Part shown: positions 1 to 64,000 of the stretch, in pieces
How the letters are laid out: the number at the start of each line of letters is the position of its first letter
How positions within the stretch are numbered: the first letter of the stretch is position 1
IMG/VR virus record: IMGVR_UViG_3300037470_000569
Location: 1-64,000 of that record
Length of the DNA stretch: 64,000 nucleotides
Source: a virus
Lineage: Duplodnaviria > Caudoviricetes
Strand: one strand, 5' to 3'
Notes under the pieces: generated by a model
What the model was told of the DNA's origin: nothing
Databases searched by the model: none
What the model saw: only the letters and a program-made list of their open reading frames with translations
Translations under genes and position numbers: made by a program

Positions 1-96
1 GCTCCGTGTGCTGCTCCGAGAGCCGCACAAACTCAGTCGTGAGGAGCGAACCGCAGTACTTGAAGCTGCGGCCGATGAGCTGGAGGATCTCATCCC

Positions 97-351
97 GTGA
101 CCTTGACATGGCCCGGAGCCGAACGTCAGTGTAAGTTTGGGATAACCGACGACGAGCTGCGAGAGCGGCTCGGTGAGCAGTACGACGCGTTCATCCAGTG
201 GATGAGCGGTCAGACCGTTGCGGTGTGCGATGGACGCTATTACAACCAACTGCTGAAGACGTACACTGCGACGCACTGCGGTCCTCACGGCACGGTGGTC
301 TACGAGCACGACGTGGTGCGCTTCGAGCAGGGTCTGCCGATCATCGATTGA
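97..351 (+). CDS. hypothetical protein (84 aa)
   Basis: Open frame with phage-like codon usage, GGAGG upstream; stop lies just before the promoter at 392-420. Confidence 0.7.
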   Translation: MTLTWPGAERQCKFGITDDELRERLGEQYDAFIQWMSGQTVAVCDGRYYNQLLKTYTATHCGPHGTVVYEHDVVRFEQGLPIID

Positions 352-391
352 TGACACCAACTGGTGTCACAGAGAATCTTCCGTTTGGTGG

Positions 392-420
392 TTGTCAGAC
401 AGTGATCCTCCTGATACAAT
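392..420 (+). promoter_or_regulatory. sigma70-type early promoter (family copy)
   Basis: TTGTCA-17 bp-TACAAT followed by GTACTTAACAAGTT, matching the shared downstream element of the family. Confidence 0.75.
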
Positions 421-430
421 GTACTTAACA

Positions 431-665
431 AGTTGGAACCGGGGCCGCCGAGAGGCCTCAGCCCCGGAGATCCCTCCAACGTCAAGGCTACGTACCGCTT
501 GAGGGCGGATGCGGAAGGCCTAGGTTGGGGGCGGGAATCTCCCTCTCGACTCTGGTTCCAGCTTGTGGAGAGTCGAATCGCCGGGAGGCGGCCCTAAAGT
601 ATGGCCAGGTCCTGCTCCGGTTCGACCGGGAAACGCGAACACGAAGGCGGTTCGACTCTCCACAA
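431..665 (+). ncRNA. putative structured RNA / 5' leader
   Basis: 10-bp stem 431-440/554-563 enclosing several hairpins; 20-bp stem 563-582/646-665 with one G-U pair; begins just after a promoter. Confidence 0.55.
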
Positions 666-692
666 TCCCCGTACTTAGATGAGGAGAACACT

Positions 693-1652
693 GTGACAGA
701 TACGATTCACGAAGAGGTCACGTTTACCCAGCGTGACGTCCCCTGGATGAAGATTGGCCACCGAGTCGACGAAGCCCAGTCTCTGAGCGACGCGCTCACA
801 TTGGCCAAACTCGACTTCGACGTCGAGCTCCGCAAGGAGGGCTATCAGACGACCACCGGCACGTGGCGCATCGACCCTTCGAAGAAGAAGGTCGTTCGAG
901 TCGACACCGAGGAGCCCCTGGGCACAGTGTCCTCGACTTACGAGGCGCTCCAGTACCGGGATGCGTTCGACTTCCTCTCGGTCGGTGAGCTTGACTTCGT
1001 CGCCGGCGGCAACCTCAAGTTCGGGAAGCAGGCCTTCATGGTCGTGCAGGTTCCCGGACACAAGACGCTCGAGGTGTTGGGCGAAGATCACCACGATATG
1101 TACACCGTGGTGCGCACCAGCCACGACGGTTCGCGTGCACTGGAGGTCCTTCGGATGGCGCTGCGTGGAACGTGCATGAACGCGCTGACGCTATCGACCT
1201 TCGGTAAGGGCGGCGCTTATGGTGGCAACGCTGCACAGCGCTGGTCGATCCGCCACACGAAGAACATGCGGTCGAAGATGGAGCAGGTCCAGGCACTCAT
1301 CACGGGTGCGGAGGCCTACGACACTGAATTCGCTGAGATGGCGAAGCGGCTGGCTGACATCGACATCGATGTCGAGGCGACCGAGAAGCTCATCACCGAG
1401 CTCGTCAAGGAGCAGCATTCTTACGTCAAGGACCAGGAGACTTACGTCTCCGCGATCATGAACACGTACACCAGCTCGACGCGGAATGGTTATCAGGGCA
1501 ATGGGTGGGGCGTGTTGAACGCGGTCAGCGAGCACTACGAGCACGTGCGTGGCGGCGACCGCCGGACGGCGGAAGCCCGCTGGACGCAGAACTTTGATGG
1601 CCTCACGCACAAGGCCGTCGACCGCACCGCGCGGTTGCTGCTTACAGCATAA
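693..1652 (+). CDS. DUF932 family phage/plasmid-like protein
   Basis: Motifs VVRVDTEEPLGTVSSTYEALQ, TSHDGS, CMNAL, IRHT, NGWGVLNAVSE; true start probably the GTG at 693 after GAGGAG (track ORF starts at 525). Confidence 0.8.
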   Translation: MTDTIHEEVTFTQRDVPWMKIGHRVDEAQSLSDALTLAKLDFDVELRKEGYQTTTGTWRIDPSKKKVVRVDTEEPLGTVSSTYEALQYRDAFDFLSVGELDFVAGGNLKFGKQAFMVVQVPGHKTLEVLGEDHHDMYTVVRTSHDGSRALEVLRMALRGTCMNALTLSTFGKGGAYGGNAAQRWSIRHTKNMRSKMEQVQALITGAEAYDTEFAEMAKRLADIDIDVEATEKLITELVKEQHSYVKDQETYVSAIMNTYTSSTRNGYQGNGWGVLNAVSEHYEHVRGGDRRTAEARWTQNFDGLTHKAVDRTARLLLTA

Positions 1653-1662
1653 AGTACGTACA

Positions 1663-1865
1663 GGTGACCCCCTCTCCGGGCGCGGAGTCAGTGGCGCAGT
1701 GTCACCAGTGTGAGGGCAGATCGTGATCCCTCACAACCGTGAGTCTTGCTAGTGCAGGCGCCCGAACACATGTGGCGTGGGTTCGGTCAACGTCGAGATG
1801 CGGATACTCTCAGCACTAGCAAGACTCACTTTAACTGTGACCATAAGACTGAAAGAGACTCACAG
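1663..1865 (+). ncRNA. putative structured RNA downstream of the DUF932 gene
   Basis: Perfect 17-bp inverted repeat 1739-1755/1813-1829 plus flanking hairpins (GGTGAC/GTCACC, GTGAGGG/CCCTCAC, ACTGTGA/TCACAGT). Confidence 0.5.
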
Positions 1866-2209
1866 TGCCCAGGCGCAAAGATCCGAGAAACTCCGGTAAG
1901 CCTAAGAAGCCTGATCCGCCTAGTAAAGATCCAGAACGGTTTCGTCAACGACCTGACAACTACGATGACTATGAACATGTAGATAACCTTGTCAATACTG
2001 AATTTCAAAGGCGTCAAGGTGATCGGAACCTTAAGGATGCGCTTGAAGCGAAACGGTTAAGAGAAGAGAAGGCTGCTAAAGACTTTGCTGATAGGGTTGA
2101 AGCTGCAAAGCAGGATCGACTGAGAGAACAGCAAGCACGTGATAAACATGCTGCCGAAGTAGCACAACGAATTCGAGATGAACAAGAACGTAGGAGAAGG
2201 GACCGATGA
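1865..2209 (+). CDS. hypothetical charged coiled-coil protein
   Basis: 114-aa ORF rich in R/E/K/D; weak start context. Confidence 0.45.
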   Translation: MPRRKDPRNSGKPKKPDPPSKDPERFRQRPDNYDDYEHVDNLVNTEFQRRQGDRNLKDALEAKRLREEKAAKDFADRVEAAKQDRLREQQARDKHAAEVAQRIRDEQERRRRDR

Positions 2210-2318
2210 GAGTTCGACCGTACGCACGCTTCAAGCCTCGCATGGGTTGTAGCGTGAACATACTCATGGTCGTCGTGGCAATCAGCGTCGTGACTACCAG
2301 CCTAGTTCGGAGATTGAA

Positions 2319-3011
2319 GTGAAGAAGAACATTCTACTCGCCATCGTCACCATCCTCATCGGCGCCGGTTGCTATTACGGTGACCCCGGGATTGTCACGT
2401 CTGACACCTCGTACGGCCTCATCGGCATCACCGCTGATGGTGACTACCCAGCCGATTCGTTCGCAGTTGCCGGAGACGCTGCGTTTATTGTCGTGCACGC
2501 ACCCTCAACGAACGGTGGCGGGAACACCCGAGCCGGGTTCACGATTGAGGGCCCAGACACGTACGTCAATAGCTCATGCGCCACATGGCAGGGTCACACC
2601 GGTCCAATCGACCAGCCGGGCGCAATCTTGCATTTCAACGGCACTGAGTTCATCTCGGTAACACAGAACATCTACGCTGGCGCTCGCCATGTCATCAACG
2701 TGCATCACTGGAATCTGACGGTACCCGCGAACGCCGATCGGTTCACGCTCCTTGCTCAGTACACACCACCTTCGATGGCCGCACCTGAGCAGTGGCCGTG
2801 GCGCATGTGCGCCGAGGCATTCGGCCCGACGGTTAGCTTCAAGGTGTGGCCACTTACGATGCCCGAACCCGCTTATGGAGATCCATGCTGCGGTGCTAGC
2901 CTGCCCGTCGAGTATCACGCTGATGGTCGACCCGGTTGGTTTGCCGGTCACCTATCACCGGGTGGCGCGATGGCGTTCAGTGACCTGATGACTGAGAGCT
3001 ACAACCCGTGA
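2319..3011 (+). CDS. putative secreted protein / lipoprotein
   Basis: MKK, hydrophobic stretch, then lipobox-like GAGC; GGAG ribosome-binding site upstream. Confidence 0.7.
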   Translation: MKKNILLAIVTILIGAGCYYGDPGIVTSDTSYGLIGITADGDYPADSFAVAGDAAFIVVHAPSTNGGGNTRAGFTIEGPDTYVNSSCATWQGHTGPIDQPGAILHFNGTEFISVTQNIYAGARHVINVHHWNLTVPANADRFTLLAQYTPPSMAAPEQWPWRMCAEAFGPTVSFKVWPLTMPEPAYGDPCCGASLPVEYHADGRPGWFAGHLSPGGAMAFSDLMTESYNP

Positions 3012-3184
3012 TCCGATGGTTCCCTTCATCACCCAATAGTCCTGGTCCGTATCTACCGTGGTGGCGAGACACCTGTAGAACCAGCCTGACTTATCGCGGA
3101 TGGATGATACTCAACGATCCATCTAGTGCGGATCGCCCGCAATACGCTACGCACATCGTGAATGACTGGGTCCACAGCACTACA

Positions 3185-4303
3185 TCAGCTGTTCGATGAA
3201 GTTAAGCCGATACGTGAAAGAACCGGTTCAAGCTTCGTCTGTCCCTTCAACCGTGATCGATGCTGGGTGATCTCGTAAGCCGCACTCCACGTCTCGATCC
3301 AGCGCCAAGCATGTTCTTCAATCGTCAACGTGCTCGCCAGTGCACGGGCCGCTTCACCGGCTTCCTGGCGAGCACGTTCGTCTGTGAGCAGACGGTTGAG
3401 GGCTCGTACCCAGGACCTCGTTCGACGATCGACCAGCACACCAGCCTCAGGTTGGAGCGCATGTAAGACTCGGTACTCGCCGATGTCTGAGGCGACCCAG
3501 GGGCAGCCAACCGCTGAGAGCTCTAGTGGTTTCAGCCACGACTTCGCCAGGTTGAATCTACTCTCCGCAAGTGGAGCCACGCCAACATCAAGGTGCAGTA
3601 ACGCCTCAGACCAGTGGCTGAACTCTACGCGACCAGTCGCTCGAGCGTCCTCAGGGAGGCCGAGCGCCTGACCCGTACCGTCTGGATAGCCGACGATCAG
3701 AAACGAGTCTCGAAGCGTTTGATGCTGGACCGCTCCAGCAATGATCGGCAGATCATCAGGATGTGAGTGCACCGCGCCAGGCCAACCCCACGACGGTTCA
3801 GCGTGCTCGGTCCGCTCGAGGTCGAGGAAGGATCGTGGCACGCAGTTCTTCAGCACACGCGAGTTGCCAGCGCCGTAGCGCTCCTGTAGTCCCTCAGTCG
3901 ATACGGTTACCAACGTCGCGGCCCGGCACGCGACCTGGGCGTGCTGCCAGTTGTTTCCGGGTGAGTTACGAGGGTGGAGTAGCTTGAATGCTACGTTCCC
4001 CGGATGAATAGAAGACAGGTCGTCATCCATGTCAACGACGACCGTCCGACCATTCTCCACCAGGTGCTCGATGAGCTTAGCCAGGTGCACGTTAGTTGGC
4101 CGCTGAAACACGTAGACATCGGCGTCGCGACCGAGCTCGATCGACTGCAACTGACCTTCATAGGTGATGCCCCTAATGCCACTCCCGTCGCCAGGCATGA
4201 TAACCTCGACGTCATACCCTTGACTCTGCAGCACCCGTGCTGGCCAGATGAGTCTGTAATAACCACATCCCCAGACATCGGCTGGAAACACACAGACCTT
4301 CAT
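3185..4303 (-). CDS. glycosyltransferase (GT-B, family 4-like)
   Basis: D-x-x-GCGYYRL start, VVDMDDD, DVGVAPL, FNLAKSWLKPLE motifs of phage GT4-like enzymes. Confidence 0.8.
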   Translation of the reverse strand: MKVCVFPADVWGCGYYRLIWPARVLQSQGYDVEVIMPGDGSGIRGITYEGQLQSIELGRDADVYVFQRPTNVHLAKLIEHLVENGRTVVVDMDDDLSSIHPGNVAFKLLHPRNSPGNNWQHAQVACRAATLVTVSTEGLQERYGAGNSRVLKNCVPRSFLDLERTEHAEPSWGWPGAVHSHPDDLPIIAGAVQHQTLRDSFLIVGYPDGTGQALGLPEDARATGRVEFSHWSEALLHLDVGVAPLAESRFNLAKSWLKPLELSAVGCPWVASDIGEYRVLHALQPEAGVLVDRRTRSWVRALNRLLTDERARQEAGEAARALASTLTIEEHAWRWIETWSAAYEITQHRSRLKGQTKLEPVLSRIGLTSSNS

Positions 4304-4320
4304 AGGGGTCCTCTCACTTA

Positions 4321-4926
4321 CTAGCTCGTCATGAAGTGTATGTTGTGGAACACGATCGGTGATATGCTGGCCGGTGTCTGAACGAAACCGCCGGGTGTAA
4401 CCAGGATCACCTCCGCACCGGCGAATGAATTGTGAGCACCGAAGAGTAGTCTACTCCGTGGACGATAGCCCACCGGCAGCTCGAAGATGTTGACATCGGT
4501 ACCTGATGATCGTTCACATGTCCCACGAACCGTGACCAGTTGACCCATACGCTTGAACATCGTCTTGGGGTAGAGGTCCTGACCGAAATCACCAACGCCA
4601 GCTAGGTTACCCCAACCCGCATGAAACTGCACCTGCTGAGGTGTCCCCACTAGGTGCCACGGATCATGACGAGGCATACCGACAATGAGAGCTTGATGCG
4701 GGGGCGTGAAGACGACCGTTACTCGATCGTTGACATTCACGCCGAGTTGTGTCGTATCATGTGCTTGAATCGTAATTCCATCGGCATCAAGCTGAATGAA
4801 GTGAATGTACGTGTCAATGTTCAGCTCGATAACAGTGCCGTGACGAAACACCGGTTGTTGCGTAGACGTGAGTGCTCGTTGAACAGCTAACTGCGCTGTG
4901 GACTGCATCAGTTGTTCGTGCGTCAT
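4321..4926 (-). CDS. minor tail protein (spike/baseplate-like)
   Basis: OB-fold-like N-terminus; C-terminal VTVRG...IFELPVGYRP motif typical of tail proteins; last of the tail gene series. Confidence 0.65.
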   Translation of the reverse strand: MTHEQLMQSTAQLAVQRALTSTQQPVFRHGTVIELNIDTYIHFIQLDADGITIQAHDTTQLGVNVNDRVTVVFTPPHQALIVGMPRHDPWHLVGTPQQVQFHAGWGNLAGVGDFGQDLYPKTMFKRMGQLVTVRGTCERSSGTDVNIFELPVGYRPRSRLLFGAHNSFAGAEVILVTPGGFVQTPASISPIVFHNIHFMTS

Positions 4927-6026
4927 ACGTGCCCTTCCAATCGTGGCGGTGAAATACGTCGCAATGTATGCTGATGATCAGAACCATCAAGGAGTGTCAT
5001 AGTATGACTTAATTCGAGAAATCGCTGCTCTTCAAAGTCTATGATCTGATAGTGATCATGACGGGGATCTGCTGGCCCTGAGAACTCAACAGTTTCAAAC
5101 GGAAATCGCCACTGTCTTGAAAGCTGCAGTGCGGCATATTCAGCATCGGCTGCCGATGCAATCCCCTGGGCAAGTTCAACACGTGTGACAAAGAATCCAC
5201 GATTCTCAAAGCTATGTGGTGCATCAGCAGGTATGTCATAAACACCAACCACAGGTACGTCAGTCGGGCCATTATTGACGATCACAAAGCGGTTTGGTAG
5301 GTCAAGAATATTCGTACTACGCGTGATGCTTCCGAGAAACGTTCGTTGCCCGGTACGATACGTTAAGATTTGATCAGCAGATACTGCATCAGGATCCGGC
5401 AATGGTCCTAAGCGTCCTACACCATTGTTATCGAAGTACAAGTCATGGTACCCGATCATCATAGCGAGTTCGTTAATGATACGTAAACGCCGTGTACCGA
5501 TTGTCCACGAGATGGCTTCAACCGTATTCACTTGCGCCGATGAAGGCTGTATTTCATATGCAATCGGTAGCTCAGCCATCAATGAAGCAATTGCATCTGT
5601 GATAATCTGCCCGGGCGCGTATGATACTGACCGATCAAGCTCCTGATCGACGATCAGTAATTGGTCAACGAGGGATGCTTCACCAACTGAGAACGTCGTT
5701 CCATTCTTATTCGTCACGACATTCCGACTTACATCACTGAAGAGAAACACTCCTTGTGGCCACACCGTACCATCAGATAATTGCATCCACAGTTTGATGC
5801 TTGCCTTGATAACATTGATGTCAGTGATCTCATCAGGTAAGAATGACAGCCCTGTGAGAGTCCGCTTGATGGCACGAGACGTATCAACTGATAGCGAGGG
5901 TGGTGACTGGCGATCTAGGAGCTGGAGAGTACCCTGTGCATTACCATTTTCATACAACTCGAACACCCATGATGCTGCACGACTTGTTGCATTGAGGTCA
6001 AGTAATGCATTTGGTACGATTGTCAT
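4923..6026 (-). CDS. minor tail protein (hub/Tal-like)
   Basis: Two genes after the tape measure gene; actinophage-type motifs (QGVFLF, YFDNNGVGRL, DPRHDHYQII). Confidence 0.65.
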   Translation of the reverse strand: MTIVPNALLDLNATSRAASWVFELYENGNAQGTLQLLDRQSPPSLSVDTSRAIKRTLTGLSFLPDEITDINVIKASIKLWMQLSDGTVWPQGVFLFSDVSRNVVTNKNGTTFSVGEASLVDQLLIVDQELDRSVSYAPGQIITDAIASLMAELPIAYEIQPSSAQVNTVEAISWTIGTRRLRIINELAMMIGYHDLYFDNNGVGRLGPLPDPDAVSADQILTYRTGQRTFLGSITRSTNILDLPNRFVIVNNGPTDVPVVGVYDIPADAPHSFENRGFFVTRVELAQGIASAADAEYAALQLSRQWRFPFETVEFSGPADPRHDHYQIIDFEEQRFLELSHTMTLLDGSDHQHTLRRISPPRLEGHV

Positions 6027-9000
6027 GGGAACACCTCACCAACCGTTGCTTCAGTGAGCACAGGGGTGGAGAGTTCAGTAACCTCGACATTTGCAAACCA
6101 AAGGTCACCTAAGTCGGGGTCGTGCAGTTGGGTCAGCGACGGTACGGTCACTGCTGCATACCAGCGGTTACCGCAGGTATCACGTACAACGAGGCCAGTG
6201 GGTGACTGGACGACCTGTCGGATGCCATCAGCCACTTGCAAGCACGGCTTCACAGGCGTGCACAATGCTGAAATTGTTAGACGTCGTCGAAATCGCAGAC
6301 CTAACTTCTCAAGTGGCCTGAATGAGAAGTGCTTATCACGACCATATACAGTTCGCAAAGTCTGCTGTTCAGCATCTAGCACCTCCCATTCATGCTCAAT
6401 TGGTAAACTGCCATGTGCTTCAGCGAATGCCACACTAAGTGTTGGATCACCCGGTACGGTGATGATCAAATCCGACCCGGTCGGTGCTGGAGTCGTAGCA
6501 CAAACGACATCGATGAACTCGGACAAACCACCATCTACTCGCTTCTGACGAACTTGGTAGCAGACCGACGTGTCATATACCATCGAGTAGTCATCAAAGC
6601 ATGTCGGTGCATTCACCACACCTGTAACGGCTGTACCTGTAGGTGAAATGATTGCGACCGTCGTCCAGGCAGGATTCGTAACTGCAGGTTCAAGACGCTG
6701 CACTTCATAATACTGGAAGTTCTCTCGCGTGAGTGTCGTCGGCGTCCAGCATACATGATTATACGTGATCCCTCTCACGTAACAATTACTTCCCGCGATG
6801 TCTACATTCGTAGGTGAGGCGGCTGCAAGTGCTACTGACAACGATGCCGAAATCGCGGCGGCACCGCCATTCACAGTCCAGTTACCACCGAACCACCCGA
6901 GAGTTCCTGTCTGATAATCCCACACCATACCAGCATCAGAACCAAGCACTGATGAAGGTTCACCTGCTTCAGTGAATCCAGCTTCATTATTAACACTCGT
7001 CCAGTCATCCTGCTTCCAACCGATGCGAATGCCGAGATCGGTTGATGTCATGGACAATACTGACCAGGGGAGATTCTGAGCTGAAGCAAAGGAACCTGAA
7101 GCACTGGCTGTGACGAGAGTTGCAAGGTTAGTTCTCGTACCACGAACAACCATGCACTGAGCGAGTGCAGTCTCATTCGTCGCTCCGGCGGCAAATGTCA
7201 CCTGTGGTAGGATGTCAAACCCACCACCAATCGCATTCTTCGCGAATAGTCTTAAGTTACCCTGCGAATTGGTGCCAATTCGTGTCCAGCCAATCGGCGT
7301 GTTGACAGTTCCTGTGTTGAAATTTCGTACACTTGCCAAACAAAGGAGAACATCATCAGCACGGATGTCAACGACTGGTAGCGGCGGGATGAGAGTAACG
7401 GTTACATCTGAGTTTGCAGATGCAACGCTAGTGCCCGTGCCCACCACCGAGACTCGCGGCGTAACCGTCGTTGCGCAACCGTCGCATGCTCCACCGGACA
7501 CCGGGAGGGTCTGCACTGTGATTGCTGTGCCAGTGATCGCCGGTACATCTGAAATGAGCATGACTTGAAGGTCAGCTCGACGATTAGGCAACGTGTTGAT
7601 GTTAACCCGCGTGCCTGATGGATAAGGGTAAGAGAGGCCTGCTGCACTACCAGGTGCAGTCTGATCTGCACCTGTGACACCGATGATCTCAGAGACCAAT
7701 GTCCCGATACGCCACGGATTATCAACACCTTGTCCCGTACCTTGAACAGGAGTATCCTCGGTAAGGATAAAGTCAATGTGTGAAGGCGCACTATCAACGA
7801 GATCAATCGATGTACCGAAGTCGATCAATATCGAACGGTACTCATCACCCCAGATATCGCTACCAACGACTTCGCTTGCTCGCCATGTCGTCTCATCAAC
7901 ACGTATAGGCCCAGCAACAAGTCCTTCTAGGAATGTCCGAACTGAGACATCCACACCACCCTTGAAGTCAGGCTGCACTCCAGGATGCTGCACCAATGAG
8001 ATGTTTGTACGCAGATACCGATATTTCGTTGTCCCAACTGGAGCATTCTCGAGAGAATGCCTAACACGATCTGCAGTATTCGCGATCTTAACGGGTTGTG
8101 CACCTGAGTAATTCTCGCTATACGGGACGGTGTCAACAACTTCCGAACCTGCTGAGAACATGCGAATCGCAGGAATCCCCTGTTGCTGTGTATCCAATGC
8201 AACGGGAATAGCATGATTCTGACTTGTAGTTCCATTGACAAGAGTATATGCATCCCAATCAAGGAATGTGTAATGAACAGGTGTGATGCCGTTCTGCTTC
8301 AGATCATTGAGTGTGCGGTAGTCCAGGCGTGAACCTAACGCCTTATAATCATCCTGAGCACAAGGTGGTCGGACAACCACAACATACTCAACGCCTGTAG
8401 TGACAGGCACCGCAGTAGCAACATTAGGCTGATGGAACGATCCGGTTACCCACTGATATGGCCCGGTGGGTATGACAAGACCAACACCTGCACGTCGTTC
8501 ATTAATATAATCAATATGAAGTTGTAACCAATCGAAGATATTTGGCTGAGAACTTACTGCCCGAAAGCGTAGTCTTCGGTTTCCCACACCAGCATCAAAT
8601 TGCCTAATCTCCGAAGGTGTCCATAACTTCCATGTCCCAAGACTACCCATCTCCTGATATGCCTCAGCAATATGCTGGGTTGAGTAACCTGATCCGAAAT
8701 ACCTAAACCAATAACTTACACCATTCTGATCTATACGCTCAACAGATACTTGGGAATATACATTCACATCGACGCCCACTGCAAGTACGTGTGCGGTAAG
8801 CGGGAATGCGCTTGCGTCCGACGCTTCGACTGTGATCACAGCCGGATTCGGTCCCGACTGATAGAGAAACTTTCCATCATTCGGTAAATCAAGTTCATCG
8901 CCCGTGACTGCACCAAACGTCTCATCTATCACATCACTAGAAGACGTGATGTTCATAGTGAAATAACTATATTGCAGTGCCCCCGGATCAAAGCCTGATA

Positions 9001-9250
9001 CAGGAATCAGTTCAACAATCCACGGACGACGCTGACCTACATAACCACCAGCAATAGCAGTAATTAACGGTGCATAAGTGAGTGCACCTGAGTATATCGA
9101 AACCTGATCAATGAAACCTGTACGTTGCGCCTTAAAGCGCAGTGCATACATGTCTGTGTTACTAACGAGGACATTATTAGTAACGCCTATGCCCGCGAAC
9201 TCAACACCGAGCGTGTCAGGAGAATGTGGATTCCAGTTTGAACGCGGCAT
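6023..9250 (-). CDS. large minor tail protein
   Basis: 1075 aa immediately downstream of the tape measure gene; beta-rich T/G/V composition; Dit-like C-terminus. Confidence 0.7.
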   Translation of the reverse strand: MPRSNWNPHSPDTLGVEFAGIGVTNNVLVSNTDMYALRFKAQRTGFIDQVSIYSGALTYAPLITAIAGGYVGQRRPWIVELIPVSGFDPGALQYSYFTMNITSSSDVIDETFGAVTGDELDLPNDGKFLYQSGPNPAVITVEASDASAFPLTAHVLAVGVDVNVYSQVSVERIDQNGVSYWFRYFGSGYSTQHIAEAYQEMGSLGTWKLWTPSEIRQFDAGVGNRRLRFRAVSSQPNIFDWLQLHIDYINERRAGVGLVIPTGPYQWVTGSFHQPNVATAVPVTTGVEYVVVVRPPCAQDDYKALGSRLDYRTLNDLKQNGITPVHYTFLDWDAYTLVNGTTSQNHAIPVALDTQQQGIPAIRMFSAGSEVVDTVPYSENYSGAQPVKIANTADRVRHSLENAPVGTTKYRYLRTNISLVQHPGVQPDFKGGVDVSVRTFLEGLVAGPIRVDETTWRASEVVGSDIWGDEYRSILIDFGTSIDLVDSAPSHIDFILTEDTPVQGTGQGVDNPWRIGTLVSEIIGVTGADQTAPGSAAGLSYPYPSGTRVNINTLPNRRADLQVMLISDVPAITGTAITVQTLPVSGGACDGCATTVTPRVSVVGTGTSVASANSDVTVTLIPPLPVVDIRADDVLLCLASVRNFNTGTVNTPIGWTRIGTNSQGNLRLFAKNAIGGGFDILPQVTFAAGATNETALAQCMVVRGTRTNLATLVTASASGSFASAQNLPWSVLSMTSTDLGIRIGWKQDDWTSVNNEAGFTEAGEPSSVLGSDAGMVWDYQTGTLGWFGGNWTVNGGAAAISASLSVALAAASPTNVDIAGSNCYVRGITYNHVCWTPTTLTRENFQYYEVQRLEPAVTNPAWTTVAIISPTGTAVTGVVNAPTCFDDYSMVYDTSVCYQVRQKRVDGGLSEFIDVVCATTPAPTGSDLIITVPGDPTLSVAFAEAHGSLPIEHEWEVLDAEQQTLRTVYGRDKHFSFRPLEKLGLRFRRRLTISALCTPVKPCLQVADGIRQVVQSPTGLVVRDTCGNRWYAAVTVPSLTQLHDPDLGDLWFANVEVTELSTPVLTEATVGEVFP

Positions 9251-12200
9251 CAGATGGTCCTCACAGTCAATGCAAGTTGTCGTCTTCGAAGAGTCTCCAT
9301 AACACTATCGGTGAATGCTCCGGCGACCTCACGTGCTTGACTCGGCGTCGTATCACTCGTGAAAGACACGTTGACATTCTCAATCGCGACACCTGCCGCT
9401 GCCATTGCACGACTTCCGATAGGCCGTGGTCCCGACTGATCCGCACCCGGTGAACTAGTTGGTGCGATCAGATCCAGCAACCCCGAGCGCTCGGCGAGTT
9501 CAATTGCCCGAGCTCGATCATTCAGCGGAATGACGACCTCAGGTGAGTGAAGCATTGCGAGCATATCTTCTCGGACAACGCCACCACGTGACATACCAAC
9601 GAGACCCTTGATGGCACCGATCGCGCCACCAACGCCCAAGCTGTTGATCTTATCAGCAAGACTTGTGATAAAGCCAACAGCAGTCTGTATCTTACCGATT
9701 AGATTCCCAATGAAGTCAGCGACCGCGCCGATGACTGTCTTCATATTCTCAAAACCTCTCTTCACAAAGTCAATCACAGGTGCAAGTACATTACCCAAGA
9801 TCTCAGCTACTGCACGTGCGACAGTCATGAACACGTTGAATTGAGTCTGAAGCGCTTCGATCACAGGTGTCAGTACAGCACGCACGATGTCAGCGATGAA
9901 ACCAAATGCGGTCTTCACTCGTTCAAGAGCCGCTGAGAATACTCCGGAAAGGAATGACGCTACTGGTGAGAGAACATTATTCCACCAGAACATGAAAATG
10001 GCAACGACGACGCCAACCGCGACTGCTAGCACCGCAACGAAGATAGTCGCTACTGCCTGAATGATTGGCATGACGACGCCTGTGAAGAAATTGAATAGCG
10101 GCGTCAGAACGTTATTCCACCACCACATGAAGACAGTAATCACGGCCTGCACAGCCACAACCAATACTGCGATGAAGACAGTGGCGACAGCTTGGATGAT
10201 TGGCAGTATGACACTCGTAAAGAAGTTAAAGAGTGGCGTCAGAACATTGTTCCACCAGAACATGAAGATAGCGATCACAGCTTGAACCGCGACGACCAGT
10301 ATGCCCAATATGATGATCCCGACCGCTTGAATAATCGGCATCACCGTGGTCATGAAGAAGTTAAAGAGTGGTACAAGTACTGTTTGCCAGATTGTCATGA
10401 AGACACTCATCAGTGTCTGGATGATCGGTGTCAATCCACTGATGATGTATAGCCCGAATGGTACGAGGATGTTCTGCCAGAGTGCTTGGAACATCGGCAT
10501 GATTGCGTTTAGTACAGGCAACAGCAGCGATGTCAGGAGCGTCACGAAGTTCGCAAACTGCGTCGCTAGGAATGCAACCGCAACGGCAATGGCAGTCATC
10601 ACCGGCACACCAATCGAAGTGAGGATTAGTGTGTTAAGATTGAGAAGACCTATAAGCAATGGAAGGAGCGCAACAAGTAGCTGTGCCAGGGCGATCGCAA
10701 TCTGCACGAACGCCTCGGCGAGCTGTGGCAGTACTGGTACGAATGCTTCAACCATCACAAGCATCCTAGCAAGCATTGCCGCAAGAACTGCATCAGCGAG
10801 TTGCGCAAGTACCGGCGCTAGGATTTGCAGCACCTGACCAAGACCGGTTCCAAGGATCTCTATCGTCTTCCCAATGACCGGGAAAAGTCGCTGGAAGATT
10901 TCAGTAATCGTCGTTAAGATTCCACTCTGTGCCAGTATGTCGAAGAACGTTCCGAAAGCCACCGCGAGTGAAGCGAACACGGGAACGAATGCTTGAAGTA
11001 CCGGCTGCAATCCACTGAGAAACGCTGATGTAACCGTCGCAACAATCTGGATCAGTGGTGTGAACGCCACCACGACCGAGGTGACAACACTGATCAGTGG
11101 CGGCAACACCGTCGCAACGAGTTGACCAAGGACACCAAACAATGGTGCGATTGCAGTTCCGAGCGCAGCAAATAGCGGTGCGATACCTGAGAACGCCTGA
11201 CCGAGAATAGCGCCAAACGCTTGGATTCCCGGTGCGAGTATCGCGAACGCTTGACCAATGCCATTGACGATCGCGACAATGCCAGGCGTTAGCCCCTGAA
11301 TGATCGGGCCAATTGCGTTGAAGAGCGTTCCAGCAACATTGGAGATGACCGGTGCGAGTTGTCCTAGTGAAGTACCAATGATCTCAGTTAGTGGACCGAG
11401 CGAGGTCTTCACGACCTCAACGAGCGGACCAAATGCGTCAGTTAACGTGAGCTGGATCGTATCTTTGAAGGTTGAGAACAGACCATTGAGAGTCTGTGCT
11501 TGCGCGGCCATCGCTCCAGCCGCCCCCGGAAATTCCTTCATACCCTTCAACAACGCCTGCACTCCGACGTCAGCCGGAATCAGACCATCACTGACTTGCT
11601 TCTGAAGCTCAGCCGTTGTGAGATTGAGGCCCTTTGCCATGGCTTCGAAGACTGGGAAGCCAGGAAGCGCTTCACCGATTTGCTGGAGCTCTTCGGTGGA
11701 GACCTTACCCTTTGACGCCATCTGTGCGAATGCCGTGATGACACGATCGATGGCCTCGGGTGGAGCACCTAGTACCGCGGTGAGATCACCGATCGTACTG
11801 ATCGTCGGGATGATCGCATCACGAGTGATCTTTAGAGCGCTCGATGTTGCGAGCAGCTGCTTAGCATTGTCAGCGAGTCCAGCGAACTCAAATGGCGTCG
11901 TTGCGGCAAACTGCTGCATCTCACGAATGAACGCATCAGCCTGCTCTGCCGAACCCAATAGAGCTTTGAAGGAAACCTGTGTCTGCTCGAGGGAGGCCGC
12001 TGACTTCAGACCAAAGCCAACAGCTGCGGCACCACCCGCTGCAAGTGCAGTACCGACGAGTGCTACACCTGTGGCGAGGAATCCGAGCGCGGCCTTAGCC
12101 CGTCCTGAACCACCCTCAACGTTGGAGCCGATGTCCGATCCAGCACGCTTCGACTCATCGGATAGACCGCGGAATGCTCCATCATCGTCGATACCTTTAA

Positions 12201-12390
12201 GCGATCGGTTCGCCGATGCAGCAGCAAGCCTGAACTGCAGTTCAATTGACTTTGCGGCATCTTTCGCCGCATCATCAATGCGACCCATGATCGCAATGAG
12301 CTTGAGCAACTCAGCTTCCGCACGCTGAGTATTGGCGGTGATCTCGACGAACGCCGATGCGATTGGACCAAGACCACCGCCGAATGACAT
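9250..12390 (-). CDS. tape measure protein
   Basis: 1046 aa; tape-measure domain (AATTPFEF, DRVITAFAQMASKGKVSTEELQQIGE); Ala/Leu/Gly-rich body with ~40-aa W/F repeats. Confidence 0.95.
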   Translation of the reverse strand: MSFGGGLGPIASAFVEITANTQRAEAELLKLIAIMGRIDDAAKDAAKSIELQFRLAAASANRSLKGIDDDGAFRGLSDESKRAGSDIGSNVEGGSGRAKAALGFLATGVALVGTALAAGGAAAVGFGLKSAASLEQTQVSFKALLGSAEQADAFIREMQQFAATTPFEFAGLADNAKQLLATSSALKITRDAIIPTISTIGDLTAVLGAPPEAIDRVITAFAQMASKGKVSTEELQQIGEALPGFPVFEAMAKGLNLTTAELQKQVSDGLIPADVGVQALLKGMKEFPGAAGAMAAQAQTLNGLFSTFKDTIQLTLTDAFGPLVEVVKTSLGPLTEIIGTSLGQLAPVISNVAGTLFNAIGPIIQGLTPGIVAIVNGIGQAFAILAPGIQAFGAILGQAFSGIAPLFAALGTAIAPLFGVLGQLVATVLPPLISVVTSVVVAFTPLIQIVATVTSAFLSGLQPVLQAFVPVFASLAVAFGTFFDILAQSGILTTITEIFQRLFPVIGKTIEILGTGLGQVLQILAPVLAQLADAVLAAMLARMLVMVEAFVPVLPQLAEAFVQIAIALAQLLVALLPLLIGLLNLNTLILTSIGVPVMTAIAVAVAFLATQFANFVTLLTSLLLPVLNAIMPMFQALWQNILVPFGLYIISGLTPIIQTLMSVFMTIWQTVLVPLFNFFMTTVMPIIQAVGIIILGILVVAVQAVIAIFMFWWNNVLTPLFNFFTSVILPIIQAVATVFIAVLVVAVQAVITVFMWWWNNVLTPLFNFFTGVVMPIIQAVATIFVAVLAVAVGVVVAIFMFWWNNVLSPVASFLSGVFSAALERVKTAFGFIADIVRAVLTPVIEALQTQFNVFMTVARAVAEILGNVLAPVIDFVKRGFENMKTVIGAVADFIGNLIGKIQTAVGFITSLADKINSLGVGGAIGAIKGLVGMSRGGVVREDMLAMLHSPEVVIPLNDRARAIELAERSGLLDLIAPTSSPGADQSGPRPIGSRAMAAAGVAIENVNVSFTSDTTPSQAREVAGAFTDSVMETLRRRQLALTVRTI

Positions 12391-12393
12391 CGC

Positions 12394-12780
12394 TTACCCT
12401 CCGGTTTGTCCGACAACGTAGCCGTGATCACGTGCTGCAGCGATCGTCGATGCAGCAGCCGCAGCATCACCCTTCCACCATGCCGGTACCTTGCGTCCCT
12501 TAGTACCCGATGGTCCGGTCACGGGATCACGCCTCACAAGCGCCATCGACTTCGTCCCCTGGAGTGTACGATCAAGTTCCGCTCGTTTCTTCGATTCAGC
12601 ATTACTCACGAGCATGAAATAGATCAAGTTCACATACCGACGAAACGGCAGTTGAAGTGGATCTATCGCTTGGGAAGCTGCCCACCCATCAAACTCATAC
12701 CAGTTTCGCCGGCCCCATTCGCAGAGGAGACCGACTGCTTCGTAGGGCGGCCACCATACTGCTCCACCAAATAGCGCCAC
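12394..12780 (-). CDS. tail assembly chaperone C-terminal extension (probably reached by -1 frameshift)
   Basis: Overlaps the upstream chaperone ORF in the -1 frame and lies directly before the tape measure gene. Confidence 0.65.
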   Translation of the reverse strand: MALFGGAVWWPPYEAVGLLCEWGRRNWYEFDGWAASQAIDPLQLPFRRYVNLIYFMLVSNAESKKRAELDRTLQGTKSMALVRRDPVTGPSGTKGRKVPAWWKGDAAAAASTIAAARDHGYVVGQTGG

Positions 12781-13139
12781 ACATTAAATGCGTCAGCGAG
12801 TGTGATCGGCTTCTTAGTCGATCGAAGTCGCTCAGCGAATAGCAGCGCGGAGTCGTCAAGCAGCACCTGGTCAAGGAATGACAGTAGGCGTGCAGTCTGC
12901 TTCTGGGCCTGCGATGCCATACCTTGTAGACGCTCGATGTTCTCGGGAGAGATGTCCTCTACATCAATCTCGGCCGCATTGAGTTGCGTGAAACCGAACT
13001 GACCCGACAGATCCATCATATCGGACATCAGTGCGGCGGGTACACTACTCACCGCCTCAAAGACATCACCGTCAAGTTTGAACTTCAGCGTCTCGGCGGT
13101 ATCTGTACCCGATCCTAGCTCGGGAATGTTGTCGTTCAT
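12663..13139 (-). CDS. tail assembly chaperone
   Basis: Position upstream of the tape measure gene; ends with WRYLVEQYGGRPT, typical of actinophage chaperones. Confidence 0.7.
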   Translation of the reverse strand: MNDNIPELGSGTDTAETLKFKLDGDVFEAVSSVPAALMSDMMDLSGQFGFTQLNAAEIDVEDISPENIERLQGMASQAQKQTARLLSFLDQVLLDDSALLFAERLRSTKKPITLADAFNVWRYLVEQYGGRPTKQSVSSANGAGETGMSLMGGQLPKR

Positions 13140-13438
13140 CGAACCTCCTGCTCGAGTGCGGGTCGTAGATATGGTCTCGCCCGCTGATAACGTGTACCCA
13201 GTTCTACGAACCGCGCGTAGTTGACATTCGAGCCAACACGAATCGAAACTTGTCCGGTGCCGGTCTCACGTGGATTCGTAGTCTGAATGGAAGACCGTAG
13301 TCTACCTGTGTCGACTGGGCAGAGACGCTTCGCGGTCGACTGAACTCGCAAACCTGTGCTTGAGAGCTTTGCACCAATAGGACCATGCGTTCGTCGAAGA
13401 AGCATGTCCATCAATGCATGATGAACAGTCACACTCAT
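13136..13438 (-). CDS. HK97-gp10 family tail completion protein
   Basis: AKRLCPVDTGRLRSSI, NVNYARFVELGT, ARPYLRPAL motifs. Confidence 0.9.
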   Translation of the reverse strand: MSVTVHHALMDMLLRRTHGPIGAKLSSTGLRVQSTAKRLCPVDTGRLRSSIQTTNPRETGTGQVSIRVGSNVNYARFVELGTRYQRARPYLRPALEQEVR

Positions 13439-13986
13439 CGTCCTACCACCGAACAGTCGTGACAGGCAACCAGACCAATGACCACGCGCAATGTCGATCC
13501 AGCGCAGCCGCCTTCAGGGCCCACGCTAGCGTGTTCATCGAGGATCCAATGGTAGTTATAACCCGCGACCTGACTGAACGACTCAGTGTCTTCAAGGCAG
13601 CACCGAACCGCCTCACGCACGACGAGCTGGTCGGCGAATGTCGTCGATGCAGCAGTCTCGAGTGCTGCGCAGCTTGGCGGATGATCAAGATCACCAACTG
13701 GTACACACCGCAGTACAGTCACCGAGTAAGACGCTACCTCATACGGTGCATCACACTTAGCCGCAGCAGTATCCGGCACTGGAAAGACGCGAGACGCATA
13801 CATCGACTCAAGATTCACCGTGAGCTGTCCGCCATTCACACCACCACAACAGTTCACGAAGTCGATTTCATTCCCCGGAACGACACAACGTCGACCCGGG
13901 CAACCGGCGGCCGTCGATGATAGCCCGACGCAGATGCAATCCAGCAATGCTCGTGCAACATCGAACGGACGAGTCTTCAGATTCAC
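13435..13986 (-). CDS. tail terminator-like structural protein
   Basis: Position in the head-tail joining module; Cys-rich actinophage pattern ending GPEGGCAG. Confidence 0.55.
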   Translation of the reverse strand: MNLKTRPFDVARALLDCICVGLSSTAAGCPGRRCVVPGNEIDFVNCCGGVNGGQLTVNLESMYASRVFPVPDTAAAKCDAPYEVASYSVTVLRCVPVGDLDHPPSCAALETAASTTFADQLVVREAVRCCLEDTESFSQVAGYNYHWILDEHASVGPEGGCAGSTLRVVIGLVACHDCSVVGR

Positions 13987-14007
13987 ACTAACCTCCTAGT
14001 CACAATT

Positions 14008-16341
14008 CTAGCCTAAGGTATCTTTAACGATCGCACTCTCAAGATAAATCGTCGACACGTGCAGCCCGATGCTTACACGTGATACACTCACGGTCGTTAA
14101 GGGCTGTGTATTAGTGCTCGGCGTCGAGATGCCAATCTCACCAATCGTCGGCAATGCAGGTGTGATATGTCCAGCTATTGGGACACTTGCATCTAGGTTG
14201 ATCACACCGGCCTCAAGCACAATCGACACATTATGTGTAGACTGTATTAAAGCGTCGACTGCTGCTTCACCGGTAATCGTCGCAGTTGCAACGAAGTTGC
14301 CTTGCATCGAGCGCGCAACCGCGGCTTGACCAGTAATGACCGCTGTTGCGTTGAGAGCATTCGAGGCGTCCGCGATGCGGACTACTGAACCAGTGAGAGC
14401 AGCGGTTGCACTGCGAGTTCCAGTGATCATGCGAGTAGCAACAACATCACTCGTGATGACAGCCGTAGCTGTCATAACACCTTGTGCTGAGCGAGTAACT
14501 GTCGCTGAACCCGTGATGATAGCAACAGCGTTGAGTGACCCGTCAGCTCCCGAGGCGCTCGATGTGGATGCCGATCCATTCACCGCTGCGGACGCCGTGA
14601 TAGTACCTACTGCGTTCGCTACTCTCGACGCCGCGCCCGTAGCCACCGCTGATGCTACGACGGCACCATCGACTTGACGTGCTACTGCAATTGTGCCGGA
14701 CGTGGTGGCAACTGCAGTCACATCACCTTGAGCGGCACGCGTGACAGTTGCTGAGCCAGTTATGAGCGCGTTCGCTACGATGGTACCCTGAGCGGTCCCT
14801 GGTGTCGTCACGACTGCAGAACCGTCGATTACTGCAGCAGCGTTCAACGTGCCGGCTACAGGTACACTGCGAGTAACTGCGCCTGTCGCAACTGCTGTGG
14901 CCGAGGTTATCCCATCAACCGATTTCGAGCTCGTCGCCGAACCTGTGATGACCGCCGCTGCCGATGCCGTACCTTGCGCGCCCGCTACCCTGGACGCTGC
15001 TCCTGTGAGCGTCGCTATGCCGCTCACAGATCCATTCACCGGCTTAGATGCAACACCTGTACCAGTGAGTACAGCGGACGCAGACACTGAGCCAGTAGTG
15101 GGTTGTGTGACGACACCTGCGCCTGTGATTGACGCAGCCGCATTCAAGTTGCCTGAAGCATCTCGCGGAACTGTCGCTGAACCGGTAATCACTGCAGCGG
15201 CATTGAGTGAACCCGTCACAGCACGTTCGACAGTCGCTGAGCCCGTGATCACTGCGGCAGCATTCACATTACCAGATGCCGTGGCTGTACGAGATGCCAC
15301 ACCGGTAATGACTGCACTCGCTGAGACTGTACCTATCACTGAACGTACGAGAGTCGCAGAACCCGAGATAGTTGCAACAGCCGTTGTTGTGCCAGCTACC
15401 GGGCGGCTAACAGTGATCGATCCAGTCAGCGTCGCAGTGGAAGAACGAGTTCCATCCACCGAGTTCGACACTGATGATGGCCCGCGTAGTAGCGCCCCAT
15501 TACGTAATGCAGAACCACCGCCGGGCTTGCGTAGCTGGAATCTCGAAGCGGAGCCCGTCGACCCCACCGATACTGTACCGATGATGATCGCAGTGGCGAC
15601 CATGACACCGTCGATCTCAACAGGTGGCAGTTCTCGTAAGCGAACAATGACCGCTGGTCCAGCACCGTTTGTGCCGACCGTATGCGTCGCAGTCCACGTA
15701 GGTGCCGCAGACGCAGTGCCCGTCGCGCACAGCGCGCTGTTCGTGTTGCCACCGCTGTCGAGGCCGGTCGTGATCCGAGGGTTCTGGTTACCCGCCGCAA
15801 CAATCCCAGAGAATGTCGCGCCCGTAGCGGTCAGAGCGGACGCGGACACGGTGCGGGCAAGATCCGTTGACCAGGCGCCCCCCACGATCAGCAGGTCCCC
15901 GGCCGTGATCCCGGGATTAGCGTCGAACACCACCGACCACGCCGTGTTGGCCGTCGTATCCACACCCGACGAGAACCCTGTAACGATGTCCATAGCCGGG
16001 TTCTTCGTGACCCGGTACATGACACCGAAGCAGCTGTTACCCGACCCAATAGTCACAGTTAAGTTTCCTGTGATTGTCCCAGGGAACTTAATGATGTATG
16101 CCGCAACCTGCATCGACCCGGTGTCGGTGCCAGCAACCGTCGTACCATTCGTACGAGTTCCAAGTAGCGTCCACGGCACGCCGCTCGTGATCGGCGTTGT
16201 GATCGCCGCGTTGAACGGTTTCGTGCCGATCAACAGGACGCCATAGTCGTTCGCCGCGATCGACGCCGGGTACGGCACCTGCAATAGCGTCGCTGACGCC
16301 GTTGCAGTCGACACCGTGGTAGAGGCAACGGCCAGAGCCAT
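14008..16341 (-). CDS. fibre-like structural protein with 20-residue repeats
   Basis: 777 aa, A/T/G/V/S-rich; about twenty tandem 20-22-aa repeats. Confidence 0.75.
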   Translation of the reverse strand: MALAVASTTVSTATASATLLQVPYPASIAANDYGVLLIGTKPFNAAITTPITSGVPWTLLGTRTNGTTVAGTDTGSMQVAAYIIKFPGTITGNLTVTIGSGNSCFGVMYRVTKNPAMDIVTGFSSGVDTTANTAWSVVFDANPGITAGDLLIVGGAWSTDLARTVSASALTATGATFSGIVAAGNQNPRITTGLDSGGNTNSALCATGTASAAPTWTATHTVGTNGAGPAVIVRLRELPPVEIDGVMVATAIIIGTVSVGSTGSASRFQLRKPGGGSALRNGALLRGPSSVSNSVDGTRSSTATLTGSITVSRPVAGTTTAVATISGSATLVRSVIGTVSASAVITGVASRTATASGNVNAAAVITGSATVERAVTGSLNAAAVITGSATVPRDASGNLNAAASITGAGVVTQPTTGSVSASAVLTGTGVASKPVNGSVSGIATLTGAASRVAGAQGTASAAAVITGSATSSKSVDGITSATAVATGAVTRSVPVAGTLNAAAVIDGSAVVTTPGTAQGTIVANALITGSATVTRAAQGDVTAVATTSGTIAVARQVDGAVVASAVATGAASRVANAVGTITASAAVNGSASTSSASGADGSLNAVAIITGSATVTRSAQGVMTATAVITSDVVATRMITGTRSATAALTGSVVRIADASNALNATAVITGQAAVARSMQGNFVATATITGEAAVDALIQSTHNVSIVLEAGVINLDASVPIAGHITPALPTIGEIGISTPSTNTQPLTTVSVSRVSIGLHVSTIYLESAIVKDTLG
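14245..15456 (-). repeat. coding tandem repeat, ~20 x 20 aa
   Basis: Consensus xG(T/S/N)xxA(x)A(V/T)(I/L)TGxA(x)VxRxx read from the translation. Confidence 0.8.
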
Positions 16342-16395
16342 GTGGTCCGTTACCCCACTTTCATGTCAGAAGTTTACTCGGATAAAGGGAAACGT

Positions 16396-16611
16396 TCAGG
16401 TGATGAGCGGATCAACTGGCGGCGGTATAGCCGCGAGCGCCGCGGCGGTGTCCTTCTTCTTCCAATAGTTGACGGTCGTGTCACGCACCCATTCACGCAA
16501 CACAGCTTGAGCATTCGCCGCAGTAACAGGCGCTCTGTTGCCCGTGACACATAGCGCCTCAGTCACCCGAGCTACCTGACCCGGAGGGATAGTGATCGTG
16601 ACGTCAGGCAT
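16396..16611 (-). CDS. small virion-associated hypothetical protein
   Basis: 71-aa ORF with GAGGAAAG ribosome-binding site, inside the structural operon. Confidence 0.7.
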   Translation of the reverse strand: MPDVTITIPPGQVARVTEALCVTGNRAPVTAANAQAVLREWVRDTTVNYWKKKDTAAALAAIPPPVDPLIT

Positions 16612-16620
16612 GCTTTCCTC

Positions 16621-17547
16621 TCAGAACCATGGGCGGGGGGTAGGCACCCGAGCTGCCACATCAGTGATAGCGGGAGTGACGTTCGGTTGATGTGCATCCC
16701 AATAGCCAGTCGGGACCGCCAGGACTGTGCTGTCTGGGTTAGTGCGGGTCACGTTGCCAGCTTGGCGGACGTAACCTGGCGAACCGGACACGACCGTCGT
16801 GTCACAGTTCGCTGAGGTACCCGAATAAAGCGTTGTGATGGTCTGCGCCATGCCACGACCATCAAAGATCCATTCTCGGAAGTCGCAGATCGGATCACGA
16901 GGCCAATCCGAGTCGATGTCACCAGGCCACGCCGCCTGTTGAATCGGCTCAGTCCAGAACTGACCATCACCAATTGGCTTCGACGCTCTAGGACTTTTAA
17001 CTAGCACGTCATGAAACTCAACTGGCGGACGACCCCGAGTCACATTCTCAATCGTGCATCGGAACGCCACCTCATCAGCCTGTTGATCAGTGTCAACGTA
17101 AGGCGGCACTTGGTTATCACCGGGCTTAATCTCAAGAGCAAGCCAATCCTGCTTAGGCGATTTAAACACACGGAAGCGCAACCATTCACCGTACTCCCAG
17201 GCCATGCCCATTGACACTGGCGAGTTTATATCGATGAACGAGTCAGGCGTCAGGACGTTGGTCGACCGAAACGTGCCACTAACTGAGTTGTCATAGCAAC
17301 CCCAGTTAACGACTGTGCGTTGATCATCAGGCAAGTCGTCATTGTCATATGCCTGGATACCAATATGACCTGCGCCGACGCTGATACCAGATGCATCTAG
17401 GAAATCGACCTGTTGAGCCCAGTAGTAAAGCAGGACATCACCCCAGCCCTTAGCATGAATTGGCGGGCCCTGTACAGGACGAATGTCAATACCGATCTCG
17501 TCAACTGCATCACGCCTCCGAGTGCCGGGCACGGCATAGATGGCCAT
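16621..17547 (-). CDS. hypothetical structural protein
   Basis: 308 aa; its ATG abuts the stop of the upstream gene. Confidence 0.7.
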   Translation of the reverse strand: MAIYAVPGTRRRDAVDEIGIDIRPVQGPPIHAKGWGDVLLYYWAQQVDFLDASGISVGAGHIGIQAYDNDDLPDDQRTVVNWGCYDNSVSGTFRSTNVLTPDSFIDINSPVSMGMAWEYGEWLRFRVFKSPKQDWLALEIKPGDNQVPPYVDTDQQADEVAFRCTIENVTRGRPPVEFHDVLVKSPRASKPIGDGQFWTEPIQQAAWPGDIDSDWPRDPICDFREWIFDGRGMAQTITTLYSGTSANCDTTVVSGSPGYVRQAGNVTRTNPDSTVLAVPTGYWDAHQPNVTPAITDVAARVPTPRPWF

Positions 17548-19022
17548 TAGGCGGGGATCTCCACACCCACCCGGTGGATACCCAGCGTGCGAGCTGTCGC
17601 GTTGATCGTACGCAGGGAGGCTGTCGCTCGCATATACGTCGTAGCCCCAGGAATCGATGCAGCACCCGAGACGTCGATCATCGGCCCGGAGCCCGTGCCA
17701 GCTGTCAGGTTGAATATCTGGCCGAATGGGTAACCGCCGCCAGGTCTCACGAAAACATAAAAGTCATAGACATTATTCTGCACGAGCGCCACGCCACTAT
17801 CAAGAATGGCTTCCGTCGTCCCATTCTTCACGGTCATGAAGAAATTAGTCTGGGTCTTTCCACCATTAACATTGATCCGCTGGAATCCGTGACGGTGGCC
17901 AGCAGGATCATCCGCTCCAACACTGGTCGTGCCAGTCTGGTCGGTGAGACCGAGAAAGATGCGAGAGCCGGTGGATGCGCCGGAGTTGTTATAGGAGGCG
18001 TCCTCGAATGTGACCCGAGCGTGGTAGTAGTAGCCACACCAGGGCAAGACACTATCGCCACGGATCCATAGTAAGTTCGTAGAGAACACCGAGAAATCGG
18101 AGCCTGCTGTCGCGGCTGTTGACAGCTTAGTACGGAACCCCAGGATCGATGTTGGCGTGGGATGAGAGACGGTCGGTGTAGATGTCCCTGAGATAGTGCT
18201 CGGTGCCCACGATGAAAGCATGCAGCTAGATAGGGTCGTCCCTGTATTGGGAGTGGCCATCCACAGGTTCTCAGGACCGGTGATCATTGATCCAAGATAC
18301 ATTTCACGGTCATATGACCTGACGGCCAAGACCGGGCGGTAACCTAACCAGCGGGCATAGAACTTTAGGTGATCATCCTCAGCGAACGCGGCGGGCGTAG
18401 AGAACTGCGCTTGCAACGCTATCGCGCCAGAGCCGTCATCGGGGTAAAGCTCGAAGCCGCCCATCTGAGTGATGGGATCTGAACCCGTATCAAGATGAGT
18501 GTCGGAGTGATCGGTGGAGGCGTATTCGCCGCCGTGTAGGTGATTACCAGCCGCGGCAGTCGTCGAAGTTGTTCCCAGCTCGGGTGTACGATTGATAAGC
18601 TGCCGCTTATCAACAATGTTCGCCGCGGTAATCGATGTGGCTGTCGCCGGGATGTAGACAACGCACAGCACAGTGCTCGACGCAGGGATCGCCGGAAACT
18701 CAGGCGCTGCTGCCGCGGTGCCAGCCACAATGGCGAGAGTCCCGCCTATATTAGTCTTAACGAGATCGAAACGATTCAGAGTGGCGTGTGCCGCTCCCGG
18801 TGTGACCGTCGCTCCAGTGATCGCTACGGGGGTAGAAGTGCCGACGTGAACTGAACCTGATGCAACCGCAACTCCGAGCGTAACACCCGAACTCGCGGGC
18901 GTACATACGCACCCGGACACGACCCCAAACGCATTGGCTGCGGCCGAGATAATGTCGAAATCAACACTGTCAGGTTCGGCCTGAGTAGGCCACGTAGCCC
19001 CACTCGTGTTCGGAATCGGCAT
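17547..19022 (-). CDS. tail-fibre/minor structural protein
   Basis: N-terminal GVVSGC...RFDLV motif seen in tail-fibre N-termini; AAAGNHLH-type motif; T/G/A-rich. Confidence 0.65.
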   Translation of the reverse strand: MPIPNTSGATWPTQAEPDSVDFDIISAAANAFGVVSGCVCTPASSGVTLGVAVASGSVHVGTSTPVAITGATVTPGAAHATLNRFDLVKTNIGGTLAIVAGTAAAAPEFPAIPASSTVLCVVYIPATATSITAANIVDKRQLINRTPELGTTSTTAAAGNHLHGGEYASTDHSDTHLDTGSDPITQMGGFELYPDDGSGAIALQAQFSTPAAFAEDDHLKFYARWLGYRPVLAVRSYDREMYLGSMITGPENLWMATPNTGTTLSSCMLSSWAPSTISGTSTPTVSHPTPTSILGFRTKLSTAATAGSDFSVFSTNLLWIRGDSVLPWCGYYYHARVTFEDASYNNSGASTGSRIFLGLTDQTGTTSVGADDPAGHRHGFQRINVNGGKTQTNFFMTVKNGTTEAILDSGVALVQNNVYDFYVFVRPGGGYPFGQIFNLTAGTGSGPMIDVSGAASIPGATTYMRATASLRTINATARTLGIHRVGVEIPA

Positions 19023-19034
19023 GAATCATTCCTA

Positions 19035-19436
19035 TCAGGCCGCGACGGGCGTGATCGCGAATGAGTGTGCCGTGAGCGTGAGCGTGTCACCCGTGTTCAT
19101 AGTCTTCGGGACCGTGAGTGCAAACGAGTAGTAGAAGTTGCCAACCGTCAGCGCATCCCACACCGAGATGTAACCGACGACCTCGCCATTCGTACCTGCC
19201 CATGAAGCCCACACCGGGAACGTGGCCACGATGGCCTTCACACCAGCTGCGGCTGCGCCCCAAGCAAGGACTACACGGGTGGTGACGCTCGACGGGTTGC
19301 TGGTGCCAGCCGCACCGGGATCGCCGGTGTTAGTATGCAACGCCGCGTATGTGTTCGCGGTCGCGGTGAACGTCGTACCAGACAAGACGTTCAAGACCTT
19401 GTTGATGAAGTTAACGGGGTGAAGACCTGTGGCCAC
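19035..19436 (-). CDS. small phage tail fibre-type structural protein
   Basis: NKVLNVL...YAALHT.DPG...VWDALTVGN...MNTGDTLT pattern. Confidence 0.7.
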   Translation of the reverse strand: MATGLHPVNFINKVLNVLSGTTFTATANTYAALHTNTGDPGAAGTSNPSSVTTRVVLAWGAAAAGVKAIVATFPVWASWAGTNGEVVGYISVWDALTVGNFYYSFALTVPKTMNTGDTLTLTAHSFAITPVAA

Positions 19437-19445
19437 AACCGCTCC

Positions 19446-19737
19446 TTACGATGATTGATGTGTTTCGAGTGCGGCCGCGACGTCGGGCGGCATACCAAAT
19501 AGGTCAACAAGCTGGCTGGCCAAGGAGATGACCTTCTCCTGATCAATCTCGCATACATCAGCCCATTCACATGCGGACGGCATGGCAGCGGCATACGCCT
19601 CGTAGAATTTGAAGGCGAGTGCTTCCGCATACTGACCGAGCGGTCCACGTTCAAGACCGATAGATCCGATGATCTCGCACTTATATTCGACACCATCTGT
19701 GCCGGTGAAGAACGTTGTGCTAATCACATCACTCATC
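19446..19737 (-). CDS. hypothetical protein
   Basis: Likely start MSDVIS at 19737 with GGAGG upstream (track ORF starts at 19790). Confidence 0.55.
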
Positions 19738-20083
19738 AAACGCCTCCCTGCTGGAGAGTTGAATCCAATACGAATCGCCCCTTCACCCACGTACGTGTCT
19801 CACCACTATCCACTCGATCAAGTTCCCAGCGTCCACTGAAACTTGTCGCCCAAGCAGGCACAAGTAGTGGATTCCCTGTATCTAGTTGTAAGACCACCGG
19901 TGTACCATTGGGTGGCGTGACAGTGAAGAGCGCGACAGGTTCACCCTGGCACTGACCTTCCCAGAGATAACCTATCCATGTACCCGACTCAAATGCCAGT
20001 GGTACCGTGACCTCGATGGTGACGAGATCGCCAGGTTCAGCGAAGATGTTTACCGTGGGCGCGAGTAGATCAAGCGTGCTCAC
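19736..20083 (-). CDS. small beta-sandwich structural protein
   Basis: 115 aa, overlapping start/stop with neighbours; ends TWVKGRF. Confidence 0.6.
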   Translation of the reverse strand: MSTLDLLAPTVNIFAEPGDLVTIEVTVPLAFESGTWIGYLWEGQCQGEPVALFTVTPPNGTPVVLQLDTGNPLLVPAWATSFSGRWELDRVDSGETRTWVKGRFVLDSTLQQGGV

Positions 20084-20823
20084 GACTGCAACCTCGGGAG
20101 CGTCACATCAGGTGAATAGATCCGTGCACGGTCCTGGATCTTCCCTGGGTTATATGTCCTAATGAAGAGATCGGGAATTGTGAGACCAGTCAAGCCTTCA
20201 GTGTCGCGTGTCATCGTCACACCGCGGCGTGTCACCGACACCGTCTTGAAGGGCAGTGCACAGTCTTCCCCACACATTTGCTTCATGATCTCAACGCCGA
20301 GGATACCCACCGCAAGCTTCCCTAAGTCAGTGAGCTCCGGACCAAATGACGCTGTGATCGACCAAACGCCCACTCCCCCCGTAACAGCCCAACTCTGACA
20401 GATGGGCCACTCGGCGCCAATCCGCACAAGCCGTACACCGTCGTAGAGCACCCAGTCATCTTCGTTGAGTACGATGTTATCAACGGTGACGTACATGATG
20501 CGTGCGAACTCAGGCAGCAGAACTTCACTCGTGTTCGTACATGAACATACGTTTGCGCCACAGACACCACATGCGACGTTCAGCCACACACCATTGTAGA
20601 GACCCGGATGGGGCCAGCCATTGTCCAGTGCCCGATCGTCGTACGACGCGCACTCAGCACGACACGGTCGCACCGTTACGGGGCAGTTGCCGAACTGTCT
20701 ACCGGTCGCGCCCCAAAGGACCTCGGAGGCTGCTAAGAATGCCGCACCGGTGACCACGGGACTGTACCCGCAGATATCCGTACACAGCGTCGCCGGCCAG
20801 GGTGCGCATAGGTTCTCATACAA
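20080..20823 (-). CDS. head-to-tail adaptor
   Basis: EVLWGATGRQFG.C...VRPC; CALP...VSVTRRGVT; TGL.IPDLFIRTYNP motifs of actinophage adaptors. Confidence 0.75.
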   Translation of the reverse strand: MYENLCAPWPATLCTDICGYSPVVTGAAFLAASEVLWGATGRQFGNCPVTVRPCRAECASYDDRALDNGWPHPGLYNGVWLNVACGVCGANVCSCTNTSEVLLPEFARIMYVTVDNIVLNEDDWVLYDGVRLVRIGAEWPICQSWAVTGGVGVWSITASFGPELTDLGKLAVGILGVEIMKQMCGEDCALPFKTVSVTRRGVTMTRDTEGLTGLTIPDLFIRTYNPGKIQDRARIYSPDVTLPRLQS

Positions 20824-20839
20824 GAGCGCCCTCCCTGGC

Positions 20840-21502
20840 TTACGTGAGTGTTACTGCTCCACAGCCGGTCAGGGCGGGCAGAGCCTTGGAGACGATGTTG
20901 AACCCGTAGTGCGCATTCACAGGAACTGCGCTAATCCAGTCGTCACTCGTTGGACCGGCACCCCACGACGCGTGCGCTCTCTGGGTAGTCGCCATGAGAG
21001 ACCATTCGAGGGCGTTATCCTCGATGGTGAAGTCGTTGAACCGACCGGCGTAGAGGTTGGGCCACGCCCAATAAGCAGATGCAGGAATTGCACTCGAACA
21101 TGCATTACCCGAGACGTTCTGCCAAACTTCCAGAGAGAAGTGTTGAGTGACGGTACCTTCGGTAACCCAGAAGCCAGTGCCAGTCGCAGGTGCACCGGTC
21201 GTGATCACGGTCGCTCCCGTGATGAGGTTCACGACATCCGGATCGATCGAGCAGAACTGGATGGTGAGGCTCGAGCGCTTATACTGATCAGGGCCACGCT
21301 CATTGACGCAGTATCCACCAGCCGCGTTCCGCACCTCATACTCGGTGCCATCCTCGTAGTCGTGGCTCACCTCGACCTGAACGAAACCGTCCGTGACGAC
21401 AAGACCGCCGGCACCAGTCACCGGTACACCGCACTCAGTCAGGCGGGTGATTCGCATCCGAGTGCCCTGGATGGGGGCCGCGCAGAGAGTCGGTGCTGCC
21501 AC
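20840..21502 (-). CDS. major tail protein
   Basis: RMRITRLTECG, GFVQVEVSHDYEDGTE, FSLEVWQ motifs. Confidence 0.8.
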   Translation of the reverse strand: MAAPTLCAAPIQGTRMRITRLTECGVPVTGAGGLVVTDGFVQVEVSHDYEDGTEYEVRNAAGGYCVNERGPDQYKRSSLTIQFCSIDPDVVNLITGATVITTGAPATGTGFWVTEGTVTQHFSLEVWQNVSGNACSSAIPASAYWAWPNLYAGRFNDFTIEDNALEWSLMATTQRAHASWGAGPTSDDWISAVPVNAHYGFNIVSKALPALTGCGAVTLT

Positions 21503-21512
21503 TGGTTATCTC

Positions 21513-22400
21513 CTAGTTCTCATTGAACGTACCCGCACTTTGACCACCGAGACTAATGAGAATAGCCAGGTGACAACAGTCCCAGTCGATCACATAAGTA
21601 CGTTCCGCGACGACGATGACATCGTTCTTTGCTCGGTCGACGATCTCGGCATTCGTCGTACCTCTGACTTCGACAGGACCTCGCCGCACCTGCACGGCGC
21701 CCGTCGCATACACCCAGCGACTTGCGGTGGGTTGCGACCCATCAGGTCCGGTGCCGGGATAGCCGTCACCGGACACCACCATGTGATTGGACGGCGACCG
21801 CAGTCGACCACCCTCTCGCCGGAGTAAGCCATATGCTTCCCAGGAAGCAACGATCGAATTCGGTGCGTGGATAACTCCCTCGGCGCCGTAGCACCAGCCG
21901 AGAGCTTCCTCCAGTCGAGCAAGACCTTCGACTGGATCAACCGTGGCGCCACCGGAGACGACGACCGAAGCCGCCGTCTGCTCGATGACGCCGTCAGCAC
22001 CGATGATGGCGGCGTTAGCAGCGAGGTGTGGAGTCGTTCCGAATGCACCAGTCCAGAACTCGCGCTCGACGGCGCGACCCTCACCGTTGATCAGACCTTG
22101 TGTGGCATAATTCTGCGCATCATTGATGTATCCCGGTGGACCGCACACCGGCAATGAGTACACCGTGAAGGGCATTGCGCCTCTGACGCTCAAAGCGTCG
22201 ATGCGTACCTTGTCGCCGGTACCCGTGATCGCGCAGCTTGCGGTGGTGACCGTTGCTGGAGCGCAGGTCCCGACCTCGAACCTGACGCCCATTTGCCAGT
22301 GTGGGTCTGTCTCGGTCTGAAGCTGTGCGACTGAAAGCAGACCGTAGGGAGTCGTGACACGCGTCGGCCGGGTGACGATCGGTCGTGCGGCTGAGATCAC
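21513..22400 (-). CDS. second capsid protein (major capsid pentamer-like)
   Basis: Directly after the major capsid gene; PYGLLSVA...HWQMGV, GVIHAP, VAERTYVI..DC pattern. Confidence 0.6.
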   Translation of the reverse strand: MISAARPIVTRPTRVTTPYGLLSVAQLQTETDPHWQMGVRFEVGTCAPATVTTASCAITGTGDKVRIDALSVRGAMPFTVYSLPVCGPPGYINDAQNYATQGLINGEGRAVEREFWTGAFGTTPHLAANAAIIGADGVIEQTAASVVVSGGATVDPVEGLARLEEALGWCYGAEGVIHAPNSIVASWEAYGLLRREGGRLRSPSNHMVVSGDGYPGTGPDGSQPTASRWVYATGAVQVRRGPVEVRGTTNAEIVDRAKNDVIVVAERTYVIDWDCCHLAILISLGGQSAGTFNEN

Positions 22401-22448
22401 GTGTCACGCTCCCTTCAGGTTCATCACGGGCTTGGTCAACCGCTACGA

Positions 22449-24149
22449 TCAGGGGCCGGTGTTGGCGCAGGTAAGGCTGGCCGCACCGGTCATACCACTG
22501 GCGCAGAAGTCGAGGGTGACCAACCGGGACTGGTGTCCGATCATCGCCGTCAACTTACACTCCTCGGTCCAGGCCGCGGTGTGGTCGTTCTTGGCGTTGA
22601 GCGCGGAGTCCCGCACAACGCCGAGGTTCAGGTCGAGGCCCATACCGACGACCCAGGTACCTGCGGCGTAGATGAGGAACTGCACGAAGTTCGGCCACTG
22701 GGTGCGCGGCGTGATCTGACCGAGCTGATCGCCCGAACCGAGCTGCCAGTCGCTGACGTACTGGACCCGCACGTAACGCGCATCGAACCAAGCGTTCATC
22801 TGGGCGTCGGTAACGGCCATCATGTTCTCGACGCCGGTGCGCTTAGCGAGATCCGAGCGAATCGCTTCCTTCGCCCAGCGGGGGAGCACGACCTCGAGGA
22901 TCTCGTTATCACACATCCGGAACCGCTCGCGGTAGTCGGCGGCCTGCAGTCCGATGGCACCGAGCAGACCCGATGCGAGCGGGACGTCAGTACCAGTGAC
23001 AGTAACCGAGGTCGAACCCGCGACGATGTCGGCAATGATCCGCTGATTCATGATGTGCTCATGAGCATTCATCACGAGCCGGAGGTAGTTGGAGATCATC
23101 TCCGGGTAAGCCGACTCAGTCAGGTTGCCAGCGGTGATGCAGAGACCGTGACACGCGAGCCGCAGCTCATTGAACGACGGGCACGGAACTCGAACGCAAG
23201 GCTTGGTGCCAGCGCCCGTGACGGCGAGAATGTCATCGCCTTCGGTCCAGAGCCAGATGTCATCCAGTGCATCGGCGATCGTCGGCGACGTAGGCCACCG
23301 AATGCCACCGCGAGTCACGCCGACGGTCGGCACGTCGATGATGCCGTCGCCGCAGGCGATGTTGAAGAAGTCGTAGATGATCGTGCTGGGTGCACACCAG
23401 CCGCCGGCGGCGACGAGGTTCTGCGGATCGGCCGCACGATGCATCACGTCCCAGATCTGCTCCGGAGCGGTCTCCCGGTCGAGGACGAGCGGGTACTCCT
23501 TGCGAATCGTAGCGACGGTGGTGTAGCCCGACGGCATCGCCAGCGTGTTCGCCCGACGGTGCACCGCATCGGTGAGGTAGTCCAGCGTCTCGAGCTGGCG
23601 ACCCGCGGCGTACATCGGCACGTCGGGAGCGGTGACAACCTGAGCAGTCGGATAGTTGAGCCCGATGCCAGGGTCCGGAGCTCGCCGAGCAACCTCACTA
23701 AGCGGAACATTGAGGCGCTTCCGCTTCACGACCAGCGCACCAGTCCGAGTCTGTCCAGCGCCGGCGGACGCCGTGACCGGCACAGGCTCGGGCACCACCT
23801 CAGGCTCGGGCTCCGGTGCCGGCTCGGGCTCGGGCACCTCGACGGCGGCGGTCTCGACACGCACGCCCATCGACTGGAGTTGAGCATCGAGCTCGGCTGC
23901 TTCAGCAGCCAGTGCCTCGTTCTCTTCGTCGCGTCGCTTCGTCTCGACGTTGACGCGTTCGATCGCGGCAGTGATCGTGCGCAGCTCGGTGACCTTGTCG
24001 GCCGAGAGCGCGCCCTCACTGCGAATGGCATCGAAGGTACGCAGGAGCTCGGAGCCCAGCGTCTCGAGGTCACCGTCAGTCAAGGACGTCAGGTTCTCGG
24101 GGACGACCAGGTTCTCATCGCCTCCCGAGGCTTGCGTTTCAGGCTCCAT
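22449..24149 (-). CDS. major capsid protein with N-terminal scaffold-like region
   Basis: Coiled-coil and PE-repeat N-terminus; VAAGGWCAPS.IIYDF, TRGGI.WP, KPCVRVPCP.F.E.RL motifs. Confidence 0.85.
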   Translation of the reverse strand: MEPETQASGGDENLVVPENLTSLTDGDLETLGSELLRTFDAIRSEGALSADKVTELRTITAAIERVNVETKRRDEENEALAAEAAELDAQLQSMGVRVETAAVEVPEPEPAPEPEPEVVPEPVPVTASAGAGQTRTGALVVKRKRLNVPLSEVARRAPDPGIGLNYPTAQVVTAPDVPMYAAGRQLETLDYLTDAVHRRANTLAMPSGYTTVATIRKEYPLVLDRETAPEQIWDVMHRAADPQNLVAAGGWCAPSTIIYDFFNIACGDGIIDVPTVGVTRGGIRWPTSPTIADALDDIWLWTEGDDILAVTGAGTKPCVRVPCPSFNELRLACHGLCITAGNLTESAYPEMISNYLRLVMNAHEHIMNQRIIADIVAGSTSVTVTGTDVPLASGLLGAIGLQAADYRERFRMCDNEILEVVLPRWAKEAIRSDLAKRTGVENMMAVTDAQMNAWFDARYVRVQYVSDWQLGSGDQLGQITPRTQWPNFVQFLIYAAGTWVVGMGLDLNLGVVRDSALNAKNDHTAAWTEECKLTAMIGHQSRLVTLDFCASGMTGAASLTCANTGP

Positions 24150-24357
24150 GGTTCCTCACGTGGTGATCGGGTTCTACACCGTCCGATCCCTCGAGCCGTG
24201 AGGTTCACCTCTCGCTCTCACGCGGACTATATCTACGCGTGACTGTCGCGGTTGGATCTCTGACCGCGCCGACACTCGGTGCCGGTTGCTCAGGCGAATA
24301 GTACCACCGGTCTGTGCAGCCGTCGACACTCCAGGACAGATTCTTCCAAGGATCCTG

Positions 24358-24386
24358 TTGACTACGAACCCGAGATGTTGTAATAT
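24358..24386 (+). promoter_or_regulatory. sigma70-type promoter (family copy)
   Basis: TTGACT-17 bp-TAATAT. Confidence 0.7.
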
Positions 24387-24419
24387 GTTCATAACAATTG
24401 AGACGAAACTGAGGATGAG

Positions 24420-24845
24420 ATGGACGCTAAGACGGCGATCGAGACCATCAACGATGACATCGTGTATAAGCCCGGGTGGATGATCACCGCGGAACCATAC
24501 ACGCAAGCTACGCCGCGCATCGTCGTTCACTTCGAGTTCAATACCTGGAACTCGAATCGTGAGTACTTCCAGGAGGGCACCACCCGACTGCGGGAGGCTC
24601 GCATCCGCGTGGCTCACACGCTTGCGGTCAGCGATCTCAAGACGACTGAAGACCTGATGTTCGAACTGCTCATGCTGATCCTCGACACCGAGACTCACGA
24701 AGCGCGAGAGTTTCTCCGTCTCAAGTCAGCTGAGTTCAACGCCCCGTTCCACCCTCACCGTCTGATGGAGATGCACGGTTTCGGCGAGCGCACGGGCGCA
24801 GGTCTCCAGAGCTTCATCCACGACCTCCACTACGGAGCGGTGTAA
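24420..24845 (+). CDS. hypothetical protein (141 aa)
   Basis: Good codon usage; follows a promoter and a GAGGA ribosome-binding site. Confidence 0.8.
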   Translation: MDAKTAIETINDDIVYKPGWMITAEPYTQATPRIVVHFEFNTWNSNREYFQEGTTRLREARIRVAHTLAVSDLKTTEDLMFELLMLILDTETHEAREFLRLKSAEFNAPFHPHRLMEMHGFGERTGAGLQSFIHDLHYGAV

Positions 24846-24868
24846 GCGGAATCTTTCGTGAGAACTTA

Positions 24869-24897
24869 TTGACTCGATCATCACTTCCTGTTAGAAT
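24869..24897 (+). promoter_or_regulatory. sigma70-type early promoter (family copy)
   Basis: TTGACT-17 bp-TAGAAT followed by GTTCTTAGAAGGTTGAT. Confidence 0.85.
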
Positions 24898-24934
24898 GTT
24901 CTTAGAAGGTTGATCGAGGAACCCAGGAGCTAAG

Positions 24935-25081
24935 ATGAACGCCAAGCCCGACGCCAAACCCAGCACCGTCGTTGTTTACGCCCTCGACCGGGACGAGTCT
25001 GACTGCTGCGAGGCCCTGACCCCCGGATGCCCCGTCAACCACACCAAGTCCCCCCGCGACGCAGGTTGTGAGACATGGTGA
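24935..25081 (+). CDS. small Cys-rich protein (48 aa, not in the ORF track)
   Basis: AGGAG ribosome-binding site; MNAKPDAKPSTVVVYALDRDESDCCEALTPGCPVNH...CETW. Confidence 0.65.
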   Translation: MNAKPDAKPSTVVVYALDRDESDCCEALTPGCPVNHTKSPRDAGCETW

Positions 25082-25329
25082 CTTATGCGAAGTGCAGGTT
25101 TGGTGCGGATGTCGCACACTGCGAGCTTTGCGGTTCGACCGACCGTGAAGATCTCACGACCGGTGACCAGGGGTACACCGCCTGTTGCAACGAGCCTGTG
25201 CGCTATGGGCGTTGTGACCAGGAGCATGACGTCAGGAACATGGGTTCACCCGCTAAGAACTTTGGGCGACCACGCCCAGAGCTCTGCCCTCACGGTGAGT
25301 ATTGGAAATTCTGTGAAGGGACACACTAA
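25075..25329 (+). CDS. small Cys-rich putative Zn-binding protein
   Basis: CxxC (CELC), CC and CPH/C motifs; coupled to neighbouring ORFs. Confidence 0.65.
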   Translation: MVTYAKCRFGADVAHCELCGSTDREDLTTGDQGYTACCNEPVRYGRCDQEHDVRNMGSPAKNFGRPRPELCPHGEYWKFCEGTH

Positions 25330-25463
25330 TGGACATCAGCGACTGGACAACCTGTGAGATGTACGGTCACCGGTTCCTCAACACCGAAGGCGAAGCGCCT
25401 AAACCCGGTGAGTGTGGGCACTGCGCCGACTGCGACGAAGACAACGGCGAGTGTGATGACTGA
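25329..25463 (+). CDS. small acidic Cys-rich protein (44 aa, not in the track)
   Basis: TAATG coupling; MDISDWTTCEMYGHRF...CGHCADC. Confidence 0.55.
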   Translation: MDISDWTTCEMYGHRFLNTEGEAPKPGECGHCADCDEDNGECDD

Positions 25464-25618
25464 TGAGTATCACGTTCCGCATCGGCCGCGATGGGTTGGC
25501 GCACGCCTGCCCAACTGGCTGGGTCACCGCTCTTTGTGGCATCCAGTGCACCACGACAACAACCACCGGCGTTCCTCACGAACGCTGCATGCAACTAGCT
25601 GTGGAGCAGGCAATATGA
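25463..25618 (+). CDS. small hypothetical protein (51 aa, not in the track)
   Basis: TGATG and ATGA coupling on either side; GLAHAC...ALCG...C pattern. Confidence 0.55.
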   Translation: MSITFRIGRDGLAHACPTGWVTALCGIQCTTTTTTGVPHERCMQLAVEQAI

Positions 25619-25809
25619 AGCTAAGGTTCTGGCAACGAGACACCCGACCGTACGCCGTGATTACGTGGTGTGAAGAGCATCAAGCGTGGCACTTCCGTCC
25701 GGTCGATCCAATCGGAACACTCGCGGAGTCGGTTCACGAGTTGAAGTATAATCACATCCTCGATGCGGTGAAGGCCGCCGACAGCGCCGGCTATCGACTC
25801 GTCGCTTAG
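25615..25809 (+). CDS. hypothetical protein (64 aa)
   Basis: ATGA overlap start MKLRFWQR; 3' part of track ORF 25354-25809. Confidence 0.6.
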   Translation: MKLRFWQRDTRPYAVITWCEEHQAWHFRPVDPIGTLAESVHELKYNHILDAVKAADSAGYRLVA

Positions 25810-25812
25810 CTC

Positions 25813-26022
25813 ATGAGAGTCACCTCGAGAGGTGCTAAGTTCGAGGTCCTGCTTTATCGGAAGCGTCACCGACTCTTCAAGCGTTGTGTAGTGAAGTCAC
25901 GCTATGCTGCGAAGCAGCTCCGAGCGGAGTGGGAAGAGAAGTACGACCACACCTATACGGTCGAGGTGCATAAGATCATTCCAGTGAAGGAGACAACCAG
26001 TGAAAAACATCAAGAAGTCTAA
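25813..26022 (+). CDS. hypothetical protein (69 aa)
   Basis: ORF in a co-directional early-gene run. Confidence 0.55.
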   Translation: MRVTSRGAKFEVLLYRKRHRLFKRCVVKSRYAAKQLRAEWEEKYDHTYTVEVHKIIPVKETTSEKHQEV

Positions 26023-26389
26023 GAAGCGTCTCGAGGCACGTGTCAAAGCCTACGAGTCTCTGAAGGCCGATGATGGCTACCGCAAGCCAGGCAGCCTGAA
26101 GAAAGTTCACTAGGATCGCGTCACCATCCCCGACACCGTCGTCGGGCGCGGAGGTATAGGGCCGGACCGAGCAGCGTCGCTCGGCCGGCACCTGCCTCAT
26201 TAAAGAGAGGAGATGTACATGGAGACACCCTACTGCGATCGACACCATCACATTTGCGTATCAAGCTCGTCTCTACGAGCTCTGGGGCTACGACAGTTAT
26301 CACGCATCAAATAAGCTCGAGGGTGAGCAGATCATCGCCGCGATGCGTGAACTTCACGGCATCGAGCTCGAAGACCCATGGAGTAACTG

Positions 26390-26590
26390 ATGAATGCGAC
26401 CAAGTTCTGCGTGACCTGCGAGAAGCTCACTGATCATCAGACACATCGACACCGTGAGGCGCTCGCCGAGCGCCAGCACACACCCTCGCAGTGCCCTGTG
26501 CTACACGTCGACGATGACGACGAGGACATGACCGCGAACGACATGTTCGAGGCGCTCGGTAGTTCATTCCGAATCGACGACACCACGTGA
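26390..26590 (+). CDS. hypothetical protein (66 aa)
   Basis: TGATG coupling; CxxC near the N-terminus. Confidence 0.6.
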   Translation: MNATKFCVTCEKLTDHQTHRHREALAERQHTPSQCPVLHVDDDDEDMTANDMFEALGSSFRIDDTT

Positions 26591-26805
26591 CACGACAACC
26601 CCGCTTCTACCGTCACGAAGACGCTTGGTGGATTCGCGGACCACTCAAAGAGCTCGAGGGTCGTCAGATTGTGATAGTGCGGCGGAAGGATAACACGCTC
26701 ATCGAGGTCGAGGTCGATCCGGAAACGCTCACACCGCTCGACCCAGAGGTCCGTACCCAGTGGGATGGTCGAAAGCCGCACATCGTGAAGCCCAAGTTCT
26801 TGTGA
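26587..26805 (+). CDS. hypothetical protein (72 aa)
   Basis: GTGA overlap with the upstream ORF. Confidence 0.6.
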   Translation: MTRQPRFYRHEDAWWIRGPLKELEGRQIVIVRRKDNTLIEVEVDPETLTPLDPEVRTQWDGRKPHIVKPKFL

Positions 26806-26812
26806 GAACTTG

Positions 26813-26841
26813 TTGCATCGAGTCCTCGTTCCTGTTAGAAT
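26813..26841 (+). promoter_or_regulatory. sigma70-type early promoter (family copy)
   Basis: TTGCAT-17 bp-TAGAAT followed by GTTCTTACAAGGTTGAT. Confidence 0.8.
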
Positions 26842-26879
26842 GTTCTTACAAGGTTGATTGAACAACTGGAGGACACGAG

Positions 26880-27426
26880 ATGCGACCGATGACTGAGAAG
26901 CAGTTCAACTTCGTCTCGAAGCTGATCGCCGACCGCGAGCCCAACTTCGACGGGGTCGATGGCACGGTGTTCGAGCGGTACATGGACATCCTGGACGGGA
27001 GCAAGTTCATCTCCTCGCAGGAGGCCAGCTCGGTGATCGACTGGCTGTTGACTCAGCCGAAGAAGGCACCGAAGGTCACTGAGGGCGCCTCGACCGCAGT
27101 CCTGGAGCCCGGAGTCTACGTCCTGGGCGATCACATCGTCAAGCTCCAGTCGAACAAGGCCAAAGACGAACTGCTACACCCTCCGCTGGACGGTGATCAA
27201 CGGCGAGCGGCTGGTTGAGACCGGCGAGCACGTCAACGGCGAGTGGGTTTACGAGCCCGACCTCAAGGGCCAGCTGCGGCCGGAACACCGCATGACGATG
27301 GAGGAGGCCAAGGCGTTCGGCATCACATACGGCCGGTGCGCCAAGTGCAGCCGCAAGCTCAAGGCCGCGAAGTCGGTCGAGGCTGCGATCGGCCCGGTCT
27401 GCGGTAAGTTCTTCACCCTGGTGTGA
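26880..27426 (+). pseudogene. DUF6011-like Zn-finger protein split by a +1 frameshift near 27162
   Basis: Removing one A from GCC-AAA-G fuses ORFs 26880-27218 and 27193-27426 (…NKAKTNCYTLRWTVINGER…), ending in CAKCSRKL…SVEAAIGPVC. Confidence 0.7.
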
Positions 27427-27443
27427 AGCCCAAAAGTAGCGTG

Positions 27444-27468
27444 GAGCCCCCAGCACGGGGGCTCTTTC
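27444..27468 (+). terminator. intrinsic terminator
   Basis: GAGCCCCC-AGCAC-GGGGGCTC hairpin followed by TTT. Confidence 0.7.
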
Positions 27469-27493
27469 GCATTGAAGAATCTTTCACTTCGAG

Positions 27494-27522
27494 TTGACTC
27501 GAGTCCTGACTTGTGATAGAAT
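27494..27522 (+). promoter_or_regulatory. sigma70-type early promoter (family copy)
   Basis: TTGACT-17 bp-TAGAAT followed by GTATCTACAAGGTTGAT. Confidence 0.85.
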
Positions 27523-27558
27523 GTATCTACAAGGTTGATTAAACAAAGGAGCTAGGAC

Positions 27559-27975
27559 ATGCCCGCAACGCGCACCGAGACCTCGGCCATTCTCAAGGAC
27601 GGCACGCTCGTCGACATCCTCATGATCCAACGAGCCTATCCCCGGTCGGGTGAGCAGAAAGACTTCGCGAAGGCCACTCGCGTGTACGTCGACGAGGTCG
27701 GCAAGACGATCCTGGACAACCTCCGCGACCGTTTCGGTCGGCCGACGAAGACGTACAAGGCCGCAGTCACCGAGGCCTTGCAGCACGTCAACATGACGGG
27801 CTTCAAGGTGTGCTGGAGCCAGCGCGCCGGTTGCTCTTGCGGCTGCTCACCGGGCTTCATCCTCCGTGACGCCGATAACCACGTCGTCCGCCACACCGTC
27901 GAAGGTCGTCCGGTCGACGTCTACGTGAAGATCAATAAGGGCGCGCTCGGCGAATCTAAGTCACGGGAGCTGTGA
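27559..27975 (+). CDS. hypothetical protein (138 aa)
   Basis: AAAGGAG ribosome-binding site; WSQRAGCSCGCSPGF motif. Confidence 0.8.
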   Translation: MPATRTETSAILKDGTLVDILMIQRAYPRSGEQKDFAKATRVYVDEVGKTILDNLRDRFGRPTKTYKAAVTEALQHVNMTGFKVCWSQRAGCSCGCSPGFILRDADNHVVRHTVEGRPVDVYVKINKGALGESKSREL

Positions 27976-28139
27976 TGACCGTCAAAGTAACGTTCACCGC
28001 AACACTTGAGAACCACGAGCACGCCGATGATGAGACGTTTGTATCGGAGTTGCGTATTGGCTGGGACGGCGCTCACATCGATGTCGATGATATCCTCGCC
28101 GACTCAACGTCACTCGAGGTTGAATTTGAAGTCGAGTAG
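27975..28139 (+). CDS. small acidic protein (54 aa, not in the track)
   Basis: TGATG coupling; MTVKVTFTATLENHEHADD…. Confidence 0.6.
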   Translation: MTVKVTFTATLENHEHADDETFVSELRIGWDGAHIDVDDILADSTSLEVEFEVE

Positions 28140-28148
28140 ACTAGGTCC

Positions 28149-28221
28149 TGCGGGGTAGAGCAGATGGCAGCTCGACAGCCTCATAAGCTGTAGGTCCTGG
28201 GTTCGAGTCCCAGTCCCGCAA
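28149..28221 (+). tRNA. trnM: tRNA-Met/fMet-like, anticodon CAT (CCA not encoded)
   Basis: Full cloverleaf: TGCGGGG/TCCCGCA acceptor, GAGC/GCTC D stem, ACAGC-CTCATAA-GCTGT anticodon arm, CTGGG-TTCGAGT-CCCAG T arm, discriminator A. Confidence 0.92.
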
Positions 28222-28282
28222 CTCACTTACCTTCGCGAAGGTATCGTTCGCGACGTTTCTTCTTTAAGCAGATGCTACAGAC

Positions 28283-28852
28283 TTACCAGCGGGAGGGAAG
28301 ACCTGCAGTGTTTCCGCTATTATGATACCAGTTCCATGTGATCTCATTCACGTGGTGGAACTTAGCACCCAAATTCGACATCTGCATCCAGAAGTTGAAG
28401 TCCTCGCCGCTGCAACCCGCACCTTCCAGTGGGGCGGGGAAGTGGCATTTCTGAGCGATCTCATTTCGCACCAACGCCGTGATCGGGAAGGTGTGTGGCG
28501 TGGTGTGGTTCCACTGCAGACCTCGATTGCACGCGATTGGGTCGCTGCCACCGATGACCTGGAACCAAGGCCAGACGACATCAGCGCCGGTCTCTTCGGC
28601 GGTTGCCAGCAGAGTCGCCACGTGATGAGGTAGCAGCTCGTCGTCGTCGTCGGCGAAGGCTACCCACTCGGTCTGCGCCTGCCGCAGCGCCCGCGTCCTC
28701 GTTGGTCCAGCCCCGTCCTTGTCGTGGTCTAGGGCTACCGACACCGAATAGATCGGGTGCGTCTGGACCGCTGCAGAGGCGAGCAGCCGACCCAACAACT
28801 GAGCACGTGGCGGAATCGACGGCGTGACGAGCGTGATCCCGGTAACCTTCAC
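28283..28852 (-). CDS. glycosyltransferase family 2
   Basis: TLVTPSIP, AFADDDDELLPHH (DxD), EDF motif; start probably the GTG overlapping the upstream stop. Confidence 0.85.
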   Translation of the reverse strand: MKVTGITLVTPSIPPRAQLLGRLLASAAVQTHPIYSVSVALDHDKDGAGPTRTRALRQAQTEWVAFADDDDELLPHHVATLLATAEETGADVVWPWFQVIGGSDPIACNRGLQWNHTTPHTFPITALVRNEIAQKCHFPAPLEGAGCSGEDFNFWMQMSNLGAKFHHVNEITWNWYHNSGNTAGLPSRW

Positions 28853-29505
28853 GTGACACGCTCTTTCTCTTTCCAGGACTGACCCGCCGTCGAACCAGCG
28901 TGGTGGTGACACTGCCACGTGCGCTCGGGGTGGTGGACGAACTTACAACCGATGCGCAGGAGTCGCAGGTGTCCGCCCCAGTCCTCGCAGTCCGCCTTTG
29001 GCCACTCCGGCGTACCCGGATTGGGGTAGCCACCGGACCGCTCCAGCAACCCGCGACGGACGACCGTAGTGATCGGTATGAACGAGTATTGGCGGAAGTG
29101 CGCTTCCTGCTCCCGCTCGAACGGTACCCCTAGGGGGTGGACCAACTGACCGTCCTTCATGGTCGCGAGAGCGTCAGGACGACTGGGGGTCCACTCGCTC
29201 CAGCCAACGTGTTCGAACCAGGAGTACACCAATCCAGCCTGCTTCTCGACGAGCGTATCCACACACGCCTCGAGATGTTGTGGCAGGAACTCGTCATCAT
29301 CGTCGAGGAACGCGACGACATCGGTCGACGCTGCTCGCCACGCAGCATTTCGCGTCGGTGCAGCACCGTGACCCTTCTTATCCAGCATCACGATGACTTC
29401 ATCGGGTAAACACGTCTGCTCCTCGACCGACGCGATGGCGCGGCCGAGGAGCGTCTCCCGACCTGGAATAGTCGGGATGCAGACGGTGACGGACGGTCGG
29501 GTCAC
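28849..29505 (-). CDS. glycosyltransferase family 2
   Basis: VTVCIPTIPGR, AFLDDDDEF, CEDW motifs. Confidence 0.88.
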   Translation of the reverse strand: MTRPSVTVCIPTIPGRETLLGRAIASVEEQTCLPDEVIVMLDKKGHGAAPTRNAAWRAASTDVVAFLDDDDEFLPQHLEACVDTLVEKQAGLVYSWFEHVGWSEWTPSRPDALATMKDGQLVHPLGVPFEREQEAHFRQYSFIPITTVVRRGLLERSGGYPNPGTPEWPKADCEDWGGHLRLLRIGCKFVHHPERTWQCHHHAGSTAGQSWKEKERVT

Positions 29506-29753
29506 AACACCGACGGGGAATCAACTGGGCCGACGGGACCTGAGAGAAGGCTGGTTAGGAATGATAGCGCTGTGGCGCCGAGAGCCAGACCCATGGTCGC
29601 CTTGAGGTCAACCTCGAAGAGGTTGAACACCCCATCACCGACACCCCAGACCAAGATGACGGCTTGTGCGAAACTTTTCACAGCACGATCCAGGGTGGCA
29701 CGCCAGAAGGCGCGGCCATAGGTGTTGTACCCAGGACCAGAAGCTTCAGTCAT
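29502..29753 (-). CDS. holin (r1t-like)
   Basis: FWRATLDRAVKSFAQA with two hydrophobic helices, matching the r1t-holin pattern. Confidence 0.8.
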   Translation of the reverse strand: MTEASGPGYNTYGRAFWRATLDRAVKSFAQAVILVWGVGDGVFNLFEVDLKATMGLALGATALSFLTSLLSGPVGPVDSPSVL

Positions 29754-29762
29754 AACATCCTC

Positions 29763-29930
29763 CTAGTTCGTCACCGCTCTAGTGGTGACGGTCTTTCGTC
29801 CGGCGATGAGCCAGTGCACCAGCCAGACCGGGCTCCACAACCCACACGTCACGCAAGTTAGCGTGATATGTACGGTCGTAGCTGAACTGGTCAACCCGGA
29901 CTTACTGACCGTTCGTACGACACCGGTCAT
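29763..29930 (-). CDS. small membrane protein (55 aa, not in the track)
   Basis: MTGVVRTVSKSG…HITLTCVTCGLWSPVWLVHW; GAGGAG upstream. Confidence 0.45.
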   Translation of the reverse strand: MTGVVRTVSKSGLTSSATTVHITLTCVTCGLWSPVWLVHWLIAGRKTVTTRAVTN

Positions 29931-29990
29931 AGCTGATCATCCTCCTCAAGTAGTCATTCACACTTCTTAAGAGGATTGTACCACTGGAGG

Positions 29991-30641
29991 TCATCGGTGT
30001 GTGGCGAGCCACCGCTCACCATCGCGACCCGCCGCTGCTTGGGTCCAAGGTGACTTACCGATCGTCGTTGAAACGTGATGCTCAACGCCAAGACCATGAA
30101 GCATACCTACGCGCTTACCAGCTGCGTTCGTCTTCCAGATCAGGTCGTCGTCACCGTACCAGATCTCATACTGCTCATCGACGCCAACCCAGTCACTGGA
30201 TCGGGCGACGAACGCCCACGCGGAGAAGCGGTAGCGATTGCCGGCCTGATGACTGACCGGGGAGACGCTAAAGGGAGGCTGGTTAACCGCTGAAGTCCCT
30301 GCGACACCTAGCAGCGCGTAGTCTGGATGTCCGTCCAGCGCGTCGTGGAGCGAGATCTCGAAGCCATCAGGGATCACGATGTCATCGTTGAGAACCAGGC
30401 AGTATGCGCCAGCTTCGCTAGCCCGCCGAACACCTTCGTTCCACTCATAGTAGATGTTCTTCCCGGGGCGGTGATACACGTAAACGTTCTTATGAGCTTC
30501 GTACACGCCTACGTGATCAGGCACTTCCGGCGAATTCACATAGAGCTCGACGATCGGTATCTTGTGTCTCAGGTACTCAACGAGACCATCAAGATCCTGT
30601 GAGAGTCCGATGGTCGGGATACACGCATGAATCAGTGGCAC
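29991..30641 (-). CDS. glycosyltransferase family 2
   Basis: CIPT, NIYYEWNEG, CLVLNDD, WYGDDDL motifs; start probably the GTG at 30641 (track ORF starts at 30911). Confidence 0.8.
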   Translation of the reverse strand: MPLIHACIPTIGLSQDLDGLVEYLRHKIPIVELYVNSPEVPDHVGVYEAHKNVYVYHRPGKNIYYEWNEGVRRASEAGAYCLVLNDDIVIPDGFEISLHDALDGHPDYALLGVAGTSAVNQPPFSVSPVSHQAGNRYRFSAWAFVARSSDWVGVDEQYEIWYGDDDLIWKTNAAGKRVGMLHGLGVEHHVSTTIGKSPWTQAAAGRDGERWLATHR

Positions 30642-30642
30642 A

Positions 30643-31332
30643 TCAAGTTCCGTCAACGTGAGGATGTAGCGTGACGAAGTCGTTGATGAGCAACTGCCCC
30701 GGTAGGTCACGCGGTCGATCGTTGTGATCACGCCAGACGACTGCTTGCGAGACCTGATCTTGATTCGTCCAGCGTACCTGCTCGGCGAGCCATGCATGCC
30801 CGATGTACTCGCGTGTTGGACTCCAGCGGGGATACACGATGAAGCCGGTCGCCCACAATCCCCAATGCTCAGGGTGCTCGAGTTTGCGGTAATAAGCAGC
30901 TTGATCAGCAACCGGCTGCGTGTGGTACTTCAGAAGCGGCACTGAGAAGTAAGCCTCGGTGTAGATGCAGTCCCGTGCTGGATGAGTGAACTGCCAGACA
31001 GAGTCTGGGTCAGTGGCGTCAGTGGCCACCACATCGAGCAACCGCGCGATTGCGTGCTCATCCTTAAGCACGAATGAACCATCCATCCAAACAATGAAAT
31101 CACGGTCAATGTCAACCCAACGCCACGGATCAACCTTCGGGATCTTCGCCGCAAGCCTCGGGTGCATCAGATCCCCACGAGGCTGGAGCTCAACCTGCCA
31201 TGTCGGTGTGCTGTGCAGATGCGGGTTATCTGTCACGCATACGAACTCGACGCCGTGCATGCTGAGCTGCGGAGGCTGTTCCTTCAGCCCATCATAGTCA
31301 CCGAAGATGCCGGTAAGAACAGTGACCTTCAC
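30643..31332 (-). CDS. DUF616/TOD1-MUCI70-type glycosyltransferase
   Basis: TGIFGDYD, FVCVTDNP, AKIPK, WMDGS, HPARDCIYTEA, QDQVS motifs. Confidence 0.8.
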   Translation of the reverse strand: MKVTVLTGIFGDYDGLKEQPPQLSMHGVEFVCVTDNPHLHSTPTWQVELQPRGDLMHPRLAAKIPKVDPWRWVDIDRDFIVWMDGSFVLKDEHAIARLLDVVATDATDPDSVWQFTHPARDCIYTEAYFSVPLLKYHTQPVADQAAYYRKLEHPEHWGLWATGFIVYPRWSPTREYIGHAWLAEQVRWTNQDQVSQAVVWRDHNDRPRDLPGQLLINDFVTLHPHVDGT

Positions 31333-32156
31333 CGGTAGCTCTCCACCGCCGCGACAAACAGATCATGATCGAACACAGGGTGCCACCCACCCAGGAGGTC
31401 CCAACCCTCGCCAGCAGCAACGTCCTGACCAGTCGACCGCAAACGCTCACCCTTGCGGCGAGGTAAGTGCTGGATGTCAGAGCGTCCGCCCGTGATGTGA
31501 ATGACATCACGTGCGATCTCCAAGACAGTCTGCACGTAACCTGTCCCGGCATCGAAGACCTGGCCATCACCGAACTTCATCGCCGCGACGAGCATACGAG
31601 CGACGTCATCGACGTGCACGAGGTCAACGTGCAGAGTGCCACTACCCCATACCGGCAGTGACTCACCCAGCCAACCCTTCGTCGCGAACGAAGGAACGAT
31701 CTTAGTGGGATGATCACCACCATAAGCTTGCCCAGGGCCGTACGCGTTATAAGCCCGAACGTAGCTTACGTGGAGGTCACCACTGTGACGGTAAGCCTCG
31801 CTGGTATCCATCGCACAGGCCTTCGTCGCGGCATACAGTGAAGGATTCACGCGCGGCATCGTGATCTGCGTAAGACCCACACCGTGCTTCACACAAGCGG
31901 TCGTGACGTGCAGACTACCCAACACGTTGACCTGAAACGCACGTTCCGCTTGGTCCAGCAACTCATGCGTGCCAAGCAGTCCCGCAAGATGTATGACGTG
32001 ATCAACACCGCCCACAGCATCATACACCAGCGGTGTGTCGGTGACATCGCTACCACTCGTGCGATCGAACGTGAACGCCTCGTGTCCCTCGAGTCGCAGC
32101 CGATCGATCGTGGCACGACCAATCCAGCCACTACCACCGGTAATGAGGACTCTCAC
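31329..32156 (-). CDS. NAD-dependent epimerase/dehydratase (extended SDR)
   Basis: ITGGSGWIG Rossmann motif, HLAG, YAATK catalytic motif, NAYGPGQ, DLVHVDDVA. Confidence 0.92.
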   Translation of the reverse strand: MRVLITGGSGWIGRATIDRLRLEGHEAFTFDRTSGSDVTDTPLVYDAVGGVDHVIHLAGLLGTHELLDQAERAFQVNVLGSLHVTTACVKHGVGLTQITMPRVNPSLYAATKACAMDTSEAYRHSGDLHVSYVRAYNAYGPGQAYGGDHPTKIVPSFATKGWLGESLPVWGSGTLHVDLVHVDDVARMLVAAMKFGDGQVFDAGTGYVQTVLEIARDVIHITGGRSDIQHLPRRKGERLRSTGQDVAAGEGWDLLGGWHPVFDHDLFVAAVESYR

Positions 32157-32473
32157 AGCGCTTCTGATTTCTTGAGGTTAAGCATCGACACGACGGCCGG
32201 GTGATCAACTCGATGAGGACCGGCATCAGGGTCGCCAGCAGCGTGAGCCTGACGCCAGGCGTCGAACTTATCGGCCAGATCGAATAGGTCGCTGACGTAC
32301 TCCGAATCCATGCCCTCGACCCGTGAAGCAGTGGCCAGGGCTCGGATGGCGTGTGGCACTGCAGGGTCGGCAGCGCCGAGGACGAGCCACGGCCACTCGG
32401 GCATTGTGGCATCGCGACGTAGCACCAAATACTTATTCTTACGCTCATCATTGATCTGCCAGACACCACTCAC
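32153..32473 (-). CDS. hypothetical protein (106 aa)
   Basis: KYLVLRRD…WLVLGAADP pattern; coupled to neighbours. Confidence 0.7.
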   Translation of the reverse strand: MSGVWQINDERKNKYLVLRRDATMPEWPWLVLGAADPAVPHAIRALATASRVEGMDSEYVSDLFDLADKFDAWRQAHAAGDPDAGPHRVDHPAVVSMLNLKKSEAL

Positions 32474-33051
32474 GTTCGCCGCTCCATTCGATAGATCCGC
32501 TCCACTCCATATGCGCTCGCCGTCTCGAGATCTTCAAATGAAAAGACAATGTCTGGAGTGAATCGCTCGACGATGTCTTCGTGTCGGAACGAAATGTCCG
32601 GTACACCGATCTCTTCGCTGAACGCGATCTCATGCGTCACATCAGCCATTGGAGTGAACAGTAGCAGGACCATGCGATGAGTGAAGGACTGGACCGCATT
32701 ATCCAGCACCTTCACCCAATCGCGATTGTGCTCAAGCACGAAACGCATGAAGAGGCCCGACACATTGCTACGGTAGTGCACGAGGTCGACAACCTCATCG
32801 GCGAATGGTGACGCCGAACCATCAAGTCCTCGGTATCGATCAGGCCGGACGAAGTTACGCATCCAGCCCATGCCACAACCCCAGTCCTTGATGAGATCAC
32901 AGTTGGCGAGCCACTCAGCGCCGAGTCGATACGTGTCGGTAGCAGCGTAAGCCGAGGTACCCGTAATGAAACCATCTCGCCCGAGCTTCAGCCACTCAGG
33001 CAGATCGCGGTACCACTCGTCCCAGCGTCCGGCGTTGCTCATAAGAGCCAC
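32470..33051 (-). CDS. class I SAM-dependent methyltransferase-like protein
   Basis: DWGCGMG motif I, YRGLDGS, RFVLEHN. Confidence 0.75.
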   Translation of the reverse strand: MALMSNAGRWDEWYRDLPEWLKLGRDGFITGTSAYAATDTYRLGAEWLANCDLIKDWGCGMGWMRNFVRPDRYRGLDGSASPFADEVVDLVHYRSNVSGLFMRFVLEHNRDWVKVLDNAVQSFTHRMVLLLFTPMADVTHEIAFSEEIGVPDISFRHEDIVERFTPDIVFSFEDLETASAYGVERIYRMERRT

Positions 33052-33594
33052 TCAGAAGTAAACCTCCGTGAGTCCATTGTTATGTAGAAACACCTGATGC
33101 GGTAGGTCCCCGAGCAGCTCATTCACCGCACGCCGCACAGGAAACGACGGCTGACTCTGCGGGATGTGATGATTGAACCACTCCACGTTCGTGTCGTGGA
33201 AGATCATCGCACCACCCTCACGTACACGCGGCCGGAAGAGTTCAATCTCCGCTCGTGTCTGGAGATATTCATGTGTCGTGTCGATGAAGATGATGTCAGC
33301 CTGCTCAGGCAGCGCCGCAAGCACGTGCTCATCAGTGTCGTAGCCCTCGAGGAACGTCCAGCGATCGAGTGGAACACCATTCCACAATCGCACAGGATCA
33401 ACCGACCACAAGTGACCGTCAGTCTGCTCCAGTGCATGAAGGAACGCCGCTGTCGATGCGCCATAACGAACACCCAGCTCGATGACCGTCTTCGCCTCGA
33501 GCTTCTGCACGACATGAACGAGCTCGGTGAGGTGCTCGTTGATATCCGACGGTGTGGCAACTGCTGCTTCATAGAGTTGCTGATATATGCCCAC
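33052..33594 (-). CDS. class I SAM-dependent methyltransferase (Methyltransf_24-like)
   Basis: VIELGVRYGAST, WSVD, IIFIDTTHEY, GGAMIFHDT. Confidence 0.88.
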   Translation of the reverse strand: MGIYQQLYEAAVATPSDINEHLTELVHVVQKLEAKTVIELGVRYGASTAAFLHALEQTDGHLWSVDPVRLWNGVPLDRWTFLEGYDTDEHVLAALPEQADIIFIDTTHEYLQTRAEIELFRPRVREGGAMIFHDTNVEWFNHHIPQSQPSFPVRRAVNELLGDLPHQVFLHNNGLTEVYF

Positions 33595-33596
33595 GC

Positions 33597-33797
33597 TTAT
33601 TCGCTCGCTGGAGGAAGTGGAGCGTCAAATCCCGATGTGAGTGGACGAACTGCATTTCGCACGATGATTTCAGTGCGGTACTCGGTAGCATCAGGTAACG
33701 TGGTTGTGAAGATGATCTCCGACTCGGCAATCTTCGACTCATGCACTGCTTCGACGAGCGCATAAAGCGCCACCATTGGATCGAACGTCACATGCAC
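33597..33797 (-). CDS. hypothetical protein (66 aa)
   Basis: Fills the gap between co-directional genes. Confidence 0.5.
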   Translation of the reverse strand: MHVTFDPMVALYALVEAVHESKIAESEIIFTTTLPDATEYRTEIIVRNAVRPLTSGFDAPLPPASE

Positions 33798-33798
33798 C

Positions 33799-33999
33799 TT
33801 ACTTCATTGCAGTTGTCGTAGTCATCGTCCCATTGACGGACCTGCGATGGATCGCCGCGAGTCCATAGTCGGAGAACGTCTTGACCTCACCCTCCGGCGA
33901 CGTCACGATGTACTCCGGCCGACTTGTCCCGGCAGCCAATGACTCAGCTTGCTGTTGATTCGCGACCACCCGACTCTGTCCACATGATCCACATGCCAT
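33799..33999 (-). CDS. small virion-associated protein (MACGSCG…)
   Basis: ATGA overlap with the protease stop; N-terminal CxxC typical of small genes after actinophage proteases. Confidence 0.65.
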   Translation of the reverse strand: MACGSCGQSRVVANQQQAESLAAGTSRPEYIVTSPEGEVKTFSDYGLAAIHRRSVNGTMTTTTAMK

Positions 34000-35636
34000 C
34001 AAACACTCTCCTTTGCAATCGCTCGACGTACAACGATCGTACCAGGAGGATAGGGTCCGTTCACAACAGACACCAGCTCGGAAGTTGCCACTCCTGCCGC
34101 AACGAGTGCTGTCCACGGTCCATCTTCCGTCGCGGCAGCCGCTCGCATACGTGGCACCGGGAATCCAGGGACGTTCACCGCGAGCACAGCGACCAGTCGC
34201 AGCTTTCCGGCGATAACTCTCCAGTCACCCGAAAGCGAAGCACCGCGTAGCTCACGCAGTTGCTCCTCATTCACTCGCGGTCGGAGCGCACCCGCGATCC
34301 AGATGCCGTGCGCATCCTCACCGACATTGATGTCGGCCGCACCGTGATTCGTGTCGTCGTAATGCTCGGCAGCTGGGACCGCACCCAGTTGGGTCGAGGC
34401 ATGTCCGATGCCGAACGTGATCGTACCAACCGAGACGCTCTCATCCTCGCGAGTTCGCAATTCGTGGCGGAGGAAGAAGGCATGTTCCCGCTCCTTCGGT
34501 GGAGTGATGCACCGATGAGGGAATGTCGTGTGACATGTTCCCCAGAGCGCGAGGTGCCCAAACACCTGACCCTCATCAGTAATCGTGAATGGCACCGCTT
34601 GCTTGAAGTTTGGGTCGGCGAACCAGTCGGCCGGCGGGTAGATGGGAATGCCGGCCGAGGTCAGCGCTTCACGGTCAGTCACAGTGTTCTCCGAATCGGT
34701 CTCAGCAGCGGTGAGCACGAGTGGATCACCAGCTGCAACCAGTGACTCGGTTTGAGGATCGCCAATGAGCTCAAGTCGACCCTCCACCAGGGCAGGCAGA
34801 CGGCACAGTGTCACGCCTCGAATGCGACCCTCGTGGTACACCTTCTTCTCAGGTGCACTCATCATCAACGACGGAACCCTGCCATCTTCATCCGCCGTCG
34901 CTACGACCGGCTCATCAGGGAAGATGATCTCGACTTTCCCCACCGAGTCGACGTCAACTGAGAGACCACCAGCATACCCACCTTTTACCTGCCGCACCAC
35001 CTCGCGGCCATGCTCCGAACCCATGTCGATGACGCCCCATGCTCGGATCGCCGTCGTGCCGTCGTCCTTATACTCACGCTCGATGATGTCAACACGACCG
35101 ACCGTTACGGCTTCCTCATGCTGCGGCTTATCCTTGGGCTGCCAGCCCAGAGTGATGAGGCTCGCCGCTGGCTCTTCCCATGACAGTGAGTCAACCGCAA
35201 ACTGACGACCATCACCCGTGTCACTGCCCTCGACGACAAGCACTCCGGTCCAGGGTTGAATGGAGTGATTATTTCCCGCTTCTTCACCATCCATCATCAT
35301 GGCAAGGTGCTTCGGTACGCACTTACCATTGAGCATCCGCTGTCCATCCGGACACTCATTCTCCTTGAGCCGCTTATCGGCTGGAGTACCAGATGAAGGA
35401 TCACCACCCAGGTACACTTCATCGAGACTTGCGTGAGTGTTCGCGGCGAACCGAGTCGTCAGTTCACTGGCGGCCTTGGTGACCGCCTCCTCTTGAGCGT
35501 AGAGAGCGGCCATTTGACTGTCGGCGGCTTCTTCTGAGGGATGACAACCCTCAACATCATTTGAGCCGTCCTTCACGACCGCCCAAGAACGGGAGGTCGG
35601 ACAATCAGCGTGGTTCTGCTCGGTGTGCCAGGGCAC
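33999..35636 (-). CDS. capsid maturation protease-like protein
   Basis: WTGVLVVEG..TGDGRQF, GRIRGVTL..LPA; C-terminal GQVFGHLALWGTCH…LSGDWR domain; position between MuF and capsid genes. Confidence 0.75.
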   Translation of the reverse strand: MPWHTEQNHADCPTSRSWAVVKDGSNDVEGCHPSEEAADSQMAALYAQEEAVTKAASELTTRFAANTHASLDEVYLGGDPSSGTPADKRLKENECPDGQRMLNGKCVPKHLAMMMDGEEAGNNHSIQPWTGVLVVEGSDTGDGRQFAVDSLSWEEPAASLITLGWQPKDKPQHEEAVTVGRVDIIEREYKDDGTTAIRAWGVIDMGSEHGREVVRQVKGGYAGGLSVDVDSVGKVEIIFPDEPVVATADEDGRVPSLMMSAPEKKVYHEGRIRGVTLCRLPALVEGRLELIGDPQTESLVAAGDPLVLTAAETDSENTVTDREALTSAGIPIYPPADWFADPNFKQAVPFTITDEGQVFGHLALWGTCHTTFPHRCITPPKEREHAFFLRHELRTREDESVSVGTITFGIGHASTQLGAVPAAEHYDDTNHGAADINVGEDAHGIWIAGALRPRVNEEQLRELRGASLSGDWRVIAGKLRLVAVLAVNVPGFPVPRMRAAAATEDGPWTALVAAGVATSELVSVVNGPYPPGTIVVRRAIAKESV

Positions 35637-35946
35637 TAGGAGACCTCCCGGCTAGTCCTAGCCCTGACTATACTCGATGAGCAGCTGGTGTGGTCTACAC
35701 GCCGCCACTTACGAGGACACTCTCAACGAGATCCTCATCTGTCGCAGTCGATGCAGCCTGCTGAATAGCGTCTTCGATCTCCAAGACACGCTGCGCTTCA
35801 GCCTTCTGATCGGTCACGATCTCGAACTGAGAGTCGCCGATACGGTCGCGGGCAGCAGCTGCCCCATCACTTGGAACTGTATCACTCACTGGTGTCATCT
35901 TTCGGCTAAAGATTTCCTATACTTACTACGTATTCTATCAAGAATC

Positions 35947-38900
35947 TTAGATCATATCAAACTGAAGGATTCCATCCTCGCTCTTCCCGATGAATTTCAG
36001 CTGGGTGTTGCGCGGAAAGATCAGTTCATTCTCGTAATCCGTACCGGCGATCGTCGTCTTGCCCGCCGGTATAGCGATCTCAATGCGACGACCGCTCGAC
36101 CCGAAGCTGTTGCCCGTCATTTTCGATGTGGACGTCGACATGAAGCCATGCTCTGTAATCGTCTCACCCGGCTTAAGCTTCCCCAGATCACTCGCGTATC
36201 TGCCCTTAACGCCGCGGTTTACGAAGAGCGTTTCATTGTTCTTCTTGCCATATACCGAGAATGCCTCATCCATTTTCTTAATATTTCGAGCAGTCGTCGG
36301 TGAAGCTACTTCCTGACCACGTGCAGCCCTATTCATCGGTGTGTAGCCCGAGCCGGTGTATGCTTTATGCGCCCTCAACACAGCATCATTCGGCTTAGCT
36401 TTGTAGTCACTCTCAATCTGACTACGTGACGACTTACGAAGCATGTCCGCGTTCTTCAACGCTGTCTTACGTGTCAGTGAGTTCGGCTGCCGAATGCTCG
36501 CCGGTATACTGGATGCCACACCAGGTACGTTACTGTGCAGCCCGGGAACAGCACTAGAGACGCCGCCACCACCAGTCTTAACACCTCCGGAAGATCCGGG
36601 TGCACTCGCATTGTGACGTGTCGCTACCTTGTACTTCAGATAGTTCGTCTTCTTCTTATGCTGCTCCGGAGTAAGAACACCTTCCTTTAGCTGTGCATCG
36701 AGAAAGAACTGCTGCTTCGCTTCATCAACGTTATAATGTTCATCTTTAACTTTACCCGCTGTGAGCTTCTTCTTCGGAGTTGCTCCGACGCTACTGGGTC
36801 CGCTGCTCGAAGAAGGAGTACTTGGTCTATTAAGCTTATTCTTCTTTATGATGAATGCACTGCCATCCTCAAGCTCAACCATGACCGAATCATCGGACGC
36901 CGTCCCGATGACCTTTCCCTTTGAGCCTGAAGATGTCGTAATCTTATCACCCGTCTTAAACTCGGGACCCTTTGACTTCGACTCACCTCCTCCCACACCT
37001 TTCTTAGTAAGCACCTGCTTACCATAAAGGACAGTACCCTTATCCGTCTTAACCTTGACGAAGTTACCGTGCTCACTTACAATCTCACCTTCAGCACCAC
37101 CAGGAAGACCGACCTTATCACCAGTCTTAAGACCAGGACTCTTCGCCGCAGCGTGCTCGCTCGGGGACAACCCACCCAAAGATGATGGCTTGGTGTCAGG
37201 TGCCTTCTTCGACTTAACCTTCGGCTTCCCCGGACCCTCGCCTCCAGCACCACCAGACTTATTAATGCGCTTAGAAGCCTTCACCTTGACATAATAAGTC
37301 TTATACTTATACTCTTTCTCACTGATGGCGCCATTCGCGTACTGCCCCTCGATGTCCTTGAGCTCGGCAGCCTCGGACGCGTTCAGTCGCTTAGTGTCAA
37401 CCTTCCCAGGTGCAAGCTTCTTCTTACCCGAGCTCTGAGCGGAAGCCCCACCACCACCGCCGCCGCCGCTCTTAGGTGCGAACTTACCTTGTGAATCACG
37501 CACATAGCGATCGAACATAACGAGAGGATTAGCTGACGACGTTAGCGTGTCAAAGTGCCAGGTAATTGCACACCGGCAGTTCACGCGAGTATGAGCGGAA
37601 GCATCGGGATCGCCAGGGTAATCCAGCTTCTCGCCGTCCACCGTGAACTTACCATCCAGTGGTACCGTCTGCCCGTCAGCGACACGGTGCTCCAGTCGGG
37701 TTCGCTTATCTCGAGTCGAGTTGTGGACTACAATACCGTTCGCTACATACCAGCCGCACTCGGTCGTAAGGTCATATACATCATGCCAGCCCGCATCGAT
37801 CTTAACAATGTCGACGATCTCATCAAGCAATATCTGAGTGGAGAAAGTTGCTTGAGTATCGGACGAAGATTGGGTGTTAACAGTGGTGTCGTTGCTCGGC
37901 ATCTCCGTGAAGCTGGGATCACTCTTCGATCTCGCTCTGATATGCAGCGATTGACGATTGATAAGCTCGATGATACTAAGCGTAGTGAGATTGCGCGTAA
38001 GGGTGTTGCTACTCGAGCGACCAATGGAACCCTCAAATTGACTCTGGAGCAGAGACGACGACGCGCTCAGATTAAAGAGAGTCTCGAGTTCAATATCGGT
38101 AAGTACGAACAACTCATCGCTACTTGGCTGCGTGAACGGGGCTTGCAGCCTCGAACGCAGGTCGCCGTTGAGTTCTACAACCTCGACCTCGCACTCGATA
38201 GGCTTGACATCGAGATCCACCACAGTGCTCATCATCCGTCGACTCGAGAGACCGTCCGTCGCCGTACGAAACACCTCATCGATTTGGGGTGGTTCGTTCT
38301 CTACATCTGGGTTAAGCCCGAAATCGGTTACATTCGTGGTGATGTTCACGCCGTCCAGGGAGTGAGTACTGATATAGTGGACGAGATAATCAGATGTGCT
38401 GAGATCTCGAGCGCTGATCCAACCACGCGTGGTCAATATCGGGTGATTCGGGGTAACGGTGAGGATGTCACGCGAGGTCTGAATACGTATCAGTACTCCC
38501 GGCCCACGTCGTCGTTTCACGACCTCGAGTGGTTGCGGTGACCATACTTTCGTATCACCAGTGACACAAAGCCATGTCTTCTTACTGGGCTGTGCTTCAG
38601 GTGGCAGCAGCCGAACCTGCTGAAGCGCTCCAGCATTCGACGCCCCGATGACCTCTGTGCGAGCGATCATCGTGGCTCGAGCGTTCGTCGTCTCCAGCAC
38701 ATCCTTCACTCGAGCCGATAGCTGCGGAATCGACTCACCGCTCTGCATACCCACGATCAACTCATCGCGGGTCCGCAGCCACATATCATTACCGACGCCG
38801 ACGAGTTGGTTCTCCACCCGCGTGAGGTAAGCGTGAGCAATCGGTTGCTCCGCACTCCACAACACAGGTGCACGAACAGAAACTTCCTGAAGAACGCGGT

Positions 38901-39795
38901 CGGCGGTCTTCCGCATCACCGCTTCGAGCTCGGGTATGATCGCGTTCTTTACTTCGAGACGCCACGCTCGCTCGATGAGAACGAGTTCATCCAGTGTCAC
39001 TGATGCCGGGAAGATCGGCGCAATTGGTGTACTGGGTGGAGGCAATCCTTCAGGTAGCGGCTCAGTAGCAGCGGCAGTCAGTGATTCAGTGTTAACCGGC
39101 GGTAGGTTGTTACCCCGCATTAAAGGGTAATCGACTGACACCCCACCAAGCGCGAACCTGATGCGATCAAACTCGATGGATCCCTCAAGCTCCACCGCTT
39201 CATCGATGAAGTACTTAAGGTGCTCAACATCGTCGTATGCGAGACACATGTGAGCGACCCAGGGTAGGTGTTGCTGAGGCATCCCCCAAGCGCACTTCAC
39301 CGCGACCTGCGTGATGATGTCCTGGATGCGTTCATGTGCGAGCTCAATGCTCGCACCGCCGATTGCCAAGTTCAGACTTGGTTCATCGGTGGCATTCCAG
39401 ATACTCGCGCCAAACACCTGCCCCTCATACCACTCGCTGCTCTCAGTACTTAACTTCAATGCCCGGTGAAGTTCAGCTTGTACTTCACCCGGAATATCAT
39501 CTGAGTTGCCAAGATAAGCAAGCGTGACGTGTAGTGAATCGGGTGATTCACCGACATTCTCATCGCCGATCGCCCAGCGCTCAGAATCGACTGGAACGAG
39601 TGCGATCATCGCTCCGGTGTGCGGCTCACCGGTCGTCGAGTCGATCTGTGGAGGACCTTCAACTCCAGCCGCCGTCAGTGCTTGAGTAGTACCTACACGT
39701 ACCGCTCGACGCAACGCCTGCGAGACCAGCCGGTCGAGGCGTTCAATGAGTGTGTCTTGTTCTTCCTCAGTGAGACTTACATCAACACTCGGCAC
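35947..39795 (-). CDS. MuF-like head protein polyprotein: 2H-phosphoesterase + MuF (intein-split) + K/G/S linker + VIP2-like ADP-ribosyltransferase
   Basis: SLHVTLAYLG and VAHMCLAY; RATMIARTE…KKTWL/STRDKRTR..H…HTRVNCRC; FVNRGV, FMSTS, ENE. Confidence 0.88.
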   Translation of the reverse strand: MPSVDVSLTEEEQDTLIERLDRLVSQALRRAVRVGTTQALTAAGVEGPPQIDSTTGEPHTGAMIALVPVDSERWAIGDENVGESPDSLHVTLAYLGNSDDIPGEVQAELHRALKLSTESSEWYEGQVFGASIWNATDEPSLNLAIGGASIELAHERIQDIITQVAVKCAWGMPQQHLPWVAHMCLAYDDVEHLKYFIDEAVELEGSIEFDRIRFALGGVSVDYPLMRGNNLPPVNTESLTAAATEPLPEGLPPPSTPIAPIFPASVTLDELVLIERAWRLEVKNAIIPELEAVMRKTADRVLQEVSVRAPVLWSAEQPIAHAYLTRVENQLVGVGNDMWLRTRDELIVGMQSGESIPQLSARVKDVLETTNARATMIARTEVIGASNAGALQQVRLLPPEAQPSKKTWLCVTGDTKVWSPQPLEVVKRRRGPGVLIRIQTSRDILTVTPNHPILTTRGWISARDLSTSDYLVHYISTHSLDGVNITTNVTDFGLNPDVENEPPQIDEVFRTATDGLSSRRMMSTVVDLDVKPIECEVEVVELNGDLRSRLQAPFTQPSSDELFVLTDIELETLFNLSASSSLLQSQFEGSIGRSSSNTLTRNLTTLSIIELINRQSLHIRARSKSDPSFTEMPSNDTTVNTQSSSDTQATFSTQILLDEIVDIVKIDAGWHDVYDLTTECGWYVANGIVVHNSTRDKRTRLEHRVADGQTVPLDGKFTVDGEKLDYPGDPDASAHTRVNCRCAITWHFDTLTSSANPLVMFDRYVRDSQGKFAPKSGGGGGGGASAQSSGKKKLAPGKVDTKRLNASEAAELKDIEGQYANGAISEKEYKYKTYYVKVKASKRINKSGGAGGEGPGKPKVKSKKAPDTKPSSLGGLSPSEHAAAKSPGLKTGDKVGLPGGAEGEIVSEHGNFVKVKTDKGTVLYGKQVLTKKGVGGGESKSKGPEFKTGDKITTSSGSKGKVIGTASDDSVMVELEDGSAFIIKKNKLNRPSTPSSSSGPSSVGATPKKKLTAGKVKDEHYNVDEAKQQFFLDAQLKEGVLTPEQHKKKTNYLKYKVATRHNASAPGSSGGVKTGGGGVSSAVPGLHSNVPGVASSIPASIRQPNSLTRKTALKNADMLRKSSRSQIESDYKAKPNDAVLRAHKAYTGSGYTPMNRAARGQEVASPTTARNIKKMDEAFSVYGKKNNETLFVNRGVKGRYASDLGKLKPGETITEHGFMSTSTSKMTGNSFGSSGRRIEIAIPAGKTTIAGTDYENELIFPRNTQLKFIGKSEDGILQFDMI
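37720..38568 (-). mobile_element. intein (283 aa) in the MuF domain
   Basis: Starts CVTGDTKV (block A), has LTVTPNHPILT (block B) and VYDLTT (block F), ends GIVVHN before Ser+1. Confidence 0.92.
37783..38541 (+). CDS. putative homing endonuclease (HTH + Vsr/DUF559-type PD-(D/E)xK) encoded antisense inside the intein
   Basis: ATG at 37783 after AAGGT; HTH (GESCLSIGRRLGVNSGVVARHL); EQLIATWLRERG…YNLDLAL…IEIH…H…GWFVLYIW. Confidence 0.8.
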   Translation: MPARIDLNNVDDLIKQYLSGESCLSIGRRLGVNSGVVARHLREAGITLRSRSDMQRLTIDKLDDTKRSEIARKGVATRATNGTLKLTLEQRRRRAQIKESLEFNIGKYEQLIATWLRERGLQPRTQVAVEFYNLDLALDRLDIEIHHSAHHPSTRETVRRRTKHLIDLGWFVLYIWVKPEIGYIRGDVHAVQGVSTDIVDEIIRCAEISSADPTTRGQYRVIRGNGEDVTRGLNTYQYSRPTSSFHDLEWLR

Positions 39796-41584
39796 AATCG
39801 ACCTCGCCAGTCAGCAGACGCTGGAGGCTCGCACGATCGTATTCAGTCTCAGTATCAAGTAGGACGCGACAGTACTGCCCAAGATAACGCACGGTCAACA
39901 CTGGATCATAACCCACTTCACCCAGCGTCGACAGCGCATGTGAGAACACTCCATCCAGTGGGTCGGTTCGACTTCCACCCTTCAAGCGGTTACGTCCAAC
40001 CTCGAGTGCTCGCTTGACGTGACCCTCAAGAACAAGCAGTCGTGGGTCAAGACTCAAATTCTCAGGTGCGGATTCCTCATCCGGGTCATCGAATGTATCA
40101 GGCGGACCCTCGTCAGGATTCTCATCAGCAGGATCAGCTTCTTCACCATTCCCAGATGGAGCCGGTGATTCTGACACTGGGTCGATGACCTCAAGCTTGA
40201 GACCTAGACCCTCCATCGCCGCAGGAGCAAGCTGGGCATTCGAGAGCAACTTCTTATAAGCCCACGACGCTAGTTCTTCATCAGTGGGCATGTCCGACTC
40301 GGCGAACCCAAGCGTGCGACGAACCGAGTCTCCACCGATCTCGCCTCGATCATAGAGATCGAGCGTATGCTTCGTCTTATCAGGTCTGACGACAAGATCA
40401 GACGTGTCAGCCCAGATGACAATGCCCTCGGTATCGACACCCTGTGCCTCGAGCACTGGGTGTAGATATCCTCGTGTTAGGTCAGCGGTGAGCAGCTCCA
40501 GCATCGGGCGGGCGTGTACTGAAATCGCCGACTCTTCGATCTGCCAGGCATTCCAGTGACTGGTGTCGCCCATACCGAGGATGATCTCAGCGGGAATATC
40601 CAGTGCCGTGGCAACTCGACGTTGTGCTGAGATGCGCATGTCGAGTGAACGGTCGCTGAGATCGGTCGACCAGTTCAACAGCTTGAACTTATCGACGTGC
40701 TCAGCGGGAACCTCAACGGGAATAGGCACGATCTGTTCAGCAGTGCCAGGATTCTGCACCGCCCGCATCATGACCTGCATGACCTCGGTGACGAACGGGT
40801 GCTGCCCCGAGTTGGGTGAACCCGGCGTTGGGGCCGGTGCTGTTGGGAAGGTAGCTTCCTGCGGAAACACGAGTAGTCCAGCACCAGCGACGCGTGACAC
40901 AAGTGTCGCATCAATGTACTGGTTAATGCGACGAAGTTCTCTCAACGGACCAATCGCTGCATGAGCTGGGGAGTCGGGACGCCAGAACCAGCGGGGATGG
41001 GGTCGCCAGAACTTGACGACCATCGTCTGATCAGGCGGAAGGATTGCCCACTGCCCCTCGTCATACTGGAGCTCATACACCGGAGCGCTGACCGGAGTCG
41101 CCGGCGACTTGAGTCGGATGACATCCGAGCTGATGACTCCCCAGTTCGACCCCAGATGTGTCAGGTCCGCGAGACCTTCAGAGCCGACCAGATACCCCAG
41201 TCCGGGTACCGAAAGCTGTACAGTGAACGACCACAGCAGTTGTGACTGCCCACCGATGCCACCGGCGAGTTCCTCAACCGCATCCGCAGCCGGGCCATCA
41301 TCCAGCACCTCGGGTTCAGTATCACCCGTGATGATTCGTGCCGCACGCAAGCGCGCTTGTGAGAGGAGGTTCGCCATCCAGTTCACGCCAAACTTCAGCG
41401 CTTCACCATCAGGACCGTCGTAAAAGCTCCACGCTTCGTTCTGCCAATCAACCCGTTGTCTCGAAGGATCATCGAGTCGGGTACCCTGGAGTGGTCGTGA
41501 TGCGGCGATCAGTGAACCATCACGACTGGCGATGCGCGAACCTTCGGGCCCTGGGAGGATGACCACGTGTGGATCAAGCGTCAC
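39782..41584 (-). CDS. portal protein
   Basis: Between TerL and MuF; WQNEAWSFYD, EIILGMGDTSHWNAWQIEE motifs of actinophage portals. Confidence 0.82.
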   Translation of the reverse strand: MTLDPHVVILPGPEGSRIASRDGSLIAASRPLQGTRLDDPSRQRVDWQNEAWSFYDGPDGEALKFGVNWMANLLSQARLRAARIITGDTEPEVLDDGPAADAVEELAGGIGGQSQLLWSFTVQLSVPGLGYLVGSEGLADLTHLGSNWGVISSDVIRLKSPATPVSAPVYELQYDEGQWAILPPDQTMVVKFWRPHPRWFWRPDSPAHAAIGPLRELRRINQYIDATLVSRVAGAGLLVFPQEATFPTAPAPTPGSPNSGQHPFVTEVMQVMMRAVQNPGTAEQIVPIPVEVPAEHVDKFKLLNWSTDLSDRSLDMRISAQRRVATALDIPAEIILGMGDTSHWNAWQIEESAISVHARPMLELLTADLTRGYLHPVLEAQGVDTEGIVIWADTSDLVVRPDKTKHTLDLYDRGEIGGDSVRRTLGFAESDMPTDEELASWAYKKLLSNAQLAPAAMEGLGLKLEVIDPVSESPAPSGNGEEADPADENPDEGPPDTFDDPDEESAPENLSLDPRLLVLEGHVKRALEVGRNRLKGGSRTDPLDGVFSHALSTLGEVGYDPVLTVRYLGQYCRVLLDTETEYDRASLQRLLTGEVDCAEC

Positions 41585-41901
41585 GAGACAACCCGCTGTG
41601 CAAAGCGTGTGCGCACCCAGTGGATGAATTGATATATCTCACCGAACATACCAACGACGAATGCATCCGCAAAGATAAGCAGCACTGGTGCGCGCAATTC
41701 CACATTAAAGACCAACGACCACAGCACAACTCCCGCCGACACCCACATGCCAGTGCACCACCAACACGCAAGCAGATACCTAATCGTCGTGCCTGCGTGC
41801 GTTAGGACACGTTCTCGTACCCATTCGACCGGCGGTAGCTGTGACTCGATGACAACGTAAGTGAGGTAGGCCGCACTCAGTGCCGTGAGCAGCTCTCTCA
41901 A
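41581..41901 (-). CDS. DUF1360-like membrane protein
   Basis: YLLACWWCTGMWVS motif with hydrophobic helices. Confidence 0.75.
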   Translation of the reverse strand: MRELLTALSAAYLTYVVIESQLPPVEWVRERVLTHAGTTIRYLLACWWCTGMWVSAGVVLWSLVFNVELRAPVLLIFADAFVVGMFGEIYQFIHWVRTRFAQRVVS

Positions 41902-43454
41902 CTTGAGACTCCTCGCTCTCTAAGCAGCGATTCTAGCAGTGCAACTTCATCGACTGCAGCGTCCCGTGGAATGGCGTCATCCAGTGACGCGGTGCGTGCG
42001 GGCAGGTGCACCTCAAACAGGTCTCCCTCCCAGTATGCCATGAGCAGCGCGTCCGCACGATCCGGGCTTCGACCCAGGCGTGCGTTGACGAGCATCTTAG
42101 GTTCGATCTTGATGCGGCCACGCGAGTCGATGATATCATAGTGCGACTCTGTCAGTTCCTGAAGGACCTCATCACTGATTTCCCATAGGTCCCAGCGCTG
42201 AGTTCTCGCAAGTTCACGCCCGTTCCAGTGCATCTCAGCACGCTTATTGAGGAACCGTACCCGGTTACGTTGCGTAGGTGCCTCAGCAGCATTGAACGGT
42301 ATCACGACCGCTGCGTGAAGTGTGTCAGGCATCGTCGGTTCGTGGAACCGGGATAGCTCGCGGAGTCGACCATACACCCCCCAGCCGAGGCCGATCACAT
42401 CAATGATCAAGCGTTCGGTCTCCCACTCGTTGAGGACCTCAGCGAGTTGCCCCACCAGCTTCATCGGGTCAGACTCATTCCACGTCCGCTCACGACCAGC
42501 TCGCGGACCGATACGTTCACGAAGCACCGTGAGGTCTCCACCGCCACCAACATCCAGGCCGGCGCATCGTGCACCCGCGGCCGGAAGCTCAATGAATCGA
42601 CAGGCACTAGCCCAGGAGAATGGAATGACGCCTACATCGGCGTCCGTCGGGAATTGACCTTTGATCTTCGATGTGAAGAGTGCCGAGCCTTCGCCCCACG
42701 CCAGCTTCTTCTCCTCAACCCACACCGGTGAGATGAGCGACTCCGACACAAGGTCTGACACCGGCTCACCTGTGAAGTTCGGTGTATGTTCGGCGCCGAT
42801 GTGAATGACTCTCCAGCCTGAGCCGGGGCGACATACTCGAGCGAACTCGCCATGTGCGTTGTCCGGGTTGCCAATGGCAAGGATTCGCGAATGCTCATTG
42901 GCCGTGAGTGTTGAGCCAGCATCCCAAAGAGTCTTCTTCACACCGCACGCTTCATCCAGAATCACGAGGACATAGCGCGCGTGGATACCCTGGAACGCCT
43001 CCTCGGCGTAGTCCGCCGGCTTTCGGCCCAGGGCGATTAGCTCATTACCGACATACCACTCAGTGAGGTTCATGCGACCGATGAGCTCTCCACGCACATG
43101 GAGTCGGTTCATCTCCCGCCAGAGAATGGCACGAACCTGAGTGTTCGTCGGGGCGGTCGTGACAACGAACGCTTCACCGATCGGATGAGTGGCGATCCAC
43201 CACACTGCAGTCGAAGCGGCAGTCATCGACTTTCCGGCTTCGTGACATGAATGAACCGCCGTCTCCCGGTTGTCACGCACCGATTCGATGATCTCGCACT
43301 GCTTCGACCAAAGTTGAATGTTCAACTTCTCATCGCACCAGCGGGCCGGATCTCGACGATACACCGCGTCCGGCGGTTGAAGCATGTCGAGAGCTTCGGC
43401 GAAGGCATCCTGAATCAGGTCGCCGTCATCGCCTTCGTCCCACAAACTCCTCAC
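41898..43454 (-). CDS. terL: terminase large subunit
   Basis: Walker A SCHEAGKS, Walker B VILDEA, AIGNP coupling motif, GLDVG, GRSPDRADAL nuclease motifs. Confidence 0.95.
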   Translation of the reverse strand: MRSLWDEGDDGDLIQDAFAEALDMLQPPDAVYRRDPARWCDEKLNIQLWSKQCEIIESVRDNRETAVHSCHEAGKSMTAASTAVWWIATHPIGEAFVVTTAPTNTQVRAILWREMNRLHVRGELIGRMNLTEWYVGNELIALGRKPADYAEEAFQGIHARYVLVILDEACGVKKTLWDAGSTLTANEHSRILAIGNPDNAHGEFARVCRPGSGWRVIHIGAEHTPNFTGEPVSDLVSESLISPVWVEEKKLAWGEGSALFTSKIKGQFPTDADVGVIPFSWASACRFIELPAAGARCAGLDVGGGGDLTVLRERIGPRAGRERTWNESDPMKLVGQLAEVLNEWETERLIIDVIGLGWGVYGRLRELSRFHEPTMPDTLHAAVVIPFNAAEAPTQRNRVRFLNKRAEMHWNGRELARTQRWDLWEISDEVLQELTESHYDIIDSRGRIKIEPKMLVNARLGRSPDRADALLMAYWEGDLFEVHLPARTASLDDAIPRDAAVDEVALLESLLRERGVSS

Positions 43455-43463
43455 ATATGTATT

Positions 43464-43646
43464 CTACAGGTGAGGTGAAAAGATCGGTGTAAACCGAGAG
43501 TTAGGTGGATAAAGGCGATTCCACGGTTGTGACGTAAAGAACCACTTATTACCTACAGAACGAGGAGACCACAACCACCCGTGGAACTTCAACACAGTCG
43601 TCTCATGAGCTTCAACATCGAACTCGCGGGCTTCGTTGTACGTCAC
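43464..43646 (-). CDS. hypothetical protein (60 aa)
   Basis: GTGA coupling with the upstream ORF. Confidence 0.45.
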   Translation of the reverse strand: MTYNEAREFDVEAHETTVLKFHGWLWSPRSVGNKWFFTSQPWNRLYPPNSRFTPIFSPHL

Positions 43647-43879
43647 TTAGACCGATTCTTAGGACGTTGCCGACGTGCTCCCGCATCAGTCATCTTATTC
43701 TGCTCAGTTCTTGCCCTCTCAGCGTTTGCACTCTGACGAACCACGTTGGCGTTATGTTCCTTGACATTGCCCATCCGCCTGAACTCACGCACAGCATCGA
43801 GTTCTCGGATCTCAGCGAGACGATCCAAGTCTCGCTCACGCTGCGTCTTCTTCTTCTCTACTTTTCTTCGGACAACCAT
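43643..43879 (-). CDS. hypothetical basic protein (78 aa)
   Basis: GAGGA ribosome-binding site; R/K/E-rich. Confidence 0.55.
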   Translation of the reverse strand: MVVRRKVEKKKTQRERDLDRLAEIRELDAVREFRRMGNVKEHNANVVRQSANAERARTEQNKMTDAGARRQRPKNRSK

Positions 43880-44172
43880 CGACTCACCGTCCTCGTCCGA
43901 ATGTGGAAGATACCCTGCTTTATCCCCATCTCATCACACTCTTCTAGCCACTCACGCGCTTCAGCTTCGGGCCACGGACCTCGATGCTGTGTGCCATCCT
44001 TAAAGAAGATAGCCCACTCAGTGTCGAGTGTCGCATCCTCAGTAAGTTGATCAATGTATGCCTCTAAGACCGCATTGATTTCGGGAATAGTCAACACACG
44101 ATTTGAAGGATTCGCTGCCGCCCGCTTTACTTTCACAGCATTGTAAAGCTGAATAGCCGATGGGGTGTTCAA
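43858..44172 (-). CDS. hypothetical protein (104 aa)
   Basis: GGAG ribosome-binding site upstream. Confidence 0.65.
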   Translation of the reverse strand: MNTPSAIQLYNAVKVKRAAANPSNRVLTIPEINAVLEAYIDQLTEDATLDTEWAIFFKDGTQHRGPWPEAEAREWLEECDEMGIKQGIFHIRTRTVSRWLSEEK

Positions 44173-44179
44173 AGCTCCA

Positions 44180-44566
44180 TCACCATTTCCTGTGTGTCAA
44201 TCGGTAGAAGAATCCCTGCTCTGCACGGTGTGCATTATGCTCGTTCTTCGCGTGCTGCTCCAGGGTACGGAAACCACCTTGCACAACCTGTGAACGAAAC
44301 GCTTGCTCACGTTGCTGCTGAAGCCGACTCGTCTGGTAATAGTTCACTCGCTGAGCATATGCATCAGCCTCACGGTTCTGTCGCTGAACCTCCTGTGCGA
44401 CTTGTGCGGCATATGAAATCTGCTGACTGATGGCGTGCTGGACATGAGCACGATGTATGTCATCGGCGTTTGCTCGAGCGTGCGCAGCAAGGTGTGGCTG
44501 ATTCTGTGCGACACGTGTTTGGGCTGCTTGATCACGGTGCCACTGGGTGAGCTCATCAGGCGTCAC
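44180..44566 (-). CDS. Gln/Ala-rich hypothetical protein
   Basis: AGGAGAG upstream; helical Q/A/H-rich sequence. Confidence 0.6.
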   Translation of the reverse strand: MTPDELTQWHRDQAAQTRVAQNQPHLAAHARANADDIHRAHVQHAISQQISYAAQVAQEVQRQNREADAYAQRVNYYQTSRLQQQREQAFRSQVVQGGFRTLEQHAKNEHNAHRAEQGFFYRLTHRKW

Positions 44567-44747
44567 AAGTATGCTCTCCTTACTTACGACTTCCAGTACC
44601 TATATCTCCGACGTAGTGATAGCACAGCACAGCCAAACATCGAGACGCGTTGTGGACGAGAGGATGCACTTACTGTAGTGCTCGCGAAGTTCTGCCATGC
44701 GGCCGTGTCCGCAGCCCAGTCATCCTCATCCATCTGGATGTCAGTGT

Positions 44748-45302
44748 TCATGTGAAGCTTCCTTCAATCGTACTGGGTACGTGGATCCGATTCTCGAGTC
44801 CACGCCACCACCGCGCGATCTCAGCATCACTCTCAGCTCGGAAGAAGCGACCGTAGTAATCTCCCCTCGCGTCAGCGATAAGTACTGACTCATCCGTACG
44901 CCAGCTTTCCCACTCACGCGTTTCTCGATCCTTGACGCTCTCACCCCCCACCTCACTCATGGACCAAGCAGTGAAGGCCACGACCAGAAGTAACATGGCT
45001 CTCCAGCCAACATCAGCCAGGAACCGAACCTGTCCCGCTCGGACTCTCCAGGGGCTGAGTGACACGGGTCGAACGCCCCAGATCCGCTCATGAAGACTCA
45101 TCGAAGGCGTGTTCCTCGAGAAACGACGCCACAAGTTAGCGCAGAAGTTGTGCACCATGACCCACAGCTTAATCGCTCGAATCTTGAGAAACGACGGCAC
45201 CGGTTCGCTCAATGGCACCGTAGGAATGGATGTAAGCTGCATGGTGTCGGTCCATGAGTGACCGAAACTCTCTTCACACAAGAAGGATCTAACAGCCTGC
45301 AT
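44748..45302 (-). CDS. hypothetical membrane protein
   Basis: One hydrophobic helix (AMLLLVVAFTAW); GGAGAG upstream. Confidence 0.5.
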   Translation of the reverse strand: MQAVRSFLCEESFGHSWTDTMQLTSIPTVPLSEPVPSFLKIRAIKLWVMVHNFCANLWRRFSRNTPSMSLHERIWGVRPVSLSPWRVRAGQVRFLADVGWRAMLLLVVAFTAWSMSEVGGESVKDRETREWESWRTDESVLIADARGDYYGRFFRAESDAEIARWWRGLENRIHVPSTIEGSFT

Positions 45303-45316
45303 ACGCTCTCTCCCAG

Positions 45317-45577
45317 TTAGTCGATTGTGAGTGTCACCGCGATGTTCTTCAAAGAGAACATCCCACCACCACTCGCCACCGTGGCATTTAGAGAAACCTC
45401 ATTCATTGAACGCGGCGGCTTCGTCGGAATCGAAAGCAGCTCCACCAGTCGTTCAAACGAGCGCTTATCCAGTATGATAGCGACGTACTGACCGTTTGAC
45501 TGGACGTGACCTTGCACCGCGTGTCTAATTCGCCGCTCAGCTTGGCCATCGTCTGAGAGCTCCATGACATCAGTCAT
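45317..45577 (-). CDS. hypothetical protein (86 aa)
   Basis: Coupled to the MerR-like gene. Confidence 0.55.
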   Translation of the reverse strand: MTDVMELSDDGQAERRIRHAVQGHVQSNGQYVAIILDKRSFERLVELLSIPTKPPRSMNEVSLNATVASGGGMFSLKNIAVTLTID

Positions 45578-45918
45578 CTATTCATCCCAACGTCGATGAT
45601 GATCGTAATTGACGGAACGCGCTTGATCTCAATGCGGTCAACGCCTGCTCGAATTTGATCCGAGATCTCCCGCAGCAGCGTCATTCCAGCACCGAGACGA
45701 GTGTCGGCACTCCACGCAGCCGACACTTGGCCGAATGTGCGCATCACAATGATATCTTCCTGAGTAAACATTCGTCTTGTGCCACCACTGCCAGGCGCTC
45801 GTCGGTTTTCACCGAAGAGTCCTTGCCGACACCAATGGTCGACCTGCCGATAAGTAACTCCCGCCTCGACAGCAGCCTGCTTGCTAGATAGGCTTTCATA
45901 TGTCTCATTTACTAACAC
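45574..45918 (-). CDS. MerR-like helix-turn-helix DNA-binding protein
   Basis: SSKQAAVEAGVTYRQVDHWCRQGL…GSGGTRRMFTQEDI. Confidence 0.85.
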   Translation of the reverse strand: MLVNETYESLSSKQAAVEAGVTYRQVDHWCRQGLFGENRRAPGSGGTRRMFTQEDIIVMRTFGQVSAAWSADTRLGAGMTLLREISDQIRAGVDRIEIKRVPSITIIIDVGMNR

Positions 45919-45980
45919 TTGATTTACCGTAACACGTTTGACGGATCAGAGCAATAGTAAACATGAAGAAGAACTCGGTG

Positions 45981-46487
45981 TTACATCGGGTGAGCCTCGG
46001 TCTCAGCAATCGCCGGGCCCGCGAGCTTCAGCTGTCGGTCACGATCGGCGAGTTCGGTCTGAAGATCAATGATGTCAGACTTAAGCATAGTGATATCTTC
46101 ATTGACTCTCGCTGCATCATCAGGACGACCGAGCTCAATTAAGAGTGCCATCTCAACACGAGCTCGGGATAGCTGTCCCCGAGTCTGCAACAGTGCCCGA
46201 GTCTTCTCGACCGTGAGAGCATTATTCACCAAATCGTGCACAACATCTAGTCGCACGGATGTTCGATGCGCTTCGTCAGCAATCAAAGCTTGACTCTCAC
46301 GCTGAGCGATTGCTTCAGCCCTGGCGTCGGCAGCCACTTTGTCAGTGCGTGCCCAGGTCTCGTGAGCTTCATTTCGTCGCGCCCATCCTGTAATCAGAAT
46401 GGCTCCGACCGTAGATGCACTGCCAATCAACGATGTGATCAATGATACCAGCACGGCGTCCGACATACGACAACGGTAGCACGTCAA
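45981..46487 (-). CDS. membrane-anchored coiled-coil protein
   Basis: N-terminal transmembrane helix (AVLVSLITSLIGSASTVGAILITG) followed by heptad-like repeats. Confidence 0.7.
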   Translation of the reverse strand: MTCYRCRMSDAVLVSLITSLIGSASTVGAILITGWARRNEAHETWARTDKVAADARAEAIAQRESQALIADEAHRTSVRLDVVHDLVNNALTVEKTRALLQTRGQLSRARVEMALLIELGRPDDAARVNEDITMLKSDIIDLQTELADRDRQLKLAGPAIAETEAHPM

Positions 46488-46520
46488 ACACCGACGCTAC
46501 CCCCGCTCAGTACGCCCGAG

Positions 46521-46673
46521 TCACCTTCGACTAGGGCCGTCGAGCGGTCCTGACCAGTCGATCTGCCAGTCGTGCTCGAGCCACCAGACGAAGTCGTCAA
46601 ATGAGGACATGGCGATCGCACAAACCAGTATCCAAGTCCAGAACACAATCCACGCGTTCACATACACTGTCAT
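46521..46673 (-). CDS. small membrane protein (50 aa, not in the track)
   Basis: ATGA overlap with the upstream stop; MTVYVNAWIVFWTWILVCAIA. Confidence 0.5.
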   Translation of the reverse strand: MTVYVNAWIVFWTWILVCAIAMSSFDDFVWWLEHDWQIDWSGPLDGPSRR

Positions 46674-47164
46674 GTCATCCTCGGGATTTGAGGCGTCGAG
46701 CCGTTGCCGTTCGAACGGGAACTTACCGAGCGACGCAGCGACTCCAGCAACGCCTCACGCTGCCCTTCGGCGAGAGCGACCTTGGGATCATCCAATGCCT
46801 CACGCATCGCCTCGAAGATGGTCTGCCCGTGAAGCTTCGCTAGCTGGACGTACCGTTCCGCGACGCCAACTTGCACAGCGGTCTTACACACCGCATCCAG
46901 CAACTTCCGCTCACGGTCGTAGCGCCGCAGGAGTGGGCCGTCATTCGAAGGGTAGCGGTTCCCCTCATCATCGGTGAACCCACCTTCGAAGAGGTTATTC
47001 AACTCCGGCTCTTCGGCAATTCGCTCTCGAAGATATGCGACGTGACCCGCCCGCCACTGCACTTCGTCAAGGAGGATGCGATATGGGTTGACGTCGATGC
47101 GTCGCCCATACGTTCTTCCATCGACGCGCAATCTCGCGGCATCCCAGCCCAGGTCCGTGCTCAT
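46670..47164 (-). CDS. terminase small subunit-like helical protein
   Basis: VNPYRILLDEVQWRAGHVAYLRERIAE…YDRERKLL..VCKTAVQVGVAERYV pattern resembling actinophage TerS C-terminal regions. Confidence 0.55.
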   Translation of the reverse strand: MSTDLGWDAARLRVDGRTYGRRIDVNPYRILLDEVQWRAGHVAYLRERIAEEPELNNLFEGGFTDDEGNRYPSNDGPLLRRYDRERKLLDAVCKTAVQVGVAERYVQLAKLHGQTIFEAMREALDDPKVALAEGQREALLESLRRSVSSRSNGNGSTPQIPRMT

Positions 47165-47514
47165 GATTGCGATCGTAGCCGCTCAAGGTCCTCAACCGTT
47201 CGCACGCCCAACTTACGACGGGCTGCGACCGTCATGACCTTGCGCTGCACTTGCTTCTTCGAGGTGAACGTGCGCTGTTTCCAAGCATCATCCGAGTGTC
47301 TCCAGCAATACTCTTCACCTGGGAACGCCGGCTCACGACACCGCAAGCTGCGTTCACCGTGAGTGCAACGCTCCAGTCCTGAAGCGTTCTCCCAGGGGAT
47401 CGTCTCAAGTAACTGGGCATGTAATCGTAAAAGCTCCGAGGTCAGTACATCGGGACGCCTACGCCGTTTACGGACGCGGCTTGAAGCGGTGACCGGTGGT
47501 GAACCAGACATCAT
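47161..47514 (-). CDS. Cys/His finger protein (HGGxSTG-like domain)
   Basis: C-x7-C-x9-C-x2-H pattern (CTHGERSLRCREPAFPGEEYCWRH); coupled to the TerS-like gene. Confidence 0.5.
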   Translation of the reverse strand: MMSGSPPVTASSRVRKRRRRPDVLTSELLRLHAQLLETIPWENASGLERCTHGERSLRCREPAFPGEEYCWRHSDDAWKQRTFTSKKQVQRKVMTVAARRKLGVRTVEDLERLRSQS

Positions 47515-48457
47515 CGAGTGGGGTAGCGGAGCTATCGACGATGGACGGCTTGACAGGTCGATTCGGATCGATCGCTTCCAGCCAGATCAACGCCCGGAGG
47601 AGGTCAAGCTCCTCAGGACCGAGATGCATGACGTCGGTTCCTTCAACCACGAAGGCGTGACTTTGGATGCTCGCACCAGCTCCCAGAACCTCGTCAACAT
47701 AGACACTTCCGGGCTTGCTACTGATGATGATCTTCTGGGTCATATCGTCTTCCTCCCGTGCGGGTTCGTCGATGTCGTCGGCCGGATGATAAGACCACCG
47801 ACGGAAGTTGGGGTCGTAAATCTGATTGTGGTCGGTGTCTGGAATGACGACGCTACCGTACTCCTGATAGAGGTCCGTGAGATCCGACAGTCGACGATAC
47901 GAACGGTCACCTGCGTTGAATGCGGTGCCACCCGTGCCCTGCCCAGATCCCGATCCACCTGCGGACTGCATGAAGACCTTGACTCGAGGGTCACGCCGAA
48001 ACGCCTCCAGCACCCAGTACGGCCCATAGATCCCAAGTGGTCGACGGTTGGTATCGGCGATTCCCTGGAAGTACTCGCGGATGGCAGGGAGGTCGCTCTC
48101 AAGGGGGAAGCCTGGCTTAGGTCCCGAGCCATCAGGATCGCCGACATCGCCGATCGCACAGATGATCGGTTTATCATCGGGCCACCTCAGGTAGTTGGCC
48201 CACTGCTCAAAGTAGTTACCGTCCGCTCGTCCCTGAGGTCGACCTCCTCTGGGCCGATCCACCTGCCCACGCTGACCAAGCAGCGCCACCCGCACTCCAG
48301 CATCGAAGAGGTCATGCAGTTCACCCTTACCTAGGCCCTTCCAGTCATCGCCAAGGTACCGCAGGACAACGTCGTAGCCCCGGTCTCGGATGAGCTGAGG
48401 GCTCGGTCGCGCTCCGCTGTAGTCAAGCGCCTGACCGACAATCGGTCGGGTGGCCAT
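47468..48457 (-). CDS. DUF1906 (GH25-like TIM barrel) peptidoglycan hydrolase, putative endolysin
   Basis: LDYS.ARPSP..IRDRGY..VLRYL…KGL.K.E…AGVRVALL; GIYGPYWV; D.N motif. Confidence 0.8.
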   Translation of the reverse strand: MATRPIVGQALDYSGARPSPQLIRDRGYDVVLRYLGDDWKGLGKGELHDLFDAGVRVALLGQRGQVDRPRGGRPQGRADGNYFEQWANYLRWPDDKPIICAIGDVGDPDGSGPKPGFPLESDLPAIREYFQGIADTNRRPLGIYGPYWVLEAFRRDPRVKVFMQSAGGSGSGQGTGGTAFNAGDRSYRRLSDLTDLYQEYGSVVIPDTDHNQIYDPNFRRWSYHPADDIDEPAREEDDMTQKIIISSKPGSVYVDEVLGAGASIQSHAFVVEGTDVMHLGPEELDLLRALIWLEAIDPNRPVKPSIVDSSATPLDDVWFTTGHRFKPRP

Positions 48458-48775
48458 ACGCGGCTCCTCTCACTTAGTCACGAGCGAATACTACCAGTGA
48501 AATGCGCATGACGACAATCGTGACGAGGGGCGCCACGGCTGTGGACGTGACGCCCCTCGCGCAAAGTGAGGCAACCACTCATCATGCTCGCAACCTTGGG
48601 AACACGCACTCACCCGCCTTCCCCGACCGGATCATGCAGTTCAACCGACAGTGTGAGACATTGACGACAAAGACCACTCACACGAACCGACCTCAGGCTC
48701 GCCTAGTGAAGGGGAGTGACCCGTGATCGGTCCGCGGTAGCAGCGAGGCGTAGAAGCACTCGATCTGAAACCTTA

Positions 48776-48922
48776 TCAGGTCTGCTTCGCCCGATTCAGG
48801 ACCTGTTCTGCGTTCTCGATTGCAGGACGATCATTGTGATGTTGATACTGAGGATCACCTACGATTCCGAGCATATCTCGAAGAGCATCTTCAAGCTCTT
48901 CAATTCGTTCCTTGTCAGACAT
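48776..48922 (-). CDS. small hypothetical protein (48 aa)
   Basis: MSDKERIEELEDALRDML, a common phage pattern; 3' part of track ORF 48776-49090. Confidence 0.55.
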   Translation of the reverse strand: MSDKERIEELEDALRDMLGIVGDPQYQHHNDRPAIENAEQVLNRAKQT

Positions 48923-49694
48923 CATCATTCCCTTTGGTGCGAATCCACAACCGACCTTGACGTTCGATGAGACCATCCCGATTGAGTCGCCACATCGAGT
49001 TGTACACGCTCTTACCGGGGTATTCCTCACCATAGACTCGCAGGTAAGCAACCTCGATTTCGGCCCGCGTGATACCAGGATCATGATCATGATTAGTCAG
49101 AAGGTGAAGCACACGCTCATCCAGTTCATTCGTGGTCGTGGTCTTAGGTTTGACCTCTTCGGTCTCCAGTGCCGCCACCGGAAGCTGACGCTCCTGGTAT
49201 GTGAATGGAACAACCATGACCTGTGCACCTACGCGCTTCCACCCAGGATGCGGTGTCGTCCCGGTGTCGATGATCTCCAATTCGCGGATGGCCTTCGAGT
49301 AGCGCCCGTGATACTTATTCACACGTGGCGCAAGCAGCAATTCAGCTCCTGGATACGCCTGGGCGAATGCCGCATCGAGGACCTCCCAGAACTCCGCACC
49401 ATGTGAGATGTTCTTCTCGGGGTAACGGTAGTACGTCTCCACGTGAGCGAGTTCGTGGATGAGCGTCTCATAGACGTCGTAGCGAGTCTGCACCGAGTGC
49501 AGATTGATCTTGATGCGGTTCATCGCCTGCCACGCTGAACCCAATCGGCGAGGGCGCTTTGTGAAGATGGCGATGTCCAGTCGAGGCGGATTGATCCGCA
49601 GCTTCGGACTCCAGCACTCCAGCTTACACAACCGGCGGTACTCCGCACGGACATCCAGTCCGTCGTGCACCACGTGCTTCGTCGACATACTCAC
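48915..49694 (-). CDS. SprT-like zinc metalloprotease domain protein with C-terminal winged helix
   Basis: ETLIHELAH (HExxH) followed by SHGAEFW; C-terminal wHTH-like region (SVYNSMWRLNRDGLIER). Confidence 0.75.
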   Translation of the reverse strand: MSMSTKHVVHDGLDVRAEYRRLCKLECWSPKLRINPPRLDIAIFTKRPRRLGSAWQAMNRIKINLHSVQTRYDVYETLIHELAHVETYYRYPEKNISHGAEFWEVLDAAFAQAYPGAELLLAPRVNKYHGRYSKAIRELEIIDTGTTPHPGWKRVGAQVMVVPFTYQERQLPVAALETEEVKPKTTTTNELDERVLHLLTNHDHDPGITRAEIEVAYLRVYGEEYPGKSVYNSMWRLNRDGLIERQGRLWIRTKGNDDV

Positions 49695-50146
49695 TTCAAC
49701 CGCTCCGCTCGCCAGAGGTTCCCATCGGCATCGACGATCACCACGGCACTGCGGCCGACCATGCCGACCTCGGTGAAGCGACGCTTCGTCACAGGCTCGA
49801 GCTCAGCGACAGGCTCGCCGTCACGGGCGCTGGCAAACTCACCAACAAGCCGCGTCCCGAACTGACGTATGGTCACATCGGCAGGACGTGACTTCGGTTT
49901 CGACACAACAGCACGAGCGGGCGGGTCGTAGCGGTACACACCCCGTGCGACTCTCGTGAATCCCGGCATGACGTTGTTCTCAAGAAGCCGATTCAGTGCA
50001 CTAGCTGTCACACCTCGACCTCGACCCAGGCTTTCGGAAGCCTCACTGAGAGTGAACGTCTCACCCACGTGATCGCGAAGCCATACCACAAGTTTCTGCT
50101 GGATGGGGAACCGTTGCCGCTCCTCATCACTTGGCGTCGAAACCAT
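49691..50146 (-). CDS. winged-helix DNA-binding protein
   Basis: TFTLSEASESLG…VTASALNRL…RVARGVYRY. Confidence 0.7.
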   Translation of the reverse strand: MVSTPSDEERQRFPIQQKLVVWLRDHVGETFTLSEASESLGRGRGVTASALNRLLENNVMPGFTRVARGVYRYDPPARAVVSKPKSRPADVTIRQFGTRLVGEFASARDGEPVAELEPVTKRRFTEVGMVGRSAVVIVDADGNLWRAERLK

Positions 50147-50180
50147 AATGTCTCACTTTCGCATCTAAGTTGTTGAGTTC

Positions 50181-50209
50181 ATTCTATCACAAGTGATGAC
50201 CTGAGTCAA
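50181..50209 (-). promoter_or_regulatory. sigma70-type early promoter (family copy)
   Basis: Minus strand TTGACT-17 bp-TAGAAT. Confidence 0.85.
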
Positions 50210-50493
50210 TCCTCGATGAGCTCGGGCTCGACGTCCCGTGTCTTCCACGTGAGTGTCTTACCCTCATCGTCCTTCTCATTGGGAACCTGCTCACGCTCAA
50301 TCTCCCACTCACCAAGGTCGAGGGAATACTTCTGCCCCCACCCTGCACACTGCGCGCAGACGCCCCCAGGCAGCTTATCGTAAGCGGCTTCGATAGCTGC
50401 TTCCTGCTCATCATATGGACTCTCACCGTCGGGAACCTCAACCTCGACAGAAAACGATGCACCCGTCTCGAAGTGAACGCGATACTTCTTCAT
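50206..50493 (-). CDS. hypothetical protein (95 aa)
   Basis: AAGAGGA ribosome-binding site; KYRVHFETGAS…CAQC pattern. Confidence 0.75.
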   Translation of the reverse strand: MKKYRVHFETGASFSVEVEVPDGESPYDEQEAAIEAAYDKLPGGVCAQCAGWGQKYSLDLGEWEIEREQVPNEKDDEGKTLTWKTRDVEPELIED

Positions 50494-50658
50494 CTCACTA
50501 TCCTCTTTCTCTCATAGCCCACGATTCTTCGAACACGTCGACAACATGTTCGGCGTATGAAGCGCCTAGGACTGCCCAGCCACATCCGCACCCACTGGTG
50601 GAAGTGGCCCAGTGATAGATGATAACCTCCACTAAGCAGCGGCGCATCTCCGGGTCGA

Positions 50659-50907
50659 TCACGTCCATGCGATCGTGCAGACCCCTCGGTCCTCGACCCG
50701 TGGGAAGTCATATGAACGCAGCAACTCCACGAGTCCGGGCCGCGCGGTCATGACCTTCACGACGACGCGGTCCTCCCAGGTCAATGAGCCGTAACACGTG
50801 ACATCACCGACACCCTCGTCAACGAGCATGTCAGCGACGTCATCGGCAACAACCTGTGCCGCAGTAAGCCGGCGGTGGTGTAAGACGCGGTATTGGGCGC
50901 GGTTCAC
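50659..50907 (-). CDS. hypothetical protein (82 aa)
   Basis: GTGA coupling in an early-gene run. Confidence 0.55.
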   Translation of the reverse strand: MNRAQYRVLHHRRLTAAQVVADDVADMLVDEGVGDVTCYGSLTWEDRVVVKVMTARPGLVELLRSYDFPRVEDRGVCTIAWT

Positions 50908-51101
50908 TTCGAGCTCCAGTCAATGTCGGACCTCTTCGGGACACTCATCCCGAGCGTGGCGACGATATAGCCGACCTCCCGGCGCAGTTCATACACGAGC
51001 GCGTACGCCTGGGGGTCATTCGCACGCAGGCGTTGGATGATGTCCTTCTGGATGATCACCAGCTCCTCGAGCCGATCCGCCGCTTTCTCAGCCTTCGTCA
51101 T
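50904..51101 (-). CDS. hypothetical protein (65 aa)
   Basis: ATGA coupling; GAGGA upstream. Confidence 0.6.
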   Translation of the reverse strand: MTKAEKAADRLEELVIIQKDIIQRLRANDPQAYALVYELRREVGYIVATLGMSVPKRSDIDWSSK

Positions 51102-51304
51102 CGGTAGTATCCTCTCATCTCGAAGTGGTGCTCCGCAGCAGCCTCGGCGCGAGCCCCCGCCTCCGCCTCGAACAACTGCTCATCCTCAAACTTGAGGAGG
51201 AGCACGCTGTGCTCAACTGGCGTGACGATGTCAACCGCGTGGCCGTTGTGATCCAGTAACGCGATGTTGCCACTGGAAAGCACCCGATAAGCAAACGGAT
51301 CCAT
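51098..51304 (-). CDS. hypothetical protein (68 aa)
   Basis: Start MDPFAY coupled by TGATG to the upstream ORF (track ORF starts at 51388). Confidence 0.55.
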   Translation of the reverse strand: MDPFAYRVLSSGNIALLDHNGHAVDIVTPVEHSVLLLKFEDEQLFEAEAGARAEAAAEHHFEMRGYYR

Positions 51305-51456
51305 CAGCGAGCACCCCCGCGAGCGGCGAGGCGGATAGCGACGTGGAAGGGACCAGGAGCGAGCTTGCGCTCCAGGAGGGTGTCCCACAGGATGTTCCAG
51401 ACGCTCTCATCACAGGTAGCGACCCCGGGGACCTGCAGGTCGTAACGATTCTCCAT
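51304..51456 (-). CDS. hypothetical protein (50 aa, not in the track)
   Basis: First ORF after the promoter; AAGGAG ribosome-binding site; MENRYDLQVPGVATCDES…. Confidence 0.55.
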   Translation of the reverse strand: MENRYDLQVPGVATCDESVWNILWDTLLERKLAPGPFHVAIRLAARGGAR

Positions 51457-51495
51457 GTCGAACTCCTTCGTTGCCTTGATTAACCTTCTAAGTAC

Positions 51496-51524
51496 ATTCT
51501 AACAGGAATGATGACCTAAAGCAA
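51496..51524 (-). promoter_or_regulatory. sigma70-type early promoter (family copy)
   Basis: Minus strand TTGCTT-17 bp-TAGAAT followed by GTACTTAGAAGGTT. Confidence 0.8.
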
Positions 51525-52404
51525 ACGTCTTCCCGAGAGAAACCGCCTGCTGAGCGTACTCGAGCTTCCGCCTCCAGCGCTCGGGCACCGCATCCTCGCC
51601 GTCCCGAGCTCCAAGCAGACCGCCTGCGATCGCAGCGGTGGTGTCGGCATCATCACCCTGGTTGACGATCTTGATGAGCAGATTCTCTAGGGAGTCGTCC
51701 TGGCATATCGCCCAGGCAGCGACCGTGAGCGAATCCAGAACATACCCACTGAAGCGCAACTGTGCGAATCGCAGCTTAGGCGCTTTTCGCAACACCTCCT
51801 CGACATGTGTCCCTTGGGGAAAGAGCGTGCGAACACGCCTCACAGTGATTGCTAGATCATCACCTCGAACGAGTGCGGCCGTGAGATGCGCGTAAGCGAT
51901 GCAGGAATCCTCGCATCGAGGATCCGTGTGCGTGATGCCACTGACGACCCGCGCTCGCAGCGTGCGAGCTCCAGGTGCTAGCGAGATCAGGCCCGTCGGC
52001 AGCGAGCACATGAGCGAACCATTGCCGACCGATGTCTTCGTAGCGACCGCCGCTCCTGAAAGCGTCGGGTCGCCGAACTCGGCGTAGTGCTTTAGTGCCC
52101 GCTGGGTCGTGCCGCCAACGTCCTTGGGTTCAGCATCCAGCCACGCGAGGTACGCATCCGCGAGACGCTTCAGCGAGTATCCTCGCCTACAGACCCTGGC
52201 GTAAGTGAACATCAGGTCCGAGTCGTCGGTGCCCTGGCCGGGTCGCCAGTTCAGCACACCACCACCGGTGATGTTCCGGTGAACGCCATATGTTTTCCGA
52301 ACGTTCTTCGGTGACATGAATTCCGTCGTTGCGCCTAGTGCGTCTCCGGCCGCGAAACCGAGGAGCGCGCCAGCGATGCGCGAGTCTCGTGTGATCCTTT
52401 TCAT
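51499..52404 (-). CDS. ADP-ribosylglycohydrolase (ARH/DraG family)
   Basis: GALLGFAAGDALGA, GTDDSD, GNGSLM, ITH.DPRC, GDDADTTAAIAGGLLGA. Confidence 0.95.
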   Translation of the reverse strand: MKRITRDSRIAGALLGFAAGDALGATTEFMSPKNVRKTYGVHRNITGGGVLNWRPGQGTDDSDLMFTYARVCRRGYSLKRLADAYLAWLDAEPKDVGGTTQRALKHYAEFGDPTLSGAAVATKTSVGNGSLMCSLPTGLISLAPGARTLRARVVSGITHTDPRCEDSCIAYAHLTAALVRGDDLAITVRRVRTLFPQGTHVEEVLRKAPKLRFAQLRFSGYVLDSLTVAAWAICQDDSLENLLIKIVNQGDDADTTAAIAGGLLGARDGEDAVPERWRRKLEYAQQAVSLGKTFALGHHSC

Positions 52405-52434
52405 TAGTCTGTCCTCATCTAACTTGTTAAGAAC

Positions 52435-52463
52435 ATTCTATCAGGAATGATGACACGAGTCAA
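52435..52463 (-). promoter_or_regulatory. sigma70-type early promoter driving the ARH gene (family copy)
   Basis: Minus strand TTGACT-17 bp-TAGAAT followed by GTTCTTAACAAGTTAG. Confidence 0.85.
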
Positions 52464-52489
52464 CAACCTCCTGAGAATCTTTCCTCACG

Positions 52490-52592
52490 TGGACCTGCAG
52501 GGAATCGAACCCCGTGATCTTCCCAACCTCACGTCACGTACGTCACGCGAACGACGCTCGCCCCAGCAGGGAATCAGGACCTACCTAGGCCC
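52490..52592 (-). ncRNA. 103-nt tRNA-like RNA resembling the tmRNA tRNA-like domain
   Basis: Acceptor GGGCCTA/CAGGTCC-A with G3-U70 and A73; T arm CGGGG-TTCGATT-CCCTG; no canonical D stem; TTCCC/GGGAA helix. Confidence 0.6.
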
Positions 52593-52611
52593 GAGAACCT
52601 TCGTCAGTCTT

Positions 52612-53163
52612 TCACGACCACCGGATGACCCATGAAAGATAACCACATCCAAAGTGGACCGCTCGCTTCTGTCGACCGGTATGACTAGGTGGCCAAGTCT
52701 TGAGACCTAGCCCTTCCCAGCGCCAAATGATGCGTAGCTGAACATCATGTCGTCCGCCAATTCGTATGAAGTGTGCGGTCTTCTTACGACGCACAGTCGG
52801 TGTCGTCGAACCTCTCGGGTCGAGCGCTATGGCTTCCTCCAGCAAGGCGAACGCCTGGGCTCGCTTCGCATCAGCTTCCGCGAGTCGAGCGTCGAGGTTA
52901 TCTCGTTTGTCCCGATACTCGGTGACCGCCTCCAGAGTTGGGGCGACACCATCCCGCTGCGACTGGCCACGCATGAACGCGGGATCCTGCACGGTCGTGA
53001 CGCCACACAACGTCATGGCCATCTCCTCCGCGATGTAGCTGTCCCCAACGGAATCTTCCACCAACACGCCATCCAGGTACAAGGCGGCCCAGTCTCCAGC
53101 ATCATGGATCTCGATGCGCCCACCCACGGTCTCAGCGCCGGGTAGTGGTTGTGTGTTACTCAT
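52612..53163 (-). CDS. hypothetical protein (183 aa)
   Basis: GAGGA ribosome-binding site; DWAALYLDGVLV pattern. Confidence 0.7.
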   Translation of the reverse strand: MSNTQPLPGAETVGGRIEIHDAGDWAALYLDGVLVEDSVGDSYIAEEMAMTLCGVTTVQDPAFMRGQSQRDGVAPTLEAVTEYRDKRDNLDARLAEADAKRAQAFALLEEAIALDPRGSTTPTVRRKKTAHFIRIGGRHDVQLRIIWRWEGLGLKTWPPSHTGRQKRAVHFGCGYLSWVIRWS

Positions 53164-53399
53164 CGATCTTCCTCTCGTTGCATTTCGACCTCGAGTCCCT
53201 CGCGGTCGATGATGAGCTTATCGGTCTTATCTCGCTTCAGAACTGCGTGCACCACCGAACCGGGGTACTCATGCTCGAAGATCTCCAGTGCTCGAAGGAT
53301 TCCCGTCGTGAGAATGTTCACACTGAAGTTCTGATTCCAGCCACCACCTGTGGCATAAGTCTTCCAACGAGTGCCCTGGATTTCATACAGATGAATCAC
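53160..53399 (-). CDS. hypothetical protein (79 aa)
   Basis: Coupled to neighbouring ORFs. Confidence 0.65.
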   Translation of the reverse strand: MIHLYEIQGTRWKTYATGGGWNQNFSVNILTTGILRALEIFEHEYPGSVVHAVLKRDKTDKLIIDREGLEVEMQREEDR

Positions 53400-53574
53400 G
53401 AATCCATCACCTCCGTGATGACGAGGTCGATCTTATGTGCGACCGCCCAGCGCCGCGTGCGCTCGACGAACGCTTCGGTCGTCTGGTGAATCGTGACCTT
53501 GTGCCCGCCGTGATAGCTGAACCTATACCACTGCTTCACGTTTGACCCTCCTCGGTATCTAACTTGTAGTGATC

Positions 53575-53603
53575 ATTCTATCAGGAAGTCGTCGTTGAGT
53601 CTA
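53575..53603 (-). promoter_or_regulatory. sigma70-type early promoter (family copy)
   Basis: Minus strand TAGACT-17 bp-TAGAAT followed by GATCACTACAAGTTAG. Confidence 0.75.
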
Positions 53604-54041
53604 ATCTCACGGTCTCCGACTCGTCCGGCTGAGCCAGCGGAAGATTCGCGCAGTCGTTGCTTCACCGACGCTCTCCATAATGCCAGGTGAAGAACTCATG
53701 CATGAGAACGGTTTGAACATCCACTCTATGAGCAAAGTGCTTGGGTTGCGAACGCTTGTGAGACTTGTGCTGCAGTCATTGCGTATTCAAGATTACCTTT
53801 CTTAAGCATTGCATCAGCCATTTCACTCCATTCTACGGCGCTCGATAGCATCTTCTCAATGTGCTCATTCATCTTCCTTCAACCTCCATTTTCGTCGATT
53901 TAATTCCTGGGTCCTACCGCTGAAAGAGCTCAGCAACGAGGAGAGAGAGCAAAAGTCTATAAGGGGCTCTAGAACATACCAACGTTGTATTCGCAGTGTC
54001 CTGACTAGGGGGACGACGAGACTGCGTATATCTCTCTATTT

Positions 54042-54205
54042 CTTCGTTACTTTGTTACTAAAGACTAGAAATCAATCAGAAAAGACCAGAATACTAATCT
54101 TTTCCTCCTAGCAACGAAGTCAGTAACGAAGTCAGTAACGAAGACATCTCTTCGTTACTCCTCCGAGTCTCACCTCCGGGTTAGCAACGAACCGCTCAAC
54201 GAAGT
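54042..54205. repeat. iteron-like repeat cluster (AGTAACGAAG), candidate replication origin
   Basis: Direct copies at 54122-54131 and 54134-54143, inverted copies at 54042-54051 and 54150-54159, variants at 54111, 54184 and 54196; next to an AT-rich stretch. Confidence 0.65.
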
Positions 54206-54249
54206 TGGTTGCTGGATTTCCGATCGTTTCTTTCAGTCCCTCCACTCGG

Positions 54250-56784
54250 CTATCCACCCACGATAACGCTAGTCTTTGCTGCTGCTAATCCGTGTGTGAA
54301 CCGTATGCCCAAGACTCGCATACCGCCATTAATGTTCTCCTTCCGGTATCCGAGCTCCACAAGACTCCGACCGAATTGTCGAACCGTCATCTCCTCACCT
54401 CGCTCAGTACGTCCTCGCCAAGCAGTGTAGACCTCGAACAATTCTCGCAACCGAACTGCTTTACCTTGCGTCTCCTCACCACAAATAGCGTTCCAGTTAA
54501 TGAGGCAGTGCATGAATTCCCGAACGCTGGATAGCCCGGATGCCTCATCATTCAGTTCGGTGGCTGCAAATTGGAATGCAGCCGGAACTTGATCGACTCC
54601 GAGTTCATACGCTCGACGAGCACCCGCGACCAGCTGAGCGAGGATGGCTCGGTGTACGCCCTCATCAACCATCATGGAGTTGCGGACTCGGACATCCTCA
54701 CGACCCAGCACTGAGTGAAGAAACGGTACGACCTTGATCCGACGTCTCAGTGCGGGGTCCGCGTGCTTAATCACCGGGTCCTCATTGCAGATTAGGTAAA
54801 GCGTGAACTCAACAGCCCGCGTAAACTCGTTCTTATAAAGATCTCGAATGGTCAGCGTACCAGCACCTGCGAGCTCCTTGAGGTGATCACCGTGCAATTC
54901 CTTGTCAGCGCCTGCCTCCTCCACCGCAACAATTCGCTTCGTGACCGCACGAACAAGGTCAGTCCGTGGCCGTTCATTGGCGTGACCCCGCAGCACCGAC
55001 GCCTGTGCTTTGCCGAAGTAATTACCTAGCACCCGCTGCTCGAGCAGGTCGAAAAGCAAACCCTTACCACTGGTGGACTCGCCCTTAATGAACACAATCA
55101 TCCGGAAATCATTGCCACCAATCATCCCGGCACCCAGTAGTCTCCACAACGCTTCCCAATGGTCATCCTCGGGGAAGAACGTCTGGCGGTAGAGATCCAG
55201 TAGGTCGTGCTGGGCGTCGGCGACATACGGCACTGCTGTCATACGTGTGATCAAATCTCGACGGTCGTGTTCGCGCAGCTCACCGGTCGTCAGGTCAAAC
55301 GTGCCATTCGGAAAGTTCACCAGCAGTCGATTAGCGTCAAGCCGGTGATCATCGACGACCGCGAAGTCCTGGGCGTGCTCCAGTATCCGCTTCTGATTCG
55401 TCAGCGTCTTCAATGCTCGAACACGAGCTCGTAAGACATCGACCTCATCGCCCGGATCACCAAGACCGGATGCTATCTGCGCTCGCTGATCGATGTCATC
55501 AGTGAACCTATGAAGAACGTGACGAACAAAGAGTACGTCCTCAACCCAGTGAGTACCGTCGAAGTGATGCCAGTCACTACGTCGCGTCCAGAGCACTTGA
55601 TCATCGAAGCGCTGGGCGAACTCGAAGGCATTCGTACGATCGGTGTTATCGAGACTGAATGGCGGAGGCGGAGGTGGTGGTTCATTTGACGTCGGAGGTT
55701 CGTCACCACCACCACCTCCACTACCTTCATCATCTTCACTTCCACCTTCGATCAATCGCAGCCTCGGTCGTCCAACAGGTTCAGGCTCTGCTTCCACAGT
55801 CTGCTCTGTCTCACGCCTCGGTGTGTATTGGGGGAGATCAGTTGTGTTAAGTGATGAACCCGCCGGCTTTAGCTTCGCTTCTTCCCACTTATCAATGGCA
55901 TCTTGATCAGTCCAGGGCCAGGACGCATCACTCACAGTGAAGCCACGTACTCCCTTAATCAAACAATCCAATGCCTCTTCATCACTGAAATCACGGGTAC
56001 GGGCACTATGTGCTGCGCTCACTAGAGCATCGTGCTGCTCACCAGCTTCCACCGCTCCCGGCGTCAGGAACCACAACCAATCGAACTTCGTACCGAAGCC
56101 GTGATCTCCAGACCCATTACTCATACTGGCCAGCTGACCAACACGACCTTGTCGCTTACGCTCAACGAGACCTTCGAGAAACCAAGCGGGGGCTTTGGGG
56201 ATCTGCCTAATGTCGTTCATAAACTCATATGAACGATTCTTTTCAGCGATATATGTTGGTGGAAGGCAGGTAAAGCCACCGTCACCTAGGATGTCCACAC
56301 CCGGGAGCCACTTAATCCATCGCTTAACGACGAGTCCCTCAGGTATGCGAAACCAGAGGTGAAAGCCTCCACTTGGTGTACGCACCAGTGGTGCATCGGG
56401 CAACTCCTGCCCATCATTCGCTCGCTCTGCTCGCCATGCTTCCCAGGAGATATCTCCTGACTGATGTTTGGTATCGACATCGACGATGAGAAGTCGACTT
56501 CTACTGCCGGTGATGATGCCGATGCCATTTCTCACTGAACCCCGCGGATCACCATCACCCCAGCATTTCTCAACCCACTCCTCAGAGCATTCACCAGCCC
56601 AGGACATCATACCTGACCCACCAGGCCCAAGCAGCGCGCGTTCTGGGTGTTCCTTCGAGCTGTGGTGCATCTTAATACCCGGCCACAGTGGAATCAATAC
56701 AAGCCCGGTGCGCTGATACGCCCGGGCCCATTCTAGGTTAGAGTAAACTCCATCGCCGGATCCGTTCGAGTTCGAGCTCGCCAC
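54250..56784 (-). CDS. bifunctional primase-polymerase / D5-type SF3 helicase
   Basis: Prim-Pol motifs IGIITG…LIVDVD, RTPSGGFHLWF, GVDILGDGGF…PP; D5_N (VNFPNGTFDLTTGELREH); Walker A GESTSGKG; Walker B VAVEEA. Confidence 0.92.
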   Translation of the reverse strand: MASSNSNGSGDGVYSNLEWARAYQRTGLVLIPLWPGIKMHHSSKEHPERALLGPGGSGMMSWAGECSEEWVEKCWGDGDPRGSVRNGIGIITGSRSRLLIVDVDTKHQSGDISWEAWRAERANDGQELPDAPLVRTPSGGFHLWFRIPEGLVVKRWIKWLPGVDILGDGGFTCLPPTYIAEKNRSYEFMNDIRQIPKAPAWFLEGLVERKRQGRVGQLASMSNGSGDHGFGTKFDWLWFLTPGAVEAGEQHDALVSAAHSARTRDFSDEEALDCLIKGVRGFTVSDASWPWTDQDAIDKWEEAKLKPAGSSLNTTDLPQYTPRRETEQTVEAEPEPVGRPRLRLIEGGSEDDEGSGGGGGDEPPTSNEPPPPPPPFSLDNTDRTNAFEFAQRFDDQVLWTRRSDWHHFDGTHWVEDVLFVRHVLHRFTDDIDQRAQIASGLGDPGDEVDVLRARVRALKTLTNQKRILEHAQDFAVVDDHRLDANRLLVNFPNGTFDLTTGELREHDRRDLITRMTAVPYVADAQHDLLDLYRQTFFPEDDHWEALWRLLGAGMIGGNDFRMIVFIKGESTSGKGLLFDLLEQRVLGNYFGKAQASVLRGHANERPRTDLVRAVTKRIVAVEEAGADKELHGDHLKELAGAGTLTIRDLYKNEFTRAVEFTLYLICNEDPVIKHADPALRRRIKVVPFLHSVLGREDVRVRNSMMVDEGVHRAILAQLVAGARRAYELGVDQVPAAFQFAATELNDEASGLSSVREFMHCLINWNAICGEETQGKAVRLRELFEVYTAWRGRTERGEEMTVRQFGRSLVELGYRKENINGGMRVLGIRFTHGLAAAKTSVIVGG

Positions 56785-56881
56785 TAGTCACGCTCCCAGC
56801 ATCCGCAATCGCGTCCGTGATTACGAGCGCAGTTTGCGCGTCGTGATGAAGTTTTACGTTCTTCAGGCGTTAAACTTTCGT

Positions 56882-57235
56882 TCAGCACCCGAATACCTGT
56901 TGGTCCTGCGTGAAGACGACTGTTCCTTCATAGACTGCTCGATCGACATCGAGATGCGCACGATGTTTCGGATCTGTTATTCTCTCACGTTTCCATTGAT
57001 ACCAGCACACACGTGAACAATATGCTCCACGAGCAGTGAATTCACGATCACATGTACGACAAATCTTAATGTGTTGATTCCAGGTAAGCCACTCATTCGG
57101 ATGCTTACATTTGATGTGCATACCGAGAGGTCCCGGTGTACACATGAAATCACAGAATGGGCACTTAACCCGAATGAAGCGTCCATCGGAAGACATGAGC
57201 TCTCCAGCCCAAGGCTTCGCGGTACTCCAAGCCAA
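56882..57235 (-). CDS. zinc-finger protein (C2H2 + CxxC/CSxxC)
   Basis: CPFC…HIKCKH and CRTC…YCSRVC motifs. Confidence 0.6.
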   Translation of the reverse strand: MAWSTAKPWAGELMSSDGRFIRVKCPFCDFMCTPGPLGMHIKCKHPNEWLTWNQHIKICRTCDREFTARGAYCSRVCWYQWKRERITDPKHRAHLDVDRAVYEGTVVFTQDQQVFGC

Positions 57236-57821
57236 TAGTCAGCCCCCACGTGCTCCCACACGTAAGGCCGTGTCGTGAGTATCGATCTAGTCGACCGCTC
57301 ATCGCCACGGGCCCAGGTCTCGTTCGAGCAACCTTCACTCCGTGTCCCATTAGAAGTTCAATGTGTCTACGCTGAGACCCCAGCTGGGTCAAACCGTACG
57401 GTAGCACCTGAGTCACCGCCTCGACCGCTTCGACCACCGTTTGATAGCCACTCTCGATCCTCCTCCTTGGACCAACTACACAGCGCTTTCTTCTTGTGCG
57501 ATCAACGGCTCGACACCAGGCAACCGTGATATAGTCAACCTCGTAACCACGCAGGACCGGACGTTGCGCAACCCTCTCCCCCAGGGCGGCTCGACAAATC
57601 CCCCTCTCCCCGCCGAGCCCGCCGGCGTCCGGTCCGCGAGGACAAAGTTCTTGAGTCTGAAACCCCAAGCCGCCCGCACGGGGTGGATGAAGAGGCAGTC
57701 GTGGAGGGTCGTCCTGGAAATTTCACGGTCTTCGAGGAAGTGAAGCGCCCCAGGATCGCGAGATCGCCGGCCCTCTACGACGCTCAAGTCAACTCATCGA
57801 GTATCACTTTGCGGAATTTGG

Positions 57822-57850
57822 TTGACTCAACGGTACGACTCAGTTAGATT
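57822..57850 (+). promoter_or_regulatory. promoter for the Y-RNA/Ro60 transcript (family-like)
   Basis: TTGACT-17 bp-TAGATT. Confidence 0.65.
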
Positions 57851-58012
57851 GACACTTGCGAAACTTTGGGTCCGATCGGTTCGGTACTCGCCCTGGCAGT
57901 TTGGGTCGCTCCTCTGTTATGAGTAAGTATTAACTGATCACAACCCACTGGGGTTTCCTTCTCTCACCGAAAGGTGCGGCTGGTTGCAACGGCTTCAGTG
58001 GGAAGTTCTTTG

Positions 58013-58070
58013 CTCGGGTCGAAGGCATTCGGTTATCGGAGAAACACCGGCCGCCACGCACTTACTCGAG
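58013..58070 (+). ncRNA. Y-RNA-like stem 1 (short, no tRNA domain)
   Basis: CTCGGG/CTCGAG basal stem; GTCGAAG on the 5' side, ACTTAC on the 3' side, TCGGTTATC motif. Confidence 0.65.
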
Positions 58071-58081
58071 TAACCCTTTTG

Positions 58082-58211
58082 CAGTTGGGTCGAATGAAGT
58101 CGATTACCACTTCTAATGGGGTTGTACCGGTTCGAGTCCGGTCGGCGGGCAACCGCCCGTAGCTTAATTGGCAGAGCACCTAAACGTCGATTTCTCAAAC
58201 TTACTCAACTG
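58082..58211 (+). ncRNA. YrlA-like Y RNA with permuted tRNA domain (copy 2)
   Basis: CAGTTGGG/CTCAACTG stem; GTCGAA and ACTTAC; T arm ACCGG-TTCGAGT-CCGGT, then GCAA-closed acceptor stem, then D arm TAGCTTAATTGGCAGAGC. Confidence 0.85.
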
Positions 58212-58239
58212 ACTCTCGGGTCAATAACACAGTTCGTCC

Positions 58240-58310
58240 GCCTAGGTCGAAGCACGTCGGTTATCTCTCTTTATCAGTGAACAAACCGGCACGTACCAAC
58301 TTACTTAGGC
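58240..58310 (+). ncRNA. Y-RNA-like stem 3 (short, no tRNA domain)
   Basis: GCCTAGG/CTTAGGC stem; GTCGAAG, TCGGTTATC and ACTTAC motifs. Confidence 0.65.
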
Positions 58311-58323
58311 GATCCCATCTGGT

Positions 58324-58452
58324 CTCAGGCCGAAGATTGTCGGTTACCCGGCACCGCTCATGTAGGTTCGACTCCTGCCGCTCCGACTAACATCGGGGTG
58401 TCGTCCAACGGTAGGACGGCGGTTTATATCGGCTGTCACACACTTGCCTGAG
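58324..58452 (+). ncRNA. YrlA-like Y RNA with permuted tRNA domain (copy 4)
   Basis: CTCAGGC/GCCTGAG stem; GCCGAAG and ACTTGC; T arm GTAGG-TTCGACT-CCTGC, closed acceptor stem, D arm GTCC-AACGGTA-GGAC, ACCGCT/GGCGGT helix. Confidence 0.85.
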
Positions 58453-58502
58453 GCTAGAAACAACTAAGACACATAACCTCACATTTGAGGTCGAAAGGAG
58501 AT

Positions 58503-60206
58503 ATGATGACGGATCCACTCCGCAGCTTCTCAACGCGGTCCACCCCGCAGACCCGGCGCGATCCGACGCGATCTGATCAGGTTCGCAACTCAGCTGGAGG
58601 CTATGTCTTCCAGGTCGATGAGTGGTCACGCCTTCGGCGTTTCCTTGTGCTGGGTACAGATGGTGGTACTTACTACGCCACCGAGGCTGCTCTGACGCTG
58701 GAGAACGCGCAGTTCGTAGTCAAGCTCGTGAACCGCGATCGTGAGACCGGTTTGCGCGTCGTCGAGGAGTTGCGGATCGTCTCTCTCGAGAACATCGCAC
58801 CTCGTCAGAAGCCGACGCTCTTCACGCTCGCGATTGCCGCTAGCGCGTCCGACGCCGTCGTGCGTCGTGCCGCACTCGATGCGCTTCCCGAGATCTGCCG
58901 CACGGGAACGATGCTCTTCAACTTCATCGGGTACGTGCAGCAGTTCCGTGGTTGGGGTCCGTCACTTCGCAAGGCGGTTGCCCGCTGGTACACCGAGAAG
59001 CCGATCGATCGACTTGCTTTGCAGGTCGTGAAGTATCGGCAGCGTGACGGCTGGAGCCACCGTGATCTTCTACGGAAAGCTCACCCCACGACGACTGATC
59101 CGGCACGTGATGCGCTCTTTAAGTGGATCACGCATCGCAATGAATTCTGGACGACGCACGGTGACTGGACCGTCGAGACGACGCACGGTGACTGGACCGT
59201 CGAGCTGCCCGATCTCGTGCTTGGCTTTGAGAACCTCTCACACGTCGCGTCACTGAAGCCGCGCGGAGTCGTAGCCTCGATTCAGGACTCGAATCTTCCG
59301 TGGGAGGCCGTGCCCGACGAGTATCTGCGGATGCCCGAGGTGCTGGAGGCGCTCATCCCGAACATGGGACTGACCGCCCTCACCCGGCAGTTCGGTCGCA
59401 TCGCCTCAACTGGTCACATGACGCCGGGTTCCTCACTCGAGAAGCTCGTGCTGAAGCGACTCCACGTACCGAGTGCCGGCGATGAGAAGTTCATCGGTCA
59501 GTTCCTCGCGAAGAACTCGAACGCGTATGTCCAGTCACGGGTGCATCCCTTCCAGATGCTGCTCGCGATGACGACCTACCAGGCCGGACACGGTGTGAAG
59601 GGGAAGCTCAACTGGAAGCCTACCAGTCGCATCGTAGATGCTCTGGATGCTGGTTTCTACGCCGCCTTTGGGTCTGTACCCAAGTCCGATAAGCGGACGC
59701 TAGTGGCACTGGATGTCTCGGGTTCGATGGGCTGGGGCAACCTACTCAACACACACATCACGCCTCGAGTCGCGTCCGCCGCTATGGCGCTCATCACTCT
59801 ACGCGCCAACGCCGATGTGCAGGTCACGGCATTCAGTCACAAGCTCATCCCCATCGACATCTCGCCGCGCCAGCGTCTGGATGACGTAGTGCGTAAGGTC
59901 TCAGGACTCGCGTTCGGTGGAACCGACTGTGCGCTGCCGATGGTGTATGCGCTTGAGAACAGACTTGAGATCGACACGTTCGTCGTGTACACCGACAACG
60001 AGACGTGGGCAGGTTCAGTCCATCCCGCTCAGGCACTTCGTCTGTATCGTGATAAGGTCAACCCGAACGCACGGCTCGCCGTCGTCGGTATGACCGCCAC
60101 GGACTTCACGATCGCTGACCCGACCGACCCCGGCCAGTTGGACGTGGTTGGATTCGACGGTTCGGCACCGCGCGTCCTCCAGGACTTTAGCGAGGGCGTG
60201 CTATAA
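58503..60206 (+). CDS. rsr: Ro60 (TROVE + vWA) RNA-binding protein
   Basis: VRNSAGGYVF, RLRRFLVLGTDGGTYYA, KYRQRDGWSHRDLLRKAHP, VHPF, LDVSGSM (MIDAS), VYTDNET; ATG at 58503 after AAAGGAG. Confidence 0.95.
   Translation: MMTDPLRSFSTRSTPQTRRDPTRSDQVRNSAGGYVFQVDEWSRLRRFLVLGTDGGTYYATEAALTLENAQFVVKLVNRDRETGLRVVEELRIVSLENIAPRQKPTLFTLAIAASASDAVVRRAALDALPEICRTGTMLFNFIGYVQQFRGWGPSLRKAVARWYTEKPIDRLALQVVKYRQRDGWSHRDLLRKAHPTTTDPARDALFKWITHRNEFWTTHGDWTVETTHGDWTVELPDLVLGFENLSHVASLKPRGVVASIQDSNLPWEAVPDEYLRMPEVLEALIPNMGLTALTRQFGRIASTGHMTPGSSLEKLVLKRLHVPSAGDEKFIGQFLAKNSNAYVQSRVHPFQMLLAMTTYQAGHGVKGKLNWKPTSRIVDALDAGFYAAFGSVPKSDKRTLVALDVSGSMGWGNLLNTHITPRVASAAMALITLRANADVQVTAFSHKLIPIDISPRQRLDDVVRKVSGLAFGGTDCALPMVYALENRLEIDTFVVYTDNETWAGSVHPAQALRLYRDKVNPNARLAVVGMTATDFTIADPTDPGQLDVVGFDGSAPRVLQDFSEGVL
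59150..59203 (+). repeat. exact 27-bp in-frame tandem duplication inside Ro60
   Basis: GACGACGCACGGTGACTGGACCGTCGA twice (TTHGDWTVE twice). Confidence 0.95.
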
Positions 60207-60225
60207 GAAAAGAAGTAGAGTTCAC

Positions 60226-60414
60226 GGGCGTCTCTGCGGAAGGGAAGGCAGAAGACAACTTGGTGTCATAGGCTGTTGAACTGTCCTAACCGAAAGGCTA
60301 ACTCGTCAGACCCGAGGGACGCTGAGGTAAGTGAATCCCGGGTATACACGGGAAGGGTAGCGGGGAGACTAAGCCAAGTTAATGGTTCCGTCGGTTCGAG
60401 TCCGGCGACGCCCA
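60226..60414 (+). ncRNA. 189-nt tRNA-shaped RNA with a ~110-nt insertion in place of the anticodon loop
   Basis: Perfect acceptor GGGCGTC/GACGCCC-A; D stem CTGC/GCAG with a GG-containing loop; AACTTGG/CCAAGTT helix; T arm GTCGG-TTCGAGT-CCGGC. Confidence 0.75.
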
Positions 60415-60873
60415 CTAAAGAAACCTAGGAACCCTAGGCATGTGATACGTATCGTCGGACACTGTAGTGGCCACTATTGTTCGAAGCGTGTCCTTTACCG
60501 GGGTTGTGAGTCGTGTAGCAGGTAAGAGTCGGAAGTGTGAAGCTGCATAGCTTCCGATCGCTCACTCGATCGCAAGTTGAAGTTTTAAGATCTCGAGAGT
60601 TGATTACACACTTTACAACCCAAATAAGCACTCCCACGGAGCACGACTCTGGATGAGTGATGAGGGATTGTGAGTATGCTATGTAGCTTTATCCGACGAG
60701 TGTGGTGGCTTGGGCCCACCTCGAGGAGCGTGCACCGAGCCGTTGAGAGTCCTTCATCTTTCGGAGAGGTGAGGGACTCTCCGGCCGGTGCTGTTGCAAC
60801 TGAGAGAAACACAACGGTGTAGACTACGACTAACACAACACGTTCGATACTCCATCTCAACAGAGGGAACACC

Positions 60874-61464
60874 GTGAGAGAGCATACTTACAGTCAAGAT
60901 TGGGTCCTGCGCGATTACGACTTCGATCGGCATCTCATGAAGATGGTGTCGTTCCACGGTCATAAGATCGGTTCAGCATCCAGTTGCGCATCCGAGCACG
61001 ATCATGAAGCCGGTCGGACCGCACAACGCGGCGAGCGTTGCTCGGCATGTCGTTGGCTCGAGGTTCGCATCTACGTCGACGAGAACGCTCGTAAGAGTCG
61101 TGCTCGTGAGTCCGGTGTCGAAGGTGGTGGTTACGTCCTCGAGACAATCGGTCGTTCGGTCGTCGACGGGGAACATGATCGTTACCGCACCCGGATGTTC
61201 CATGATCCATTCCTCATCATTGCCAAGCTGACGAAGCGGATCCAGGACTCGACGTTCTTGCCGATCGTTGCTCAGGAAGCGCTGGAGGAAGCAGCTGAGC
61301 GTGATGAAGCGTTGGCCAAACTCCTCGAGACGTTGAGCTACGGGCCACATGAGGTTCGCTACTCCGATGCACGTGATGCGGAAGCTCACTCAGTGATCGA
61401 AGACTCCGACGATGAAGTCGACGAGTACAATCTCGTGGATCCCAAGCTCGGTCGCGTGAGTTAA
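60874..61464 (+). CDS. hypothetical protein (196 aa)
   Basis: AGAGGGA ribosome-binding site; H…ERCSACRWLEVRIY and YVLETIGRS motifs. Confidence 0.75.
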   Translation: MREHTYSQDWVLRDYDFDRHLMKMVSFHGHKIGSASSCASEHDHEAGRTAQRGERCSACRWLEVRIYVDENARKSRARESGVEGGGYVLETIGRSVVDGEHDRYRTRMFHDPFLIIAKLTKRIQDSTFLPIVAQEALEEAAERDEALAKLLETLSYGPHEVRYSDARDAEAHSVIEDSDDEVDEYNLVDPKLGRVS

Positions 61465-61474
61465 GACCCGGAAC

Positions 61475-61801
61475 ATGCTTGAAGGCATGGGTCCGGATCA
61501 ACCGATAATCATCGCCGAGAACGGCGCGGGGCAGAGTGATATTCCATATCGTATGGATCTTCTCGATGCACGCGCATTGATGGCTGCAGCTCAGGTGCTA
61601 CACACAGGTGCTGAGAAGTATGGCGCAGGTAACTGGCGCGATCTTCCCATACGTGATCACTTGAATCATATGCTTGCTCACGCATTTGCTTACCTTGCAG
61701 GCGATGATCAAGATGATCATCTATCGCATGTGCTGTGTCGTGCACTGTTTGCGCTAGGATGTGAACTAGATGGGAAAAAACTTGAGTTAGAAAGCGAATG
61801 A
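61475..61801 (+). CDS. dATP/dGTP diphosphohydrolase N-terminal domain protein (DUF5664-like)
   Basis: VLHTGAEKYGAGNWR…HMLAHAFAY…DDHLSHVLCRALF. Confidence 0.8.
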   Translation: MLEGMGPDQPIIIAENGAGQSDIPYRMDLLDARALMAAAQVLHTGAEKYGAGNWRDLPIRDHLNHMLAHAFAYLAGDDQDDHLSHVLCRALFALGCELDGKKLELESE

Positions 61802-61804
61802 AAT

Positions 61805-62125
61805 ATGAGGGTTGCGGACGTCGAAGTCGGTGACTACATTCTCATACCTTTCACTGTGCGTGCGAGTTTACCACCCAATCGCACACCACGTGTCGAGGGT
61901 TGGCATCAAGTTCAAGTCATCGAAGTCAGATCTCATGGTCGTCTATTCGTTGAAGAAGCGCATTGGGTGTATGCACAGCCAACTTCCAGAGAACTCGAAG
62001 TCTATAGCAGGTATACCAACTGGATCTTAAGTGCGCCTAAGAAGGCCGTGTACTCGCCGCTCCGATATGAAGTTGCTTCACGTAGTTGCCGACCGTGTTT
62101 ATGTGCTACGGTTTCAGTAGCTTAG
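61805..62125 (+). CDS. hypothetical protein (106 aa)
   Basis: SH3-like start (RVADVEVGD). Confidence 0.5.
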   Translation: MRVADVEVGDYILIPFTVRASLPPNRTPRVEGWHQVQVIEVRSHGRLFVEEAHWVYAQPTSRELEVYSRYTNWILSAPKKAVYSPLRYEVASRSCRPCLCATVSVA

Positions 62126-62269
62126 ACATTAAAGAAACTAGGAGTTGAGCAAATGTTCGGATGGATTATCATCACCGCGATCATCTGCTACACCGCTTAT
62201 CGAATCGCCGAATTGCGATTCGAGTATTGCCTCCGCAGTCAAAGAAGAAGATGATCCCAAGGAGCTAGG

Positions 62270-62635
62270 ATGAATTGTCATAAGATTCTGCAGTGTGCCG
62301 CAGCAGCGACCTTCGCCGGAACCATGCTGGTCAGTTGCGGCTCGAGCGTCGACTCGTGGGAGCAGGTGACTGTCACGAGCAAGGAGCGGACCTGCTTCAA
62401 GTCGAACGATTGTCGGTACATGGTGTACACCGACAAGGAGAACTTCGAGATCACCGACCAGTGGAACGGTCGGAAGAACTCGAGTGACGTCTATGGAAAG
62501 CTTCAGGTCAACAAGACCTACCGCTTCCACGTCATTGGCTACCGAGATCCGAATCGGACGAAGTTCCGTAACATCGTCGAGATCAACGAGGTCACCACGA
62601 GCACACTGTCTGGTGTGACGATCACGTCGAGGTAA
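62270..62635 (+). CDS. putative lipoprotein, DUF1523-like OB fold
   Basis: Signal peptide with LVSC lipobox; VTSKER…YMVYTD…NSSDVYGKL..NKTYRFHVIGYR. Confidence 0.7.
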   Translation: MNCHKILQCAAAATFAGTMLVSCGSSVDSWEQVTVTSKERTCFKSNDCRYMVYTDKENFEITDQWNGRKNSSDVYGKLQVNKTYRFHVIGYRDPNRTKFRNIVEINEVTTSTLSGVTITSR

Positions 62636-62637
62636 TC

Positions 62638-62847
62638 ATGAAAATTTCACTGAGCGTCGACGGGAAAGTGTACGTCCACATTCGTGAGACCTATCCGCGT
62701 GAGTCTAAGTACTACCGCTGGCTGATTCACGGACTCACTCAGCCGGGTTGGACTCGTAATAACGTCGGTTTCGCCTGGACAAAGAAGGGAGCGATTCGAG
62801 CAGCAAAACGAGTCGCTCGCATAGCTGGAGTCGAGGTTCAGAGTTGA
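62638..62847 (+). CDS. hypothetical protein (69 aa)
   Basis: GAGG ribosome-binding site; coupled to the TS-like gene. Confidence 0.6.
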   Translation: MKISLSVDGKVYVHIRETYPRESKYYRWLIHGLTQPGWTRNNVGFAWTKKGAIRAAKRVARIAGVEVQS

Positions 62848-63812
62848 GCTTATTCGTTGAAGTCGACGACATGCGGTTCGGTTATCGTGACCTCATTGAT
62901 CGGGTCATACGTCACGGTAGCTGGACGAACCCGCGTGGTCGACGGACGCTCGAACTTTCTGATGTCTGCATCGCACTCCAGCAACCGACACACTCGGTGC
63001 CGATCGGAATTGGACGCAAGCTCAACCTTGCGGTCGCGTCCGCCGAATTTATCCAACTGCTGGGTGGCTACTCGGATGTGCACCAGTTAACAGCGATCCA
63101 GCCGCGATTCCTCGAGTTCACCGACGCTGGACGACTTCGTGGAGCATACGGTCCTCGACTTCGAACACAGTTACGACAGGTCGTGCGCCTGTTGCAGCGA
63201 GACCCCGCGTCTCGCCAAGCGGTTGTGAACCTGTGGCGCCATGACGAGCTGGAGACATCCAGTAGTGACGTTCCGTGTACGCTCTCGCTCGGGTTTACGA
63301 TCCGTGATGATGTACTGGATGCTCGTGTGACAATGAGAAGTTCCGACCTGTGGCTCGGAATCCCTTATGACTTTGCCCAGTTCACGGCACTCCAGCGTAC
63401 TCTGGCTGCTGTGCTGAACGTTGGTGTTGGGTCATACACGCATACATCATGGTCACTTCATCTTTATGAAGAGCATCTCGAACTCGCTTCGCAGCTCACT
63501 ACGCCGACTGACTGGTATGACTCGATGCCACCAGTCACCCTCGGCGTACCAATGATCGTAACTGAGCAGACTCCGGCCGACCTGGTTTGGCTCGCTACAG
63601 CAGATCACGCGCGTCGATTGGGGCTTAACCAACTGGAACCCGAGCAGGTGACTGCGGGCTCTCTGGTGCACCTGAAGCGGCTCTATCGGTACCAACCGGA
63701 CCGCCGTTTCTGTTCGTGGTGTCACTATACATACTTACCATCCGAGTCTAAACATCCCAATGAGTGTCACGAGTGCTATAAGCCACCAGTGTTTCATCGG
63801 GGTGGAGCATGA
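62844..63812 (+). CDS. thymidylate synthase / pyrimidine hydroxymethylase family enzyme
   Basis: GAYGPR, DPASRQAV, DVPC (catalytic Cys), MRSSDLWLGIPYD, SLHLYE; C-terminal CxxC…CxxC. Confidence 0.9.
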   Translation: MSLFVEVDDMRFGYRDLIDRVIRHGSWTNPRGRRTLELSDVCIALQQPTHSVPIGIGRKLNLAVASAEFIQLLGGYSDVHQLTAIQPRFLEFTDAGRLRGAYGPRLRTQLRQVVRLLQRDPASRQAVVNLWRHDELETSSSDVPCTLSLGFTIRDDVLDARVTMRSSDLWLGIPYDFAQFTALQRTLAAVLNVGVGSYTHTSWSLHLYEEHLELASQLTTPTDWYDSMPPVTLGVPMIVTEQTPADLVWLATADHARRLGLNQLEPEQVTAGSLVHLKRLYRYQPDRRFCSWCHYTYLPSESKHPNECHECYKPPVFHRGGA

Positions 63813-64000
63813 CACTTTATCGTACTTCATGGGATGATACGTGGCTTGCAATTGCGCACTCGATTGCTCGACGTAGTCGCTGCACTCGTGGTCAGATCGG
63901 TGCAGTGGTTGTCGACCCACGCAACCGAGTCGTTGCGGTTGGGTACACGGGACCACCCGCGGGTTATCCCAATGAAGGTCCATGTAGCGACTTCTGTGAG
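63809..64000 (+). CDS. dCMP deaminase (ComEB-like), truncated by the window end (not in the track)
   Basis: ATGA overlap; MTLYRTSWDDTWLAIAHSIARRSRCTRGQIGAVVVD..NRVVAVGYTGPPAG. Confidence 0.85.
   Translation, partial: MTLYRTSWDDTWLAIAHSIARRSRCTRGQIGAVVVDPRNRVVAVGYTGPPAGYPNEGPCSDFCE

What the first reader, a model, noticed from the sequence alone, without database searches (positions are those of the whole stretch)
37720..38568. Intein whose putative homing endonuclease is encoded on the opposite strand
Seen in sequence: the MuF gene contains a 283-aa intein (C…HN/S) with no LAGLIDADG or HNH motif in frame. The opposite strand holds a 252-codon ORF (37783-38541) with its own ATG and ribosome-binding site, an HTH and a Vsr/DUF559-type nuclease motif, lying entirely within the intein. 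The intein's splicing block B is read antisense to the nuclease coding region, so ~250 codons are double-coded. Established: inteins spread using homing endonucleases, normally in frame; out-of-frame versions have been described in actinophages but are rare. Inference: a mobile intein with an antisense-encoded nuclease.
Basis: partly seen in the sequence, partly recalled or inferred. Interest (0 to 1): 0.8.

Follow-up and report, generated by a model that had tools for sequence, protein, structure and literature searches.

The report
Intein with antisense-encoded homing nuclease

Summary
The MuF gene (35947-39795, minus strand) holds a 283-aa class 1 intein (37720-38568). Its ends fold as a HINT splicing domain, and its middle 100 residues are predicted disordered. 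A 252-codon ORF (37783-38541, plus strand) lies wholly inside the intein, in exact codon register. It folds confidently (pLDDT 87) into an N-terminal HTH plus a Vsr/EDxHD-type nuclease.

Homologues of this ORF occupy the same antisense, in-register position in all 20 loci examined. These come from phages and prophages of Actinomycetota, Pseudomonadota and Chloroflexota. In nine Salmonella-type phages, substitutions in the nuclease core fall on the plus-frame third codon position, which shows purifying selection on the antisense frame.

The nuclease's ATG is the reverse complement of the intein's block F His codon. Its Shine-Dalgarno sequence comes from the neighbouring block F codons, and its YRVIRG strand mirrors block B.

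The architecture (anti-sense VSR-like HEN in minor capsid inteins) is already described for actinophages in bioRxiv 10.1101/2025.01.02.630785, so this is a new member of a known kind. Expression, cleavage and splicing are untested.

The parts
35947..39795 (-). MuF-like head morphogenesis gene (1282 aa precursor). It has an N-terminal 2H-like region, a MuF domain split by the intein, a Gly/Lys-rich linker and a C-terminal ADP-ribosyltransferase domain.
   Evidence: ORF list. Pfam: Phage_Mu_F 4.1e-11 in two stretches, ADPrib_exo_Tox 1.4e-12. PHROGs: head morphogenesis families.
37720..38568 (-). Class 1 intein, 283 aa (MuF residues 410-692). It runs from Cys1 (38566-38568) to His282-Asn283 (37720-37725). 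The +1 Ser codon is 37717-37719.
   Evidence: Translation. Pfam Intein_splicing 3.5e-10. The AF2 model's ends match Mtu RecA intein 2IMZ at Z 12.5, rmsd 2.2 over 111 residues, and the 30 chains with Z 5 or more are all HINT-type splicing or autoprocessing domains (inteins, Hedgehog, BIL, Vint). C1, T39, H42 and N283 are invariant and H282 nearly invariant in 30 homologues.
38431..38463 (-). Intein block B (LTVTPNHPILT, with T39 and H42). On the plus strand the same bases encode nuclease residues about 217-227 (GQYRVIRGNGE).
   Evidence: Read directly from the sequence. Block B residues are invariant. The plus-frame motif is nearly invariant across 60 nuclease homologues.
37867..38166 (-). Minus-frame read-through linker (intein residues 135-234). 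It is Ser/Leu/Thr-rich, has no domain, and is kept open only by the absence of stops.
   Evidence: AF2 pLDDT 35-50 over residues 135-234. Composition S19 L14 T11 per 100 residues. No Pfam hit.
37759..37788 (-). Intein block F (WHDVYDLTTE). The His262 codon CAT (37783-37785) is the reverse complement of the nuclease's ATG. The Asp-Leu codons give the plus-strand AAGG Shine-Dalgarno sequence.
   Evidence: Read directly from the sequence. The same ATG-opposite-His with GAGGT or AAGGT upstream appears in 14 related loci parsed.
37720..37740 (-). Intein block G (NGIVVHN), which ends in the penultimate His and the terminal Asn.
   Evidence: Translation. N283 is invariant and H282 nearly invariant.
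37783..38541 (+). Antisense homing-endonuclease gene: 252 codons plus TGA, lying entirely within the intein and in codon register with it.
   Evidence: ORF and translation. AF2 mean pLDDT 87.3, pTM 0.72. 1883 relatives at E<=1e-3 in the representative library. tblastn hits in 102 phage records; in the 58 rows listed (42 different records) the annotated feature under the match is a MuF, minor-capsid or head protein or a hypothetical protein.
37768..37771 (+). Shine-Dalgarno-like AAGG, 11 nt upstream of the nuclease ATG.
   Evidence: Sequence. Conserved GAGGT or AAGGT lies at the equivalent place in relatives.
37810..37917 (+). N-terminal helix-turn-helix DNA-binding module of the nuclease (residues 10-45).
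   Evidence: Pfam HTH_58 1.3e-4. Three helices at pLDDT about 95. Structural matches: GcrA DBD Z 6.6, Tc3 transposase and resolvase HTH Z about 5. Profile hit to 2LVS at 1e-4.
38089..38415 (+). Vsr/EDxHD/DUF559-type nuclease domain (residues 103-211). E109, Q126, N133, D135 and E144 are invariant or nearly so. H146, H147, H150, H151 and D167 are also present.
   Evidence: VIA-align: 1CW0 Z 9.2, 3R3P Z 8.7, 3HRL Z 8.5. Foldseek top hit 3R3P, probability 0.99-1.0. Profile versus 3HRL E 3e-4. Column conservation.
37286..37313 (+). Candidate sigma-70-type promoter (TTGACA, 16 nt spacer, TATACT; 11 of 12 matches), about 470 nt upstream of the nuclease ATG on the nuclease strand. Its role is speculative.
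   Evidence: Consensus scan: 3 sites found against 1.6 +/- 1.1 expected, so not significant as a count.

Best explanation
This is a composite selfish element: a class 1 intein in a phage MuF head-morphogenesis gene, with its homing endonuclease encoded as a separate gene on the opposite strand in exact codon register.

Minus strand. The MuF precursor is translated straight through the element. The intein's N-terminal part (about residues 1-134) and C-terminal part (235-283) fold into a HINT domain around a disordered linker of about 100 residues. That linker is simply the antisense reading of the nuclease gene. Splicing at Cys410 and Asn692/Ser693 restores ...KTWL-STRD....

Plus strand. A 252-aa protein is made from its own ATG and Shine-Dalgarno sequence. 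It has an N-terminal HTH, a helical linker and a Vsr/EDxHD-type catalytic domain. I infer that, in a mixed infection, it cuts intein-less MuF alleles near the KTWL|STRD codons, and that repair from the intein-bearing copy spreads both genes together.

How the two genes are interlocked:
- The nuclease ATG is the reverse complement of the block F His codon.
- Its Shine-Dalgarno sequence comes from the block F Asp-Leu codons.
- Its YRVIRG strand mirrors block B (TPNHPI).
- Its stop codon mirrors Ser10 of the intein.
- Each frame stays open only because the other avoids TTA, CTA and TCA.

Shown here: both folds, the register, conservation, purifying selection on the antisense frame in relatives, and the empty-site junction.
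Inferred: transcription and translation of the antisense gene, the cleavage target, present-day activity, and splicing.
For: Two folds from one stretch of DNA:
- Plus frame: pLDDT 87.3, matching Vsr 1CW0 Z 9.2, I-Bth0305I 3R3P Z 8.7 and DUF559 3HRL Z 8.5.
- Minus frame: the ends match HINT (2IMZ Z 12.5), and residues 135-234 have pLDDT below 50.

Conservation of the arrangement:
- tblastn with the nuclease finds 102 phage records; in the rows listed the annotated gene under the match is a MuF, minor-capsid or head gene or a hypothetical protein.
- In all 17 annotated records fetched, the match lies on the strand opposite the gene.
- Of these, 10 loci were checked for frame, together with 9 loci from GTDB genomes and the window itself. 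In all 20 the ORF is intact and in the same codon register.

Selection, in nine Guernseyvirinae phages:
- Changes counted at plus-frame positions 1:2:3 are 122:14:27 and 282:61:104 in the exteins (minus-frame pattern).
- In nuclease codons 21-205 they are 43:22:104 (plus-frame pattern). Chi-square 108.8, p 2e-24.

Stop avoidance: P = 1.8e-3 in the window, down to 1e-8 in Vibrio phage H2.

Catalytic residues: E109 is in 58 of 60 homologues; D135, E144, Q126 and N133 are in all 60.

Empty site: eight MuF alleles at 65-68% extein identity lack the intein and read (K/R)KTW(L/V)|(S/A)T(R/H)D without a break.

Translation signals: ATG opposite the block F His, with GAGGT or AAGGT upstream, in 14 loci.

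Codon-position GC in the window itself: the nuclease core read as plus gives 0.60/0.42/0.52, with GC1 highest as in the reference genes (0.65/0.47/0.58). Read as minus it does not.

Mobility in relatives: the intein is more similar than both flanking exteins in 32 of 36 pairs, for example 95.7% against 65% and 80% for Salmonella sam versus E. coli Snoke.
Against: - There are no expression, cleavage or splicing data.
- The selection test was done on a distant lineage (about 29% nuclease identity), because no DNA of close relatives could be fetched. The window's own copy could therefore be a recently inactivated relic.
- The histidines proposed as general base are only partly conserved in the family (H146 in 37 of 60, H151 in 27 of 60).
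- The single-sequence Pfam nuclease hits are below the curated cut-offs.
- The higher intein identity in Guernseyvirinae could partly reflect dual-coding constraint rather than transfer.
- No convincing promoter was shown for the antisense gene; the 11/12 consensus site lies 470 nt away.
- High pLDDT for the YRVIRG strand may be inflated, because its conservation is imposed by block B on the other strand.
Confidence: 0.8

Rival explanations
1. The element is real, but in this phage it is a vertically inherited relic. The intein still splices, as it must for MuF to work. The antisense nuclease is no longer expressed or no longer cuts, and its frame is still open only because decay has not yet set in.
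For: There is no evidence of expression. No close relatives with DNA were available, so selection on this copy is unmeasured. The preprint notes that several VSR-like-HEN inteins show vertical patterns. The His residues are variable in the family.
Against: The ORF is intact over 252 codons, with the family's ATG and Shine-Dalgarno sequence and all invariant catalytic residues. P(open by chance) is 1.8e-3. The closest MuF alleles lack the intein while more distant ones carry it at the same site, and this patchy pattern is typical of mobility.
Confidence: 0.15
2. The antisense ORF is a non-coding shadow. In-register antisense frames of GC-rich genes often lack stops, and its similarity between phages merely reflects conservation of the intein frame.
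For: The in-register antisense frame is the one most often open by chance. The ends of the plus-strand ORF (YRVIRG, MPAK) do mirror conserved intein blocks B and F. In Pseudomonas phage BR313c the three critical codons are absent from the exteins too, so openness there is uninformative.
Against: In relatives, substitutions in the core fall on plus-frame third positions, the opposite of the exteins (p 2e-24). The plus frame folds at pLDDT 87 into a known nuclease fold with invariant acidic residues, while the minus frame there is predicted disordered. The ORF is also open in low-GC phages, where chance openness is 1e-5 to 1e-8.
Confidence: 0.03
3. The nuclease is functional but does not serve intein homing. 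It would be a free-standing-type phage nuclease that uses the intein as a harmless landing pad and cuts some other target, for example competitor phage DNA elsewhere, or acts in exclusion or recombination.
For: The preprint proposes an origin by invasion of an intein by a free-standing HEN. The target site is unknown. Phage HEGs often cut sites next to, rather than within, their own insertion point.
Against: In every one of the 20 loci with DNA the nuclease is nested in an intein in the same register, and 123 of the 150 best hits keep the block B mirror motif by a strict pattern, most of the rest carrying variant forms. That degree of co-inheritance is expected if the two spread as one unit. 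In Guernseyvirinae the intein plus nuclease is more conserved than both exteins.
Confidence: 0.07

Closest known systems
Anti-sense VSR-like HEN inteins of actinobacteriophages (Gosselin, Arsenault & Gogarten, bioRxiv 10.1101/2025.01.02.630785)
   Same: A full intein with no in-frame endonuclease and a Vsr-like nuclease ORF on the antisense strand inside it. The host genes include the minor capsid (MuF) protein. Their AlphaFold model matched Vsr 1CW0 (Z 10.6) and HHpred matched 3R3P, the same two structures found here. The best DNA-level relative found here, Mycobacterium phage Sejanus, is an actinophage.
   Different: - The preprint covers PhagesDB only. Here the same element is in an uncultured 81-kb phage and in phages or prophages of Salmonella, E. 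coli, Pantoea, Pseudomonas, Vibrio, Aggregatibacter, Idiomarinaceae, Filomicrobium, Lamprocystis and Chloroflexota.
[quoted passage not shown] Here the ORF overlaps blocks B and F, and takes its ATG and Shine-Dalgarno sequence from block F.
- The fixed codon register and the codon-position selection test are not in the preprint's main text.
I-Bth0305I and the EDxHD homing endonuclease family (Taylor et al. 2011, PMC3239194; Dassa et al. 2009, PMC2677866)
   Same: A two-part protein with an N-terminal DNA-binding region (HTH) and a C-terminal Vsr-like catalytic domain. [quoted passage not shown] The family is associated with introns, split inteins and phages. Structural match Z 8.7, Foldseek probability 0.99-1.0.
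   Different: - I-Bth0305I sits in a group I intron. The Dassa family members lie between split-intein halves as separate genes, not antisense inside a contiguous intein.
- Sequence similarity is undetectable by phmmer.
- NUMOD motifs were not examined.
- The His of EDxHD is only partly conserved in this family.
Anti-sense LAGLIDADG inteins (Synechocystis DnaX and others; Gorbalenya 1998 and Gogarten 2002, as cited in the preprint)
   Same: The homing endonuclease is encoded on the strand opposite the intein's splicing domain, and the intein frame is read through.
   Different: A different nuclease family (LAGLIDADG versus Vsr-like). I did not examine those sequences.
DUF559 / Vsr very-short-patch repair endonucleases (PF04480; PDB 3HRL, 1CW0, 1VSR)
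   Same: The same core fold and the same acidic active-site positions. Profile hit to 3HRL at E 3e-4 over residues 102-196; Z 8.5-9.2.
   Different: Those are stand-alone cellular proteins with no HTH and no intein context. The Pfam DUF559 score is far below its cut-off (13.6 against 20.6 bits). No Vsr zinc site or intercalating Trp residues were identified.

Membership tests
Class 1 intein (HINT splicing domain) | N-terminal Cys or Ser nucleophile (block A) | tested here: met
   Cys1 (TGT, 38566-38568). It is invariant in 30 homologous inteins.
Class 1 intein (HINT splicing domain) | Block B TxxH motif | tested here: met
   T39-P-N-H42. T39 and H42 are invariant.
Class 1 intein (HINT splicing domain) | C-terminal His-Asn followed by a Cys, Ser or Thr at +1 (block G) | tested here: met
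   H282-N283, then Ser. N283 is invariant and H282 is in at least 90% of homologues.
Class 1 intein (HINT splicing domain) | HINT fold | tested here: met
   The AF2 model matches 2IMZ at Z 12.5 (rmsd 2.2, 111 aligned) and 4O1R at Z 12.4. The 30 chains with Z 5 or more are all HINT-type splicing or autoprocessing domains: inteins, Hedgehog, BIL and Vint. Pfam PF14890 scores 40.3 bits against a cut-off of 35.8.
Class 1 intein (HINT splicing domain) | Removing the insert restores a contiguous, conserved host protein | tested here: met
   Eight intein-less MuF alleles align on both sides and meet at one residue, reading ...KTWL|STRD....
Class 1 intein (HINT splicing domain) | Protein splicing activity | not testable with these tools
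   This needs expression of the precursor and detection of spliced MuF.
Vsr-like / EDxHD homing endonuclease | Vsr-type alpha/beta nuclease fold | tested here: met
   1CW0 Z 9.2 (112 aligned), 3R3P Z 8.7 (91 of 98 aligned), 3HRL Z 8.5. Foldseek probability 0.99-1.0 for 3R3P.
Vsr-like / EDxHD homing endonuclease | Conserved catalytic residues (Glu, metal-binding Asp, His general base, second Asp) | tested here: inconclusive
   E109 (58/60), D135 (60/60) and E144 (60/60) are conserved. The candidate His residues are partly conserved (H146 37/60, H151 27/60), as is D167 (32/60). All are present in the window's protein. The equivalences to Vsr residues come from sequence patterns, not from a superposition I inspected.
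Vsr-like / EDxHD homing endonuclease | Separate N-terminal DNA-binding module | tested here: met
   HTH at residues 10-45: Pfam HTH_58 1.3e-4, and structural matches to the GcrA, Tc3 and resolvase HTH domains. NUMOD motifs were not tested.
Vsr-like / EDxHD homing endonuclease | Site-specific cleavage of the element-free allele | not testable with these tools
   This needs an in vitro cleavage assay.
Anti-sense VSR-like HEN intein (Gosselin et al. 2025 preprint) | Nuclease ORF on the opposite strand, inside a contiguous intein that has no in-frame HEN domain | tested here: met
   Plus-strand ORF 37783-38541 lies within minus-strand intein 37720-38568. The minus-frame middle has no Pfam domain and is predicted disordered.
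Pfam DUF559 (PF04480) and REase_MTES_1575 (PF18741) | Score at or above Pfam's gathering cut-off | tested here: not met
   DUF559: 13.6 bits against 20.6. MTES_1575: 30.2 bits against 38.2. The protein is related by fold and profile but is not a member by Pfam's own threshold.

The most novel reading that the evidence does not exclude
The Vsr-like nuclease family seen here may exist only as an antisense passenger locked in codon register to one intein lineage. The representative library holds 1883 relatives at E<=1e-3. On this reading the pair has co-evolved as a single two-strand gene across phages of at least three bacterial phyla.

The nuclease's start codon, ribosome-binding site and a conserved C-terminal beta-strand would then be written by the reverse complement of the intein's catalytic blocks F and B. 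Two folded, catalytically active proteins would share long stretches of the same codons. That would make it one of the most extensive natural cases of functional antisense dual coding, and a ready system for studying how two enzymes evolve on opposite strands.
Probability: 0.45. Interest if true: 0.7.

Novelty: new member of a known kind. Interest (0 to 1): 0.5.

Why it matters
- It confirms, in an uncultured phage, that an intein's homing enzyme can be a separate antisense gene. Standard annotation misses this: none of the 17 annotated phage records inspected names the nuclease.
- The element is not an actinophage curiosity. It is common in MuF genes of phages infecting Salmonella, E. coli, Pseudomonas, Vibrio and others, so many inteins listed as "mini" or "decaying" may in fact carry hidden nucleases.
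- The interlocking of the nuclease's translation signals and one strand with intein blocks F and B gives a natural model of two-strand dual coding.
- It also bears on how inteins acquire endonucleases (the "splicing first, nuclease later" idea).
- The culturable Salmonella and Gordonia phages offer tractable systems to test homing.

Tried and rejected
- blastn (distant mode) of 37400-38900 against the phage collection found no match.
- The search for related loci in viral contigs with P0001 and with P0005 confirmed no relatives.
- Alignment A1 was too diverse for pattern search.
- phmmer of the single nuclease sequence against PDB gave only a chance hit to PheRS at E 2.6; the profile search was needed.
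- The search for homologous proteins with the nuclease returned only one called protein, probably because gene callers skip nested antisense ORFs.

Because of that:
- I could not fetch DNA for the closest nuclease relatives (P0005 and P0006, 42-44% identity) or for the intein-less MuF alleles.
- I could not derive the DNA target site.
- I could not run a codon-position or dN/dS test on the window's own lineage.

Analyses that did not settle anything:
- A maximum-likelihood tree of 23 nuclease sequences was star-like. Only window+P0005+P0006 was supported (99/99). The two site-A elements (window and Sejanus) did not form a supported clade, so the number of site switches is unresolved.
- The alternative upstream GTG start at 37555 (328 aa) was rejected, because the family alignment begins at the ATG opposite the block F His.
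- The promoter scan count was not above the shuffled expectation.
Full report
**Source of the window.** The window is part of an IMG/VR virus record of 80,678 bases that CheckV rates 99% complete. Window GC is 0.56.

**What is at the coordinates**
- A minus-strand ORF of 1282 aa (35947-39795) is a MuF-type head morphogenesis protein. Pfam finds Phage_Mu_F in two separated stretches, Intein_splicing, and a C-terminal ADP-ribosyltransferase domain. PHROGs gives head-morphogenesis families on both sides of the insert.
- Window 37720-38568 (minus) translates to 283 residues that begin with Cys, end with His-Asn, and are followed by Ser.
- In that frame the only Pfam hit is Intein_splicing (3.5e-10); no endonuclease family is hit.
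- On the plus strand, ATG 37783 to TGA 38541 is a 252-codon ORF lying entirely inside the intein. AAGG lies 11 nt upstream of the ATG.
- Its Pfam hits are HTH_58 (1.3e-4), REase_MTES_1575 (5e-7) and DUF559 (0.064). All are below the curated cut-offs.
- The two frames are in exact codon register: plus position 1 faces minus position 3. A stop in one frame therefore corresponds to TTA, CTA or TCA in the other.
- At this phage's codon usage (2.47% for those three codons), 252 codons without one has probability 1.8e-3 per strand.

**Both readings of the DNA were folded**

| Reading | Alignment used | Confidence | Structural matches |
|---|---|---|---|
| Plus frame (nuclease) | 60 sequences | mean pLDDT 87.3, pTM 0.72 | Residues 1-46: HTH domains (GcrA, Tc3, resolvase). 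Residues about 103-246: Vsr 1CW0 Z 9.2, I-Bth0305I 3R3P Z 8.7, DUF559 protein 3HRL Z 8.5. Foldseek ranks 3R3P first, probability 0.99-1.0. |
| Minus frame (intein) | 30 sequences | residues 1-70 and 240-283 confident (pLDDT 80-98); residues 135-234 below 50 | Intein splicing domains: 2IMZ Z 12.5. The 30 chains with Z 5 or more are all HINT-type domains. |

- A profile of the nuclease family hits 3HRL at E 3e-4.
- E109, Q126, N133, D135 and E144 are invariant or nearly so in 60 diverse homologues. The candidate histidines are only partly conserved.
- The middle of the intein is therefore an unstructured read-through of the nuclease gene. The minus-frame linker is Ser/Leu/Thr-rich.

**The arrangement is conserved across lineages**
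- tblastn with the nuclease finds 102 phage records at 25-35% identity. In the rows listed, the annotated feature under the match is a MuF, minor capsid, head morphogenesis, capsid maturation protease or ADP-ribosyltransferase gene, or a hypothetical protein.
- In each of the 17 records I fetched, the match lies on the strand opposite that gene.
- A pattern search of one genome per prokaryotic species added nine loci: a Mycobacterium MAG, two other actinobacterial MAGs (one labelled Actinomycetes, one Actinobacteria), an unclassified uncultured bacterium, Chloroflexota (three), Filomicrobium and Lamprocystis.
- I checked the frame in 20 loci: ten of the fetched phage records, these nine, and the window itself. 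In all 20 the nuclease ORF is intact, nested in an intein, and in the same codon register.
- The exteins are Phage_Mu_F, the related Phage_min_cap2, and portal-MuF fusions.
- In low-GC phages, chance openness is remote: 8e-6 for Aaphi23 and 1e-8 for Vibrio phage H2.
- An exhaustive HMMER search of 1.84 billion representatives finds 1883 relatives at E<=1e-3 and 911 at E<=1e-10.
- Of the best 150 hits, 123 carry the motif that mirrors intein block B by a strict pattern. Most of the other 27 carry recognisable variants of it.

**Selection acts on the antisense frame.** Nine Guernseyvirinae phages align without internal gaps.

| Region | Minimum changes at plus positions 1:2:3 | Pattern |
|---|---|---|
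| C-extein | 122:14:27 | minus-frame third position free |
| N-extein | 282:61:104 | minus-frame third position free |
| Nuclease codons 21-205 | 43:22:104 | plus-frame third position free |

- The contingency chi-square is 108.8, p 2e-24.
- In 25-codon windows, the plus-frame pattern holds over codons 51-175.
- The ends, which overlap the splicing blocks, are mixed.
- In the window itself, GC by codon position points the same way. The core read as plus gives 0.60/0.42/0.52, with GC1 highest as in reference genes (0.65/0.47/0.58). Read as minus it does not.

**The empty site**
- A search with the MuF region found eight alleles at 65-68% extein identity that lack PF14890.
- Their two alignment blocks meet at a single residue, and the junction reads ...(K/R)KTW(L/V)|(S/A)T(R/H)D(G/K)RTR....
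- More distant MuF proteins (33-41% identity) carry an intein at the same point. The distribution is therefore patchy.
- Most other lineages have the element at a different point of MuF, N|C(R/K)C. One lineage has it two residues further on.
- A tree of the nucleases is unresolved at depth, so I cannot say how many site changes occurred.
- In Guernseyvirinae the intein is more similar than both exteins in 32 of 36 pairs. This fits horizontal spread, though dual-coding constraint may contribute.

**How tightly the two genes interlock**
- The nuclease ATG (37783-37785) is the reverse complement of the CAT for the conserved block F His (intein residue 262).
- The preceding block F codons (Asp/Asn-Leu) give GAGGT or AAGGT at Shine-Dalgarno distance. 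This holds in the 14 loci that my pattern parsed.
- The nuclease motif GQYRVIRGNG is the reverse complement of block B, TVTPNHPILT.
- The TGA stop is the reverse complement of the Ser10 codon.
- Conversely, the conserved minus-frame motif DFHGDG, seen in most relatives, mirrors the nuclease's AVEV active-site strand.

**What is already known**
- The preprint by Gosselin, Arsenault and Gogarten (bioRxiv 10.1101/2025.01.02.630785) reports 63 non-canonical inteins in actinophages. They include anti-sense VSR-like HENs, with the minor capsid protein among the host genes. Their AlphaFold match was to 1CW0 and their HHpred match to 3R3P.
- Antisense LAGLIDADG inteins are older still (cited there).
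- The Vsr-like HEN family was defined by Dassa et al. 2009 (PMC2677866) and Taylor et al. 2011 (PMC3239194).
- The window's element is therefore a new member of a described kind.

**Limits**
- Nothing here shows transcription, translation, cleavage or splicing.
- The selection test is on a distant lineage.
DNA of the nearest relatives and of the empty alleles was therefore out of reach.

Noticed in passing
window 35947-39795 (-): The MuF protein is a large fusion. It has a weak 2',5' RNA ligase/2H-like hit at the N-terminus (PF13563, E 0.061, aa 87-191), Gly/Lys-rich linkers with a YajC-like segment (aa 946-984), and a clear C-terminal ADP-ribosyltransferase domain (PF03496, 1.4e-12, aa 1125-1267). 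This looks like a MuF-borne toxin or effector cargo.
   Followed up: no
window 37286-37313 (+): A near-consensus sigma-70 promoter (TTGACA, 16 nt spacer, TATACT; 11 of 12 matches) lies antisense inside the MuF C-extein, about 470 nt upstream of the nuclease ATG. It could drive the antisense transcript, but the overall count of such sites is not above the shuffled expectation.
   Followed up: partly
L003, L005, L012-L018 (Guernseyvirinae phages of Salmonella, E. coli, Pantoea): The intein plus nuclease segment is more conserved than both flanking MuF exteins in 32 of 36 pairs. For sam versus Snoke it is 95.7% against 65% and 80%. This suggests recent horizontal spread of the element among diverged MuF alleles.
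   Followed up: partly
L001-L010, L019-L027: The same intein-nuclease unit occupies at least three points in MuF-type genes: W(L/V)|(S/C)T.D in the window and Sejanus, N|C(R/K)C in most others, and NCR|C in L026. Rhodococcus phage REQ3 has an Ala1 (class 3-like) version with a shortened nuclease.
   Followed up: partly
L003 2730-3131 (+); L005 1935-2564: Public annotations miss the nuclease. Salmonella phage sam lists only a 133-aa 'hypothetical protein' fragment (BBO65996.1) on the nuclease strand. E. coli phage Snoke annotates the intein as a mat_peptide but has no antisense gene.
   Followed up: no
P0196, P0205 (proteins): Intein regions similar to this one also occur in a UDG/DNA polymerase A fusion and in a VG15-glutamine deamidase toxin protein. 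This intein lineage, and perhaps its antisense nuclease, may therefore have moved beyond MuF. No DNA was available to check the opposite strand.
   Followed up: no
window 33999-35636 (-): The 545-aa ORF downstream of MuF resembles the C-terminal part of Sejanus gp8, which is annotated as a capsid maturation protease fused to MuF. What is one gene in Sejanus is two genes here.
   Followed up: no
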